A stretch of DNA of 46,717 bases from the NCBI GenBank assembly GCA_000320545.1, contig ADNK01001381.1:1-46717 (forward strand), in the 5' to 3' direction. This DNA comes from Bigelowiella natans CCMP2755. Its lineage: Eukaryota; Protista; Cercozoa. A program made the position numbers and the translations under genes. The notes under the pieces are model-generated. The model did not search any database and was not told where the DNA came from. It worked only from the letters and a program-made list of their open reading frames with translations. Positions 1-46,717 of this stretch are shown here, in pieces; within the stretch, counting starts at the first letter, position 1; every line of letters begins with the position of its first letter.

Positions 1-2294
1 ATGTTGCTTGGCTCTATCTTCCCTTCCTTTGCCCATTCATTGATCTGCCACTCTATCTTTTCCCAGTCCGCTTCCGGTCGCCTATGTTCTGGGTCATTGA
101 TGATGCACTCTTCGTATCCCTTCTTTAGCTCGATCTTTACTGGGGTAAGCTTGCTGGAGGGCTTCGTCGTCGGCTTGGTGATGTCAGAGTACTTCTCGTT
201 TAATATTTTATTAATGTACTTTTTGCCTTTGTCGATATCCCAATCATCAGCTGGGGGGGTCTTGTCCAGTAGCTCCGTTATCTGTCGGATGGTCTTGCCG
301 GGGTTCTTCTTCCGTAGCTCGGTAGGTGTAGGTAGCTTGTTGTCCGCTAGGTCCATAAACTCTAACGCATTAACGCTTGACTCAGAGGTCCACTCGTCAA
401 GCCGTATCATGTTCTGGCTGATGGTCCTGCCTGACTTCTTTGGCAACTTAGCAAAGTATATCTTGTGATTGTAGAATGATATGATCCCCCCTAATTTTTC
501 TAGGGCATCCTGTCCGAGGAGTAGTTCCATGGATAAAGTCATGGCTACTCGGGTCTTGATTTGGGTCTCCGCGTCGCTGCCAGGTATCTGTAGCTTTAGC
601 ATTAGCTCACCGACGGTCTTCATGGAAGAGCTTCCGTCTGCTTGAGCATATTTACGTTCTTTCTTAGTCACTTGATCCAATAGTCCTAACCTTCTTACTG
701 TGCTTAGGCTTATGAAGGACTTCGGCATGCTGCCACTATCCCAAAGGGCAGGTAGTTTCTTGTAGTCTCCGTAGCTGTCTTTAACTTTAACCTTGGTCAT
801 AGCAACTTTGATAGTCCTGTTAGCGTCTTCGTCATTAATGTTGCATACTCCTAAGTTCTTTATGTCGTCTAGGGTCATGGGCTTGTCTTGGTCCTGCGTT
901 GCTGGTACTGCTGTCTTCGTCGGCGCCTGCTTAAGGTGATCTAATATTCCGTTTATCTGCTGCTGTATAGCATTGATACTGTTCTGCTTTTTGTTCTTAT
1001 ATTTATTGTTCTTCCCGTTGTTGCTGCCTTGCCATTTGCTGTTGTTATATCCTTGTCCTCTGCCTTTCTTTCTCTTTAACTTCTCGTAGTGTTCGTTGAG
1101 CTGCCTGATCGTCATCCTGGGTCGTCCTTCTTTCCTGTCTCTGCAGTCTTTAGCGGTGTGTTTCCCTTTACGTGAGCAGTATCCGCAACGTCGGTTACCT
1201 TCCCTGTCCTTGTACCAGTCTCGCTGCGGCTTAATAGCGTTAATGTTTCCTATGCCAGGTACCTTAGGGCTGGTAAACTTGCGGTCCTGCTCCTGCTCGC
1301 GTAGGGATATAGCCTGCACTGCTGCCTCCATCGTGGTGTAGCCTTTCTCCGTAACGTAAGTGGATTCCTTTATCTTTAACTTGAACTCTTCAAACCTTGC
1401 CTGATCATCACCTGTGTTGTAATTAAAATCATGTAGTTCGTCGATCATATCCTGGAAGCGCGTGGCAAAGTCTCTAACAGGTTCTCTCTCATGCTGCATC
1501 ATTGCTCTGTATTTTCTAATAGCCTGGGGTAGGGAGTTAGCATCCTGTTCATTTACAAAAGCCTTCATTATCGCCTCAACGTCTCGTAGCCCACTAACTG
1601 TAGTGTGTATTTTCTCTAGCTGCCTGATCCGGGTCCTGCCTGTCTCGTAAAGGTCCATGGCTTGCTTTATTATAGCTAGCCATTTGAGCTTGTCGTTTTC
1701 GGTGGGGTTAGGGGTAAAGTCGCAGAGTATACTCCTAGCGTTCTTCCACCACCTCCTTGCCTCACCTCTTTTCCCGTTGTATTTCGTTATCATAACCGGT
1801 GCTGTTTTAACAGACATGAACTGGGTGTTCCGCTGTACCGGCTGCTGCTGCTTGACGGTGCTCTGGGTCGTCCCCCGCGAGGCGCCCAGACCCCCGTCGT
1901 TCCTAAACAAAGCTGCCCACTCTGGAGGTAAGTCTGCTTCGTAATCCATGATGTCCTGCATGATAGCTGCCCAAACATCATGTGTCTGATACTTGTATTC
2001 TATCGATACTTTCAGTTTGGCGTAGTTGCTCGCCCTGGGTCGCAAGGCTCGTAATGCCATTACGACCTTCTTGCTTTCGGCGGCCACGTCCTCGTCGTCC
2101 GCCTCGTAGAAGTTCTCCAGTGCCTCTGCTGCTGCATCTGCTTTCTTAATCCCGGGTGCTGGTCCCGGCGGTGCCTGTGGAGGTGTTCCTCCTCCTTCCT
2201 TAGCGTCCGTATCGCCCTTCCTTTCCTGTTTCTGCTCGTGCCCTTGCACGGCCTGCGAGCCAAAGTCCTGCTGTTCTTCTAGCTGCTGTGACAT
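1..2294 (-). CDS. Ty3/Gypsy gag-pol polyprotein (Gag, zinc knuckle, aspartic protease, start of RT); continues beyond the left edge
   Basis: Manual translation from ATG 2294 (MSQQLEEQQDFG...). In the same frame: CGYCSRKGKHTAKDC (~1143-1187), the protease motif ALWDSGS (~729-749), LLLGQDAL, and then VKIELK...IEWQINEWAKEGKIEPSN, typical of the Gypsy RT N-terminus. PR directly followed by RT is the Gypsy order. Confidence 0.9.
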   Translation of the reverse strand, partial: MSQQLEEQQDFGSQAVQGHEQKQERKGDTDAKEGGGTPPQAPPGPAPGIKKADAAAEALENFYEADDEDVAAESKKVVMALRALRPRASNYAKLKVSIEYKYQTHDVWAAIMQDIMDYEADLPPEWAALFRNDGGLGASRGTTQSTVKQQQPVQRNTQFMSVKTAPVMITKYNGKRGEARRWWKNARSILCDFTPNPTENDKLKWLAIIKQAMDLYETGRTRIRQLEKIHTTVSGLRDVEAIMKAFVNEQDANSLPQAIRKYRAMMQHEREPVRDFATRFQDMIDELHDFNYNTGDDQARFEEFKLKIKESTYVTEKGYTTMEAAVQAISLREQEQDRKFTSPKVPGIGNINAIKPQRDWYKDREGNRRCGYCSRKGKHTAKDCRDRKEGRPRMTIRQLNEHYEKLKRKKGRGQGYNNSKWQGSNNGKNNKYKNKKQNSINAIQQQINGILDHLKQAPTKTAVPATQDQDKPMTLDDIKNLGVCNINDEDANRTIKVAMTKVKVKDSYGDYKKLPALWDSGSMPKSFISLSTVRRLGLLDQVTKKERKYAQADGSSSMKTVGELMLKLQIPGSDAETQIKTRVAMTLSMELLLGQDALEKLGGIISFYNHKIYFAKLPKKSGRTISQNMIRLDEWTSESSVNALEFMDLADNKLPTPTELRKKNPGKTIRQITELLDKTPPADDWDIDKGKKYINKILNEKYSDITKPTTKPSSKLTPVKIELKKGYEECIINDPEHRRPEADWEKIEWQINEWAKEGKIEPSN

Positions 2295-2310
2295 TGTTAG
2301 TCAAATCGTT

Positions 2311-2328
2311 TCCCGTGTGTGGAAGCCA
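2311..2328 (-). promoter_or_regulatory. Putative primer-binding site (TGGCTTCCACACACGGGA)
   Basis: TGG starts 5 nt after the LTR end. Its complement reads ...TCCCGTGTGTGGAAG-CCA, like a tRNA 3' end. The cognate tRNA was not determined. Confidence 0.55.
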
Positions 2329-2333
2329 AAGGT

Positions 2334-2659
2334 TGTTGCGCGTAAGGTGTTCACAGGCCGAGGCGCTACGTGCACAAGTAGGCAGGGGGGGGGAAAGGCA
2401 CGTTTGCTTCCTTTTGAAGAGTTGTGTTTATTTTTATTAAAGATTATATTTTTATTAAATCGTGCACTGCGTAATCATTCGCGAAGCTTTCGCGAATGCC
2501 GCCGCACGTGGGGCAGCACACTTCCGGTGTGCTGCCATGAGTCCCGCCGGAACCCACGTGCCTATGCTGTATTAATATCTACGTTATCTATATTCTATAT
2601 CCGCGACAACCCCTTTGTTGTCGCACGTGACTTGTGCCCGCGTAGTGGTACGCGCTACA
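2334..2659 (-). mobile_element. 5' LTR (~326 bp) of a Ty3/Gypsy retrotransposon
   Basis: On the minus strand it begins TGTAGCGCGTA (2659) and ends TACGCGCAACA (2334): TG...CA ends with a 10/11 terminal inverted repeat. It is followed by a PBS-like TGG and the gag ATG. Homology of the flank to a repeat at 5536-5591 stops exactly at 2660. Confidence 0.75.
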
Positions 2660-2715
2660 CGGCTACAGCGCTCATGTTGTGTCTGTTTGTTCCTGCCACA
2701 ATGTGTTTCATACAT
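2660..2715 (+). repeat. 56-bp dispersed repeat, copy 1 (LTR insertion flank)
   Basis: About 50/56 identical to the reverse complement of 5536-5591. Confidence 0.85.
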
Positions 2716-3292
2716 GTGAGTCGTCATTGCGTTGTGCAGTCGTGCACAGCGCGGCAAGACATGATTGTGCGCACTCACGTGTGTGCCAGCATGCTGGCAT
2801 GGTTAGACCGTGCAGAGCGCACAGCAGCACAACATCCACAAGCAGTCGGCGAATGCATCATTTGCACGATCTAGCGATCATGCTAGCATGCCAGCATGTC
2901 GACATGATGATGAGCTAACACAAGACGGCGGAGCGGCATCTGCTTCAGTTTTCTTTGTCTATCGGTCGACTTTCACATCATCTGATGATGAATGAATGAA
3001 GAGTTTTCATTTTCATGGTTCAATCGAAGAGATCGATCGCCGGGACAGGCTGATGACCATGCACATCGCCGATCCAGCCAGATTTAAAAGATCGGTGGAC
3101 AAAATCCTTGTCGCAACAGTGAATTGTCCCCACATTTACCTGCCAATTTAATTTCCCTTCTGAGTACCTCTGCAACGATTTACGGAAAATTGGTGCTGTG
3201 TTTTGGGGGGGGGAGGTAGCTCCAAGTACTGAGGAAAAGAACACAGCACGGAAGGGCGGAGGCAGCAATACGAGTAGGCGCAGTCTGCACCC

Positions 3293-5104
3293 ATGGGGTT
3301 GCTGGCGGGCGCCGTAAGCCTCATAGCGCAAACGACCATTGCAATCGCTCCTCCCATTCGCCGAATAATGCCTCTTCGCGGATGCTGTCATCCATTAGCT
3401 GTGGTTATAAGTCCCAAGAAGCACTACAGAAAAGACAGCAGAGGGAGCGATAAGGCAAGCGTTTCGACGACCGGAAACTTCAGAAAGAGACTATCATCTC
3501 TGCACCGGCGCTCTCTGGAGACTCAATGCAATTCCGATTTGATTCCATGGCGGGACAACATCGAGCCTGGATGTTATCATGATTTCGTTAGTTCTCGCCC
3601 TTGGCATTCCATAGACGATTTTTATGCGAAGCTTATCAGGGGTAACCCGGAAGCTGTGGACCTCGGGTAAGTATCATCATCCGAGGATCACCTTATCGAT
3701 CACCATAAGCCAGATCGGCACTCCTTACAAACAGCCATATGGAAAGAGAGAGGAAGTGAGAGAGGGAGAGAGATGAGGGAGAGGAGGAAAGTTAAAAAAA
3801 GAAGAGGACATTTAGAACCGATTAGCAGGTTAGGAAATTCATACCTTTCCAAACTAAAAGCTTTCTGGCCAAGCCCAACTTCCCTACGGACAAGCCAAGG
3901 CCTCAAAACAAACAAACGAAGGCCATGTACTATGTCCTTGGGATCGCATACGACGGTCTGAACTATAGTTACTGTTCCCATTCGTGTAGATAACTTTGAT
4001 GTGTCTTTTACCAGGTAGCGCATATGAATCCTTCGCACTGAATCGCAAAATAGATTCTGTTGTAGGCCGAATAAAGACGCAGATGAGAGCTTGCTTTGGT
4101 AAAAGCTGGCAGATTATGGTGTCAGGCCGCACAGACAGGGGCGTTCATGGCTGGGGACAGGTACACCACCGTGTGCGTGCGTATGTGAATAATAGCTAGA
4201 CGAATCCATCATATAATTTTTTTTTTCTTAATGGCCTTCTCGCCGGACAGATTTTGTCCTTCAAAACCCCAGACGATCTGGATTTGGACGCGCTCGCAAA
4301 GGCCATCTACGCAGACAGCGATGGGAAAATACGGGTGTGGAACTCGGCGAGGTTTTTCAGGTTGCGCCCGGTTGCAGATGACTCGGTGACGGGAATAGAT
4401 GACGGCTGTTTGTATGATTGATGCCCTCAGGAGCTTCAGCGCTTGGAGTGATACCAAGTGGAGAGAATACGTGTACTTGTTTCCTCTCACGGATACAGAA
4501 GTAGAGCGAAAACACCAGGTTTTTGTGAGACATTCGTGCGAATATATCTTCATGATAAACTTGAGTTTTCCAAGCTGAGCATCCATCTCTCAGATCTGTG
4601 GCTCGGCACAGAAACTCTTTGATACGGTGTTGAATAAGAGCCTCTCCTACGATGCTTTCGCGCGCCGAGTGAAGCAGCGGCCAGACCCCGATGGAAAGGA
4701 TCTGTGCACCCTTTATGAGGCGGAGGTGAGTGCGGTGGATCTTGGGGGTGGCACGACAGCCATACGCATCCGGCTGCGGGGGAATCGATTTCTGAGGTAG
4801 AGTTGACGATATCGAGGCACAGCTGATGCTTGACGTTTTGGGGAGCTTACGAGGGTATTTCACTGTTTTATTACGGCTCAGGCAAATGGTCAGGGTCCTC
4901 GTAGGAACGGTGATGTGGGACGCCTGTGGGAACCCCTGGGTTTGGAGCGATATCCCGGAACTAGCCGGAATGCGTCCAAGCTCACTGCTCACACGCCTCT
5001 CTGCAACGCACAATCGAACGTTCACAGCGCCGCCTGCACCTCCCAATGGCCTGGCGCTGGCTTCTGTTGACTATGGAAACGACGACTACGAGGGTAGCTC
5101 CTAG
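3293..5104 (+). CDS. truA: tRNA pseudouridine synthase A family (TruA/Pus1-like), multi-exon
   Basis: Exon peptides YYVLGIAYDG, SGRTDRGVHGWGQ (catalytic Asp motif), WREYVYLFP, IRLRGNRFLR|QMVRVLVGT and TAPPAPPNGLALASVDY, separated by GT-AG introns. The start codon is uncertain; the N-terminus may be a targeting peptide. Confidence 0.9.
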
Positions 5105-5489
5105 CTAGCTAGACTAGTAGAGCAGAACGATGTTGTAGCTAGCAGGTAGCTTGCACTGCACGTCGAGAGTCGTAAAAGTTGCGTACTATACATGTTGCGC
5201 AATCGAGTGTTGTCGGATCGCGCATACATACGTTAAGAGGCCGATTGAAATTCTATAGCTCGCTATTTGCTGCTGTAAGGTTGGACTAAAATTCTGAGCT
5301 GTAGTTCCGAATATTAAGTTATCAAAGCGCGCGTGCATAGTGCGACTAGTAACAATGTGTGCTAATTTAGTTGAAGATGTGAGTGAGCAAAGCAAATTCT
5401 AACGCGGATGCCTCCAGCTGTTTCTTCAATATATACTGTGCGCTTGCGACTGAGTTGATAGGATCTATCATGTACAACATATTTTATAT

Positions 5490-5535
<46 letters not shown>

Positions 5536-5540
<5 letters not shown>

Positions 5541-5591
5541 TGAAACACATTGTGGCAGAAACCAACAGATGCAACATTAGCGCTGTAGCCG
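5536..5591 (-). repeat. 56-bp dispersed repeat, copy 2 (inverted relative to copy 1)
   Basis: Reverse complement matches 2660-2715. It lies next to a (TA)n tract. Confidence 0.85.
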
Positions 5592-5651
5592 CTGCATTGC
5601 ACAGCTACATCAGGATGACCATTGGAAAAATTTAATTCTTCATCACATCCG

Positions 5652-5691
<40 letters not shown>

Positions 5692-6040
5692 TAGCTCGAA
5701 GTCATTCTCGTTGCTGTAAAGCAGCGCCATCCGCCATGCACGTACGTATGAAGACGACCAGCTGTCGGTCACATAATGTATTTCTGATATTATTACATCC
5801 GAAAAGGGCATCATATGCCATATATACAGAGGTACGAATGTTCGTCTATTTCTATCGTAGTGACTATATAGCAAATGCTGCCTGCGTGTCCATTCTTTAT
5901 GCAAAAAGCTACTGGCCATGTCGTAATCAGTGACTCCAAAGTCCGAATTCCATGGAAGCTATATGCACATTGAAGTAGGCTGAAGGACGGCACTGAAAAT
6001 AGGGTTGCTACGTCTACCAATGACAGTGGCGCCGGTTCTG

Positions 6041-7431
6041 CTATGCAAAGCTCTCTACAATCTTGGATAGAATTTCTCTGCGATTTTCTTCCCGCTGGTA
6101 TGAGTTCCCGCCCATGAGAGGTACCTTGACACCCCTGAGAGCCACATGATACGAATTGGGCGAGAGCTTGGTCGCAATCTGGTCAGCAATTACAAGTGAC
6201 TCCTGCTGCTCCAATTTCACAGTAGTGGCCATTCCCCTCGGAAGATGAAGAGTTCCTGTGACAGAAAGTGCCCAACGATCTTTGTGGACCTTCATTTCTC
6301 TCCATTCAACATCCTTTGCTTGCCACTGGCAAGCCCGACCGGTTTTCATTGCAAATTCATTGAATGGTGCATCACGATAGTTCCAATTATGTACGCCGCC
6401 AATCGGCATGCCGAAGTACGGGGACTGTTTACCATCCTTTTCCACGAAAATCTTGGTCTTACCTTTTTGATGTCGGAGCTGGATGTTGTGTTCCCTTGCA
6501 AGCTCTATTCGTTGTTGCCGCTCGAATTCATTATCATCGAGGCACATTCGCAGCAATACCTTTTTCTTCTTTGTCTCAGTCTTGAACATCTTCGCACCAG
6601 TGCAGCCATAGGAGAATTTGTTCGAACTGTTGAGGAAATTAGGTTTGCCTCTATCTTCTGGCTGCCGATGTGCATTGTCTGGCTTCGGAGATGGATCGCA
6701 TTTTCCCTGGGCGATTCGGAACTTATCAAGATCAATTCTAAATGTGTAAGAACCTTTATTCTTTCCATTGAGATCGAGGGTAGGTTTCATAGTCTTCTTC
6801 GCGACGAAAAACCAGTGCCACTGGGAATGAGCCTAGGTATTAAACGTGATATTAGTGATTTATAGAAATGGGAACACTGTGCATGCTAAACATATAGGAT
6901 GGGACGTTGGGAAAGAATCAATGAGCAGACCTTTGGTGCAAAGCCGTAGTGGAGCTGCTTGGGGTTCTCTTTGTCTTTTATGGTATCATAATCGATGATG
7001 GATGCATCGGCGCTGAATTTAGAAACAATGGAACCCATATGTTGACTGGAAAGTGCCAAGCGCTTCGTTGTATCAACAACTCCTTTATAGATGTCGGTTG
7101 ATGGGCAAAGCTTAGCTTTTATCTTTGAAGTTACATCGCTTGGAAGAACAGCAACTTGATCCAAAATGTTGGATTTCATCCGCTCCATTTTTTTCGAGTC
7201 CGCCTGCTTCAATGGCTCGGGCTCACTCTCCATTTGCCCTCCCTCAGCCATGCCTTTGATTGCTCCGCACATGCCACAGAATTGTTGGTGATTCTGGTTC
7301 ATACTAAAGCTGCATTTTAGACAGCCCCATTCCCCCGGCGAGGAAGTGACGCTCTCAGAAAATAGGTTACTCCGGGAACAATTTACGGCGACAGCGTGCT
7401 GGGTGTTGCTTGCCATCATCATCATCATCAT
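6041..7431 (-). CDS. Hypothetical protein with an N-terminal RanBP2-type zinc finger; two exons
   Basis: WGCLKCSFSMNQNHQQFCGMCG fits W-x-C-x2-C-x4-N-x6-C-x2-C. A phase-0 intron (~6833-6930) joins ...YGFAPK|AHSQWHWFFVAKKTMKP in frame with the 249-aa ORF. Confidence 0.7.
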
Positions 7432-7959
7432 ATTCTGCTGCTGTTACTGTTGAGGTGTGACACTGTTGTTAGCAAGACAAAAGATACGCCCTCCCATCCC
7501 CTTCTGCATCCGTCTGGCAGCACTTAGCGTAAGGGTTTCCTCCTCATCCTGCTGAGAGTCCAGTTTCAAGGTTCTTCTCGCTTCCGCAGTTCCTTTCTCA
7601 TGCCGAGGAGTAAGAAAAGAAACACATGCCGTCTCAAGGTCGCGACGTAGCCTTCTGATGCAATTAGCAGAAAATCCCTATTTTCTCAGAAATCCCGTGA
7701 AATATCGTAGAAAAGTTGCCCGGCTACAATGGGATGCGGTAGGCGACGTAGCACACACTCGTGGGAGGAACGCCCTTCGTTCCTCCCCAGCGACATAAAA
7801 TCTCGCTCAAGCACGAAAAAAAACTCTGTGATCCGGGGAACTGTCCCACGGGAAGGAGGCTAAAAACGCCGGGGGTTTCGTTGTGAATATATGGGAAGAG
7901 TCTGTCTTTAGGTAAAAACTACCTACAAAACTACGTGTAGACACTTTTTAGAACACAAA

Positions 7960-9342
7960 ATGTCGATCGCACCTATGTCACGCGTTATGAAGGGGGGTTT
8001 GCGCTCTCAGGGCTTCATTGTGAGGGCGGGGGGAGCGCTGAATAAGCACCGCTTCTTCTCCACAAGCCTTAGCGTAGACCAGCTTAAGGGAGAAACAGTT
8101 GGCGTGTGCGTTTCCGGGGGTCTTGATAGCCGCACGGTCTCCTCACGCCTGCAGGAGGCAGGGGCCAAGGTCATAGGGTTCTGTGCTGACCTCGATCAAC
8201 CCGATGAGGAGGACATCATGGACGTCAAGACGAAAATGGCACCATGCGGTGTAGATACATTCATCGTCGATCTCAAGGACGACATCGCTGAGATGGCCTT
8301 CGAGGTGATCAAGGCGCAGGCGCGCTATGACGGGGGGTACTGGAATACGACCGGTCTCGCGCGCGCCGTCACCGTGAGGGGACTCTTGGACGAGATGCAG
8401 CGACAGGGCTGCACGGTGCTTTCCCATGGGGCCACCGGAAGGGGAAACGACCAGATTCGCTTCGAGCGCTACACGAATGTTCTCAGCCCCGGCTTCAAGG
8501 TGTACGCGCCATGGCGAGACCCAGCGCTCCTCAAGGAGTTCCCCGGCCGCAAACAGATGGCGGACTACCTCATGTCGAAGGGAATCGAGGCTTCCGTGGG
8601 AGCTAAGAAGCGGTACTCTACCGACGCGAACCTGGCTGGGCTATCGCACGAGGCGGAGGACCTCGAGTTCCTGACGACATCTTCGCGAATCGTCGAGCCG
8701 ATGATGACGTGCTGGCCGGAGGACGCCCCCGACTCCGTGGAGAAGGTTAGCATCACGTTCAGTGAAGGATTCGCACACATTATCAACGGAAAGGAGCTCT
8801 CGCCGCTCGAGATGATGCGCGAGGCGAACAAGATCGGCGGGCGCAACGGCCTGGGCATGTCCAACGCCATGGAGAATCGCGTGATCGGGACGAAGTCGCG
8901 CGGCGTGTACGAGGCTCCAGGCATGGATCTTCTTGGCTACGCCCTCTCCCAGGTCTATCAAACCGTCTTAGACAAGCGCTCGAGCGACCTCTTCGCGCAG
9001 CTGTCGCGATTCGTTTCAGGCCAGATCTACGACGGGCGCTACTTCGACCCCTCCACGCGTGCCGCGCTGACGGCTATCGATATGCTTGCATCTCGCGCGT
9101 CGGGCAAGGTTGACATCAGCTTGTATAAAGGAACGGCCTTCATCGACAGCATCACAGATGTGCCTCACAGCTTGTACGTGGAGGAGTTCGCATCGATGGA
9201 AGCAGACGAGGGGGAGCAGGAGGGCCTGGACCCCAGCAGCGCGCAAGGCTTTGTTGAGGTGCAACGCTGCGAGGCTATCGCACTCGCTAAGGCCGGCCAC
9301 ATCCAGGCCAGACGCAAGATTGGTACGGATGGGGAGGACTAA
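7960..9342 (+). CDS. argG: Argininosuccinate synthase, intronless, with an N-terminal mitochondrial-type presequence
   Basis: Motifs SGGLDS, SHGATGRGNDQIRF, YSTDANL and ENRVIGTKSRGVYEAPG. The first ~38 aa are Arg/Ser-rich and lack acidic residues. Confidence 0.95.
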   Translation: MSIAPMSRVMKGGLRSQGFIVRAGGALNKHRFFSTSLSVDQLKGETVGVCVSGGLDSRTVSSRLQEAGAKVIGFCADLDQPDEEDIMDVKTKMAPCGVDTFIVDLKDDIAEMAFEVIKAQARYDGGYWNTTGLARAVTVRGLLDEMQRQGCTVLSHGATGRGNDQIRFERYTNVLSPGFKVYAPWRDPALLKEFPGRKQMADYLMSKGIEASVGAKKRYSTDANLAGLSHEAEDLEFLTTSSRIVEPMMTCWPEDAPDSVEKVSITFSEGFAHIINGKELSPLEMMREANKIGGRNGLGMSNAMENRVIGTKSRGVYEAPGMDLLGYALSQVYQTVLDKRSSDLFAQLSRFVSGQIYDGRYFDPSTRAALTAIDMLASRASGKVDISLYKGTAFIDSITDVPHSLYVEEFASMEADEGEQEGLDPSSAQGFVEVQRCEAIALAKAGHIQARRKIGTDGED

Positions 9343-10655
9343 TGAAGTGGAGAGTGGGGTGGTAGCAGTTTCGGAGTAGTAGCGGTAGAGAGGTAGTTGT
9401 AGTTGTAGTCGTCGTCGTGGTAATGGTGTCCTCACGTGCTCCACCAAGTTGCTGTAGCAGTGCGTATAGGCGGGCCAAGGCCGTAGAGGTGCAGTGACAT
9501 TGTAGATTGAATGGGAGAAGGGAGAACAGATTGCCAAAAGTACGATGTCGACGTGTTAATTAAAGAGCAGGAAGCGATGCGAATGGTAATGCCAACGCAG
9601 TTATTCGTAAATTGTGATCATCGCACACTGCCCTGTGTGTATATACGTAATGTGAATCATGCGATTCACTTGACATGTCTACTCGGCTGTCCGAGCACAG
9701 TGTGCAGTAGTATCGTAGTGGATGCTGTCGCGCGTACAAAGACACTTGGCCACGCTAGCACGTACTAATAGCGCTGTATCACAGCGCCACAGATCGATAT
9801 CGATCTGTTACTACTACCAGCAGACACGACTAGACGAAACGCGCTGCACAGAGGCGCCACGCTGCGGCGGCTACGCTGAATGCTAAAACGCAGCTTGCTG
9901 ACTTGGTGGGGGGGGGGAAATCTTGTGCTACATATCCATGCATAGCAAAGGAATAAAGTCAATGCAGTCAGCTCTAGCTGGCAGCTTTTGCAATGTAGTC
10001 TTTGTGATTATAGACATGCAATATGATATACATAATATATATACCATATTGCTGTGTTTATTATTGTGTGATTATGGGTGCATGCTTTAAGCGGCGCTGC
10101 TAGCACCCCGCTCAAAATTATTTAGAGTCTGATTATTTCGCAACATACGTAATGTATCCATGTAGTCGTACGCGATGCAATGCTCGTCTATCACTCTCGT
10201 TCGTGCCACGCAACCAAAATGCGCAAAATCCTGTTTATGCCTAGAGACTTTTTGTCTATAGTAATACATCGTAAACATGCGTGATCGAATGCACACGTAC
10301 ACGATTAGCGTCCTATTGTGAGTATAAATTGTGGGAGGCGCTTAACTAGCGAATGTCAATATTATTAAAAACAATACGCAATTGAATTTACAGGGAAAAT
10401 CGCACACTGGACCTGTAGTAGTGCTGCACCTATCTAATCTTCCCGGAGCTCCCACATTGTCAGTGTTATGGGTGTGAAGTCGCTCGCAATTGACTCAAAC
10501 ACCTTGTCCCAGTTCTCTCTTAGTTCCATCCAGCCCTGTGAAAGTACATTGTACTAAAATTAAACGCATAATACCTGTACAATTTTACTCCGATAACAAC
10601 TATCGAATATAAGGGAAATCTGTTACTCTTTTAATAGAGAGAGCGAGAGAGAGAG

Positions 10656-10699
<44 letters not shown>

Positions 10700-11118
10700 G
10701 AGGGGGCTACTCGATGATCTTGTAATGCATACCTGTATATCTCCTGCCTTATCATTCTCTTCCTCCCCCTCCAAAGAACCCGTCATGACTATCTTTCTCC
10801 CTCCTCTAAGTAGTAAGAGCACGTGTAGTGGTGCGTGTGTGAAAAAGGGCGGGGCAGATTTGCTGCACCGACGCGCGCGCAGACACACATATTAATCCGG
10901 TTATTGTTCGTTCGTTGCCTCTGTTTGAACGCCTCTATAGTCCTTCCCAATTGCGACTTAAGCGTAGGCGGCATGAAGCAGAGCAGCGTGCACCCTGAGC
11001 AAAGGCAAGGTGGGGGATATTAGAGTGGAACTCCAAGCGGTGGGTGCATGATTCGAGGCCAACCATGATGGAAGTACACTCCTCCTCGCGCAGCGGGGGC
11101 GAGATGACTACTTGCTCA

Positions 11119-11253
11119 CTACCGACCCGTGCAGTTGGGATGCTGCTTTTCGATGTATTGAAGAGAGGCCATCTGATCGATTGGAATGTATGGCTCCTAC
11201 GTTTGACAAGATAATTCGCAGACCGTAGATGAGGTGGCGTCAGATGATGAATA

Positions 11254-11298
<45 letters not shown>

Positions 11299-11467
11299 GA
11301 GAGATGTGTTCCCCTATCACACCGCGTGGTGTACAGTGCAGGAGTAGAAGCCATGTTTCGTGATAGACTCCTTCGTGTTCCCCCCCTTAAATCTGACGAC
11401 TGCGCTTGATCCGCCTCTCTCTCTCTCGCTCTCTCTCTCTCTCTATGGGATAATCGAGCTGCGGGTA

Positions 11468-11541
<74 letters not shown>

Positions 11542-12259
11542 AAAATGTGTGGAGAAGGAATACTACCCGCAGCTCGATTATCCCATTCTTCGTAAAACTC
11601 TCCCAGAGGCTTGCCAACTAGCGAGCTGCGCCTGGACTCCTCAGTTATCTTAACATCCTTGTTCTCGCCTAACACGTTGCCCCCCCTGTAGTGAATGAGT
11701 GTGCGTGTGGTTCTTCGAATGTGACAGCCCTAGTGAGAGCCAATCTTTTGAATACAAGGCAAATCGTCGTTTCATCATGCATGTTAACAAGCTAGCTGAT
11801 CCTCTACTGTACTGCTGCATGTTTCGCTTCTAAAGGACGCCCCCCCCCCCCCCCCCCTCCCATCTTCTCTGGGACGTCATACCTGCCCCGCATTCTAAAT
11901 GATATAAGTACTAAATATGAAATATCGGCTTTCTCCTACAATCTTCGCCCCCGTACTACCGTATCCGCCGCAGAAGGCCTGATATACATGGCTGCTGCCC
12001 TGGGCGGTGTGTGCGGCCAGAATGGCGGGATGACCGCTTTGAGAGGAGGTGTGAAGCGCGAGATTCCGTAAGAAGGAGCGGGATAAGAGTGAGGGGGAGG
12101 ACCAATGTAGCCCTGACGGATAGGAGAACACCCCATGATTACCATCGTAGAAGAGATCATCGAAGCTGCTTTACACCCCGTCCCTATTCCCTCTCTCTCA
12201 CCGCCACATAGGCCTTTCTCAGATTCTCTTCGCTCACTAACATTAGATACTACAGGCAT
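11119..12259 (-). CDS. Small multi-exon hypothetical protein (5' exons unresolved)
   Basis: Plausible spliced 3' part: GGNVLGENKDVKITEESRRSSLVGKPLGEFYEEWDNRAA|VVRFKGGNTKESITKHGFYSCTVHHA|EPYIPIDQMASLQYIEKQHPNCTGR*, with microsatellite-filled GT-AG introns. No family recognised. Confidence 0.4.
11445..11586. repeat. Perfect 23-bp inverted repeat around a (CA)n(TA)n(TG)n tract
   Basis: ATGGGATAATCGAGCTGCGGGTA at 11445-11467 and its reverse complement at 11564-11586. Confidence 0.95.
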
Positions 12260-12704
12260 GATTCTTCGGGAAGGGGTCGGGGGAAGGAAGGTGAGGGTGG
12301 AATGATTCCGTACACGAGGGGCATCGACGGGTGAGGGGCTGAATTGTGAGCAGGGAGGGAGCACCCGAATCCTCGAGAATTTTATACAGAAATTACCATA
12401 GGATTTTGTGCTCGCGACAAGGAAGTCTTCCTCGGCTTCTTAACTTCTTACGGTATATCTACCTAACTCGAAGGTATTCCTGTCGTATCTTTCCCTGCGA
12501 CATGGAATTTATTTATGACGCAAGAGGTTTTCACAGGTTTTTTTCTGGGCGAATTCGCCTGCATTTTTGGTCCTGTTTTTTTGTAAAGAATTTTGAATAT
12601 TCAAACACACCCTCTGAGCATCGATACCTGCCCACGCGGAGACACCCGTCGGCTACGACCCAACAGAAGAATCAGGGGGTGGGACGGAGGCAGGCAATGA
12701 AGAA

Positions 12705-13554
12705 ATGATCACCAAAATCCTGCTAGTCGTGACATTACTCGACAGAGTCAGCAGAACGTCCGCAGACGAGGGTGTTCTTGATGCCATGCATCGATATGAA
12801 CAGACGAAGGTATTCCAAGTCAAATCGTCAACAATTCAGTGTCAATGCGATGGACAACGCTATGCTAATCTCCTTTATTGTTAAAAGGCCTTGCCAAAAG
12901 CACCGGAGTTCTTTCCAAATGCAGCAGAGGTCAATTGTAAGACGCTACGTCGTACCGTAAATGCTCGCAAAATGTCTATTGAAAAAATAAAATTTATTGT
13001 GAGGCTCTTTGATCTGAACTTCTCCATTTTTATTACATTATAATAGGGCACAGGAGAAGTCCCAATTATTCAGTCCGACCCTGATCCGAGGGCAGGATTT
13101 CCCTTTCCTGTGTACGCCACCCCTCACACTGAGCTTATGTCTACGACTAAGTGCAAAGATAACATTATCATGCTTTCTTTGCTAACTCATAATTTCGCCA
13201 CATATATTTGGATTGCATAGACTCTAGTTTCGGTGTTATATTGTTAGAAGTTGAGCTGAGAATACTTGTGGTTTTTCTCGATTCGGCACCTCCATTTTGT
13301 TATAGCCTGAAACATCAGTGACATCAATCACCTATTAGGTATAACCCGTACTACGCTCCGAGTGTGCCAGTGAACAAGCCTCCGAAGCCAGATCCGAAAA
13401 TCTTCGGCAAATTGAAGGTATTACTTCACTTTTTGGATATTATTTCTGTCTAAACAAAACGGTTCTTATGTATACAAATGCTTTCATTACTGGTATGCAG
13501 GTGGGAAATCGCTCCACTCCACATGGAGACTTCAGAGCCGCTGTCATTATATAA
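12705..13554 (+). CDS. Small putatively secreted Pro-rich hypothetical protein, multi-exon
   Basis: MITKILLVVTLLDRVSRTSADEG...EQTK|ALPKAPEFFPNAAE|...YAPSVPVNKPPKPDPKIFGKLK|VGNRSTPHGDFRAAVII*, with GT-AG boundaries. Middle exons are uncertain. Confidence 0.45.
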
Positions 13555-13795
13555 GCACTGCGACACTATGATGTACAAGTATAGTTGTTACACGCCTATA
13601 TAAGCATTGCTCAGCAGTATCTGAGTATGTCAATCATGTGGCGCGCTCGTTGTACTGCGGCTGTACCAGTTTCATTGAGCAATCTCCACAGCAGTCGGCC
13701 ACTTCCAAGCGACTGGCGGCCCTACCAACATGTCACTGGACGTTGTATTTTTCATGACTGCGCTTGCACGTTGCGGTGTTGAGTGTTTGTGTGTT

Positions 13796-13855
<60 letters not shown>

Positions 13856-14872
13856 GGGGGGGGGGGTAGAGTACTTGCGTATTCATGCTTGCATTAGTTA
13901 TTTGCAAATGGATGTGCCTATGTCGATCTGCGTGCGCGCACCAAAAACGAACATGGTAATATAGCGCACGCGCTGTGCGATGTCGATGGGTACGCTAAAC
14001 TTTATGGGAAATATTTAAGATGCACTATATTGTATACATGTATATAAATTTAGGCAAAAACGTATGATGCAACGCAAGCGAGCAACGACTCGGCAAACGG
14101 CCATGCACATTCATATGTGTCATAGCGAACATATGTGTGTTTGTAAGACATAAAAAATTAATATTACTAATGTATGTATGTGTGTGATAATATAGGTCTA
14201 TATACATGCATGCACAACATGTAGACGGGGTCATTTGCTAATTTGGTCGCAGTACATTCTCTCCTGCCAGGGGAGGATCAACCCTAATTTCCTATGATCT
14301 TCTCACTTCGTGTTATCGTCATTTCCCCCCAGTTTTACTTTTTTTTTTCTTTGGTAAAGTTTGCAGGATAAAATCTTGTAACCGTGATGCATGGACCGGT
14401 AGAAGTAACAAAATGGGCTATCTGACTATTTCCAGTTGCACCGCTTTTCTCCGTCGTTTCAGCTTCATTCACGCTTCCGAAGTGTACCGCAGTGCATACC
14501 AGTGACTCGTGCCGTGTACTTCCTCTTTTGAGATGAAATAACCGTAGTATAATTTGGCTCGGGCGAATCTTATCTTATCTGAAGCTTTTCGACACGAAGC
14601 ATCCCACTCCGTTCAGATTGTTCCGATCCGTTCATCATCGTGAGGTTCGGGCAATCCGGAAGAAAGGGCTATACTCGTACCTGATTTTGGCCAAAAATGT
14701 TCAGGTTTTCGACAGAAATCCATGCGGTTTTTCCATTGCGACGACTCATACATGGTCTGGAGTTAAGTTCCCTAACATGAAGTTGTCGCATTCGAAAAAT
14801 CGTGGTTATTTTATGACTGAAATCCAAAACACCGGTAATAACGGGGGAAAAGTTTGAAATTTTGAACGGGCG

Positions 14873-15687
14873 ATGGCAGCCCCCGGTGGCCTTGGCCTCT
14901 TGTTCGCCCTCATCCTGGCAAGATGTGGTCCTTGCGTGGCCCTTCCTCGAGATGTCAAAGGGGGGGATACGTTGGAGGTATTGGACGGGATCTTAACCCA
15001 TGGCGGTGAGGATACCAGCCGCAGCAGCAGCAGCAGCAGTAGCAGCAGTAGCGCGGCCGCAGAGATCGATTCTGGCACCAATGCAACCCGGAAGAGAATG
15101 CTGCTACCGACTGACACAAAGCCTCAGTTAGAGGGAGAGGATCCAAAGGCCAAGATCGAGTCCGATATTATAATTTCTACTAATGACCACAAGTGAAACT
15201 CATTTTCCCCTGTACCCTCCTCCTTCTCCTCCGCAACCCCTCTCATGTACCGACTCTTACACGTTTAGGAAAGAAAACAGCACAAGTATCTCATTTTCTG
15301 AAGGCCCAAAAATCTCTGCGATCAGCAATATAGGGTGGCAACCTTTGAGTCCTTGCTGTTTTCGCACACAAATTTCACATATCGCAATTTTTACGCGATT
15401 GGCAAACAAACGGGCAAACTTTTGTCCCCATGTTCATGAGAAACGTCCCTCTCAGGCAGATGTGCCTCGTGTATATACCTTCTGACGGGCGCCGATCTTA
15501 CGCCATCTCTCTTTCATGTTGTTATAATTAGGATGGGGTTTATCACGGGCTCTCAGACGAATGACTCCGCAACCTGCCCTCATCCTCTTTTTGGCCAAAA
15601 TCCTTCTCCCTCCATTGCTCAGCATCTCAAAGCCGTGCGTCGTTTAATGAAGGAGCATAATCTCGACGTGTACATCGTACAAACAGG

Positions 15688-15726
<39 letters not shown>

Positions 15727-17613
15727 GCACGCACGCACGCACAGTACACTGGCCAACGAAATTAACCCTCTCCCTCCGCCTGCTTTCCTTATCACTTACT
15801 CCGCACCACACCCCTAGCGGATGAGCACCAGTCCGAAGAGATCCGAGAATGCGACAGAAGAAGGGAATTCATCTCAAACTTCGACGGCTCCGCGGCGACG
15901 TGCGCGATCACGGAGAAGGAAGCGTTTTTGTTCACCGATGGCCGATACTGGACCCAGGCCGTTCAGCAGGTGATTCATAAACGCATTAGTAGTGCTCATG
16001 TACGATTATTATCAGTAGCAGTAGTAGTAGTACCAGTAGTAGCAGTAGTAGTAGTAGAAGTAGTAGCAGTAGCAGTAATAGATGGGAGCGAGTCCCTGCC
16101 AGGAATAAGTTCACTCTCATCTTATTCGTCGTATTTGAACCCCCCCCCTCCTCCTCCTCCACCTCAGATAAGCTCCGACTGGCAGATGCAAAAGTGCGAG
16201 ATGACAAACTGGCTTTATACATTTTCCCTCCCGAGATCCATCACCACCAGCAGCAGCACCAGCAGCAGCACCAGCAGTAGGAAAGGCCAAAGCAATGGCA
16301 GTGGCACGGTTGCCAGAAGCAGTTTAAAGAAAGAGGCAATTGATAGAAATGACAAAGCCAATGCCCAAGGCAGTAGTATTAGCTCCAAAGACACGCCAAA
16401 AATCACTAACAGTAAAGGGGGGGCAGCAGAAATGAAGATCGAACATGTAGATACCAGCTCCAAGGCTAGTATCACCCCGCTCCCCCTGAGCAGCAAGCAC
16501 CAACATAGTAGCAGTAGCTCCTCCAACAGCAGCAGTCCCACTAGTAAGGGAGAGGCGACGGAGCAGAAGACCAGCAGCAGAGGCAACAACGACAAGAACA
16601 ATAGCAGCAATAACACAAGCCAGAGTGATGGCCAACGCAACGGCACCGATAATAAAGATAGCAGCCCCGTCCCTGAGAATCACCACCACCACCACCACCA
16701 CCACCGCCGCCGCCATCACGGCCGTGACACCGCCGATAGCGAAATTGAAGAAGGCGATACCAGAGCTCTATCGTCCCCGCCGGCTCCCCTGCGTATCGGC
16801 TACGACGCCTCTACGACATCGATTGCGGAGTTCCTCAGCTGGAGCATGGTCCTGGGCAACGGCACGCAGCTCGTCGGCAGCACGTCCACGCACCAGGGCA
16901 ACCTGATCGATCGAGTGTGGAAGCTCAACGGCACGCGCCCCCCCTGCACGGAGTATGCCATCCGGCCGCACAACGTGTGTTTCGCGGGCGCCTCGGTCGT
17001 GTACAAGATCGAGGCCGTGCGGAGGAAGATGCGGGAGAACGGCGCCCAAAGCATCGTCGTGGCAAAGCTCGATGAGCTCGCATGGCTGTATGTAACAGCG
17101 CGAACGAAACACAACGCGCATACACTCATACAGACGCACAAACACGCGAGAGAGACGCGAGAGAGAGGCATGAATCATCATCATCATCGCCCTTCTCCCA
17201 TGGATCGCTTCCCTTCCAACTCAAACAACGAGAACAACACAACAACAACCATATCTCTCTCAGGTACAACCTGCGGGGCGGCGACATGCCCTACTCTCCA
17301 ACGTTCTGGGGATACGGCGTGGTAGGAAAGGACTTCGCTCGGCTCTACGTGAGGGTCCATCAGCTCGCCCCGGAGGCGCACGATATGCTATCGAAGGCAG
17401 GCGTCGAGGTGATGATTCTCTTCTCCACCGCTTGTCATATTGATGATAGGGGTGGTCGCTGGTTGCTGGGGTGCTGCTGCTGCCGCCGCTGCGGTCAAAA
17501 ACACGGTCTCTGTGATGGTGAAGCAGTAGCCGCGCATGCAAACTGGAGTCGCTCCCCCCATTTGGATAATGATGTGTATATATGTATATATATAGTTGTA
17601 AACATGTGTGTGC

Positions 17614-17659
<46 letters not shown>

Positions 17660-17865
17660 TCTTCCGCCCGATAACAAAAAACCACAAAAAACGACCGCAG
17701 ATTGTTGATTCCGACACCATTCCGCGGGAAAGGATTGCGTGGCTACGCGACCACGCAGCTCCTATATGGATGGATCCCGAAAGCTGTAACATGCACATCT
17801 ACAAGTAAATAGTAGGAGCAGTAGTAACTGTCGTAGTAGTCGAAGTAGCAGCAGTTGCAGTAGCT

Positions 17866-17897
<32 letters not shown>

Positions 17898-18610
17898 TGT
17901 CGTCGTCGTCGTCGTCGCTCCAGCAGCAAGATACTTTGGTGGCCAAAACGGCAGCAATCGGTCAAAAATCGTTGCGTGCTTTCAATGTGAACCCCCCCCC
18001 CCGTATAGTATAACCTCTAACGGCATCATCATGCTGCTGCCAGGATGCTGGACGCTCCCGAGAAGGCCCTCCTGCTCGGGTCGCCCATTTTGGAGCTACA
18101 GGAAGTCAAAAACGCGGCCGAAATCAACGGGACGAAGGCGGCGTATCTCTTAGATGCAACAGCGCTTGCGCGCTTCATGTCGAAAATGGAGGCCGACGTC
18201 GCCAGCGGTGCAGCCGTCACCGAGTACTCGGCGGCGACGATGCTGGATGGGTTAAGGGCGCAGCTGCCTAATTTCTATGAGATATCGTTCCCAACCATCT
18301 CCGCGGTGAGTGTGTGCATGCGAGTTGTTCTGTGCGTTTGCTCGTATGCTATGGCACCGATGATCATTCCTCTCGCCTCTTCTCCTTTCTTTTCTCTCTC
18401 CCCCTCCCCCCCCGCGGCCTATTCTTTATGTTCAAATGCCCGAGTTAAGTGAATAGCAGTTATCCCTCACCTTGATAACGTTTTAAAGGCCGATTCCAAC
18501 GCTGCGATGGTCCACTACGTGGCGAAAAAGGTGGGGAAGGGAAAGGGGCGCAACCATTAAGATTCTTCCTGAGTTTGACCCAGATTGCTAATTTAAATCT
18601 GCTGGAGCAT

Positions 18611-18675
<65 letters not shown>

Positions 18676-19195
18676 TGTGTGTGTGTACACCGTCATGGTA
18701 ATATTCTGAATCTATTGCCCCCACGATGTTTCTGTCAGAACTCGAGCCGTCGCATCACTCCAGAGTCCCTCTACCTGGTAGATTCTGGGGGTCAGTACTC
18801 ATGTGGGGGTACGTCGGACATTACCCGAACGATGCATTTTGGAAGTCCTTCTCAAGAGCTCAAGGTTGGGCGCCTGGCTGCCAAGTTGCACTAGGGAGAG
18901 AGGGAGGGGGAGGGCGGGGGGATGCATAGCTGCCGAGAAGATATCGAATTGAGAGTGATATGACGATGCTGATGAAAATCTTGCTGCAAACTGGAAGAGG
19001 GTTTGCTGTATCTTAAAAGGACTTTTAGATCTGGTTCTTTGTATGCGTGACTAATACATCTATATGCATCTGAAACATCGTAGAACAACTTCACGTTAGT
19101 GCTGAAAGCACACATCAAAGTGGCAAAGGCAAAACTTCGCCCCGACGCCACCCTTGCCGATTTGGATACTGTACGTTACGCTACTCTATCTATGC

Positions 19196-19232
<37 letters not shown>

Positions 19233-19582
19233 TTTATTCATACGTACATGTTTAGAGTGCTCTGCGTGTGCATAATAGAGCACACTGAGAGTAACTCCCT
19301 GGCCAAAGCTTCCACTACTACACCCACTACAAAAGGCACACTCACTGAAGGAATCCGAACGTGAGGCTGCTCTTCCGTTGTTATAACAACTCTCACATAA
19401 TGATGACAGATTGCTCGAGTGTTTCTCCTCGAGCACGACATCACGTTCGACCATGGGCTGTCGCACGGAATTGGCAGCTTTCTCAATGTGCATGAGGGCA
19501 ATGGCACTTCGGCGATGCGCCCAGGGATGGTCCTAAGCAACGAGCCAGGGTACTAGCCAGCACCCCAAAAGAACTGCATACG

Positions 19583-19622
<40 letters not shown>

Positions 19623-20037
19623 ATGTTTGTGCGCGCGCGTGTGCGTGTATGTTCCATGCATAAACAGCAAAACTTCACTGCAACGCAGGTACTACGTGGA
19701 GGGTAAGTACGGCATCCGCATCGAAAACACCGTGCTGGTGGTGCCGGACGAGCAGAAGTGCGCAGGCTGCATGAAGCTCGAGACCATATCGCTGGCCCCG
19801 ATCCAGCGCAAACTGATCGAGAAGTCCCTTTTGGACGAAGCAGACATCGCCTGGATCAACAACTACCATGAAAGGATCCGCACTTCAGTAGCCCCCTATT
19901 TCACGAAGAGCAGCAACCACAGCGCGCACAGGAGGAACACAGATAGCGGGGAGGGCACCACCAGCAGAAGTGAGCAAGATGAAAAGAGCACAAGGTCAGC
20001 CTATGACTGGCTTGTCCGAAACACCCAACCCTTATGA
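14873..20037 (+). CDS. Xaa-Pro aminopeptidase (aminopeptidase P, M24B) with signal peptide, multi-exon
   Basis: DEHQSE...[14 protein letters not shown]...[17 protein letters not shown]|[55 protein letters not shown]|[11 protein letters not shown]. The metal-ligand motifs are present, and the N-terminus is hydrophobic. Confidence 0.95.
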
Positions 20038-20871
20038 GGCAAGAAAGGTGAGGAGGCTCCTCCAATCCCTTGTTTGTGCAAGCGTTTGTCCCAAAAGGGG
20101 CATCGTCGCAGTGTGTTCGCTGTGCAGTGCAGATCGAAGAGCACAAATCGATGCTCCAGTGCATGCATGCAAATGCAAGTTCACCCTTTGCATAATGTGC
20201 TAGTGTGTCTAATCTAGTAGTGGTGATGAGCAATTGTGGGAACTGTCGCTTGTGACGTGAAGATTGGAAAGCATTCAACTAGCTGGCATGCACAATCCAC
20301 GCTAATGTGACGTGAGCAACATCGCCACAATGGACACCATCTGGAAGCAATGTGTGTAGCAGCAATAGCGCGTTCACATGGGCTAGAACACACATCTTTC
20401 GAATGCACAACGTCAGCGTTGCATGAACGTGATGCGAGGAGAAAGAGAGAGAGGGGGAGCAGAGAGAAAGGGAGAGAGAGAGAGAGAGAACAACGCGCAC
20501 GCAGACCACGCTAGCATGCATGGCAGGCCTTCACCTCTCCTTGAATCTCTGATCATTGCTAGACTGCAGGGTGGACAGTACCGCGTTGCGAAAATGATGT
20601 GAACCACGTGCCTCGATGATCTAGCACGCTCGGTCGTGATGTGCATCGAGAGGAAATCATGATCAAAGTTTTGGAAAATGCAGAATTCTTTGGTCACGCT
20701 ACGCTAGCATATGTACCATTTGTCTAGCTTTGGTGATGCGCCTGCACACGTTGCTCCAGCGCACAACATGTTTGAGACAATCGAAGAAGCAATGTGCCCA
20801 TTCTGGTGAATGACGTGATTCATCAAATTGAACATTTCAGGGAGCATGCTCACATCCGAAGACCAATCATT

Positions 20872-22982
20872 CTAAAGAGCTTTCTCTTCAACCAATTTGT
20901 TGAATACATTGATTAGAAAGCATTTGTCCTTGATTAATTTGCAAATCTCATCAGAATTGTCCATATCGGAGCTCATTTCATGGATTTTCCGCACGAGAAG
21001 GATTGCAGTCCGGGGATTCATATTGACTCTCGTGATTGCAGCTGAAATGTTACACAGTGTATCATCGCAGAACGAGATCAACAAGAATTTAATCTAACGA
21101 AAAGATGCATATGTACCCTCCAGTTTTGTAAAATGGTAAGGCTTGACATTTTCCCTGATCAAAGTCTTATATTTTGAATCTTCAAAGTCATAAACTCGTT
21201 CCTTGAAAAAATTCTTAAACTTGATCTTGGGCAAACCTTCCAACTTCAGGTCTTTTTTCTGTTGAAGAATGAATTAGATTACTAAACCAAACTCGATGAC
21301 GAATCATATGCATGTACACAGAGAAAACACCAAAACCGCACATTGGAGTCGCAGCCCTTCACTTCGATCGGAGTCAAAGATGTTGTGAGAATGTGCAGCC
21401 TTGGGTTTAGGATCATGAGATTCTTGAAGAGTTTTTCACGATCCTCGGCTTTAACGCCTTCTACGTCGTCGATTATCTGGGTACATGAATATGGTTGCAT
21501 AAGAATGTTCAAAGTTGGGAATTAACAGCATTAGCACCAAGAGTATCGGAGGATTATCTTTCTTCCTAAAGAATCCCTTGATCAATCCATAAGGATCACA
21601 ATTTTCAGCTTTTTTCGTGGGAAATGATTCATCCTCGATGAGATTCTCCATGAAATTTTGCATCACTCCGTCTCCACTCTTTGCCCCAGTAACCTAAGCC
21701 ATGCAGAAAACACTTTCAGCAGAAGTCAAATTTTGTGCGTGAGTGCATGATGCCTCTACCCAAAAGATGCCATCAGGTCCTTCTGTGTCGTAGAGACTTA
21801 GACGCCAGGAAATGAACTTAGCCACTGAAGTCTTTCCTATATTCTTAGGTCCTGTGATTTGCACCCAGCGATGACGGATTGAGTTTTTATCATCAAATTG
21901 CAGAGCCGAGTGTAGATTCCGTTGAAGTTGCAGATAGTGATCAGTTCCCCACTTAAGCTGCTCGCAGAAAGGATCGGGATAGAATTTAATTGGGGGAGCA
22001 GGATGCCATGTTTTGATTTTTGCGAAGGGGGGGAAATAAGGTTTAAATGAGAATGCGATGTCATGATTCCCATCTTTAGGCAGCAAAAGACACTCTTTGA
22101 CCTCCTCATAAAGCTGTTCTGCCCTTTTAGTCAACTTTTTTGTCCGACTTTTGTATTCATGATACACATTACGTATTCTAGGGTCTGCTATGTATTTCTC
22201 AAGATTATCAGCCTTTTTTATCAAAACGCCAGCCTCTTTTTTGAGGTCACTGGCCATGTCTTTTAGCTTTTCCTTTGCAGATTTGAATGAGGTAGAAACT
22301 GTAGCACCGCACAGCAATCTCTCGAAAAAAACCGTCTGAAATATCTGCACAGCTTCATTACCCAGTAATTTATTCTTATTACAAACTATTATGTGATCGA
22401 CTACTTTCGAATCAACAAATCCTTTAGCTACAGCTTCGCTCCCGCATGCCGCCAGCATTAATACTTTTAAAGAGCACATCTTTGGAGTTCTTTTCGTCTC
22501 CATAATCAATCGGGAAAACTCATCAGGGCTCACGTATACTGCCTTTCCCCCAGGATTGTCGGATTCGAACTCGAGGTAAGTTGTCTTTCCTTCAGGGTGG
22601 TCGGGTTCCAACTTGAGGCCATGTTGTTCTCTGCAATGAGAACCCACTAGTAATGCGAAGCATTTCGATCGCAGAGCTCTAGAGACATTCTCTTTAGTAG
22701 CTCTCCACTTGGATATGTGAAGCTTGCTGCGTTTGACAACGGTACCATCTTCGTGTTTCGTACAATTCACTTTGCTCATATCTTGCAACATTGTGAGATC
22801 TTTCTCTAAATCCAGCATGGACTTCGGTTTGTCTAATGGCAAAGCAAATGCAAATGCCAAGTGCGCAGGTACTTCCTGAAAAAGATTACAATGCTAAACC
22901 GCATAGATAAAGGTGAACATTAAAGATGGAGACAGATAGTCAACATTCTCTTTACTCCCCCCCCCCCCCCTCCCCCTCTCTC

Positions 22983-23068
<86 letters not shown>

Positions 23069-26000
23069 GCGTGTGCGTGTGCTTGTGTTCTATCTTGCCA
23101 AAAACTAAATATGCTTTCGTGGAACCGAATGGTACCTTAGTGTTTATGAGCGGTTTCACCCAAGCTTCCAATTTCGCATCAAAATCAGTGGCGTTTTTAG
23201 CGTTACGAAGCTGCGATCCTCGTTCCACCCACATTAAATCAATAAACCTGGGTATTAGGATATTAACCCAGCAAAGATTATGTTAGAGACGAAATACAAT
23301 ATCGATCTACTTACACAGATATGCAACGTATAACAAGACATGAATCAAAACTTGACGGTACTCTTCGAAAGTGATTCTTCCACTTGTAATAGCAACAGGA
23401 GATAGGCTCTTCATCAGGCTTGTGCACTCAACGCTTTCCGAAGGATACAATAACTGTAAAATGTAGAATCTTTATTATACTCCTGCTTTCTTCCCCTCTC
23501 CCCCTCCTCTCTCTCGTTGTGTGTAGTATGCATGCATGCATGCATGTGTTTGTGTATGTGTGTGTGTGAATGTAAATGTTTGAACCTCTTCATTCTATCA
23601 ACGTTACTTATACATTCGTATACATCCTCTTTCGTGCTCATAACATGCATCATATATCCAGGTACCTTAAATATTTGCGTTACGATCGTCAATTTGATGA
23701 ACTTCTTGCTGTTATCGTTGCCAAAGTCTTGCGATGAGGATTCACACCGTTGGGTAAATGTGTAACTGCAAGGAATTTATCATGATAACGGAGAATGGAA
23801 AATGTTCTATTCAACATGAAGTCGCTGTAATCTTTCTTTTTTCAATTTCCCATATGTTTAGATTGTCAATCTAATTAACTTCACATTCTACGTATCAAGT
23901 TACCGAAGTGTTGCGTTTTCGAAGAAAATGTCGTAGAACTGCTCCCAATACCGTAAATGCGTTATTTCCACCATTTTGGGGGCTGTATCGGAGGTTTTCT
24001 CAGAGACAACCTTGGTTTCCTTGTTTTTGCAGGCTTTTTCCCACTTGTCATACTTCACGGGATACCTCATCGAACTGCAAATACATGGATAAGATCCTCT
24101 GGTTAAGTCAACAACTCATAGTAGGAAACTGATCTAGCTGCAACATAAATACTACTACAGATTCTGAAATCTTTTGACACAGTCATGCACACACGTACCA
24201 ATCGAAAAGAAGTACGCTGAAATCCAGGGCGTCATTGTTTTTGTACGGCCACTTGTGTACACTTCTGGCGATCTCCAGAATGAATTTCAATATCCTATTG
24301 GACACAATTTGCTGTGGATCTACTATCTTGCGCGTTTTGCTCAATATTCACAAGAGGCACTAATGTAATACCAGTACGTACCTCGCACAGTGTCCAATTT
24401 CAGACAGAACTTCGACATTTATTGCCATTACATGCCTTTTCCTCCCACTAAGAACATATATCTTACATTATATTTTTGTGAGGTTGCGATTGTGGAAGTG
24501 TTAGGCTATTTCAAGACCTTTTGTTTCTTTCTAGCATTGAGGTACTAATCCGGAAACGCAAGGGTTCAAGATATATTTCCGCTTTTCCTTTGCCAAAAAT
24601 CTGATGTAAACAAAGGAGAGAGATAAGTTCAGAGTGACCACAAAATCCTTGCATATGTAAAACATGTCGAGAGTAGAAACTGCCGAATTCTACCTGTTCC
24701 TCTAAGATCATTGGGCTTGTAGCTCCTGAACATAAAAAACAATCGTACAAAAAAATGGGAATATGAGAAGCTTGTGATTACTACTTTTCACTCTCCTCCA
24801 CACACTTTTGATTACCTCCCCGAAGTTCTTTTGTGCGTTTGCTTTCAGACGAGAGCTCCGTGACTGAGTCGTGCACATACCGCATAAACAAATATACAGA
24901 TGGGGAGAGGAATTGTATACATTACTGGACATCGAAGATGTAGAAATTTAATATGTGACTCGAAAATTATGAAGAACACTCTTCTCTGCTAGAGATTGAT
25001 TTTAAACTATGGTAATTGGCATAATAATTCACCAATACCTATGTTCCCGGAAAATGTCTCAAAATAAGACCGCGGCCGAAGGCGTTTGAAGAGTAAGGAA
25101 AACATTCCAACAACTGTGTGCTCCTTTCGATCCATGCTTTCTCCCTTGGCTTGCATCATCGAAGGCACCAAATACTTTTCCGTTCCACCGATCTTGCATA
25201 ATATCATGAACCTATTTGGAGATGCAAAGGAGACGAAGATAGCCGAACAATTAAGGGAGAACCATATTCTTCGCGATTGATGAAAACTACACCGGTATTT
25301 TCGTTTTTCTTCACCAAGAACAGAGGAATAACAGTGTCAATCCATATTGTTTACCAAGCGTCGTACATGACATAAGCATTGGTGATTCCCAATCCAAGTT
25401 CTTTTTTCACGTTTACATTTGGAAAATAAATCAATGCACTACTTCTGTAATATCTTCCGGCTGAACTCATATAGCCTCTTATTTTCGGCTACTTTTGGAC
25501 CATCATCAGTGAGCATTAGGTGTTTTAACACCACATCGTGTATGACTCCAATATCGAGAAATCTACATTATAGGAATATCACACATCTCAATTCAAGTTT
25601 GACTAACAATTTTAATTAGCACTTCAGAATATGTATCTTCCCCAATGTTTGGGCTCTAAATCCATGAAATGTGCTGAACATGATATTGCTTCACTTACTC
25701 ATCCACAAGCTTTCCGTGCTGAGCAAACCTAAATATGTTGGAAGAGACTGTCTGATGAAATCTCATTGGACACAGAGCAATAAAACGAATAAATATGAAT
25801 TTTATAATGTATGTATTACAGCTCTTGATTCTTGTATAATTTCTTGTGCAAGCGCCGATCAAATATCAGCTTCTTCACCAGATCAACGAGGTGTTGCGGT
25901 CGCATTACGATGTGCTGTCGATTAGCATATTCATCATGCGATTTTTACGTAAGTTTCAGAGAAGATTCGATAGGACTGATACTCACGTCTCGCAGGCCAT

Positions 26001-26709
26001 CTTCGTCGAAATATATCGCTACTCCTAGATCATAAAATCTGAAATTTGAGATTTCACGGATGCTATGAGGAAAGTGAGAAATTATTATTCTTCATTTCGC
26101 AACTTACTTTTGCAACATCAAGCGCACTTCTCCCTTATCAACGATCCCACGCTTAAAACATATCTCTTCAATCGATTCCAAAGTAAATATCGCCTGTTCT
26201 GTGGAAATCAGATCGTCGCATACTTTTGTCCATTGGGATGGTACTTCCTCATTTGCCTAGTGTGTCATCCCACAGATGAGTTGGAAGTGCGAAAATGAAC
26301 CATCACGTATCAGTATAATTGTGGCGTAGTTTACCAAATATAAATGAATATTCATCTCCTTTACCTTTGGATTGTTCTTCAGAGTTTCCATCACCTCGTT
26401 ACGCAGTTCCATAATCGTACTGTGCACTTTCTTATCACTCGATCGGAACCTAAAGGCGATGATAACAATACGTGAGATGATGAAATCGGCTAAAGGGTCA
26501 AGACAGAGCAAATCAGCACGAACGACGATGATTGACTGGACAGCATTAAATCCGCTGTACTTGCTGTCAGCAGGAAAGAACACCAAATCCGCAGGTTCAG
26601 AAGACTTTTCTGGGCGCCAGCGTTTACATCGAGGCCACGGAAAGTGTTCAAAGCCCTCAAAAACCTGACGCACACGCATACACACACACACACACACACA
26701 CACGCGCAC

Positions 26710-26753
<44 letters not shown>

Positions 26754-26960
26754 GTTAGAGTAAGAGAGATGTCATATGTAATTACATTGTGGCCTACTAA
26801 TATACCTCTCTCGCCATTTCTGTGATTTGCTGGTCGATTGAGTCGAGGACCTCCAAGAGCGCCTTTTTAGTGGATGGTATGCAAACGTTAACAACGATAC
26901 ATAACTGTACGATACTTACTAACACGTGTATACAATACATAGGAGTACGATACTTAAAAC

Positions 26961-27004
<44 letters not shown>

Positions 27005-30000
27005 TGTGTAGCATGTGTGTTTGAGAGCATTTCTTACCTCTGGGTCATTATATTCTTCGAGTTTATCGATCTTCATTCCCACAAGTATTATTGGCGCCCC
27101 GGGAGCAAACGTGCGAATGTTTTGAAGCCAGAATCTCAGGTATTCTTCTGCCTTCTCTTTCTGCTTCGCTGCCTCGTTACCTAATAGTTTACGTTAGACA
27201 GTATGTAATCTCTTAAAACGTTTTTGTCGTACCTTCTTTCTCTCTTTCTCTCTCCCTCTTTCTCCCTCTTTCTCTCTTTCTCTCTCTTTCTCTCTTTCTC
27301 CCTCTTTATCTATCTGTATAAGTTCATGAAATATGCAAAGGTGCACCCAGCTATTGTAGCCTTTGGATCAGATAGCTTAAAACAAATGATACCTTTGGCA
27401 TCATTCTCTCTCCCAAGGAACTCCTCAAGGGAAAACACCACCATATAGAGGCAATTGTGGTTCAGAAACATTACATGCGATGTGTAGAACACCTCCTGCC
27501 CTGCAAAATCCCAGACCGACACCTGCATTCATTAGGAGGAGATAATTGGTCGAGTGATCACGCAAAACATTCGTAGTCACACACACATACACACACACAC
27601 ACACACAGGCACATACCCGGATAGCTTCCGGATTCTTAAGGGATTCCTGTATAAGCCCGGGTTTTAGTTCCTAATGGTGTTTCAAGGATAATCAGCAAAT
27701 CGCGCTTGGGATGTAATATGGACGTAATCAGTTGCAACTTCACTACATTCTCATCAAGACTCATTCGGCACCTTGAGAAGCGTCTCCTCGACTTCTCCAC
27801 TTCGTTTGTGCAGTTTCTTTGATTCCGTGGCATCTTCATCGACTATACTTTTCTTTGTTGAAGAACCTTTGATATGCTCTTTCCCTTCCACAGCTACTAC
27901 TGCTGCTGCTGTCTCCGTATCCGTTTTCGCATTCTTCACATCGCTGGGAGACTTCCCTTTTTTGTCATATCTGCAAGGAATCTGGGATAAAATCATACAC
28001 CGCACAATGGTCATTGGCATGCATGCAGTATATCTTAATCACATTGACGACTTCATTCAGAAATATTTGGATCTGTCTACCTTCGAAGTATCATTCTCCT
28101 CCTCCTGTGGCCTCTGACTCTTTAAATAGGCCAATCCCAATGCTCTCTCATGATTACCTCCTATGCAAACGACATTTTGACAATTATCCACAGGACAATT
28201 ACTTTACAAAATAAATGGAACTTTACGAACATATCGTAATTACCATGTTCGATAGTCTTAAATATAGTTTCTCTATTGTCGTCTCCCTTAACATCCTCAT
28301 CTGTTTTCTCCACGGTTACGTCATGGACGGTGACATCTGCCAGCACCTGCATATGATAGTGTACAAGGGAAACTGCATGAATACATAAATATTTCCTTTT
28401 CAAAAAACGATTATTTTTTGTATCTATGACATCATAACCGTTGATTCGACGTCGCAAAACTCTTCGCCCTTCAAAGCCTTGTATAACGTCGTTTTACCAG
28501 TATGTTCTTTACCAACTATCATCACGCGAGATCGTCGCCACGGTACCGTGATAGCAAATAGCCTTTTAATAGCCTCCATAGAGAGGGAGTTGTCTGCATC
28601 CTGAGCGCACAAAAAGCCGAATGATGTAGGAGGGCGCAACAAAAGGATTGGAAACGAGAGAAAAGGGACAACAGTTAATCAATTCTTGTTGTCGGGATAT
28701 AATGGATAGCCAAACGCCTTATTCAAACATCAAACATTGTTTATATTTCGTATTTCGTATCTGAGAATTTTAAGACAATCCCTGTCGTTTTGAACATACG
28801 GAATATTTAATCGCATTAGGCATGTACCAAAAATACATCGCATTGGGCATGTACTAAATCATACATTGTTGTTTTGGTTCGCCGTCCTAAGGATTCTGTC
28901 GATACGCTCATTTGCTAAATCCGACGCAGTCCAACCTGGCAAATTCAGGTGCGCGCAGCAAATGATGATAATTCGAACGAAACAGAAAAACAACGAGCGA
29001 ACAAGCGGTCAACTAATTAACCAACATTCTTCGACAACTAGCACCAAACACCGCAATCACCCATAAGCACATACAAGCACACACAAGCACACACGAATAT
29101 AAACATACAAACATATGCACTCAAATAATTAAACACTCTCTCTAACACTCTCAAATCCCTCTTGTTTTTTACATCATCATTACTTGCATCCTCATGATTG
29201 GTATCAAGATTGGTATTTGTCGTTCGTTGATGATGGGACAGTTTGATGGTTTCATTTTCCTCCTCCTCCTCCTCCTCCTCCCCCTCTTTCTTCCTTTGCT
29301 ACTACTCATGCTCTCAATTTCACATGACATCTTCATGCTCATTTGGCGTGATGATTCCTGCTCTTCTTTGGTGTCATTCTATCCCTCAATGTGCATGAAA
29401 GAATCCTGCCGCACTAACTCGAATATTATTACTCACCGTTATTATCCTTCGCCTCGATGTTCGCCTTCGACTCAACCAGATACGTCACGATCCTTTCGTG
29501 TTAACGTCCCGACGCATAGAACAGAGGGGTTTCACCTGGCAAAACAAAGCACCCAACAAATCATCATTCGGAAATGACAGTACATCAAACAACAAACAAA
29601 AGAATCTGCTAAGTTACCAGCCTCATCAAAAAGGCTAACACCAAATGCTATGTACTTCCACAAATGCACACTGTTAAATGCACATCGGCCATTCATGACA
29701 TGAGCAGTATTGGCATCCTCATGATTGGTATCAAGATCGGCATTTGTCGTTCGTTGATGATGGGACAGTTTGATGGTTTCATTTTCCTCCTCCTCTTTCT
29801 CCTCTTTCTTCCTTTGCTACTACTTGTACTCTCATTTTCACATGGCATCTTCATGCTCATTTGGTGTAATGATTCCTGCTCTTCATTGGTGTCATTCTAT
29901 CCCTCAATGTACATGAAAGAATCCTGCCGCACTAACTCGAATGTTCTTACTCACCGAAACTATTCTTCGCCTCGATGTTCGCCTTCGACTCAACCAGATA

Positions 30001-32189
30001 CGTCACGATCCTTTCGTGTCCATGAAATGACGTATAGAACAGAGGGGTTTCACCTGGCAAAACAAAGCACCCAACAAATCATCATTCGGAAATGACAGTA
30101 CATCAAACAACAAACAAAAGAATCTGCTAAGTTACCAGCCTCATCAAAAAGGCTAACACCAAATGCTATATAACTCCACAAATGCATACTGTTAAATGCA
30201 CATCGGCTCTTCATAACATGAGCAGTATTGGCATCCTCATGATTGGTATCAAGATCGGCATTTGTCGTTCGTTGATGATGGGACAGTTTGATGGTTTCAT
30301 TTTCCTCCTCTTCCTCCTTCTCCTCCTCCTCCTCTTTCTTCCTTTATTACTACTTGTACTCTCATTTTCACATGGCATCTTCATAATCATTTAATGTGAT
30401 GATTCCTGCTCTTCATTGGTGTCATTCTATCCCTCAATGTACATGAAAGAATCCTGCCGCACTAACTCGAATTTTCTTACTCACCGAAACTATTCTTCGC
30501 CTCGATGTTCGCCTTCGACTCAACCAGATACGTCACGATCCTTTCGTGTCCATGAAATGACGTATAGAACAGAGGGGTTTCACCTGGCAAAACAAAGCAC
30601 CCAACAAATCATCATTCGGAAATGACAGTACATCAAACAACAAACAAAAGAATCTGCTAAGTTACCAGCCTCATCAAAAAGGCTAACACCAAATGCTATA
30701 TAACTCCACAAATGCATACTGTTAAATGCACATCGGCTCTTCATAACATGAGCAGTATTGGCATCCTCATGATTGGTATCAAGATCGGCATTTGTCGTTC
30801 GTTGATGATGGGACAGTTTGATGGTTTCATTTTCCTCCTCCTCTTTCTCCTCTTTCTTCCTTTGCTACTACTCATGCTCTCATTTTCACATGACATCTTC
30901 ATGCTCATTTGGTGTAATGATTCCTGCTCTTCTTTGGTGTCATTCTATCCCTCAATGTACATGAAAGAATCCTGCCGCACTAACTCGAATGTTCTTACTC
31001 ACCGAAACTATTCTTCGCCTCGATGTTCGCCTTCGACTCAACCAGATACGTCACGATCCTTTCATGTCCACGTCCCGACGCATAGAACAGAGGGGTCGTA
31101 CCTGGCAAAACAAAGCACCAAACAAATCATCATTCGGAAATGACAGTACATCAAACAACAAACAAAAGAATCTGCTAAGTTACCAGCCTCATCAAAAAGG
31201 CTAACACCAAATGCTATATAACTCCACAAATGCATACTGTTAAATGCACATCGGCTCTTCATAACATGAGCAGTATTGGCATCCTCATGATTGGTATCAA
31301 GATCGGCATTTGTCGTTCGTTGATGATGGGACAGTTTGATGGTTTCATTTTCCTCCTCTTCCTCCTTCTCCTCCTCCTCCTCTTTCTTCCTTTATTACTA
31401 CTTGTACTCTCATTTTCACATGACATCTTCATAATCATTTAATGTGATGATTCCTGCTCTTCATTGGTGTCATTCTATCCCTCAATGTACATGAAAGAAT
31501 CCTGCCGCACTAACTCGAATATTATTACTCACCGTTAATATTCTTCGCCTCGATGTTCGCCTTCGACTCAACCAGATACGTCACGATCCTTTCGTGTCCA
31601 TGAAATGACGCATAGAACAGAGGGGTTTCACCTGGCAAAACAAAGCACCCAACAAATCATCATTCGGAAACAACGGTACATCAAACAACAAACAAAAGAA
31701 TCTGCTAAGTTACCAGCCTCATCAAAGAGGCTAACACCAAACACTACACAACTGCCCAAATACACACTTAAGTACACATCAGTTATTCTTAACATGAGTT
31801 TTATTTGCATCCTCATGGTCAACATCAATGAAGGTTGCTGCTGTTTCCTACAAATCCACTAAACTTTAGCCTCTGCATGAAGTGACATCATCATTCGAAC
31901 TCAAGCTCATTGTGCTTCATGAAAAATGTCAACTCCGTCGTCCCCCATCACGAACTTTGCTTGTTTCATGACTGCTCCGTGCTCTTTTCCCATTCATTTT
32001 TTTCTCGTCAACCCTTCGAACATTCTTCGCCCAGAGTCTCGCTATCCCTGCCTCTCTCCGTTCCCAACCAAACTAACCATTTTTATCCTTCTGTTCGATG
32101 TCTGCATTTTTCTTGATCAGCAGTTTCAGCGTAGTTAGGTCATTCTTCTCCACAGCTTCCCAGACCTCCTTGCTCAGTCCGCCTCCCAT
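20872..32189 (-). CDS. ROCO-family multidomain protein: N-myristoylation motif - ankyrin repeats - ROC GTPase - COR - unknown region - CHAT (caspase-like) protease - STAND-type P-loop NTPase; >25 exons
   Basis: Exon 1 is MGGGLSKEVWEAVEKNDL...ADIEQKDKN, followed by five ankyrin exons and a cap GWTASDLA. ROC: G1 VMIVGKEHTGKTT (~28490-28520), G3 VWDFAGQEVFY (~27490-27520), G4 PIILVGMKID (~27065-27095). COR: EEVPSQW and FYDLGVAIYF. CHAT: ATKENVSRAL..LLVGSHC..LEFE..LMLAACGSE..FFERLLCGATV. STAND: Walker A ITGPKNIGKTS and Walker B LL|IIDDVE. Most exon phases I checked between COR and CHAT are compatible; one donor (~23316) is ambiguous. Confidence 0.8.
29186..31817 (-). repeat. Tandem array of five exon+intron units (periods 518/530/518/530 bp), each with a 99-nt single-ankyrin exon
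   Basis: Exons at 31533-31631, 31003-31101, 30485-30583, 29955-30053 and 29437-29535. All are bounded by ccag|GT...G|gtgagt (phase 1-1), and the introns are near-identical. Confidence 0.95.
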
Positions 32190-32429
32190 TCTTCTTCCAG
32201 TTGCCGAATAGTTGGAATGTAACCCCAATGCAAATCTCGAGAAATCTCACCACATGTAACATTGCGATAACTGACACACCTTGATCACCAGGGCGTCGTC
32301 AGGGCGTCATCCGGGTATTTTGGAACAAATGCTGGAGGTTTTGGAGTTGCGACATGAATTTTCCATGGATTTATTAATGACCAACTGCGGAGTCGAGTAT
32401 GCTCAGTATTGTCTTCATTGTTCCTCAGG

Positions 32430-34022
32430 ATGGCTGCCGCACGGCCGGGGTTCCGGCATGGCGTCGCCCGCATTCGCTCATCGTCCGTGGCCGCTGCAGC
32501 TGCTGCTACCTCTTCCCATCCGATAATACGAACCCGTCAAGAATGTGACGTGATAATTGTTGGGGGTGGGCACAACGGAATGGGTAGTGACAGATTCGAA
32601 TGCTCTTCCTTCTTCTTCCTTCCGAGCATGAGGTACATGTGTCCTAAATAACATATCGACAGTCTCGGCCGCATATCTAGCCCGTGCTGGTTTGGATGTC
32701 ATGGTTCTCGAACGTCGTGGGATTTTAGGAGGAGCGGCAGTGACGGAGGAGGTCGTGAAGGGCTTTCGATTCTCCCGTGCATCGTATCTAGCGGGTTTGC
32801 TGCGGCCCAGCGTCATCCAAGACCTCAGCCTGCACAAACATGGACTCAAGTGCTGTGCATTATTGAAAATATGTGAGAGGGGGGAAGAAGGCGCAAAAAT
32901 GCGCCGCTTGTTGCGCGGCAATCCGCAACTACACATTTTACTTCAACTAATACGATTGTTCAAAGGTACCTTGTGCGCGATCCTTCTTCCTTCACACCAT
33001 CTCTTGTTGACGGACCTCTCGGTACAACAAACCATTCCTCATGACTTCAGCATTCTGAGGGTGGAAGAGCTTTAGTTGGGCATCAGGCCCATGCTAGCAT
33101 GGCACGTCTACCGTATAATAGTCCTGATGTTGTTGAAACAGGTGGGCGCAGCTTGCTTCTCGGCTCGGACATGGATGCGACGTGTGCCTCAATTGCACAA
33201 TTCTCCGAGAAAGATTCGAAGGTAAAATGCTCTCTTTTCTCAAAGAAGAGTAAGGAGGTGGGGTGTAGTCTGAAGCGCGTGGTTGCCTTTTTTGCAAGGG
33301 TGGGAGCGTGTACACGCGGTCTGTGGTTGGCACTTCTCGTTAGATTTTGCGTGCCTCACCGTACATACCAAACAACAACAACAACAACAACAACATGTGC
33401 ATATTCCAAGAACTGAGTTCGCACTCAGTAAGTTTACTTGTATCAATTTTGAAAAATCTCTCAGGTCTACCCCCTCTACGAGGAGTTTCTGGCGGAGTGC
33501 CGAGAGATTCTCCGCCCGCTGCTCGACGGCCCCCCTCCTGATCCATTCCAGGGCCGCTATTACGAGCGCAAGCAGGCCGCGACCACGCTGTATTCCCTAA
33601 TCAAAAACGCCGCGCGGCACCGAGGGACTCTGGGCGCTCTATATGTCAGGGAGATTAACAACTCCTCCCCTTTTCACCGTCCCCCCTTCTCATCTGATCA
33701 TTGCTTCATTTTCCTCATTGGCAGTGGTGGTGGTTGGTAGTCTAATATCTCCTCCTCCTCCTCTTCCTCCTCCACCCGTTTCATCCAGGAACTACTGACC
33801 GCCCCTGCCTGCCATGTGCTGGATAAATGGTTCGAGAGCGACATGTTAAAGGCCACACTGGCGTGCGACGCAGTGATTGGAGCTATGATATCTCCCCGAG
33901 ACGTCGGATCAGGTTGCTGCTCCTGTGTTACCATTCCGTTGTTTATAATACATCGTTGTCGTGACATAGTGTGAGGAGATCCACGCTCATCACATCACCT
34001 CATCACACACACACACAATATT

Positions 34023-34065
<43 letters not shown>

Positions 34066-35938
34066 CACACAAATATATAATTGGAAAAAATGTATTATGT
34101 GAATTATCATATACAGAGTGGATAGACTCATTTACTTCCTCCGTGTCCTCCTCCCCTTTCTGCTTCTTTTTCTTCCTCCTCACTTAACATGCAAAAACAA
34201 GGATATGTTCTCCTCCACCATGTACTCGGTGAGGCGGCGGGAAAGCAGGGTGTTTGGGCCTACGTGGAGGGTGGAATGGGACGTATCTCGGATGCAATCG
34301 CCTCTGCCGCGAAGGAGGTAGTATGTATTCATGCGAATGATAATGGTATATACGTCACGACAGCTCTTAGAAAAGGTCGCGTGATATTGTTGATCGGGTG
34401 ATGATAGGCCGGGGCGAAGCTCCTCACAAATTGCCAAGTTAAGTCCATTGACCTTGATGAAAGAGCGGGATCGGCTACAGGTCTGACCACGACTCATCAA
34501 ATGGCAGGCTTGGTGTGAGCACGTTGCTGCACGGGGGGGGGGGGAGATAAAAGCACCCTGTTCACTGATACGGTTCTCTCATTATCACCTCCTCCGCCTC
34601 TCAACTGCCAATTTGCTATTTCATTACGTGTTTCTCCTCCTCCTCCTCCTCCTCCTCCTCCTCCAGGCGTGACTTTGGAAAGTGGCGAATCGCTCACAGC
34701 GCGCGTGGCTGTTCTCTCCAATTGCACGGCCCACCAGACGATCACGAAGCTTCTACCGGAAAACTTCCTGGATTCCTTTGCTGGAGGAGGCTTTCGCTCT
34801 TACGTCCGGCACATCAAGGGCTTCGACTACAGCTGCGGGTCGTTCAAGATTAACTGTGCACTGAGCAAGCTGCCCGATTTCGCATGTCTGCCGAATGGGC
34901 GGTCGCGGGATGGCGAGGGGAGCGGGGGGGCAAATCACCGGGGGACGATCCACTTCGAGAACACGATCGACGAGATCGAAACTGCGGCACGGGAAGCATC
35001 CAACAGAGTTCCCGCTACTCGGCCGGTGTGTGTTCGTATCGAAAAGCGCGCATTCCCTTCATTATTCCCTGCATCGTAAAAGGCGAAACCATCCTCGCAT
35101 TCAGGTCATTGAAATGACGATTCCAAGCGTACTGGATCACACGTTGGTGGACGGAGCGGGCCATCATGTCGCGCAGCTCTTCGTGCAGTTTGCTCCCTAC
35201 GACATAGATCCGACGGTGGGGAACTGGAAAGACCCCGCCTTCAAGCAGGCCTTCGTCGATAGGTACTCGACAACAAGCGCGAAAAGATGGTGATTGCAGT
35301 TATGACTAATGAACCGTTTGAATGTCATCAGGGTATTCGGCGTTGTAGATGAGTTCGCACCAGGATTTTCCGACTCAATCGTGGGTATTGACGCTCTTTC
35401 GCCCCTTGACCTCGAGGAGATATTTGGGTCCTGGATGAGCATGCAAATGCAACAATCTCCCATTCCCCCCCCCAACACGCACGTGCACAGCATGCAACAC
35501 ACTCCCAAGTATCTACAGCAAGTTTTAAAAAAAAGGGGAACTCGGAGGGGCGATGTTCTAAAACTCCATCCTTCCCTTCTCCAACAGTCTTCACCGGGGT
35601 AACATATTCCATGGAGCACTGGGGTTGCACCAGATCGGATGGGCGCGGCCAATATACCGTTTCACAACCCAGAGCTGGCTCTCCTCCTCATTGTCCTTTT
35701 GCTGTTTTCTTTTTTTGGTGTGATGCCAACCAGGTGGGGTGGAGCTCGCATAGGACGCCTATTCGAGGCTTATATCTTTGCAGTGCAAACATGCATCCGG
35801 GGGGCGGGGTAGCGATGAGACATATGTAAATGCCGGAATGGATGGTGGTAACGATGATGGTAATGATAGGTATCAGGGGCTCCTGGACGAAATTGTGCTG
35901 GAATAGTGCTGAGCGACCTTGGAATGCCTTTGTCGTAA
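32430..35938 (+). CDS. PYROXD2: Pyridine nucleotide-disulfide oxidoreductase domain protein / phytoene dehydrogenase-like (PYROXD2 family), multi-exon
   Basis: [88 protein letters not shown] and GAPGRNCA. The N-terminus resembles a mitochondrial presequence. Confidence 0.93.
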
Positions 35939-36669
35939 TATGTGGCGACGTCTATAGGTTTACTTATCATCTGTGCGAATGGCTATCACATGCAATACAA
36001 GATATATTCGAATTATATAATTATCAATCGTGACAGCGTGTATGTATATATGTTATTCGCCAAGACCATGCTAGCGCTTCTATTGAGCAGAGCTTGGTTG
36101 AAAGATTGCACACTCGTTTAAAAGCAGCAGGCCAAATGCTGATGTACAGCATGTGGCGTTGTTAAACAAGCGAAAATAAAACTGATGAAACTGTGGAGCA
36201 AATGACACGCACGCTGTAAGAAATTGCACCCTGCTAGCCTATCGCAGCCCAATCGCAGCCCATACGTAAGCTAAGAGGTCTATTTTGGTACCGCGATCAA
36301 TTGGTGAAAGAATTGCGCATTTAACACTGATGCAATGATGTCACACTAGTACATGCATCCGCGTAGTGAAATACTGAGCTGATTTATTATATTTGTTGCA
36401 ACTTTATAATGTAATTTTCTCTCTACCCTTTCGTCTACCATGATTTTATGTTTTCCAACATAGAACAACAAACAGCTACCTGGACAACTCACAGTTTAAA
36501 ATCATGGTTTACACAAGCAAGCCGTGTACTTATATCGTACATCCCTTTAGAATTAGTAGTAGGCGAATAAAAGACGGTACATATACATGCTGGTGTATCT
36601 AAATTATAATGTCTACGCACACATTGAAACTAAAAATGATAAAGTCTAATCCATCACATCCATTCGTCT

Positions 36670-37427
36670 CTAACCGAGATCAGGCAATCGCCCAACCATA
36701 AACCAGGCGTCCGTGACCTTCTCCACGTCGCTTGCATACAGCACAAGATTGGACGCGTTTCCCAGTAAATGGCAACCCATATGAAGCAGCGTAGAGGCCC
36801 ATACTCTCTTTGGATGATACACAGCGCAACCTGCGACGAACATCAGCACGCCGGCCAAGAACAATGCGTTGAAGAGCATCACGTTTGGGGAATCCAGGCT
36901 TCGCATCCACTGATTATATACGACGGATCAGTATGTGACGAAAAATATGATATGCATTTATGGTGGCGGCAACAACGACAACAATGACGGGGACGACGCG
37001 AGTGATGAAGACGAGGTTTATAATTACTAGTATTCGGTGTAGTTACGCGGCCGATATTATTGACCTGGTAGATTGCCACCAAATGGACAGTGACAATGTC
37101 AACAGAGCGCCGCCAGCCGTACTTAGGTTCTCGCCAGTAATTCACCGAGGTAACAAACACGCAGGCAGACGCCAGCCCCAGGTCAAAGTACCCCCGCGAA
37201 AAGCCGTACAGACTGGAAAAGGGAACGAGCCAGGAGACGCACAGCAACACACGGGAGCACTTCGGGGGCAGCACGCAGCCTTCGAAGGTCCCATCCTCTC
37301 TAACCTTCCTGGATTCCATCTTTGCTAACAGTTCATCGTCGCATGCTAGCTCTAGTGAGTCCAGCGGCGGCCTTGTGTCCCCCCCCTGATCTCTGGAGGG
37401 CCTTGGCCGGACACGTAGCCCTGTCAT
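36670..37427 (-). CDS. Multi-pass membrane protein, CREST-superfamily-like; two exons
   Basis: FVTSVNYWREPKYGWRRSVD|...WASTLLHMGCHLLGN: hydrophobic helices with S-x3-W...D and H-x3-H motifs. Phase-0 intron at ~36910-37064. Confidence 0.7.
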
Positions 37428-38362
37428 AAGCGATGGAAGTTGTTTTCACGAACTATTTGGATGAAATTATGTCGGTCAGATATCTACCAAATTATCATAT
37501 TTTTCCATCATATTTTGTGATATTTATATAAGATATTGCAGGCATAAAACTTAGTCATATGTGCAACAACTTTGACAACAATGTCAAACTGATCCCTGAC
37601 TGATCATCTTCCGGCAACAAGCAACCTGGAAATCATGGGGGGTAAGTGCTGTTGTCAGTGACTTCAGACAGTGCGATCACCCAACAAAACCAACTGCAAA
37701 GCAGGCTTTCACCTTGAATTTGTTGTTGTTCACATGGTGATTGTGTTGAGAAAGTGCAGAAAAAGGACTCAAAAAACGGCAGTTCACATTCAGTTCGTCC
37801 TTGCTTCCTCGGCTGAAAAGTGATGATGTGGACGAACACAAACAATGCGAAGTGAGTGTCAGCCACTTTTCTGTCTGAAGATGGAGTGCAGATGGGCTAG
37901 TCAATCGATTCGTTTCTTCGTGCGCAAATCAACACATCGCACTCGCATGAACATGCGCTTGTGCCACGGCCCAGACACGCATGCATGTCTCATCGCATCG
38001 CAGTGCGCAGCAGCGGGCCATTCATCTAGCTAGCTAGCCATGTGCGATGCGCTAGTAGTCACGTTGTGTTGCAACGAGTGAAGCGGACTATGGCACCTTG
38101 AGATACTGAGTAAAGTGAACATGAACAGCGTGTAGGTAGGTACAGAACATAGCCTACCATTAGACATATCTACAAGTTTGTAGGTAGACACAATGCATAT
38201 AGCCGGCGAACATTCGAGTCTTTGAGCATCAGTAAATCTGTCACATTGACTGGGGAATTCCCCTGCACAGCTAGCTATGCTTTTAAAGAAGGATACTTCC
38301 TTCCTCTTTGTAATGTTACTGTAGGGGATATGCCCATCTTTATTACAATACCATGAAATAAT

Positions 38363-40069
38363 TCATGCTCTTTTCATGTCGTCAGCAACATCCGCAACTA
38401 CAGCATCACTACCCTCCCTAGAAGCAGTTACGGAAGTACCATCATGGTGATCGCTCCCATCTTTTATTCCCATTGTCTTTCCTGTGAGATCCGGAACAAA
38501 CATGCATGAGAATGACAGCGATACGATTCCGATGACGACGTACACACTGAATGTGCCACCATAGCCTAGAAGGCTAACCAAGCTCAAGTAAGTGGAAGCG
38601 ATCGTAAAAGACCCCAGTCTATTCACTACAGAGCCTAAGGCCATACCCTTAGAGCGATAAGGCCCATGGAAAATTTCAGCTAAAATAAGCCAGCACATGG
38701 GGCCATAACCGAAACCGAAGGCTGAGACGAACATCAACATTCCCGTTATGATCATCCTCTCAGTGACTACAGTATGGCCATACAGGCCCGCCGCAGCCAT
38801 GATCCCCATGGAAATAACTCCGAAAAAGCCCCCGACGATGACTGGCAATCGTCGGCCGACTTTGTTATTGTCCACCAGTAGAGCTGCGAAGCACGTGAAT
38901 GTGAGCTTGCAGAGGCCCATTCCGAGTGTCACCTTAAGCGCTAGCCGCTCGTCTGCCCCAAAATTAGAGAGTGTGTGAACAGAGTAAAAGATAATCGAAT
39001 CAATCCCTGGTAGCTGCGTGAGAATGGAGAATGTCAGCCCTACAAATAAAGCACTCCGCGTCTCCCTCGAGGTGAACATCTCGCCCCAAGAAGCCATTTC
39101 CTTTTGAGACTGCATATCACGGCCCATCTCCAGCATCGTTTGTCTTACCACACGGTCTTTGGTATCCTGAGACTCGCTTGCATCTACCAGCTGCTCAATC
39201 ACCCCCGCAGCCTCGACCAGCTTCTTTTGCTTTAGGAGATATGCGGGCGACTCGGGCATCAAGACAACCATAATCGCCAGCAAAATAGCAGGAATCGATC
39301 CGGAGGCCAGCATGTACCGCCAGTCATTCTCAATGCCGCGAAGAAGTAGGCCGACGAGGTAAGCTAGAGGGATCCCGACGTTAATGAACATTTCGTTGAA
39401 AGATGTCAAGCGACCACGCTCACGGCGAGGAGCCAGTTCAGCACAGAATATGGGGCAAATCACTAATCCCATACCGACTGCAATTCCAGTAACACAGCGC
39501 CAGAGCAGAAGAGCGCCGAAGCTGAAGGATGAGGCCATTCCGATGGAGCCGCCTAGAAAGATCAATGCAGCCGCGAGCAGCCCTACTTTGCGCCCCAAAC
39601 GGTCAGCTACCACGCCAGCGACGAGAGATCCGATAATTGAAGTGAAAATAATGCTGGATGTGACGAACTGTAGCTGGGTATCGGTGAGAGAGAGGTCGTT
39701 CTGAAGTGGGATGAGTGCGCCACTGATTATACCAAGATCAAATCCGAGGAGGAGAGATCCAAAAGCGGAGGTAATAATACATCTGTATAGAAAGCTGTTC
39801 CTTATTGTAAAACTAAGCAGGATATCTGCATCGTCTACTTTGGACTTTCTGTCCTCCTGCTGCAACAGTCCGCGACGCTCGTGAGCAATCCCATCACATT
39901 CCAGGCGATGGTTAATGTCGTCGTACATGTAATTATCGTCGTCGCTGTGGTCCGTGCGACCAAGACCGGGATCGTGATGAGCGACATCTACACGGCTTTC
40001 GCTCATGGAGGGAGAAGCCTGATCATTTCGTTCCTCCCCAAGATGCCCGAAGTTGGCGGTGAGAACCAT
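38363..40069 (-). CDS. MFS sugar porter (polyol/inositol/hexose transporter-like), single long ORF
   Basis: GFDLGIISGA, ADRLGRK, AELAPRRERG, WRYML, MPESP, LTQLPGIDSIIFYS, GRR and GPMCWLILAEIF; about 12 TM segments. Confidence 0.95.
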   Translation of the reverse strand: MVLTANFGHLGEERNDQASPSMSESRVDVAHHDPGLGRTDHSDDDNYMYDDINHRLECDGIAHERRGLLQQEDRKSKVDDADILLSFTIRNSFLYRCIITSAFGSLLLGFDLGIISGALIPLQNDLSLTDTQLQFVTSSIIFTSIIGSLVAGVVADRLGRKVGLLAAALIFLGGSIGMASSFSFGALLLWRCVTGIAVGMGLVICPIFCAELAPRRERGRLTSFNEMFINVGIPLAYLVGLLLRGIENDWRYMLASGSIPAILLAIMVVLMPESPAYLLKQKKLVEAAGVIEQLVDASESQDTKDRVVRQTMLEMGRDMQSQKEMASWGEMFTSRETRSALFVGLTFSILTQLPGIDSIIFYSVHTLSNFGADERLALKVTLGMGLCKLTFTCFAALLVDNNKVGRRLPVIVGGFFGVISMGIMAAAGLYGHTVVTERMIITGMLMFVSAFGFGYGPMCWLILAEIFHGPYRSKGMALGSVVNRLGSFTIASTYLSLVSLLGYGGTFSVYVVIGIVSLSFSCMFVPDLTGKTMGIKDGSDHHDGTSVTASREGSDAVVADVADDMKRA

Positions 40070-40551
40070 AACCTTTTTCCGCGTGGTTGGAGGGGGAGAT
40101 GAAAGATAGTCCCGATTCCCAACAACCGAAAATCAGGATCCAAAACCGTGTGGATTTGGAAATGCGACATAAATTTTAGCATGTCGCATTGATAAAGTTC
40201 CATGCTATTGGGTCAAAAAAGCAGCTCCCTACATACTCCTCGAACGAAGAATACCAACTACATGCAGTCAAACACTGGCGACCACGTTCTTCTTCTCCGG
40301 CGTTCACCCCTGCGACGTAGATTAAGCTCACTTTCTGGAACATAATTCAGGGGATTTAGACGGAAGGCGTGAGGCAAGTTTGTCGTAGAATTTATGTTCG
40401 CATGGACGACGTTCTCCCTTCAAATTCGATTTTATTATCGAAAAAACATCTGGAAATTTTTAACTAGATTTTGCTTTTGTTTGTTTTGTATTTACATAGG
40501 AACGACATCAAATTTTCCTTGTCGCAGAGTTAGACATTCTTCAAACGAAAG

Positions 40552-41103
40552 ATGGCGTCAGGGGACAAGGCTGCCGGTCTCGTCTTCGAGAAGCAACAGG
40601 TCCCGGCCTCCAATTCCCTGGGGGTCTCACTGCTCGGAAAGATGTTTGATGACACGGTCGAATGCTACTCCTCGTATTTTTTACTTGTGTTCGAGCATGC
40701 ACGACCAGCGCAGCGCAAGAAAATGAACATTTGAATAGAATTCTGAGCTTTCTCATGTGCATGCCGGCCAAACGATAGATTACCCTTGAATTCAATACCA
40801 CATTTGTGGCACTGGAAGTATGCCGTCGCTCCTTTTGGGGGGGACAGGGGCGTTGTGATCAATAACTGAGCTCTTTCGTCAACTTTCAGAGCGAAGGGAA
40901 GAACCAGTTCGAACCCCCAGCAGATGAGGAAAGGAGTGGCAACAACAAGAAAGAAGAGAAAGAGGAAAATATATCAGAAGACTTTCATGAAGATTTGTCC
41001 GCATATACTTATGCAGACAATGATGACGGGGATGTAGGTCCCCTTCCATTCCACTGCAAGGTAGTAGTAGTAGAAGTAGTAATAATGATAGTAGGAGTAC
41101 GCA

Positions 41104-41142
<39 letters not shown>

Positions 41143-43085
41143 ACACACCTCTTCACGATACTCATTCCAAGACCAAAACACATGCATGCTGCTTAAGAAG
41201 AGGGCGGCAAGTTAAATCGTTGCCTGTGATTTTGCTTTTACTTGAGACTTTATCATCACGGTCTCTTCAAATCTGTTTTCATTGCTGCATACTTGCGGAT
41301 CACGAGACAACACATCCCGCGGCGGCATTCGCGCGTCTTCTCTTAATTTATGCAGTTTCTACAGATCTAATGCGTATGATGTTCAATTTTCTGGTAGATA
41401 TGGATAGCATCCAAGAAATCCATTGATCTAGAAATTCACGAGGTATTCGTATGTGCGCGACAAACAAAGCATGGCCTTTGAATATGCGTGCAGTAACTCA
41501 TGAAGAACCTGTTGCATCTGATTCCTCCTCCTCCTCCTCCTCCTCCTCCTCCTCCTCCTCCTTTTTCCCTCAAGGTCTTGTCAATCGGTAAATTACTATC
41601 TCAGCTCTCATCCCACATAAAACCTACGAAGGAGCTGAAAGAGGTTGGAAAACAACTCTCCCCTTTCCCCCTCCCTCCCCCTTCCCTAATCACTGCTGAA
41701 ATGCTGAAAACCAATGGTGTTTTGTGTGGGGGGGTGTGCTGATGTAGGATCTCTCAAAAGTTTGCGTTCTCTTCGCTGCGGACGAGAATGGAGAGCGCGA
41801 CGAAGATTGTCCAAGTAATAGCCTCCCTCCTGTGGAGGGGAGAGGAAAAAAAAACAAAGAGGCTACATACATACACCGCGACCCAATCAATTGTTGTGTG
41901 TTTTCCTCCTTCGTTCGTAAGATGAAAAACCAAATGGTGCTGCGGTATATAGGGCTCGACGTGAACGGTCCAATTCACACCGCCGGGGTAAAAGACTTCA
42001 TTATGCTGCATATAGATGGGGCTGAGGGACAGAAATTGCTCTCGGAGCTCCAGATACCGAAGGAACAGCCTGGTGCGAACCTGCCCCCCCCCCCCCCCCC
42101 CCCCCCCTCCGCCATGGATTCAATCATAACCTTTCTTCGCTATCGCATTCGTCATCGTTGTTGTTGTTTCTGCTGCTGCTGCTGTCATTGTTATTGTTGT
42201 TATTATTATTATTATTGTTTTAGTTATTGCTGCTGTGCTGGCTACAATTTTAACAAATCTCACTATGTTGTATGCCTTACTCCACCCTCCTCCTCCCCCC
42301 CGTGCAGTGATAATCGGAGACAAGAAGAAGACGCTACTCAACGACCCGAAAACAAAGTTTTTCCACGCTGCCGAGGTGTGCTGACATCATAATGCGCTTC
42401 CTTCTCTTGTCACCCCTCTAAAAAGGACGCGTATCTGCTGCTGCTTCTTCGATATACAGACAGGAAATCTGTCTTTGGTGAAGAAGATGCTGAGCGCAAA
42501 GATGGTGAAGTTAGAGGACAAGGGAATAGTGAGTACAACACAAGCATGCGGCCATTCCGAACGCCGCCTCACCAACAAACACGCACGCCACATGGCATCG
42601 TCATAATCATCACAACTCCTTCTGCGTCCTTTTCGTCAACCTCTATATCAGCATGTATATAATCTTCCTCCTCCTCCTCCTCCTCCTCCTCCTCCTCTCC
42701 AACAGGATAACTGGACGGCGCTACACTACGCCGCACGGTCGGGTCACTACCACATAGTACTATTCCTCATTCGCCACGATGCTAATCTCGACGCCTCCTC
42801 CAAGGTAAAATGAGGCTGCTATTAAGTACTACCTGAAGAGTGGCCTGGAAGCTGATGTGTTCCCTCCTCCTTCCCCTCCTCCTCCTCTCTCCTCGCATTA
42901 TTATGATTGTTATTTTTATGTAATCAGACCGGGTGGACTCCTCTGCACCTTGCTTGCTACCAGGTTGCATCATATTTAGTCTTCCTCTCCCCTCCCCCAT
43001 CTCTCTCTCTCTCTCTTCCTCTCCCCACTCTCCCCCCTTGCCCTATCTCTTACCGTAAGTAGATACACGCACATAAGCAAAGACT

Positions 43086-43122
<37 letters not shown>

Positions 43123-43412
43123 TAGCAATCTAATCCGAGAATATACACCATAAACTTCGGGGTAAGATTCTCTCTTACGCACCTGTCAACCCCCTCCTCC
43201 TCCATCATGTGCACAGGGCCACTACGACACAGTGGACATCCTGCTGCAATCGGGTGCGAAATCGAACTTGAAGACAAATGTAAGAAGATGACATTGAGGA
43301 TATGAAGAGGAGAGGAGGAGGGAGGGAGGGAGGGAGGGAAGACACAGTTGCCATTTCGATATCAAAGATGTACATTTGTCGTATCATTAAGAAGTCCTTT
43401 TTCCTCCGCCAC

Positions 43413-43454
<42 letters not shown>

Positions 43455-43744
43455 CCTCCACACCCACACACACACACACACATATGTACATATACACACA
43501 CACTTTCTCTTAAGAAATCACTCTATGAAACCATATCTAAAGGATGGCAAGGCACCAATCGTCTACGCCGAGGATAAGGGTAGTAGTCTCGCTCAACATC
43601 TCATGTTTAGATGTGCACATGCACTCGAATTATACATTCTTACACAGAAATATTCAGCACATATAAAAATATATATACCTACTTACAGGTGCACACGATA
43701 TCGTAGAATTGTTCGACGAATTTAAAGGGCCAGACGTACTCTAA
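40552..43744 (+). CDS. Protein with an unknown N-terminal region and C-terminal ankyrin repeats, multi-exon
   Basis: Exons ...FFHAAE|GNLSLVKKML, DNWTALHYAARSGHYHIVLFLIRHDANLD, TGWTPLHLACYQ|GHYDTVDILLQSGA, DGKAPIVYAEDK|GAHDIVELFDEFKGPDVL*. Confidence 0.8.
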
Positions 43745-44556
43745 TGCAGCCGCCGCAATAAGAAATGCGGTTACTTTCTAAATCTCCTCATGCTTATGCA
43801 CCTAGTGGTAGAGGTTGGGACAAAATAAAATAAATCAATTTATGCATTGTACGAAGTGACGAGGCATGCTAGCATGGGCGACCTCAATGTGGTCTAGTGG
43901 TCTATTTGTGATGCAAAGTCGAATGAGCATGTATCGTGCACACTATTCCAGCATTAGCCATCTAACCATGTCGTCTACAGCTAGACAGCTAGACAGTCCG
44001 CGCAAGCATTAGCGCGCAGCGCCCTGCTAGCTTGCCTGCCGCCGTGCATGGACCATACCCCACATTTCATTTCCATCTTCAATGTAATTGTGTGTACGTT
44101 TGCGTGTGTGTGTGTATGTGTGTGTGTGTGTGTGTGATATTTATCGGTTGACCGGCGGTCACGGTCAATAACAGGAAACCCGTTGTAATTTTATACCCAG
44201 ATAGGCGACGTAGTAGCATGTGCAAATTGACACCGTACTAGCGTGTGCACAAGAACAAAGAAGAAAATACATCATTCGATTTTGTCACATCTTGATGTAT
44301 GCGCACAGCTAATAAACGTAATAGTCTGTACTTCACAATCCACAATCATAACTTGTGATTAGGCCATGCCATACAGCGCACACATAACAAGCTACAGCGC
44401 GCATGCTAGCATGATGTGATGAGGATCGGCGAGCATCACGCTTGCATGCTAGCATGGCGCTACAAGATAGTCACACTGTTCTGTCTTATTAGTGTACGAG
44501 TCACAGGTCACGGAAAGGCCTTCTGATGTTACAACTAGTACAAACATCACCACTGC

Positions 44557-45845
44557 TTAAGGCTCCTTGCTGTCGTCATCACCTCCTATCCTGCTGCGTG
44601 TCCTGCCGACGCTCTCCGATGGCGGAGTCGAGCAACTGAGTCCATCTGCGAGAGGTTGTGTATTGCAGCACGACACTCACATATAAGAAAACTCCGTCCA
44701 TCAGGGAAGAGTGGCAGGAAGTAGATAGCAGCATTAACAGACACAAATTGACATGGCCCGAGCACTATCTAACCCTACGTTCACACGCACACACAGCCCC
44801 CCCCCCCCCCCCGTTTCTCTTCAAGGGCGTGCAATCTCTCAACATCCGCATCTTTGATGCGCGTCGATCATGTAAAAACCTACCCAAGGGAGCGAATCCG
44901 TGGGAGACATCAATTGCGCTGGGATCCCGACTGACCCCGGGGCTATTCGAGTCATCCTTCTGGTTCAGCAGCACGTCCCACCCAGGACCAAGGCCTGCCA
45001 CACGGACAGTTTCGTTCACACAGGCAGAAGGGGGAGGGGAGAGGAAGGATCGCTCGGGGCTGGCTGGCTGTTCGCACCGACCAAAACGAATTAAAAAAAA
45101 ACAAAACTAATAGGATTCAACTGCGGTCTTGCACTTCGATCATCATGCACTGCGGCAAAAAGCTCAGCGTTTCGCCGCACCTAGCGACGATGCCGGCTCG
45201 CACTGGCTCCTCACGCTGACGCCGCCCTTGGCCTTTCTGTCGTTGTAAACAAGCTCGTCGAGCTCCTCCAGGCGCTGATGATGGGGACATCGGTAGTGTG
45301 GTGCGGTGTGCGTGTCAGATCATCGTTACCATTTGTCATATCCCCATTCCTACTACGTCATTATCATCATTATCATCATCACCACCATCACCATCATCGT
45401 CATCATAATCATTGCCGACGATGCCATCTTGCTCTGCCTGTCATCATGCCGCAGGATCAAATCCATCGGCAGGCGTATTGCGCGTATGATGCACTTTCTT
45501 TTGACTTTACTTCTTCTAAAGCCAAAGGAGTTCCTACCTTCTGCACTTGCATCCGAATGAAGCTCCACACCAAAGCAAACCCGTGGTCAGTACCTACGAT
45601 GGCGGGGGAGAGGAGAGGAATCTGATATAAGTACAACAACAACAACAACAACAACTACTACTACTACTACTTCCATAGCATGCATGCATATTCCAAATGA
45701 TGAAGTCGGAGAGATGTTGTTTGAAACCAACAACTCGAGGGTGGTCAGCTCACTGCTCTGACTGGGTTTTGGCCGTGACAGGGACGAGCTCGATCCACGT
45801 TCTCTCGTTGTTATTTTCCGAAAGTGCTCTCCCCTTCTCTCTCCC

Positions 45846-45878
<33 letters not shown>

Positions 45879-46105
45879 TCCTCCCCTATAAGTTTCTCGG
45901 TGATTGTGAATCATCATCATCATGATCATGATCATGCGTAGTGTTCTTCTTCTTCTTCTTCTTCTTCTTCTTCTGTTGTCAGAGTGATGACATAGCCGCA
46001 CGACGTACGTTCTAGCCAGTCTACAATGATCTTGCCCTTGCCCTTCTTCGCCTTTTCCTCAGAAGCTGCCTTTGGTCTGCAGAAACAACTCGTTTCTCAC
46101 TTGTC

Positions 46106-46156
<51 letters not shown>

Positions 46157-46717
46157 GCTATCGTGTGCGTGTGTCGGGGAAGCAGCTTTCTTCTATTTCT
46201 ATGTGTTGCCATTTTTCATAAGTGCTGCTCTGCTTTGCTTGGGTTGTCCTCCCTCGCATGTGAATAGAACCTCCTCCCCCTCCCCCTCCCCCCCCCTCCT
46301 TCTCACACCCTTGGTATTCGTTGCAGTGGGGCTGCAGCTTGAGCCACTTTCGAATGTTTCTATTTACGAGACACACACACCGATGACGGGTAGATGATGA
46401 TGATGATGATGGTGATATTTACGAGACACACACACACCGATGACGGGTAGATGATGATGCTGATGGTGGTGGTGGTGGTGGTGGTGGAGGAGGAGGAGGA
46501 GGAGTATTCTTTGAAGAGAAGGAGAAGGAGGAGAACAAGAAGAAGAAGAAGAAGAAGAAGAAGTAGTGAGAAGGAGAAATACACAAACGACAAATAATCC
46601 ATGTGCGGGTGCGAGTAGACGCAACTAGTATGTGTGGATATGAGACATAGAGCATGAGACAGAGAGAGAGACGGTGTTGGATAAGTGCGGGGTGAGGAAG
46701 TAGTAAGCTATATGGGG
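44557..46717 (-). CDS. 3' portion of an unknown multi-exon gene extending beyond the right edge
   Basis: Short coding-like blocks between microsatellite introns (e.g. PKAASEEKAKKGKGKIIVDWLE and GLGPGWDVLLNQKDD...FLHDRR). Frames are not fully resolved. Confidence 0.45.
46361..46459 (+). repeat. Direct duplication of TATTTACGAGACACACACAC..CGATGACGGGTAGATGATGATG
   Basis: Two copies, at ~46361 and ~46416. Confidence 0.8.

What the first reader, a model, noticed from the sequence alone, without database searches (positions are those of the whole stretch)
20872..32189. Ankyrin-ROC-COR-CHAT-STAND fusion: a candidate single-chain immune/cell-death receptor-protease
Seen: ROC G1/G3/G4 motifs and COR-type motifs, then a CHAT domain that keeps the His (GSHC, 22636-22638) and Cys (LAACGS, 22444-22446) of the caspase-fold dyad, then a second NTPase with Walker A GPKNIGKTS (~21826-21852), DGIFWV, Walker B LLIIDD and ILTTS. 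Established: ROCO proteins, CHAT proteases and STAND NTPases each occur in defence and death signalling. I do not recognise two nucleotide switches plus a caspase-like effector downstream of a variable ankyrin sensor as a described architecture. The STAND domain is C-terminal and lacks the usual trailing TPR/LRR/WD40 sensor. Inference: ligand binding at the ankyrins drives dimerisation or oligomerisation and activates the protease.
Basis: partly seen in the sequence, partly recalled or inferred. Interest (0 to 1): 0.85.

Follow-up and report, generated by a model that had tools for sequence, protein, structure and literature searches.

The report
Algal ROCO GTPase fused to caspase-like protease

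Summary
Window 20872-32189 (minus strand) carries a 34-exon gene model with one open frame of 1523 aa and canonical GT..AG at every intron. Spliced RNA contigs from three studies show 17 of the 33 introns.

Domain order:
- N-terminal Met-Gly (myristoylation-type start)
- ankyrin repeats, one per 99-nt exon
- Roc GTPase
- COR
- EF-hand-like linker
- a short C-terminal STAND-like P-loop NTPase with no sensor repeats after it

The organism is Bigelowiella natans.

CHAT is not found by Pfam on this sequence directly. It is supported by a family profile (SAVED-CHAT, 8tl0, E 1.5e-19), by the predicted fold, and by the His/Cys pair being invariant in 72 relatives.

The junction from the last linker exon into the CHAT exon (23136 to 22875) is inferred, not seen. 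One run retains an intron that would stop the protein after COR.

It is less unprecedented than claimed. A bacterial Roc-COR-CHAT protease is published, and the CHAT-NTPase cassette usually sits C-terminal to varied sensors. I found no eukaryotic ROCO-CHAT-STAND report.

This scan had already noted paralogous copies on other DNA of this genome.

The parts
20872..32189 (-). Whole gene model: 34 exons and one open frame of 1523 aa, from the ATG at 32189 to the stop at 20872-20874.
   Evidence: Frames and splice sites were checked locally. Every intron is GT..AG. 17 introns are shown by spliced RNA contigs.
32078..32189 (-). Exon 1: start codon, N-terminus MGGGLSK (Met-Gly...Ser, the N-myristoylation type) and a first partial ankyrin repeat.
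   Evidence: There is an in-frame stop upstream and no earlier ATG. MG..S is kept in the C2355 and C3059 copies. Pfam Ank is weak here, E 0.013.
29955..31631 (-). Four ankyrin cassette exons of 99 nt, each phase 1-1: 31533-31631, 31003-31101, 30485-30583 and 29955-30053. They lie in tandem units of about 530 bp.
   Evidence: Pfam Ank gives 24.4-29.5 bits against a cut-off of 21.1. The exon scan is and the unit repeats. Variable positions are 1, 5, 6, 9, 10 and 30-32; the framework is nearly fixed.
29437..29535 (-). A fifth ankyrin cassette with intact splice sites but an in-frame TAA. The model skips it.
   Evidence: Sequence reading. Whether it enters the mRNA was not tested.
28865..28935 (-). 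Half-repeat exon that caps the ankyrin array.
   Evidence: It is in frame with canonical splice sites and is 100% conserved in C2355.
26561..28600 (-). Roc GTPase exons. G1 at 28490-28513, G3 at 27496-27510, G4 at 27065-27076, G5-like ADSK at 26449-26571. Exon 27772-27842 is inferred only.
   Evidence: Pfam Roc hits profile positions 1-29, 57-91 and 89-119 on three successive exons; the G3 exon scores 31.3 bits. The genome-wide scan gives 30.7 bits at 27421-27531.
24199..26449 (-). COR region (COR-A, then a COR-B-like part), model residues about 450-793.
   Evidence: Pfam COR-A positions 1-44, E 0.046. The only PDB hits are the four C. tepidum Roco constructs, at the start of COR, E 0.5-1.5. 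The region is homologous to the ROCO loci L024 and L025, which pass the COR-A cut-off. All introns here are seen in RNA.
23136..24074 (-). Linker exons 23904-24074, 23666-23765, 23362-23453 and 23136-23247, with a degenerate EF-hand-like motif (GRITFEE|FIDLMW) that spans a junction.
   Evidence: RNA contig pieces end at 23904, and bin depths fit the exon ends. Conserved at protein level in C2355, C1548, C3059, C3238 and C3236. Pfam EF-hand_1 is weak, E 0.11.
23766..23903 (-). Intron that is spliced out in runs X1 and X5 but retained in a contig of run X9. Retention brings a TAA at 23900-23902 into frame and would end the protein after COR (about 849 aa).
   Evidence: table 8: X9 record 14 is contiguous over 23737-24074, whereas the X1 and X5 pieces end at 23904. 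Frame.
22876..23135 (-). Microsatellite-rich intron ((CA)n, (TA)n and a G run) just upstream of the CHAT exon. It is the breakpoint of the mosaic between paralogs. The junction across it is inferred.
   Evidence: Tandem repeats. Identity switches here. The acceptor at 22875 is used in RNA of the near-identical C1554 copy.
21760..22875 (-). Large exon of 372 aa: CHAT caspase-fold domain (about 22276-22875), a long helical hairpin, the LLLPKDGNHD motif (22060-22089) and Walker A (21826-21852).
   Evidence: AlphaFold2 model with pLDDT 86. Foldseek top hit is SAVED-CHAT 8tl0 at E 4.4e-10, followed by MALT1, metacaspases, Csx29 and caspases. The family profile hits 8tl0 at E 1.5e-19. dN/dS is 0.15-0.3.
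22636..22638 (-). Catalytic His codon (model residue H1031, in VGSHC).
   Evidence: Invariant in 72 aligned relatives. It follows the strand at exon residues 74-78 in the model.
22444..22446 (-). Catalytic Cys codon (model residue C1095, in LAACGS).
   Evidence: Invariant in 72 aligned relatives. It follows the strand at exon residues 138-142 in the model.
20872..21693 (-). Rest of the P-loop NTPase in four exons: Walker B LLIIDD (21465-21543, across an intron), ILTTS (21378-21392, no sensor-1 Arg), GxP-like NPRTAI (21001-21018), stop at 20872-20874. There is no winged helix and there are no repeats.
   Evidence: Two introns joined in RNA (21477-21537, 21694-21759) and a third (21259-21341) placed from a loose end. 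Family profile against PDB: AfsR, Apaf-1 (4e-12), Sr35, Roq1. The close-family profile gives only Apaf-1 at 0.039. The model of paralog P0002 shows a nucleotide-binding domain plus a helical lid.

Best explanation
This is one expressed gene of Bigelowiella natans. It encodes a single-chain, NLR-like sensor-protease of 1523 aa (model).

Domain order: a myristoylation-type N-terminus; about 5.5 ankyrin repeats built from one-repeat exons; a Roc-COR GTPase of the LRRK2/DAPK1 type; a degenerate EF-hand-like linker; a CHAT caspase-fold cysteine protease with an intact His/Cys dyad; and a shortened C-terminal STAND-type P-loop NTPase.

Proposed mechanism:
- The variable ankyrin face binds a ligand or a guarded host protein.
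- The Roc-COR switch and the short NTPase convert this into a nucleotide-dependent change of conformation or oligomeric state.
- That change brings CHAT domains into an active arrangement.
- The protease then cuts an unknown substrate, giving a defence or cell-death output.

Shown here: the gene structure, its expression, the domain identities, the conserved dyad, purifying selection, and cassette swapping among paralogs.

Inferred: the last splice junction, membrane anchoring, activation by oligomerisation, and the immune or cell-death role.
For: Gene and expression:
- Spliced RNA contigs from three studies give 15 listed joints with GT..AG ends on the minus strand; loose ends give two more.
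- The 34-exon model keeps a single frame.
- Exons are more conserved than introns against C1548 (0.84 vs 0.71) and C3059 (0.80 vs 0.65).

One gene rather than two:
- The same collinear order, ankyrin-Roc-COR-linker-CHAT-NTPase, is kept at C2355, C1548 and C3059, and in part at C3238. At C3236 the Roc-to-linker part aligns and CHAT matches lie about 2 kb further downstream.
- The JGI model P0002 joins the last linker exon to the CHAT exon in a paralog.
- Reading on without that splice runs into microsatellite-encoded sequence.

Domains:
- Ankyrin and Roc by Pfam.
- COR through related loci.
- CHAT: 82 of the 87 profile relatives scanned carry Pfam CHAT; PDB 8tl0 at E 1.5e-19; fold match; His and Cys invariant in 72 sequences.
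- NTPase: the best solved matches are AfsR, Apaf-1, Sr35 and Roq1.

Selection and family:
- dN/dS is 0.15-0.18 on the CHAT core.
- At least 45 cassette matches in the genome, with varied N-termini.
- Ankyrin variation falls at positions 1, 5, 6, 9, 10 and 30-32.

Precedent: the bacterial Roc-COR-CHAT protease cleaves gasdermin.
Against: - The junction 23136 to 22875 was not seen for this locus. The RNA contigs that end at 22875 come from the C1554 paralog.
- Run X9 retains intron 23766-23903, which gives a stop after COR, and shows no depth on the three linker exons downstream of that intron.
- One ankyrin cassette carries a TAA.
- Pfam does not call CHAT on the window's own sequence. The close-family profile reaches Apaf-1 only at E 0.039.
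- The NTPase lacks the sensor-1 Arg, the winged helix and the upstream GR motif of the wider family.
- No gasdermin match in the genome, but that search rang in no control genome either, so it says nothing about absence.
- The neighbouring genes are housekeeping.
- No functional data exist.
Confidence: 0.6

Rival explanations
1. Two products rather than one. The locus mainly makes an ankyrin-Roc-COR protein that ends at the TAA at 23900-23902 (retained intron). A separate CHAT-NTPase protein comes from an internal promoter. The fusion is then rare or an annotation artefact.
For: - The X9 contig is contiguous over 23737-24074, which brings the stop into frame. X9 has zero depth over 23091-23687.
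- Stand-alone CHAT-NTPase paralogs with short, unrelated N-termini exist: the MMETSP transcripts P0151 and P0155, and C1554.
- The database holds no long fused protein for this family.
Against: - In X1 and X5 the contig pieces stop at 23904, the donor of that intron. Depth on the three downstream linker exons fits internal exons that end at splice donors.
- The linker exons are conserved at protein level in five paralogs.
- The CHAT exon starts at an acceptor in phase 0, with no Met until residue 21.
- P0002 joins the linker to CHAT.
Confidence: 0.15
2. A decaying copy. This locus is a recently duplicated, recombined member of a fast-turnover family and no longer makes a full-length protein.
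For: - In-frame TAA in cassette 29437-29535, whose splice sites are intact.
- The sister CHAT exons on C1548 and C3059 each carry a stop.
- Mosaic origin.
Against: - All the other 34 exons keep one frame and canonical splice sites.
- The cassette is phase 1-1, so skipping it is harmless.
- The gene is transcribed and spliced in three studies.
- dN/dS is 0.2-0.3 against four paralogs.
Confidence: 0.12
3. A real fusion, but not immune. It would be a regulated protease used in ordinary signalling (membrane traffic, cytoskeleton or cell cycle, as for LRRK2, or as proposed for TTC28), with the NTPase as a degenerate structural domain.
For: - The neighbours are housekeeping genes.
- The NTPase lacks a sensor-1 Arg and a winged helix.
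- No gasdermin match, although that search cannot show absence.
- ROCO proteins have many non-immune roles (PMC6337361, listed but not read).
Against: - Lineage-specific expansion, cassette swapping and variation concentrated at positions I take to be the ankyrin binding face are hallmarks of conflict genes.
- The closest characterised analogues act in defence or cell death.
Confidence: 0.13

Closest known systems
Bacterial Roc-COR-CHAT protease of the Runella gasdermin operon (Johnson et al., bioRxiv 10.1101/2021.06.07.447441)
   Same: A Roc-COR GTPase sits directly upstream of a CHAT caspase-like protease in one polypeptide. That protease triggers cell death by cleaving a substrate.
   Different: It is bacterial. 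No ankyrin array and no P-loop NTPase after CHAT are reported, and its substrate gene lies next to it. I did not test homology of the two fusions as units: both scans of bacterial genomes found no relative.
DAPK1 and LRRK2 (animal ROCO proteins)
   Same: Ankyrin repeats, then Roc, then COR, followed by an output domain. DAPK1 is a cell-death regulator. This comparison rests on established knowledge of these families, not on a test here.
   Different: Their output is a kinase (plus a death domain or WD40). Here it is a cysteine protease plus an NTPase, and there is no kinase.
Brown-algal LRR-ROCO candidate immune receptors (PMC11378527)
   Same: A ROCO scaffold whose N-terminal repeats are each encoded by one exon and are shuffled. 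Some SAR ROCOs have a C-terminal peptidase.
   Different: Their repeats are LRR, not ankyrin. The peptidase reported there is IPR009003, not CHAT, and no STAND domain is reported.
CHAT- or caspase-STAND (NLR-like) proteases of bacteria, and repeat-fused proteases next to fungal gasdermins
   Same: A caspase-fold protease fused to a NACHT-type NTPase, linked to gasdermin cleavage and cell death.
   Different: From my own knowledge of NLR-like proteins, not from the passages read, the usual order is effector, NTPase, then C-terminal repeats. Here, and in the cassette relatives whose tables I read, the sensor is N-terminal and the NTPase is last and short.
SAVED-CHAT (PDB 8tl0) and Craspase TPR-CHAT (Csx29)
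   Same: Best structural and profile match for the protease domain. The 8tl0 entry title names an activated filament, and the Craspase abstracts describe activation by RNA-induced rearrangement.
   Different: Their activators are a cyclic-nucleotide sensor or a CRISPR complex, not GTPase or NTPase domains in the same chain.
Apaf-1 apoptosome with caspase-9
   Same: A STAND NTPase paired with a caspase-fold protease. Apaf-1 is among the best solved matches of the NTPase.
   Different: Those are two proteins joined through CARD domains, and Apaf-1 has a winged helix, a second helical domain and WD40 sensors. Here the two are fused and the NTPase stops after its first helical lid.

Membership tests
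ROCO (Roc-COR GTPases) | Roc G domain with G1, G3 and G4 motifs | tested here: met
   Pfam Roc scores 31.3 bits (cut-off 27) on the G3 exon. The G1 and G4 exons hit profile positions 1-29 and 89-119 in the right order. Roc scores above Ras. Motifs are located.
ROCO (Roc-COR GTPases) | COR domain directly C-terminal to Roc | tested here: inconclusive
   Directly, only COR-A at E 0.046 and the C. tepidum Roco COR start at E 0.5. Indirectly, residues 442-553 align at E 2.5e-16 to loci that score 35.6 bits on COR-A (cut-off 35.3). The spliced protein was not sent to any search tool.
CHAT (Pfam PF12770, caspase-fold clan CD) | Passes the Pfam CHAT score cut-off | tested here: not met
   No CHAT hit at E <= 1 on the window exon. 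Paralogs score 13.6-20.8 bits, below the cut-off of 24. More distant relatives P0007, P0009, P0043 and P0108 do pass it.
CHAT (Pfam PF12770, caspase-fold clan CD) | Homology to CHAT proteins by profile | tested here: met
   39/40, 17/17 and 26/30 of the profile hits carry Pfam CHAT. PDB 8tl0, a CHAT domain-containing protein, at E 1.5e-19 and at 1.1e-5 with the close-family profile.
CHAT (Pfam PF12770, caspase-fold clan CD) | Caspase-haemoglobinase fold with a His...Cys dyad after successive strands | tested here: met
   Model pLDDT 86. Foldseek finds 8tl0 at 4.4e-10, then MALT1, metacaspases, Csx29, legumain and caspases. H80 and C144 of the exon are invariant in 72 sequences.
CHAT (Pfam PF12770, caspase-fold clan CD) | Proteolytic activity | not testable with these tools
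   Needs biochemistry.
STAND NTPases (NACHT / NB-ARC) | P-loop with Walker A and Walker B | tested here: met
   GPKNIGKTS and LLIIDD.
STAND NTPases (NACHT / NB-ARC) | Profile similarity to STAND rather than to other P-loop classes | tested here: inconclusive
   The wide family profile hits AfsR at 8e-14, Apaf-1 at 4e-12, Sr35 and Roq1. NACHT or NB-ARC occur in many relatives. The close-family profile gives only Apaf-1 at 0.039, and Foldseek ranks classical AAA+ proteins as high as resistosomes.
STAND NTPases (NACHT / NB-ARC) | Helical lid with a GxP motif, winged helix, sensor-1 Arg and attached sensor repeats | tested here: not met
   A GxP-like NPRTAI and a helical lid are present. There is no Arg after ILTTS, the protein ends about 40 residues later, and the P0002 model has only helices after the nucleotide-binding domain.
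Ankyrin repeat proteins | Tandem 33-residue repeats that match the Ank profile | tested here: met
   Four exons score 24.4-29.5 bits against a cut-off of 21.1.

The most novel reading that the evidence does not exclude
B. natans holds a recombining repertoire of single-chain receptors. A germline-shuffled ankyrin face reports to a ROCO GTPase, and that GTPase directly gates a built-in 'mini-apoptosome' (CHAT protease plus a minimal STAND NTPase). This would be the first eukaryotic counterpart of the bacterial Roc-COR-CHAT death protease. It would also be a case where a Roc-COR switch controls a protease instead of a kinase. Regulated intron retention would give a protease-less isoform as a built-in brake.
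Probability: 0.3. Interest if true: 0.8.

Novelty: new variant of a known kind. Interest (0 to 1): 0.62.

Why it matters
ROCO proteins are studied mostly through LRRK2, where Roc-COR controls a kinase by a mechanism that is still debated. A natural eukaryotic ROCO whose output is a caspase-fold protease offers a simple read-out (cleavage) for how Roc-COR transmits its nucleotide state.

It also links three themes usually treated apart: ROCO GTPases, STAND/NLR switches and caspase-like death proteases. It places them together in a rhizarian alga, far from animals, plants and fungi.

The cassette swapping at a microsatellite intron and the one-repeat-per-exon ankyrin array suggest how protists diversify innate receptors. 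All of this depends on function, which is untested.

Tried and rejected
- Dimer prediction of the CHAT exon (two copies): no verdict, score 0.00. This is evidence neither for nor against binding.
- Two scans of metagenome contigs found nothing: one for the spliced junction 23136|22875 and one for the last linker exon. Records of this genome may be left out there.
- The search for homologous proteins with the CHAT exon returned only three proteins (P0002, P0001, P0004) and no long fused product.
- The look-up of encoding contigs for P0002: not on record.
- Two scans of bacterial and archaeal genomes, with the CHAT cassette profile and with the Roc G3 exon profile, found no relative.
- Pfam on ten COR and linker exons: no COR hit, only a weak EF-hand hit.
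- A profile of four COR-A exons against PDB: nothing. COR-B exon against PDB: nothing.
- Gasdermin (PF04598) in this genome: no match, but the controls did not ring either, so this does not show absence.
- I first modelled exon 23317-23453. I replaced it with 23362-23453 because C2355 and C3059 hit stop codons just after the FEE motif and because the shorter form gives an EF-hand-like junction. Read depth cannot tell the two apart.
- The spliced protein was assembled only inside local scripts, to check frames and to compare it with loci already fetched. It was not sent to any search, fold or family tool. All such searches were made exon by exon, by reference.


Full report
**What is there**

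The window is a eukaryotic contig (G000:C2356, genome 91 Mb). The organism is Bigelowiella natans. The closest database protein, P0002, is EukProt/JGI model Bigna1 89319, and sister proteins are MMETSP transcripts.

Open frames on the minus strand between 32246 and 20875 are short. They carry ankyrin, Roc, COR-like, CHAT-like and P-loop sequence, separated by microsatellite-rich spacers.

**Gene structure and expression**

I laid four public runs on 21300-27250. The Logan contigs of three of them (X1, X5, X9) come from three studies. The index only guesses that they are RNA, but their contigs are spliced.

- They gave 15 listed joints. Every one has CT..AC ends on the plus strand, which is GT..AG on the minus strand.
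- Loose ends define further introns at 24448-24517, 21259-21341 and 27181-27392.
- With those introns, one frame runs from the Roc G4 exon to 23904.
- In X1 and X5 the contig pieces stop at 23904, which is a CG|GTAACT donor, with 49 more letters beyond. Bin depths fit an exon that ends at 23666.

From there I inferred exons 23666-23765, 23362-23453 and 23136-23247, and then the acceptor at 22875. I inferred the 5' part (ankyrin and Roc exons) from frames, splice sites and paralogs.

The full model has 34 exons, canonical sites throughout and one frame of 1523 aa, from the ATG at 32189 to the stop at 20872-20874.

Exon positions are better conserved than intron positions against C1548 (0.84 vs 0.71) and C3059 (0.80 vs 0.65).

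I assembled the spliced protein only in local scripts. Every database, family and fold search was made exon by exon, by reference. The joined search was left out.

**Is it one gene?**

For:
- The order ankyrin, Roc, COR, linker, CHAT, NTPase is collinear on the same strand at C2355, C1548 and C3059, and in part at C3238. At C3236 the Roc-to-linker part aligns and CHAT matches lie about 2 kb further downstream.
- The linker exons are conserved at protein level in these copies.
- The JGI model P0002 joins the homologue of exon 23136-23247 to the CHAT exon.
- The CHAT exon begins at a phase-0 acceptor.
- Reading on without the splice would run the frame into (CA)n- and (TA)n-encoded sequence.

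Against:
- The junction 23136 to 22875 was not displayed for this locus.
- The contigs that end at 22875 carry the two C1554-specific bases, and their loose end maps to C1554:3340. They show that this acceptor is used, but in a paralog.
- In X9 one contig is contiguous over 23737-24074. It therefore retains intron 23766-23903, which puts a TAA (23900-23902) in frame right after COR. X9 has no depth on the three linker exons downstream of that intron. A protease-less isoform is therefore possible.

I put about 0.8 on the fused transcript existing.

**Domains**

*Ankyrin.* Four 99-nt phase 1-1 exons pass the Pfam Ank cut-off. They lie in units of about 530 bp.

*Roc.* The G3 exon scores 31.3 bits (cut-off 27), and the flanking exons hit the matching ends of the profile.

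*COR.*
- The direct evidence is weak: COR-A at E 0.046.
- The only PDB hits are the four C. tepidum Roco constructs, at the start of COR, E 0.5-1.5.
- Model residues 442-553 and 537-745 align to two other B. natans ROCO loci at E 2.5e-16 and 3e-10.
- Those loci score 35.6 bits on COR-A, against a cut-off of 35.3.

*CHAT.*
- Pfam does not call it on this sequence, and paralogs are sub-threshold.
- A profile of nine paralogs, searched against 1.84 billion proteins, found 2157 relatives. Of the 87 I scanned, 82 carry Pfam CHAT.
- The family profile hits the SAVED-CHAT structure 8tl0 at E 1.5e-19.
- The AlphaFold2 model of the exon (pLDDT 86) matches 8tl0 at E 4.4e-10, then MALT1, metacaspases, Csx29, legumain and caspases.
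- His80 and Cys144 of the exon (model H1031 and C1095; codons 22636-22638 and 22444-22446) are invariant in 72 sequences.
- dN/dS on the CHAT core is 0.15-0.18.

*NTPase.*
- Walker A and Walker B are intact.
- The wide family profile finds AfsR, Apaf-1, Sr35 and Roq1. The close-family profile reaches Apaf-1 only at 0.039.
- There is no Arg after ILTTS and no winged helix.
- The model of paralog P0002 (pLDDT 85) shows a nucleotide-binding domain and a helical lid only.

It is therefore a shortened STAND-like domain. Calling it a full family member would go beyond the evidence.

**Family context**

- The CHAT-plus-P-loop cassette has at least 45 matches in this genome.
- It is attached to different N-termini: ROCO at several loci; TPR (C590 with 2253 aa, C1201 with 1459 aa); short unrelated leaders (C2840, C1554); and a tandem double cassette in one frame (C3401).
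- Outside B. natans the relatives carry LRR_6, SPRY, Arm, TPR or SH2. In the members whose tables I read (P0070, P0055) the repeats precede CHAT and the NTPase is the last domain.
- None of the 87 scanned showed Roc or COR among the listed families. Only the 25 commonest families per batch are listed, so a single case could be hidden.
- This locus is a mosaic. Exon identity of the ROCO half is 93% to C2355 and 84% to C1548. The CHAT half is 73% to C2355 but 90-91% to C1548 and C1554. The switch falls in the microsatellite intron 22876-23135.
- Across 19 ankyrin cassettes from four loci, variation is concentrated at exon positions 1, 5, 6, 9, 10 and 30-32, while the framework is nearly fixed. 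By my own knowledge of designed ankyrin repeat proteins, these are the binding-face positions.
- A fifth cassette in this window (29437-29535) has intact splice sites but an in-frame TAA. Because it is phase 1-1, skipping it keeps the frame. I could not test this.

**How it most likely works**

I read it as an NLR-like single-chain sensor-protease. Ankyrins sense, Roc-COR and the short NTPase switch, and CHAT executes.

The published analogues are defence or cell-death proteases. The 8tl0 entry title names an activated SAVED-CHAT filament. The Craspase abstracts describe TPR-CHAT activation by RNA-induced rearrangement. The Runella Roc-COR-CHAT protease cleaves gasdermin.

Only the anatomy, expression and selective constraint are shown here. 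The activation route, membrane anchoring through the conserved Met-Gly...Ser start and the biological role are inferences.

**Novelty**

- Roc-COR-CHAT is named for a bacterial protease.
- ROCOs with one repeat per exon, and SAR ROCOs with C-terminal peptidases, are described.
- Protease genes fused to NACHT or to repeat domains are known.
- I found no paper that pairs Bigelowiella natans with the CHAT domain. Among the papers my searches listed, none describes a eukaryotic ROCO-CHAT-STAND protein.

I therefore class it as a new variant of known kinds.

Earlier notes of this scan describe paralogous copies on other pieces of this genome with the same reading. I treated them as leads. The EF-hand-like linker, the variable ankyrin face and the bacterial precedent were each rechecked here.

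Noticed in passing
window 23737-24074: Intron 23766-23903 is retained in a contig of run X9, whereas the X1 and X5 contig pieces stop at its donor (23904). The retained form has an in-frame TAA at 23900-23902 and would give an ankyrin-Roc-COR protein without the protease.
   Followed up: partly
window 29437-29535: A fifth ankyrin cassette exon has good splice sites but an in-frame TAA where the other copies have a Gly codon. The near-identical gene on C2355 has only four cassettes.
   Followed up: partly
window 22876-23135: The intron just before the CHAT exon holds (CA)n, (TA)n and a G run. It coincides with the point where the best-matching paralog changes from C2355 to C1548/C1554, which suggests cassette exchange by recombination there.
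   Followed up: partly
window 31402-32923 and L019 (C2355): The 5' flank, including about 730 bp upstream of the ATG, is 95% identical to C2355, the contig numbered just before this one. The two copies may be a recent nearby duplication.
   Followed up: no
L011:5178-8489 (C3401): One 1104-aa open frame holds two CHAT-NTPase cassettes in tandem. The first is about 36% and the second about 60-68% identical to the window's cassette.
   Followed up: partly
L010:3768-8144 (C1201) and C590: Intron-poor paralogs of 1459 aa and 2253 aa carry an ankyrin repeat, a long TPR array and about 550 residues with no confident Pfam match ahead of the same CHAT-NTPase cassette.
   Followed up: partly
L002 (C1548:9327-10517) and L004 (C3059:4828-5934): The CHAT exons of two ROCO-type paralogs each contain one in-frame stop (TAG, TAA), so some family members are probably pseudogenes.
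   Followed up: no
window 7960-9339, 15928-17705, 38366-40069: The neighbouring genes look like housekeeping: argininosuccinate synthase, a protein with a creatinase/prolidase N-terminal domain, and an MFS sugar transporter. There is no cluster of defence-like genes in this window.
   Followed up: partly
L024 (C3227) and L025 (C233): A second, more distant B. natans ROCO family has fewer introns across Roc-COR. I did not examine its output domains.
   Followed up: no

What the first reader, a model, noticed from the sequence alone, without database searches (positions are those of the whole stretch)
29437..31631. One-exon-one-ankyrin cassette array that varies almost only at the binding surface: a natural DARPin-like diversifying receptor
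Seen in the sequence: five 99-nt phase-1 exons. In gene order they encode GETPLFYASFHGHERIVTYLVESKANIEAKNIN, GTTPLFYASGRGHE...AKNSF, GETPLFYTSFHGHE...AKNSF (twice) and GETPLFYASGR*HE...AKDNN. The scaffold ERIVTYLVESKANIEAK is identical at the DNA level. Multi-nucleotide non-synonymous changes cluster at the residue after G, the two residues before GH and the beta-turn; one further A/T change lies in helix 1. Established: these clustered sites are the ankyrin ligand-contact positions randomised in DARPins, and brown-algal (Ectocarpus) ROCO genes have LRR repeats encoded by shuffled single-repeat exons. Inference: an ankyrin version of that design, i.e. a sensor diversified by exon duplication, conversion and/or skipping, as expected for non-self recognition.
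Basis: partly seen in the sequence, partly recalled or inferred. Interest (0 to 1): 0.9.

Follow-up and report, generated by a model that had tools for sequence, protein, structure and literature searches.

The report
Hypervariable one-exon ankyrin cassette array
A gene of the marine alga Bigelowiella natans builds the binding end of a GTPase/caspase-like multidomain protein from near-identical one-repeat ankyrin exons that differ almost only on the predicted binding face, the way fast-evolving immune-type sensors of brown algae and fungi do, but what it binds is unknown and this copy carries a stop codon in its fifth cassette.

Summary
There are five 99-nt phase-1/phase-1 ankyrin exons on the minus strand, in ~524-bp tandem units with a 1048-bp higher-order period. 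The scaffold DNA is identical in all five, and the fifth cassette has an in-frame TAA.

A paralog on contig C2355 has four more cassettes with the same frozen scaffold and entirely different residues at the same positions.

Across the nine cassettes the exons are three times more diverged than the introns between them (pi 0.118 vs 0.041). All 24 variable nucleotides lie in nt 2-37 and 89-97. Five of the six DARPin-randomised positions are hypervariable. Three further arrays on other contigs show variation peaking at the same positions.

RNA contigs show cassette-to-cassette splicing.

Downstream on the same strand lie Roc GTPase exons and a CHAT-like caspase-fold domain with a STAND P-loop. 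The genome is Bigelowiella natans.

Best reading: germline diversification by tandem exon duplication, conversion or unequal exchange, and diversifying selection on the ankyrin binding face. Cassette skipping, somatic diversification and an immune role are not shown.

It is a new variant of known kinds: brown-algal LRR-ROCO exon cassettes and fungal NLR ankyrin repeats with high internal conservation.

The scan has already noted this cassette family on several other pieces of this same genome.

The parts
32078..32189 (-). Exon 1: ATG at 32189-32187. It encodes MGGGLSKEVWEAVEKNDLTTLKLLIKKNADIEQKDKN plus the first base of a Gly codon. This is an N-terminal capping half-repeat with an MGxxxS N-myristoylation-type start.
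   Evidence: Sequence read; ORF. The splice joint 31631/32078 is seen in an RNA contig. There is a weak Pfam Ank match. The myristoylation motif is my inference from the consensus.
31632..32077 (-). Intron 1 (446 nt). Its last ~100-190 nt are shared with the inter-cassette introns, so it marks one edge of the original duplication unit.
   Evidence: Alignment; joint.
31533..31631 (-). Cassette A1: GETPLFYASFHGHERIVTYLVESKANIEAKNIN.
   Evidence: Pfam Ank 31.1 bits.
31003..31101 (-). Cassette A2: GTTPLFYASGRGHERIVTYLVESKANIEAKNSF.
   Evidence: Pfam Ank 28.7 bits. The A2->A3 joint is in an RNA contig.
30485..30583 (-). Cassette A3: GETPLFYTSFHGHERIVTYLVESKANIEAKNSF.
29955..30053 (-). Cassette A4, identical to A3 in DNA. 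The 3' half of its upstream intron is also identical to that of A3.
29437..29535 (-). Cassette A5: GETPLFYASGR*HERIVTYLVESKANIEAKDNN. An in-frame TAA at 29501-29503 (GGA->TAA, two changes) replaces the conserved Gly of GH.
29536..31532 (-). The four inter-cassette introns: 31102-31532 (431 nt), 30584-31002 (419), 30054-30484 (431) and 29536-29954 (419). The range given also spans cassettes A2-A4. Each intron holds a purine-rich (GAG/GAA)n tract whose 12-nt length difference defines the 518/530 unit types. Pairwise divergence is 0.9-5.3%.
28936..29436 (-). Tail intron (501 nt). Its first ~270 nt are homologous to the 5' part of the unit introns, so it marks the other edge of the duplication unit.
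   Evidence: (family D2 copy 29171-29306).
28864..28935 (-). C-terminal capping half-repeat exon: (G)WTASDLANERIDRILRTANQNNN. It starts in phase 1 and ends in phase 0, and is 100% identical in the paralog.
   Evidence: (joints at 28935 and 28864/28599).
28437..28599 (-). First Roc exon, with the P-loop IVGKEHTGKT.
   Evidence: Pfam Roc positions 1-29. RNA contigs cover it and run on into the next exon (records 17 and 18).
27393..27522 (-). Roc exon with switch II (WDFAGQE). The splice sites are predicted, not confirmed.
   Evidence: Pfam Roc positions 57-91, 31.3 bits against a cut-off of 27; also found.
27038..27180 (-). Roc exon with a G4-like motif (VGMKID; VGTKID in the paralog). The splice sites are predicted, not confirmed.
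   Evidence: Pfam Roc positions 89-119, 16.6 bits; comparison with the paralog.
21697..22893 (-). Large open frame encoding a CHAT-like caspase-fold domain (His86 and Cys150 invariant among homologs), followed by the Walker A motif (GPKNIGKTS) of a STAND-type NTPase. It lies on the same strand. That it belongs to the same transcript is inferred, not shown.
   Evidence: Remote homologs carry Pfam CHAT plus NACHT, NB-ARC or AAA_16. The alignment shows the invariant residues. The public model jgi/Bigna1/135602 covers only this half of the paralog.

Best explanation
The array is the N-terminal target-binding module of a large multidomain protein of Bigelowiella natans. The protein's order is: myristoylation-type start, N-cap, five one-exon ankyrin repeats, C-cap, Roc GTPase, and probably a CHAT caspase-like protease and a STAND ATPase.

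Each ankyrin repeat is one 99-nt exon in phase 1 at both ends. Whole exon-plus-intron units (~524 bp) can therefore be duplicated, deleted or exchanged by unequal crossing-over or gene conversion without breaking the frame.

These exchanges keep the introns and the structural scaffold of the repeat almost identical (concerted evolution). Selection keeps or drives apart the few codons that form the ankyrin binding face: the residue after G, helix-1 positions 6-7, the two residues before GH, and the beta-turn.

The result is a germline, evolutionary diversification of binding specificity between cassettes, between paralogs and probably between strains. It is not a somatic one.

Shown here: the anatomy, the splicing, the paralog, the exon-greater-than-intron divergence, its position on the binding face, and the mosaic introns.

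Inferred: that the variable face binds a fast-changing ligand (non-self, e.g. viral), that the Roc and CHAT/STAND parts transmit the signal, and that this copy is still functional despite the stop in cassette 5.
For: Anatomy and exact sequences.

Paralog on C2355, with cassettes E..FY..RK..DNG, R..SF..RK..DND (twice) and W..IY..EE..DKW on the same DNA scaffold. The flanks of the two contigs are not homologous, so these are paralogs and not haplotigs. Only these nine exons exist at DNA level in the genome.

Rates:
- Exon pi is 0.118 against intron pi 0.041. In B alone it is 0.086 against 0.013.
- pN at the a-priori DARPin positions is 0.449, against scaffold pS 0.059.
- Of the 12 variable codons only 2 are purely synonymous.
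- A2 and A4 differ at 10 of 99 nt, although their partner introns differ by 0.9-2.9% (P <= 8e-4).

Replication:
- Within-array entropy in four independent arrays (23 cassettes) averages 0.95 bits at DARPin positions against 0.23 elsewhere (p = 0.0036).
- The intron-less relatives on C3237/C3236 have 17 of 18 segregating sites non-synonymous, at the equivalent positions.

Conversion or unequal exchange: the intron halves give incongruent groupings, and the A3/A4 and B2/B3 exons are identical.

Splicing and expression: joints and a B1->B2 junction in RNA contigs.

Context:
- Roc exons.
- CHAT plus STAND homologs with a conserved His/Cys dyad.
- The family is genome-wide: at least 150 scored cassette-like hits out of 448-566 candidates, on about 60 contigs.

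Literature for the two analogous systems: PMC3341825, PMC11378527, PMC4986451.
Against: - Cassette 5 of this copy carries a stop. Unless it is skipped, the product is a ~180-aa ankyrin stub.
- A-versus-B differences in the Roc-side exons are almost all non-synonymous (e.g. 10 amino-acid changes from 11 nt differences). That is what neutral decay of one copy would also give.
- The sample is small (9 cassettes, several of them identical duplicates), and the locus was picked because it looked striking.
- In one of the other arrays (C3059, 4 cassettes) the variation is spread more evenly along the exon, and pN at the DARPin positions (0.098) does not exceed silent pS.
- pS inside the hypervariable codons is itself high (saturated multi-nucleotide changes), so a classical per-codon dN/dS cannot be read there. 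The argument rests on intron and scaffold silent sites as the neutral yardstick.
- No ligand, phenotype or induction data exist.
- COR was not detected.
- Continuity of the ANK-Roc half with the CHAT-STAND half is not shown by RNA for this locus, and the public gene model splits them.
Confidence: 0.72

Rival explanations
1. Decaying duplicate. The window copy (A) is a recently duplicated pseudogene. The clustered changes are neutral or relaxed-constraint divergence at unconstrained surface residues, and no selection for diversity is acting.
For: There is an in-frame TAA in cassette 5. A/B differences in the Roc-side exons are nearly all non-synonymous. Exon identity (96-98.7%) is barely above the overall A/B identity of 95.5%.
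Against: Neutral sites cannot diverge faster than introns. Yet the patch codons differ about 6-10 times more than the introns and silent scaffold sites. The pattern is equally strong within the intact paralog B (exon pi 0.086 against intron 0.013). Variation also peaks at the same positions in the arrays on C1548, C777 and C3059 and in the intron-less C3237/C3236 arrays, although in C3059 pN does not exceed silent pS. Copy A being a pseudogene is compatible with the main explanation for the family.
Confidence: 0.1
2. Isoform-level (DSCAM-like) diversification. Because every cassette is symmetric in phase, the cell makes many receptor variants by skipping or choosing cassettes during splicing. 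The stop-bearing cassette 5 is normally skipped.
For: All cassettes are 99 nt and in phase 1 at both ends. A5 would have to be skipped for a full-length product. One RNA contig shows a non-standard product at the end of the array, a retained intron piece joined to the cap exon through a cryptic donor (record 18). Alternative splicing of LRR cassettes is reported for brown-algal ROCO genes (PMC11378527).
Against: The RNA contigs laid here show only consecutive junctions (exon1->A1, A2->A3, B1->B2, a cassette followed by a B2/B3-type cassette, cap->Roc) and no skipping joint. Only 7 raw RNA reads were laid, so the power is very low.
Confidence: 0.1
3. Ordinary scaffold protein. The ankyrin array binds endogenous partners, and its fast evolution reflects something other than pathogen sensing, for example self/mating recognition, intragenomic conflict, or simple drift of a large expanding family.
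For: No functional data exist. Ankyrin-ROCO architectures are found in organisms where no immune role is known (PMC11378527). Only some of the many cassette arrays in this genome sit near a Roc exon.
Against: Strong site-specific diversification of a binding face, copy-number change, and a linked caspase-like/STAND module are together the hallmark of non-self sensors in fungi, plants and animals (PMC4986451). Endogenous partners would be expected to hold the interface constant.
Confidence: 0.15
4. Assembly artefact. The tandem array is a mis-assembly of a single exon or of reads from the two paralogs.
For: Short-read contigs of other DNA runs break up inside the array. Their word depths are about 1.5-2.2 times what the assembly's copy count predicts, so the exact copy number is uncertain.
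Against: The cassettes differ from each other in specific patches and have distinct intron types. The two loci have different, non-homologous flanks. Exon-exon junctions between distinct cassettes are present in RNA contigs.
Confidence: 0.03

Closest known systems
Brown-algal (Ectocarpus, Saccharina) LRR-ROCO candidate receptors with one LRR per exon (Zambounis et al. 2012, PMC3341825; Teng et al. 2024, PMC11378527)
   Same: One structural repeat per short symmetric exon. Tandem arrays lie upstream of a Roc GTPase. Exons are duplicated and shuffled. Diversifying selection is confined to a few residues of the binding face. The genes form a multigene family.
   Different: The repeat type is ankyrin (99 nt, phase 1) and not LRR (72 nt, phase 2). 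The lineage is Rhizaria (a chlorarachniophyte), not a stramenopile. The downstream part appears to include a CHAT protease and a STAND ATPase instead of the plain LRR-Roc-COR arrangement. COR was not detected here. Alternative splicing of cassettes, reported for the algae, was not seen here.
Fungal NLR/STAND proteins with highly internally conserved ANK, TPR or WD repeats (Paoletti et al. 2007; Dyrka et al. 2014, PMC4986451)
   Same: The repeats within a gene are near-identical (here 73-100%, mean 82% amino-acid identity). The repeat number differs between copies. There is concerted evolution together with positive selection at positions on the concave face and beta-hairpin of the ANK domain. 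The array is linked to a STAND-type NTPase and a death or protease effector.
   Different: In fungi the repeats lie in one continuous exon at the C-terminus of an NLR. Here each repeat is its own exon with a ~420-nt co-duplicated intron, the array is N-terminal, and a Roc GTPase lies between the sensor and the STAND part.
DARPin libraries (designed ankyrin repeat proteins; Binz et al. 2003, from my own knowledge; general principle in PMC8683736)
   Same: A fixed consensus framework carries diversity at repeat positions 2, 3, 5, 13 and 14. These correspond to exon residues 32, 33, 2, 10 and 11, which are the most variable ones here.
   Different: This is natural and evolutionary, not combinatorial. 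DARPin position 33 (exon residue K30) is invariant here. Helix-1 residues 6-7 (DARPin positions 9-10, fixed in DARPins) do vary. Each locus has only a handful of variants.
LRRK2/LRRK1-type ROCO proteins with N-terminal ankyrin repeats
   Same: Ankyrin repeats lie N-terminal to a Roc GTPase in one polypeptide.
   Different: Those ankyrin repeats are individually diverged, are not encoded one per exon as identical cassettes, and show no hypervariable face. They carry LRR, COR, kinase and WD40 domains, not CHAT/STAND.

Membership tests
Ankyrin repeat (Pfam PF00023) | 33-residue helix-turn-helix/beta-hairpin motif G-x-TPL-x-x-A-x-x-x-GH...; a score above the Pfam gathering cut-off. | tested here: met
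   Single cassettes score 25.9-31.1 bits against a cut-off of 21.1, covering profile positions 2-32/33, so one exon equals one repeat in register. The intron-less relative matches ankyrin-1 and DARPin structures at E of 1e-30 to 1e-104.
ROCO proteins | Roc (Ras of complex proteins) GTPase domain. | tested here: met
   Three collinear exons match Pfam Roc positions 1-29, 57-91 (31.3 bits, above the cut-off of 27) and 89-119. They carry a P-loop GKEHTGKT, DFAGQ and a G4-like MKID.
ROCO proteins | COR domain directly C-terminal of Roc. | tested here: inconclusive
   Pfam COR-A found no match in this contig in the exon-by-exon genome search, and the open frames between Roc and CHAT matched no Pfam family.
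Brown-algal type cassette-exon ROCO receptors | Each repeat is encoded by its own exon of constant length and symmetric phase, in a tandem array upstream of Roc. | tested here: met
   Five 99-nt exons in phase 1 at both ends, followed by the cap exon and the Roc exons. The same holds on C2355, C1548, C3059 and C777.
Brown-algal type cassette-exon ROCO receptors | Diversifying selection restricted to the ligand-binding face. | tested here: met
   Contact-site pN is 0.449, against scaffold pS 0.059 and intron pi 0.041. Entropy peaks at residues 2, 6-7, 10-11 and 31-33 in four arrays. No PAML-type site model was run.
Brown-algal type cassette-exon ROCO receptors | Alternative splicing that yields different cassette combinations. 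| tested here: inconclusive
   Only consecutive junctions were seen in one set of RNA contigs, and only 7 raw RNA reads were laid.
Fungal-type highly internally conserved (HIC) repeat receptors | High identity between repeats of one gene, together with repeat-number polymorphism. | tested here: met
   Amino-acid identity is 73-100%, mean 82%, slightly below the 85% threshold used by Dyrka et al. The counts are 5 against 4 cassettes in A and B, and 10 against 5 full 34-aa repeats in C3237 and C3236.
Fungal-type highly internally conserved (HIC) repeat receptors | The repeat array sits in the same protein as a NOD/STAND NTPase. | tested here: inconclusive
   A CHAT-like domain plus a Walker-A/STAND start lies downstream on the same strand. 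Its homologs carry NACHT, NB-ARC or AAA_16. Transcript continuity is not shown for this locus, and the public model 135602 covers only that half.
DARPin-like diversity pattern | Variation confined to repeat positions 2, 3, 5, 13, 14 and 33 on a fixed framework. | tested here: met
   Five of the six positions are hypervariable (hypergeometric p = 0.006). Position 33 (K30) is invariant, and residues 6-8 also vary. The position list comes from my own knowledge of Binz et al. 2003.

The most novel reading that the evidence does not exclude
The cassette arrays are the variable sensors of a protist innate-immune repertoire (ANK-Roc-CHAT-STAND). The repertoire is reshuffled fast enough, by mitotic unequal exchange or conversion between cassettes or by regulated cassette skipping, to give clonal or strain-level receptor diversity against giant viruses or parasites of chlorarachniophytes. 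That would be an independent invention of a cassette-based variable receptor system in Rhizaria.
Probability: 0.12. Interest if true: 0.9.

Novelty: new variant of a known kind. Interest (0 to 1): 0.62.

Why it matters
Two lineages are known to make fast-evolving intracellular sensors from near-identical repeats that vary only on the binding face. Brown algae use LRR exons on ROCO proteins, and fungi use ANK, TPR or WD repeats on NLRs. This locus combines features of both, in a third and distant lineage: an ankyrin repeat, one exon per repeat, a Roc GTPase, and a caspase-like/STAND module nearby.

That points to convergent evolution of modular variable receptors in unicellular eukaryotes. It also offers a tractable case. 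B. natans is cultured, several strains are sequenced, and giant viruses infecting marine chlorarachniophytes have been isolated (preprint listed; whether they infect B. natans I did not check).

The frozen scaffold with natural variation at the DARPin positions is also a ready-made natural data set on which ankyrin surface residues tolerate and use diversity.

I found no paper in the searched library that describes ankyrin cassette exons or ROCO/CHAT receptors in this alga.

Tried and rejected
- TRF did not report the array because the period exceeds 500. The repeat finder did report it.
- Haplotig explanation for C2355: rejected. Homology stops at the edges of the gene.
- Reassortment of hypervariable patches within exons: a four-gamete test among five patches in nine cassettes found no violation. 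I do not claim intra-exon mosaicism.
- Templated conversion from other cassettes in the genome: a degenerate 17-mer spanning the residue 10-11 patch matched only A/B cassettes. There is no donor evidence, but this is a limited test.
- An apparent strain variant in run X12 at 30022-30033 turned out to be the B1 cassette of the paralog laid on A4.
- Copy number from DNA unitig depth is inconsistent with the assembly by 1.5-2.2 times. The tool warns that depth is not copy number, so I keep this only as a hint.
- Metagenome scans for an exon-exon junction pattern and for a 30-nt scaffold word gave no match.
- A protein search with the 132-aa open frame around cassette B4 (region 91-132) found no candidate in the permitted length range. 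This says nothing about longer transcripts.
- The look-up of encoding contigs for the public model P0041 found nothing on record.
- Pfam COR-A gave no hit in this gene.
There is therefore no AlphaFold model of this array and no whole-protein domain scan.

Full report
**1. What is there**

On the minus strand of the window lie five exon-like segments of exactly 99 nt: A1 31533-31631, A2 31003-31101, A3 30485-30583, A4 29955-30053 and A5 29437-29535. Each follows ...TTTTGCCAG and precedes GTGAGTAA. That includes the exact duplicate A3=A4 and the in-frame TAA (29501-29503) that replaces the Gly of the GH motif in A5.

The units recur with spacing 518/530/518/530, a 1048-bp two-unit higher-order repeat. 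The inter-cassette introns are 431/419/431/419 nt. TRF missed the array only because its longest period is 500. Each cassette alone matches Pfam Ank positions 2-32/33 above the gathering score, so one exon is one ankyrin repeat in register.

**2. The gene around it**

Upstream, an ATG at 32189 opens MGGGLSKEVWEAVEKNDLTTLKLLIKKNADIEQKDKN. This has an MGxxxS start of the N-myristoylation type (my inference) followed by an N-terminal capping half-repeat. It ends in phase 1 at 32078.

Downstream of A5, a 501-nt tail intron leads to a 72-nt C-cap exon, 28935-28864, encoding (G)WTASDLANERIDRILRTANQNNN. After it come exons that match Pfam Roc collinearly:
- positions 1-29, with the P-loop GKEHTGKT;
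- positions 57-91, with DFAGQ, at 31.3 bits against a cut-off of 27;
- positions 89-119, with VGMKID.

Further down the same strand a 399-aa open frame (21697-22893) has no Pfam hit itself. Its remote homologs, however, carry CHAT together with NACHT, NB-ARC or AAA_16. In the alignment His86, Cys150 (AACxS) and a Walker A GxxGxGK are invariant. That indicates a caspase-fold protease followed by the start of a STAND NTPase.

COR was not detected. I therefore call the protein Roc-containing and ROCO-like, not a proven ROCO. I have no RNA evidence that the ANK-Roc half and the CHAT-STAND half are one transcript at this locus.

There is therefore no whole-protein scan and no AlphaFold model of the array.

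**3. Organism**

The nearest database relatives of the C-terminal frame are JGI Bigelowiella natans models. Model jgi/Bigna1/135602 (P0041) is identical, over the 130 residues I printed, to my translation of the paralog on contig C2355. The 91.4-Mb genome is therefore B. natans, a chlorarachniophyte (Rhizaria).

**4. A second locus**

A DNA search of the whole genome finds only nine such exons: the five here and four on C2355. The C2355 cassettes encode GETPLFYASRKGHERIVTYLVESKANIEAKDNG, GRTPLSFASRKGHE...DND (twice) and GWTPLIYASEEGHE...DKW. The scaffold DNA is the same as here, and the residues at the same few positions are entirely different.

The two contigs are homologous only across the gene: window 21173-32923 against C2355 48990-37738. 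Their flanks are unrelated, so these are paralogs and not haplotigs. Identity is 95.5% over the ANK-Roc part (24189-32923) but only 74-79% over the CHAT-STAND part. This implies a chimeric history, or conversion of the 5' two-thirds.

**5. Is the variation pattern more than chance?**

Across the nine cassettes:
- Mean pairwise divergence is 0.118 in the exons and 0.041 in the introns between them. Within B alone the figures are 0.086 and 0.013. Exons more diverged than their own introns is the reverse of the usual situation.
- All 24 variable exon columns lie in nt 2-37 and 89-97. The 51-nt core has none (P = 0.006 at the intron rate). The exon-versus-intron comparison gives Fisher p = 2.8e-4.
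- Twelve codons vary and only two of them are purely synonymous. The others carry up to five different amino acids, usually through two or three nucleotide changes per codon.
- I mapped the DARPin randomised positions (2, 3, 5, 13, 14, 33; Binz et al. 2003, from my own knowledge) a priori onto exon residues 32, 33, 2, 10, 11 and 30. pN there is 0.449, against pS 0.059 in the rest of the exon. Five of the six positions are among the ten variable residues (p = 0.006).
- pS inside the hypervariable codons is itself high, so I use intron and scaffold silent sites as the neutral yardstick.
- The higher-order-repeat partners A2 and A4 differ at 10 of 99 nt, while their partner introns differ by 0.9-2.9% (P <= 8e-4).

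**6. Replication**

Roc-exon hits elsewhere in the genome led to further arrays of the same design. They are on C1548 (6 cassettes, period ~258), C3059 (4 cassettes, period 255) and C777 (at least 5 cassettes, period ~654). Exon divergence exceeds intron divergence in all of them, by 1.2 to 2.2 times.

Averaged over four independent arrays (23 cassettes), within-array entropy is 0.95 bits at the DARPin positions and 0.23 elsewhere (p = 0.0036). The peaks are at residues 2, 6, 7, 10, 11, 31, 32 and 33. The signal is not uniform: in the four-cassette C3059 array the variation is spread more evenly along the exon, and pN at the DARPin positions (0.098) does not exceed silent pS.

An intron-less ANK-Roc pair on C3237/C3236 has 10 against 5 full near-identical 34-aa repeats. 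There, 17 of 18 segregating nucleotides are non-synonymous, at the equivalent positions.

A protein-level search with one cassette returns at least 150 scored hits out of 448-566 candidates, on about 60 contigs. Most are isolated open frames of 38-60 aa, spaced about 180 nt apart. The design is therefore a large genome-wide family.

It is not met.

**7. How the array changes**

Intron 1 shares its last ~100-190 nt with the unit introns, and the tail intron shares its first ~270 nt with them. The unit therefore arose by tandem duplication of one exon together with parts of both flanking introns.

The 5' halves of the introns group i1 with i3 and i2 with i4, which is the 1048-bp repeat. The 3' halves make i1, i2 and i3 (near-)identical and set i4 apart. 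The A3 and A4 exons are identical although they sit in different positions of the higher-order repeat. This incongruence is direct evidence for conversion or unequal exchange with a breakpoint in mid-intron.

The introns cluster by gene: A with A and B with B, at 0.7-5.3% within a gene against 3.5-6.6% between genes. The exon scaffold, by contrast, is identical in both genes. This is concerted evolution.

Homogenisation that spares 3-7-nt patches inside a 99-nt exon can only be the outcome of selection. I therefore read the pattern as diversifying selection on the binding face.

Two further ideas found no support:
- reassortment of patches within exons (four-gamete test);
- donor templates elsewhere in the genome.

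**8. Expression**

One RNA data set (contigs) carries these joints:
- exon1->A1;
- A2->A3;
- cap->Roc;
- a loose end that is exactly the B1->B2 junction;
- a second loose end that joins a cassette to a B2/B3-type cassette.

Cassettes are therefore spliced head to tail, and at least B is expressed. No skipping joint was seen, but the power is low: only 7 raw RNA reads were laid.

One RNA contig joins a cassette ending ...EAKNRW to A-type cap and Roc exons. It does so through 242 nt of retained intron and an apparent cryptic GTAATG donor. That cassette ending is absent from the assembly, which hints at strain or allelic variation in the last cassette.

Short-read DNA contigs of two other runs fragment inside the array. 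Their depths hint at more copies than are assembled. This is weak evidence.

**9. Caveats for this copy**

A5's stop would truncate the protein after about 180 residues unless that cassette is skipped.

A-versus-B differences in the Roc-side exons are nearly all non-synonymous. That fits relaxed constraint as well as it fits fast adaptive change.

Copy A may therefore be dying while the family-level conclusion stands.

**10. Comparison with what is known**

Brown-algal ROCO genes encode each LRR in a 72-bp phase-2 exon. They show exon shuffling, positive selection at four concave-face sites and alternative splicing (PMC3341825; PMC11378527). Fungal NLRs have ANK, TPR or WD repeats with high internal conservation, repeat-number polymorphism, and positive selection on the concave or beta-hairpin face (PMC4986451).

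The present locus is an ankyrin, one-exon-per-repeat, Roc-linked version in Rhizaria. I rate it a new variant of known kinds. I found no paper describing it.

The scan itself has already noted sister arrays on other pieces of this genome. Their conclusions agree with mine. I re-derived the organism, the family-wide spread and the selection pattern independently here.

**11. Verdict**

Skipping, somatic diversity and an immune function remain untested.

Noticed in passing
G000:C3237 (L042 3190-4710, minus) and G000:C3236 (L043 4104-5276, minus): An intron-less ANK-Roc paralog pair. It has 10 against 5 full near-identical 34-aa repeats between identical flanks. 17 of the 18 segregating nucleotides are non-synonymous, at repeat residues 2, 7, 10 and 32-34. 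The hypervariable-face pattern therefore does not depend on the one-exon-per-repeat layout.
   Followed up: partly
window 28864-29989 (RNA contig record 18 of run X16): An RNA contig carries a cassette ending ...EAKNRW, which is absent from all nine assembled cassettes. It then runs through 242 nt of retained intron and is joined at 28935 to A-type cap and Roc exons, apparently through a cryptic donor GCAA|GTAATG in the tail intron. This hints at strain or allelic cassette variation and at an alternative 5' splice site.
   Followed up: partly
window 21173-24189 versus 24189-32923 (against C2355 37738-48990): The two paralogs are 95.5% identical over the promoter, ANK array and Roc part, but only 74-79% identical over the CHAT-STAND part. 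The change lies between about 23.3 and 24.2 kb. This suggests a conversion boundary or a recombinant origin.
   Followed up: partly
C2355 47327-48990 (protein P0041 = jgi/Bigna1/135602): The public gene model covers only the CHAT-STAND half of the paralog and starts at an internal Met. Either the public annotation splits one long gene, or the ANK-Roc and CHAT-STAND parts are two adjacent genes.
   Followed up: no
window 29516-29630, 30727-30830, 31167-31274: In two independent DNA runs, the word depths of short contigs inside the array are about 1.5-2.2 times what the assembly's exact copy counts predict. This may mean collapsed cassettes in the assembly or copy-number differences between strains.
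   Followed up: partly
window 30053-30343, 29535-29816 and others; C2355 40246-40641: Each inter-cassette intron holds an open frame of 94-109 aa on the coding strand. In cassette B4 a 2-nt insertion puts this frame in frame with the exon, giving 132 aa. RNA depth in the introns is zero, so this is probably a by-product of purine-rich composition, but it is unexplained.
   Followed up: no
window 28543 (RNA contig loose end, run X16): A transcript variant of the first Roc exon diverges from both A and B (...EAIKRLFSRTT...). This suggests a third expressed paralog or allele.
   Followed up: no
G000 contigs C1330, C2352, C869, C864, C2267, C324, C3665 and about 50 others: Long runs of cassette-like open frames of 38-60 aa at about 180-nt spacing, for example more than 20 on C1330 between 43.8 and 49.9 kb. 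Only some lie near a Roc exon, so the cassette design also serves other domain architectures.
   Followed up: partly
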